A DNA stretch of 6,073 bases from Promethearchaeota archaeon. Lineage in GTDB: Archaea; Asgardarchaeota; Thorarchaeia; Thorarchaeales; Thorarchaeaceae. Location: positions 105,946 to 112,018 of the forward strand of contig JALVPN010000110.1 of the NCBI GenBank assembly GCA_027031765.1, given 5' to 3'. Within the stretch, counting starts at the first letter, position 1; the number at the start of each line of letters is the position of its first letter. The translations under genes were made by a program, and so were the position numbers. The notes under the pieces were generated by a model. That model was not told the origin of the DNA, ran no database searches, and saw nothing but the letters and a program-made list of their open reading frames with translations. Below are positions 1 to 6,073 of the stretch, in pieces.

Positions 1-1
1 C

Positions 2-1105
2 GTGCGGGTCACAATCCACAACCGGTCAAACAGGCATTTCGACTTCATAGAGTGCCATGACCTGTACCCGGAAACGTGGGTCCTCGCAATCGGTGAGAAC
101 TTCATCGCATCGCGTATCGAGCCCGGCGACAGCATCACATTCTCATACATCTTGCAGGTGCGGATGCGTGGCCGCTACGAGCTGGGGCCGACAGAAGTAA
201 TCCTCAGGGACCGCCTAGGCCTCCACTACTACAAGCGGACACTGCGCGCGCCCACAGAAATCCTCGTATATCCCACCTACAAGGATGTCCGCCGTCTGGA
301 GGCCCTTGGCAAACAGAGACAGCTCGGCCTGATGTTCGGGGCACACCGGACGAAGACGGTCGGTATGGGCACTGACTTTACGGGCTTCCGGGAATACGTA
401 CCCGGTGATGCCTTCCGGCTCATTGACTGGAAGGCAAGTGCCCGCAGGGGCGACCTTGTTGTGAAACAGTACGAGATGGAGAAGAACATCCAGATCATCT
501 GCATGGTCGACTCGAGTGGCAGCATGGGCAACGGTTATCCTGAGAACACAAAGCTGGAGTATGCAATCCGTGCGGCGGTGCTCCTCACACACATGGGCCT
601 TGAACGAAAGGACCTCGTGGGGACGTGTGTGTTCTCGGACCGCGTCCACGCCTACGTGCCGCCATCTGCAAGTCCTGGCCACATGTATGCTGTCCTTGAG
701 GCCCTTGCCATGGCAGAGCCCCGGGGCTGGAGCGACTATGAGGGTGCCATAGGCTACGTCTGCAAGCAGACCCGGAAACGGTCGCTAGTGATCTGGCTGA
801 CAGACCTCGAAGAGAGCCCTGCCCCTCTCATCAATGCCATGAAGACTGTGGTCGCAAACGGTCACCGGGCAATGATAATCAGCCCCTTCGGTCCGTGGTT
901 TGAGGCGCCGGTCGGTCAGTTTGGCCCCCTTGAGAAGGTGCTTGCTGAGGCCGTGTCCGAGGAGCTGTGGGAGCGGCGCGCCAAGATTGGGCGGGCGCTC
1001 GCCCGCTTTGGCATCTCTGTGGTGAATGTCGGCCCAGAGGACTTCCTGCCTACAATTATGAAGCAATACGAGCTCGCCAAGAAGAAGGGGGTGGCCATGC
1101 TTTGA
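2..1105 (+). CDS. DUF58 domain protein (COG1721-type, MoxR-associated, with vWA/MIDAS motif); 5'-truncated by the window edge
   Basis: Canonical DUF58 signature GTDFTGFREYVPGDAFRLIDWKASAR, followed by a MIDAS-like DxSxS motif (VDSSGSM), a vWA-like core and LVIWLTDL. The N-terminal part is beta-rich and Ig-like. The frame is open from the window start; stop TGA at 1103-1105. Confidence 0.93.
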   Translation: MRVTIHNRSNRHFDFIECHDLYPETWVLAIGENFIASRIEPGDSITFSYILQVRMRGRYELGPTEVILRDRLGLHYYKRTLRAPTEILVYPTYKDVRRLEALGKQRQLGLMFGAHRTKTVGMGTDFTGFREYVPGDAFRLIDWKASARRGDLVVKQYEMEKNIQIICMVDSSGSMGNGYPENTKLEYAIRAAVLLTHMGLERKDLVGTCVFSDRVHAYVPPSASPGHMYAVLEALAMAEPRGWSDYEGAIGYVCKQTRKRSLVIWLTDLEESPAPLINAMKTVVANGHRAMIISPFGPWFEAPVGQFGPLEKVLAEAVSEELWERRAKIGRALARFGISVVNVGPEDFLPTIMKQYELAKKKGVAML

Positions 1106-2481
1106 AGGCAATCACTTGGTTTCTCAGGGTGCTGTCAACAGCCACCTTCGCATGCATGTGCTGGCTGGTATACCGTGCACTGTCCGGCCACTGGCGGTGG
1201 GACGCACCCTACGTGTTCATCGTGACAGTGTTCAGACTCCTCTCCTTCATCTTCTTCTTCATCAGCATAATGATGCTCGTGGGCTTCCTCATGGCCCTTA
1301 CCGGTTCGCCACCCAATGACCTTGTTGTTGGTCTGTACAATACCCTGACCCTTCGCCTGTGGTACATGCAACCCTACCATGTATCAGGCCCCCTCGTCAA
1401 TATCGGGGAGGTGTTCTCGGCCTTCATGTTCAGCATGAACCGCCTCCTCGTAGAGCTCTGGGATACAACCTTCGTGTTCCTGTACTTCCTGTTTGCAGGT
1501 GTTGGCGTCGCGCTGTTCCTGCAGTCCATGGTGCGACTGCAACACAAGTTCGTTGGCGGGGCGTTCGTATCCATCCAACTCATCCTAGTTGTCGCTGCCT
1601 TCCGTGGGCTGCCGGGTGTCCCAGACTTCACAGTGTTCCCCAGCGACTTCGTGACCTTTGTTACCAGCTCCCTCCAGATGTTTGCCTTGGTTTCCTTTGC
1701 GTACCTTGAGATAAGCTTCCAGATGATCTACAGCGACTCGGTCGGGAAACCCGTCGAGGAACGCGAGGAGATGCTCCAGAAACAGCTGCTGCTCCTCCGT
1801 CAGGCAACCCGAAAACAGGACGCCATCGAGCGTGGTGAACGGCTCGGGACCACTCCTCTCGGGCGGTCTGCAGGCGCGACCGCCTTCTCGTTTCTCCGTG
1901 AGGCCATCGAGCGCAAGGTGATTGGCGACAAGGATGTCCTTGAGAACCTCGATGCAATCAGTGATGTGCGTCGACTACAGAACTATGTGGATCAGGTCTT
2001 CGCCTCCGACCCGCGTGCCAAGGACGAGCTCACCGCACGGGCTGCGGCTCCGTCTGGCGCCTACGTCCTCAGCTCGACCCTTGTGGGGTCTGCCTTCCGG
2101 TTCTTGGCAGTCATATCTCTCTCTTTTCTACTGATGAGCCCACAGTTCTTTGTGTCGGTGTTGAACCTGTCACCGGGGGTGCAGGACAGCCTCGCGCTGC
2201 AACAGCCGGAAATCCTCCTCTTGTTCTTGGTGCCAATAGTCTTCCTCTTCCCGTTCTTGGCGGTTCTGATAAGTGCCGTTTCCGGTCGTGAGGAACTCAT
2301 TACTGAGGAGCGCAGGCGCGAACGTAGGGCACGTGAGGCCGAGCTGGAGCAAATGCGTAAGGAGGCTGAGGAACGGCGCAAGGAACGGGAACGGGCACGA
2401 CGTGAACGGATACGACACGAAGGGACTGATGAATGGGACGAGGCACTACGCTCGACCTATGATTATGACCGGTCAGGTTAG
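1102..2481 (+). CDS. Uncharacterised multi-pass membrane protein (about 459 aa, roughly 7-8 TM segments by eye) with a central soluble loop and a C-terminal E/R-rich helix
   Basis: Long ORF with several F/L/V/I-rich hydrophobic stretches. The track start (967) lies inside the DUF58 gene. An in-frame TTG at 1102-1104 overlaps the DUF58 stop (TTGA) and is preceded by GGGGGTG at 1087-1093, so 1102 is the preferred start. Confidence 0.85.
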   Translation: MKAITWFLRVLSTATFACMCWLVYRALSGHWRWDAPYVFIVTVFRLLSFIFFFISIMMLVGFLMALTGSPPNDLVVGLYNTLTLRLWYMQPYHVSGPLVNIGEVFSAFMFSMNRLLVELWDTTFVFLYFLFAGVGVALFLQSMVRLQHKFVGGAFVSIQLILVVAAFRGLPGVPDFTVFPSDFVTFVTSSLQMFALVSFAYLEISFQMIYSDSVGKPVEEREEMLQKQLLLLRQATRKQDAIERGERLGTTPLGRSAGATAFSFLREAIERKVIGDKDVLENLDAISDVRRLQNYVDQVFASDPRAKDELTARAAAPSGAYVLSSTLVGSAFRFLAVISLSFLLMSPQFFVSVLNLSPGVQDSLALQQPEILLLFLVPIVFLFPFLAVLISAVSGREELITEERRRERRAREAELEQMRKEAEERRKERERARRERIRHEGTDEWDEALRSTYDYDRSG

Positions 2482-2494
2482 GAGCTGAAATCTG

Positions 2495-3487
2495 TTGACT
2501 GGGACTGCCATTCTTACTCATGGTGACCTCGATGGTATCACATCTGGTGCAATCTCACTGCTGGCCCACCCGTCCTCTGACGTCTACTTCTCCCGGCCCT
2601 CGCAGATTGCCAATGACCTGCGTCGTGTGGCCCGTGACAGTCCATCTGTGGTCGTCATCAGTGACATCGCAGTGAACGTGACCCTGTTCCCTGAGATACT
2701 AAGGGCACTTGAACGCTTCCCGGACTCGACCGTCGTCCACTGGATTGACCACCATCCAATACTTGACAGGCAACGAGAGGGGCTCGCGAAACGTGTTGAC
2801 CTGTTCCATGAAGTCGGCCCCTGTGCGGCTGAGCTCGTATACCGCAAGTTCGAGCCGCAGCTCCCTGAACATGCTGTCAGACTGGCCCTATACGGTGCAA
2901 TTGGTGACTACTGTGATGGTACGCCCTTTGCTGTTTCCCGACTTGAGGACTACGACAAGCGTACCCTCTACCTTGAGGCCGGCCTCCTCGTCCAGGCACT
3001 CCAGGAGATTGACTACCGTCACGAGAGCCGCGAACTCCTCCGGGCGCTCAGTCTTGGCATCCAGCCGAGCTCGATGGGGGACATCGTTGCCCTTGCCATG
3101 AAAGCGACGCGGATTGAGCACGAGATCTTCAGATACGTCAGGCAGGCTGCCAAGAAACACGGCCCTGTGGGCTATGTCATCGACATGCCCCTTGGGGGCT
3201 ACCGTGGGAAGTCCGCAAAGTTCGCAGCCTACGTCACTGACTCGAAGGTCGGCATCAGCGCCCGCTCATCTGATGGGGAGGTGGACATGAGCATCCGCAG
3301 GCGCAGGGCTGAGGTCGACCTCAACCGCGCCCTCCAAGAGGTGCTTGCAGACTTCGATGGTGCACACGGTGGTGGTCACCCAGCTGCCGCAGGTGCCAGC
3401 ATGTCGCGTGCGGACTTCCTGGAATTCGTGAGGCGTCTTGCAGAATACGTCGAGTCCATACGACCGGGGTCGACAGGTGCTGTGTAG
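2495..3487 (+). CDS. DHH/DHHA1 family phosphoesterase (archaeal RecJ-like/nanoRNase-like), 330 aa
   Basis: All family motifs are visible: THGDLDG (motif I), VVISD (II), WIDHH (III), CAAELVY, GAIGD (IV), and the DHHA1 elements MSIRR and GGGHPAAAG. TTG start with SD-like GGAGCTGA at 2481-2488. The substrate cannot be determined from sequence. Confidence 0.92.
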   Translation: MTGTAILTHGDLDGITSGAISLLAHPSSDVYFSRPSQIANDLRRVARDSPSVVVISDIAVNVTLFPEILRALERFPDSTVVHWIDHHPILDRQREGLAKRVDLFHEVGPCAAELVYRKFEPQLPEHAVRLALYGAIGDYCDGTPFAVSRLEDYDKRTLYLEAGLLVQALQEIDYRHESRELLRALSLGIQPSSMGDIVALAMKATRIEHEIFRYVRQAAKKHGPVGYVIDMPLGGYRGKSAKFAAYVTDSKVGISARSSDGEVDMSIRRRRAEVDLNRALQEVLADFDGAHGGGHPAAAGASMSRADFLEFVRRLAEYVESIRPGSTGAV

Positions 3488-3638
3488 TCTTGGTCGTCAG
3501 TGCTCCCCGGCTGGCACGTATACGGCTGCCTGTGGTCGACACCCCCTGACAACAGTTCTCATCCTGTGGCTCCTCTGAATGCTGGGGCCTAGTGCCAGAC
3601 TGCCCTGAGGTGGCGCACCCGGGATGGGCGCATAGTGT

Positions 3639-3947
3639 TCAGTCCCCTGTGTGTCCAAGTATTGCCCTGTAGACCTCCTCTGGAGTCATCCCCCTGACCC
3701 GGAGAGTCTTCTCGCGACTCCTGTGTCCGGAAACTATTGTGACACGGCTCTGAGATACGCCGAGCAGCTTCGAGAGCCGCTTGACGAGCTCGGCGTTGGC
3801 CCGGCCGTCCCGTGGCCGGGCCCGGACGTTCATGACCACCACGTCCTCCTCCACTCCACCCACCAGTGTTCCCTCCTTTGAGCCCGTCCGGACACGCACT
3901 CGCAACAGAGCTCCGCCACCCTCAGCCCATACCGCTCGACCACTCAT
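3639..3947 (-). CDS. yggU: DUF167/UPF0235 (YggU-like) protein, about 102 aa
   Basis: Typical DUF167 pattern LRVRVRTGSK...VRARPRDGRANAELVKRLSKLLGV...VTIVSGHRSREKTLRV. The ATG at 3947 has GGTGA 5 nt upstream; an alternative ATG at 3959 adds 4 aa. Confidence 0.9.
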   Translation of the reverse strand: MSGRAVWAEGGGALLRVRVRTGSKEGTLVGGVEEDVVVMNVRARPRDGRANAELVKRLSKLLGVSQSRVTIVSGHRSREKTLRVRGMTPEEVYRAILGHTGD

Positions 3948-4101
3948 GGTGCTCACCATCTGTGCCCGCGGTGGTCGGCCTGCTATTGAGGTTTTGGGCC
4001 CTGCCCCTCCAACTGTATGTGTGATAAGGACTATGGGCTGTCGTCACAGACGGTGCCTACTGGGCGCCTGCCCCCTTCTAGACACCTATGTGCGGGATTT
4101 C

Positions 4102-4108
4102 TTTTTAT
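4102..4108 (+). promoter_or_regulatory. Putative TATA-like box upstream of profilin 1
   Basis: TTTTTAT lies within the main AT-rich island (ATTTCTTTTTAT, 4097-4108) of the GC-rich divergent intergenic region, about 57 nt upstream of the profilin ATG. There is no clear purine-rich BRE, so orientation is uncertain. Confidence 0.45.
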
Positions 4109-4164
4109 GGGACTCCGGAGTAGATATTGTGCCGAATCCTCAGACTGACGGGGTGAACCAAGGA

Positions 4165-4545
4165 ATGAGTGATCCTGTTATGGATGCCTATACCAAGGCA
4201 TACAACGACTCCGGCCAGATGGTGCAGGCCTGGGGTGTCATCACTACTGCCGGACAGGTGTTGTGGCAGAGCAACAACTGGGACCTCACAGCAGACGCCC
4301 CACAGCTGGCCCAAGCTATTACTAGGGGTGCTACAAGTGTCACGCAGAACATGGTAAAGTACTCGGTGCTCAGGAAGACCGACGACAGTCTCGTGGCCAA
4401 GAACATGCAGGGGAATGGCATCCTGATCTTGGCCCGGATTGAAGGTCCGAAGTGGGTGGTCGCGTGGGCCTCCCCTGATGCGCAGCCCGACCTCGTGTAC
4501 ACCGATGTTGACCGGGCTGCTAGGACACTGAAGGGCAAGATATAA
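4165..4545 (+). CDS. Asgard archaeal profilin (copy 1, canonical-looking), 126 aa
   Basis: Profilin size and pattern: AWGVITTAGQVLWQSNNWDL, and SVTQNMVKYSVLRKTDDSLVAKN aligning to human PFN1 GLTLGGQKCSVIRDS...LRTK, followed by GILILAR, WVVAW and a C-terminal helix. ATG at 4165 with SD GGGGTGA at 4150-4156. The track ORF (3781) is the same frame extended upstream. Confidence 0.88.
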   Translation: MSDPVMDAYTKAYNDSGQMVQAWGVITTAGQVLWQSNNWDLTADAPQLAQAITRGATSVTQNMVKYSVLRKTDDSLVAKNMQGNGILILARIEGPKWVVAWASPDAQPDLVYTDVDRAARTLKGKI

Positions 4546-4630
4546 TCTCCCCTGTCCCTGTGTGACCGGGCCAGCGGCCGTCCGTGGGGCTCGCCAAGGT
4601 GGCCTGTCAGCTACTAGGTGTGGTGGTGTT

Positions 4631-5008
4631 GTGGCGGACGACACTATAGCCACGGAGTGGCAACTCCTACACGCGAACAACCCCTCCATTGGCGCCTTTG
4701 CGGTCTGTCATGGCCCAAAGGTCATCTGGCAGACCGACAACTGGGATCTCGTACCGTTCGCATCCGACATTGTGTGGGGGGCCGAGTCCCAAGCACCATC
4801 AATCACTGTGAGTGGTGTGTCATACGAGCGTGTGGACTCGGCAGAGGACTATTACCTGGGCCTTGCAGAGGGCAGTGGTGGCTGGCTGCTCATCAGTCGC
4901 ATGGAGGTCGACAAGTGGGTGGTGTGCTGGGCTGCGAGGGAGGCCGTCGGTGACCTGGCACTTGTTGATGTTGCCAAGACCGCAACGAACCTCATAGGTG
5001 CCATATGA
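4631..5008 (+). CDS. Divergent profilin-like paralog (copy 2), 125 aa
   Basis: Aligns nearly ungapped to copy 1 (about 37/126 identities by hand): VIWQTDNWDL vs VLWQSNNWDL; KWVVCWA...DL..DV..A..L.G.I vs KWVVAWA...DL..DV..A..L.G.I. A GTG at 4631 preceded by GGTGGTG gives the same length as copy 1. The track start at 4562 adds a non-homologous segment. Confidence 0.8.
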   Translation: MADDTIATEWQLLHANNPSIGAFAVCHGPKVIWQTDNWDLVPFASDIVWGAESQAPSITVSGVSYERVDSAEDYYLGLAEGSGGWLLISRMEVDKWVVCWAAREAVGDLALVDVAKTATNLIGAI

Positions 5009-5201
5009 CTGTTGCTTGACCCGGCTGTTCTTGCCACCATATCTCCCAGCGCTACAACCGGTGGTATGGACGTCTGGGGTGTAGTACAGCGCCATATCTG
5101 CGGTCAGCTGCCTCCACGGCCCGGACACTGCGGTGATGCCACGCCCCTGTCGTCCTGCCTGTTGGTGCCACCACGGCAGTACATGTTCTCCCAACTCCCA
5201 T

Positions 5202-5216
5202 GAAAAGGGTTAAGTA
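5202..5216 (+). promoter_or_regulatory. Putative archaeal BRE + TATA box for the Lrp/AsnC-domain gene
   Basis: Purine run GAAAAGGG is directly followed by TTAAGTA (5210-5216), 45 nt upstream of the ATG at 5261. Confidence 0.6.
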
Positions 5217-5260
5217 TCCCTTGCAGGTGTGCACGGGCAAACAACCGCTGGAGGACGACA

Positions 5261-5494
5261 ATGACAGTCACCGCGTTCATCATGATCAATATTGACGGCA
5301 ACAACCGAAAGGTCCTCGAAGAAATAATGGCAATCGAGGAGACTAGGGAAGCGTACATGGTATTCGGCCCATTTGACATCATAGCAAAGGCGGAGTTCAA
5401 GTCACATGAAGAACTGGGACGGTACGTGGTGGAGAAGATCCGTTCAATCGAGGGCGTAAGCGACACCCAGACGAACGTCTGTGCGGCCTGTTGA
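5261..5494 (+). CDS. Stand-alone Lrp/AsnC ligand-binding (RAM) domain protein without HTH, 77 aa
   Basis: Pattern AFIMINI...VLEEIMAIEETREAYMVFGPFDIIAKAE...EL..YVVEKIRSIEGVSDTQT matches the AsnC_trans_reg domain (VxGxxD, IxxIxGVxxTxT). SD GGAGG at 5250-5254. Confidence 0.9.
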   Translation: MTVTAFIMINIDGNNRKVLEEIMAIEETREAYMVFGPFDIIAKAEFKSHEELGRYVVEKIRSIEGVSDTQTNVCAAC

Positions 5495-5515
5495 GCCCGT
5501 CCTCTTGGCAACTGT

Positions 5516-6073
5516 TCACTGTTCTGAGAAGATTATCCCCCGGATGGCCTTCAGGGTCTCAATGTACTCCTCCGACCCCATGGTGTACGTGTCTATCAGC
5601 CACTCGTAGATCCTCAGGAGCTCCCGGTCCGTGACATCCCCCCTGACCATCTTGGCTATGCGTTTGTGATGACGGACACGCATCCTGATACTCTTTGCCT
5701 GGAGCCTGACAAGCTCCTCCTTGTCCTCCTCAGTCAGCTCTATTGCGAACGCCCTGCATGTCCTCTCAATCCACTCCGTTGCCATCCGCATGGTCTCTGT
5801 CTTGTCCATGCCAGCAATGCCGGTGGCAATGACAAACCCCTTTGCCGTACGCCTGTAGTAGTCCGTTGTCCGTTTCCCCGTCCTCACGGTTCCGTACTTC
5901 ACTACGAACCCGGCATCAATCAGCCTGGGGAGGTGGTGGTATACCTGGTTCTTTGTGAGCGGTTCGCACCCCTCACACCTGCCTGACATCTTGACAATCT
6001 CTACTACCGACATGATGTTCCGCATGACGACCCGCTGCCGTATGACCCTCTCACCGGTCTCCTTGTTGTACTC
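5516..6073 (-). CDS. Winged helix-turn-helix (ArsR-like) transcriptional regulator with helical C-terminal domain; 5'-truncated by the window edge
   Basis: Recognition helix and wing: LTKNQVYHHLPRLIDAGFVVKYGTVRTGKRTTDYYRRTA. The frame stays open beyond the track ATG at 6025 to the window end (EYNKETGERVIRQRVV-MRNIM), so the true start is probably outside the window. Confidence 0.82.
   Translation of the reverse strand, partial: EYNKETGERVIRQRVVMRNIMSVVEIVKMSGRCEGCEPLTKNQVYHHLPRLIDAGFVVKYGTVRTGKRTTDYYRRTAKGFVIATGIAGMDKTETMRMATEWIERTCRAFAIELTEEDKEELVRLQAKSIRMRVRHHKRIAKMVRGDVTDRELLRIYEWLIDTYTMGSEEYIETLKAIRGIIFSEQ

Follow-up and report, generated by a model that had tools for sequence, protein, structure and literature searches.

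The gene that follows the thorProfilin ortholog in the analysed window (the whole stretch of DNA, 6,073 nt long) encodes a genuine second profilin isoform, here named Thor profilin-2 and referred to below as copy 2. It is a real gene and not an oddity of this genome: in a six-frame search of 60 relatives, the tandem arrangement of copy 1 followed by copy 2 on the same strand was found in 36/36 family genomes, distributed across 16 genera. The preferred reading, to which a probability of about 0.5 is given, is that copy 2 would be an actin-binding isoform that is lipid-insensitive, in the sense that it binds lipids poorly. The original prediction had instead presented copy 2 as a charge-reversed profilin, a natural equivalent of a human R74-to-acid mutant.

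The tandem profilin locus and its gene models

The two profilin genes, the elements between them and the neighbouring genes are placed as follows (window coordinates; strand where assigned).

2-1105: DUF58/vWA gene, neighbour
967-2481: multi-pass membrane protein of 504 aa with a Glu/Arg-rich tail and no Pfam match; as listed, its first 139 nt are shared with the DUF58 gene
2495-3487: DHH/DHHA1 phosphoesterase, neighbour
3639-3959, minus strand: DUF167/YggU gene, neighbour
4141-4167: copy-1 start region, compared with L027:1940-2317(-) plus its upstream sequence and with 33 other copy-1 loci
4165-4545, plus strand: profilin copy 1 (126 aa), orthologous to thorProfilin, whose structure is solved
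4546-4630, plus strand: spacer between the profilin copies, 85 nt, GC-rich, without a TATA-like box
4617-4628, plus strand: SD-like GGTGTGGTGGTG, directly 5′ of the copy-2 start
4631-5008, plus strand: profilin copy 2, 125 aa plus stop, with a GTG start
4817-4867, plus strand: flagged segment VSYERVDSAEDYYLGLA of copy 2, strands beta4-beta5 (E63-71 and E74-79 in the model)
4835-4837, plus strand: D69 codon (GAC) of copy 2, in the column of copy-1 R70, Heimdall R88, an Asp in Odin and a Glu in Loki profilins
5261-5494: stand-alone Lrp/AsnC ligand-binding domain of 77 aa, neighbour
5516-6025, minus strand: PadR-like winged-helix protein, neighbour

The 125-aa model of copy 2 was backed by the public protein record, which is likewise of 125 aa, by the common start of 34 aligned orthologs and by the SD-like GGTG in front of it. 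A longer version starting at the GTG in position 4562 (148 aa) was rejected, given that the extension is unconserved, that the orthologs begin at the aligned Met after the SD-like motif and that the public protein has 125 aa. ORFs antisense to this region (4820-5194 on the minus strand, among others) were taken as GC-rich noise, with selection and homology lying on the plus-strand frame. In orthologous loci, the spacers between the two copies ranged from 29 to 190 nt, mostly 60-100 nt, with an SD-like motif 5′ of copy 2 in most of the 35 loci and a TATA-like box in just 2/35. Judging from these spacers, copy 2 is probably co-transcribed with copy 1. A single sequencing run containing the stretch was identified, a hydrothermal vent DNA metagenome from which it probably derives, and RNA runs containing it were absent among the listed holders.

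The copy-1 ATG is also preceded by a conserved SD-like sequence, ACGGGGTGA, and the comparison of this start region bears on the published thorProfilin. The copy 1 of locus L027 is the same as residues 20-145 of PDB 7PBH (compared by eye), and 34/34 copy-1 orthologs align from the Met of MSDPVM, with the conserved motif placed 5-8 nt before it. Moreover, a stop occurs within 1-2 codons upstream of this Met in 15 genomes, and the sister species represented by L028 presents no upstream start. By these alignments, residues 1-19 of 7PBH, published as an "extended N-terminus", probably stem from a start that was called too far upstream.

Homology, fold and conservation of copy 2

ThorProfilin (TFG12995.1) is the protein of PDB 7PBH (Survery et al. 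2021, PMC8410842; Inturi et al., bioRxiv 10.1101/2021.08.06.455371), with which copy 1 aligned at E 2.2e-51 and ~70% identity (by eye). Copy 2 matched the same structure by phmmer with E 2.5e-16, and a profile built from 35 copy-2 orthologs matched 7PBH at 8e-30, Odin profilin at 3.7e-13, Loki profilin-2 at 1.8e-12 and Loki profilin-1 at 1.1e-11. The two copies of the window aligned to each other without gaps over 96 residues, with 34% identity and E 1e-17. By these sequence matches, copy 2 is homologous to experimentally established profilins and shares a common origin and fold with thorProfilin, of which copy 1 is the ortholog and copy 2 the paralog. The AlphaFold model of copy 2, obtained from the 35-sequence alignment, reached a pLDDT of 95.9 and showed the element order H-E-E-H-E-E-E-E-E-H. 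Its top Foldseek match was the Odin profilin of the actin complex 5zza_P (TM 0.82/0.86, rmsd 1.4 Å), followed by the Loki-2, Loki-1, Thor and Heimdall profilins, the TM values for Asgard profilins ranging from 0.67 to 0.90; eukaryotic profilins (TM ~0.7) and roadblock proteins were found further down. The predicted structure of copy 2 thus has the profilin fold, in which terminal helices flank a central antiparallel sheet.

This membership is hidden from routine annotation. The Pfam Profilin model (PF00235) gave no match on copy 2 at E <= 0.1, and on copy 1 it gave E 2.2e-4 and 21.8 bits against a cut-off of 25. Since copy 1, a close thorProfilin ortholog, also misses the cut-off, the Pfam miss of copy 2 reflects a model trained on eukaryotes and not non-membership. 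All public records of copy-2 orthologs read "hypothetical protein", including TFG12994.1, whose accession adjoins that of the NMR-studied thorProfilin, and the members of the copy-2 clusters are labelled Candidatus Thorarchaeota. A description of this paralog was not found in the searchable literature; the profilin tree of Survery et al. is accompanied by a mention of "multiple events of duplications" (PMC8410842). A word-indexed protein search with copy 2 matched itself alone and an exhaustive HMMER search gave 17 matches, while the orthologs analysed here were gathered by whole-genome searches.

The tandem pair is a family trait, and Asgard families outside this one mostly gave a single profilin match. 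The flanking DUF167 and PadR-like genes were kept at 30/34 loci. Two observations from the relatives concern profilin genes of other architecture. In the sister family of the same order, the genome G037 has only one profilin gene (L037:1472-1846), and a weak profilin-like match (G037:C34:7713-7961, E 1.2e-4) was found on another contig within a 447-aa frame, a possible profilin domain that would be either remote or fused. The profilin domain of another Asgard family runs into a C-terminal extension of ~80 aa, in ORFs of 204-219 aa, a possible profilin fusion that was located as follows.

L099 and L104 (G044:C23:12400-13600 and G054:C241:1800-3000): profilins with the C-terminal extension, a conserved tail for which an amphipathic character is predicted

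Copy 2 evolves faster than copy 1, yet it is clearly under purifying selection. Nei-Gojobori estimates from five close pairs placed dN/dS at 0.05-0.22 in copy 2, against 0-0.05 in copy 1, the overall dN being 2.5 times higher in copy 2, and the mean column identity was 55% in copy 2 vs 78% in copy 1 (34 copy-1 orthologs). In a FastTree phylogeny of 85 sequences, copy 1 and copy 2 formed separate clades (support 0.77 and 0.98) with mean depths of 0.45 and 1.02 substitutions per site, respectively; the polarity of Arg gain vs loss discussed below was read from outgroup states and not from this tree. The faster rate, together with the longest terminal branch held by the window's copy, is what might suggest a decaying duplicate without function. 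Nevertheless, no in-frame stops occurred among the copy-2 matches of family genomes, the frame was intact in 35/35 extracted orthologs, 11 columns of the alignment were invariant and nine others nearly invariant, the fold was confidently predicted and the start is preceded by an SD-like motif. The pseudo-profilin option raised by the original prediction, understood as a decaying gene, is excluded by the dN/dS values, and a decaying, functionless duplicate is given next to no credence here.

The strongest conservation of copy 2 was observed in helix 1 (I6, W10, L13, Y14), in the W33-Q-T-x-N-W38 stretch and in the C-terminal helix. In particular, I6 (34/35), W10 (35/35), Y/F14 (His in the window), W33 (35/35), a hydrophobic residue at 119 and L121 are conserved, and these positions align with the thorProfilin equivalents of the polyproline site, as mapped through the 7PBH paper. 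Conservation extends to Y65, Y/F75, G84-H85 and, where the last helix begins, P107-E-L109...D113, and the columns of beta4-beta6 vary much more than their copy-1 counterparts. The copy 2 of the window is the most divergent ortholog. It breaks with the family at six positions that are conserved elsewhere, a higher number than in any other ortholog, carrying W85 in place of a His kept in 32/35 orthologs and G107 in place of a Pro kept in 34/35.

Charge and interface columns across Asgard profilins

The residues on which the original prediction was built are exact, with K65, R70 and K79 in copy 1 and S64, D69 and L78 in copy 2, and the same holds for its charge counts, 12 basic and 12 acidic residues in copy 1 and 6 basic and 17 acidic in copy 2. 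These amount to a net charge of 0 and a pI of 6.1 for copy 1, and to −11 and 4.2 for copy 2. The motif residues of the flagged segment were also right, but the segment had been placed at 4820-4870, 3 nt away from its true position at 4817-4867. It contains S64, the invariant Y65, R67, D69, Y75 and L78; VSYERVDSAEDYYLGLA begins at copy-2 residue 63 and VKYSVLRKTDDSLVAKN at copy-1 residue 64.

The acidic shift of copy 2 is a family-wide trait, beyond chance. Copy 2 was more acidic than copy 1 in 29/34 related genomes, with a mean net charge of −5.5 vs −1.3, counts that are descriptive only because the genomes are kin, and the window's copy 2 was the most acidic of the copy-2 set compared. The conserved basic residues of copy 1 comprise K65, R70, K79 (R in most orthologs), K/R91, K96, R117, K120, K123 and K125. 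Those at positions 91, 96, 120, 123 and 125 are missing from copy 2 and from most outgroups, and in the copy-2 orthologs the columns of K120, K123 and K125 are mainly hydrophobic or mixed.

The columns were compared among 34 copy-1 orthologs, 35 copy-2 orthologs and an outgroup of 16 single-copy Asgard profilins from other families. With respect to human PFN1, the correspondence of K69 to copy-1 K65 is supported by the published Odin K58 equivalence plus the alignment, that of R74 to copy-1 R70 would follow from the strand register, and that of R88 to copy-1 K79 is plausible through Heimdall R98.

The R70 column is occupied by R in 32/34 copy-1 orthologs. In copy 2 (n = 35) it contains A8, S8, E5, D3, T3, I3, Y2, H2 and K1, so that the Asp of the window is not a conserved feature of copy 2: D or E occurs in only 8/35 orthologs. 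In the 16 outgroup profilins the column contains Q10, D4, S1 and T1, and is basic in none. The solved structures align here with an Asp in Odin profilin and a Glu in Loki profilins 1 and 2, and for each of them a crystal structure with rabbit actin exists (PDB 5ZZA, 5YEE and 5ZZB; entry titles), the complex holding Odin profilin as chain P in 5ZZA being reportedly the work of Akil and Robinson from 2018. Since the column is non-basic in all 16 other Asgard profilins, D69 would not be the reversal of an ancestral Arg, and, since Odin and Loki profilins with Asp or Glu were crystallised on actin, an acid in this column is no predictor of lost actin binding. The proposal of a charge reversal, or of a natural R74-to-acid variant, was contradicted by these column states. 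R74E of human PFN1 is an engineered change in a lineage with a fixed Arg, and it is no valid guide to copy 2 because the Asgard column is naturally acidic or polar. An actin-dead protein of the R74E kind would be one that had lost a basic actin contact conserved in its own lineage, and copy 2 is not such a protein. The "R74-to-acid, actin-dead" reading is not supported; it moved a rule from a human mutant to a lineage in which the acidic or polar state is normal.

As the original prediction assumed, the R70/D69 column probably sits at the actin interface. In Heimdall LC3 profilin, R88 is among the residues that shift upon actin binding (PMC8410842), and it falls in the copy-1 R70 column by an alignment that is weak (E 0.075). 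Both basic and acidic states of this column occur among actin-binding Asgard profilins.

A similar distribution was found in the K79 column, which is R or K in 34/34 copy-1 orthologs, T21, S11, A2 and L1 in copy 2 (n = 35) and T12, K2, I1 and S1 in the 16 outgroups, with T in Odin, Loki-1 and Loki-2 profilins. In this alignment, it is copy 1 that departs from the common Asgard state, as Heimdall R98 does, and copy 2 that conforms to it. Given these outgroup states, the arginines at positions 70 and 79 would be specialities of copy 1, common to Heimdall LC3 profilin. The K65 column behaves otherwise, being K or R in 34/34 copy-1 orthologs and in 16/16 outgroups. In copy 2 (n = 35) it contains T8, K8, E8, S4, P3, R2, A1 and D1, and is basic in 10/35. 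As judged from these columns, the loss of Lys65 is real and specific to copy 2 (25/35 orthologs). A Lys in this column (human K69, Odin K58) has been proposed as a PIP2 contact (PMC8410842).

Other residues of the same region are retained. Two residues ahead of D69 in strand beta4 (E63-71), R67 is basic in 22/35 copy-2 orthologs, and the i/i+2 alternation of a beta-strand would place the side chains of R67 and D69 on one face. Copy 2 also retains Y/F75 (31/35) and G84 (35/35), which align, weakly (E 0.075), with Heimdall F95 and G104, whose Ala mutants presented a weaker actin regulation (PMC8410842).

The comparison with the solved profilins can be extended beyond single columns. Odin profilin resembles copy 2 in the Asp at the Arg74 column (VDSAED in copy 2 vs IDVNED in Odin), in the Thr/Ser at the next basic column and in the Gly-His motif; it differs in keeping the Lys of VKY (K58), shares 23% identity with copy 2 and is encoded in genomes with one profilin and no tandem pair. 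Loki profilin-1 and -2 (5YEE and 5ZZB) share the profilin fold (TM 0.82-0.90), the Thr of the copy-2 consensus at the next basic column and, at the Arg74 column, a Glu, an acid that occurs among copy-2 orthologs; unlike copy 2, they present a longer Loki loop and keep the Lys of IKY, at 19% identity. The actin contacts of Heimdall LC3 profilin were mapped (PDB 6YRR; PMC8410842), and copy 2 keeps the equivalents of its F95 and G104 in the alignment with E 0.075 but lacks the Arg found at both columns (R88 and R98), which copy 1 and eukaryotes share with Heimdall. Relative to thorProfilin, copy 2 lacks R70, R79, K96, K120, K123 and K125, is acidic, carries a Trp for a Tyr in helix 1, keeps a Gly-His motif that was lost by copy 1 and evolves ~2.5 times faster. 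Taken at the level of sequence, copy 1 is marked by a set of basic residues that is partly eukaryote- and Heimdall-like, and copy 2 by the general Asgard pattern minus Lys65, with an acidic character overall.

Functional readings of the second profilin

The preferred reading is that a tandem duplication would have given rise to copy 2, which would then have been fixed throughout this Thorarchaeota family and kept by purifying selection, probably under co-transcription with copy 1. Copy 2 would have kept the usual Asgard state, in which the Arg74 column is occupied by Asp, Glu, Gln, Ser or Ala and the next basic column by Thr or Ser; the eukaryote- and Heimdall-like arginines would be on copy 1. 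Based on the residue state of Odin and Loki profilins, which sit on actin in crystals, copy 2 is expected to use an Odin/Loki-type interface to bind the one actin of these organisms, which is highly conserved. Specific to copy 2 are three changes, namely the loss of the Lys65 equivalent, the loss of the basic C-terminal helix (copy-1 K120, K123 and K125) and the general acidic shift, and together they suggest a weak binding of anionic membrane lipids. The pair would therefore consist of a lipid-regulated basic isoform beside a lipid-insensitive acidic one. In eukaryotic isoform pairs of different pI, for example Acanthamoeba profilin I and II, it is mainly the affinity for PIP2 that differs, and by analogy this is the behaviour predicted for copy 1 and copy 2. 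Regarding the suggestion that copy 2 may bind neither canonical actin nor PIPs, a weaker binding of phosphoinositides and other anionic lipids is reasonable, as basic residues are missing, but the loss of actin binding finds no support, the acid being normal in Odin and Loki profilins.

Retained actin binding is supported by the Odin/Loki-like pattern, by the conservation of Y65, Y/F75, G84-H85, P107, L109 and D113, and by the presence of one family-wide actin. It is opposed by the loss of the Lys65 equivalent, replaced by Glu in 8/35 orthologs, and, in the window's copy, by the H85W and P107G changes. Moreover, the variability of beta4-beta6 in copy 2, despite a nearly invariant actin, could mean that its actin face is relaxed. 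In a tentative and rather unlikely alternative, copy 2 would have left actin to become a profilin-fold adaptor, whose patch of terminal helices and W33, the polyproline site of eukaryotes, would take another ligand, such as proline-rich proteins. This alternative draws on the strongest conservation of copy 2, which includes the polyproline-site equivalents (I6, W10, Y/F14, W33, 119 and L121), and it would also account for a beta4-beta6 face far more variable than that of copy 1 and for the missing Lys65. However, many of the conserved patch residues may belong to the core and not to the surface, the actin-face-region positions Y/F75, G84-H85 and P107-E-L109...D113 are conserved too, and Odin and Loki profilins show that actin can be bound with an acid at column 69.

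It is improbable that copy 2 acts as a partner or regulator of copy 1, either as a heterodimer or as an inhibitory decoy. The genes are adjacent and in the same order in 36/36 family genomes, their spacers suggest a probable co-transcription and the charges of the two products differ in this genome (0 vs −11), all of which would fit such a pairing. Nevertheless, a tandem position is simply what duplication leaves behind, both copies are acidic in several genomes (for example, −8/−4 and −4/−10) and the net charges of copy 1 and copy 2 correlate weakly, positively and in a non-complementary manner (Spearman rho +0.36). In addition, profilins are normally monomeric in action.

The actin complement of these genomes bears on whether copy 2 serves another actin-family protein than copy 1. 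Family genomes have one conserved actin, 89-94% identical across the family, and in this genome a second gene of the actin family occurs as well, divergent and with ~32% identity to canonical actin.

L041:1294-2409 (G000 contig C111), plus strand: the divergent second gene of the actin family, encoding 371 aa and scoring 120 bits against the Pfam Actin model

When this paralog was used as the query in 36 other family genomes, 35 gave canonical actin only and G029 (74% complete) gave nothing, whereas copy 2 is present in all 36; the remaining second actin-family matches were sporadic (G015, G023 and G034). As the query recovered the paralog from none of these 36 genomes, a separate actin partner for copy 2 is very unlikely, an outcome that leaves the suggestion of a different actin paralog as its partner with little ground.

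A side observation was made on the actin genes themselves. In 6/36 family genomes (G022, G013, G015, G008, G019 and G023), the match to actin has 30 extra nt and one in-frame stop. The loci with the insert and the reference are as follows.

L062:814-1983(+): actin gene with the 30-nt insert
L066:1498-2667(-): actin gene with the 30-nt insert
L067:1498-2667(-): actin gene with the 30-nt insert
L071:1498-2667(-): actin gene with the 30-nt insert
L073:1501-2670(+): actin gene with the 30-nt insert
L040:1474-2613(+): reference actin gene without the insert

The insertion site is identical in the five genomes aligned (G022, G013, G015, G008 and G019), between codons Q358 and K359, and the in-frame TGA or TAA is followed by the conserved last 20 residues in frame. 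Deletion of the 30 nt restores FQ(K/R)MW, and sister species within the same genera are without the insert. The RNA can be folded into an outer helix, a 4-bp helix CCAG/CUGG, a 3-nt bulge and a 9-bp hairpin, with a bulge-helix-bulge-like look, and compensatory changes were observed in the fold of G019 and G008. The insert is put forward as a candidate mini-intron of a protein-coding mRNA; alternatively, the stop may be read through or the actin may be truncated and lack its C-terminus. No clear description of it was found in a limited literature search.

A more speculative possibility, put forward as a doubtful one, is a two-profilin division of labour in Thorarchaeota, independent of the eukaryotic isoform families, in which the basic copy 1 couples actin to membranes and the acidic copy 2 has been freed for a new partner. 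In such a division, copy 2, with an invariant Trp-rich patch of terminal helices and without the lipid-binding lysines, would take as its partner either a distinct state of actin or a protein of proline-rich or formin-like kind.

Reconstructions of the rise of regulated actin dynamics before eukaryotes make use of Asgard profilins, and among those of Thorarchaeota copy 1 alone has been studied to date; its conserved neighbour has been annotated as "hypothetical protein". Thorarchaeota of this family have two profilin isoforms of different charge, not one, and the eukaryote-like Arg is confined to one of them. An acid at the Arg74 column is normal for actin-binding Asgard profilins, and rules derived from human PFN1 mutants consequently need checking before they are transferred to this lineage. 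Copy 2 is thus an unannotated, conserved second profilin isoform, relevant to work on the Asgard cytoskeleton.
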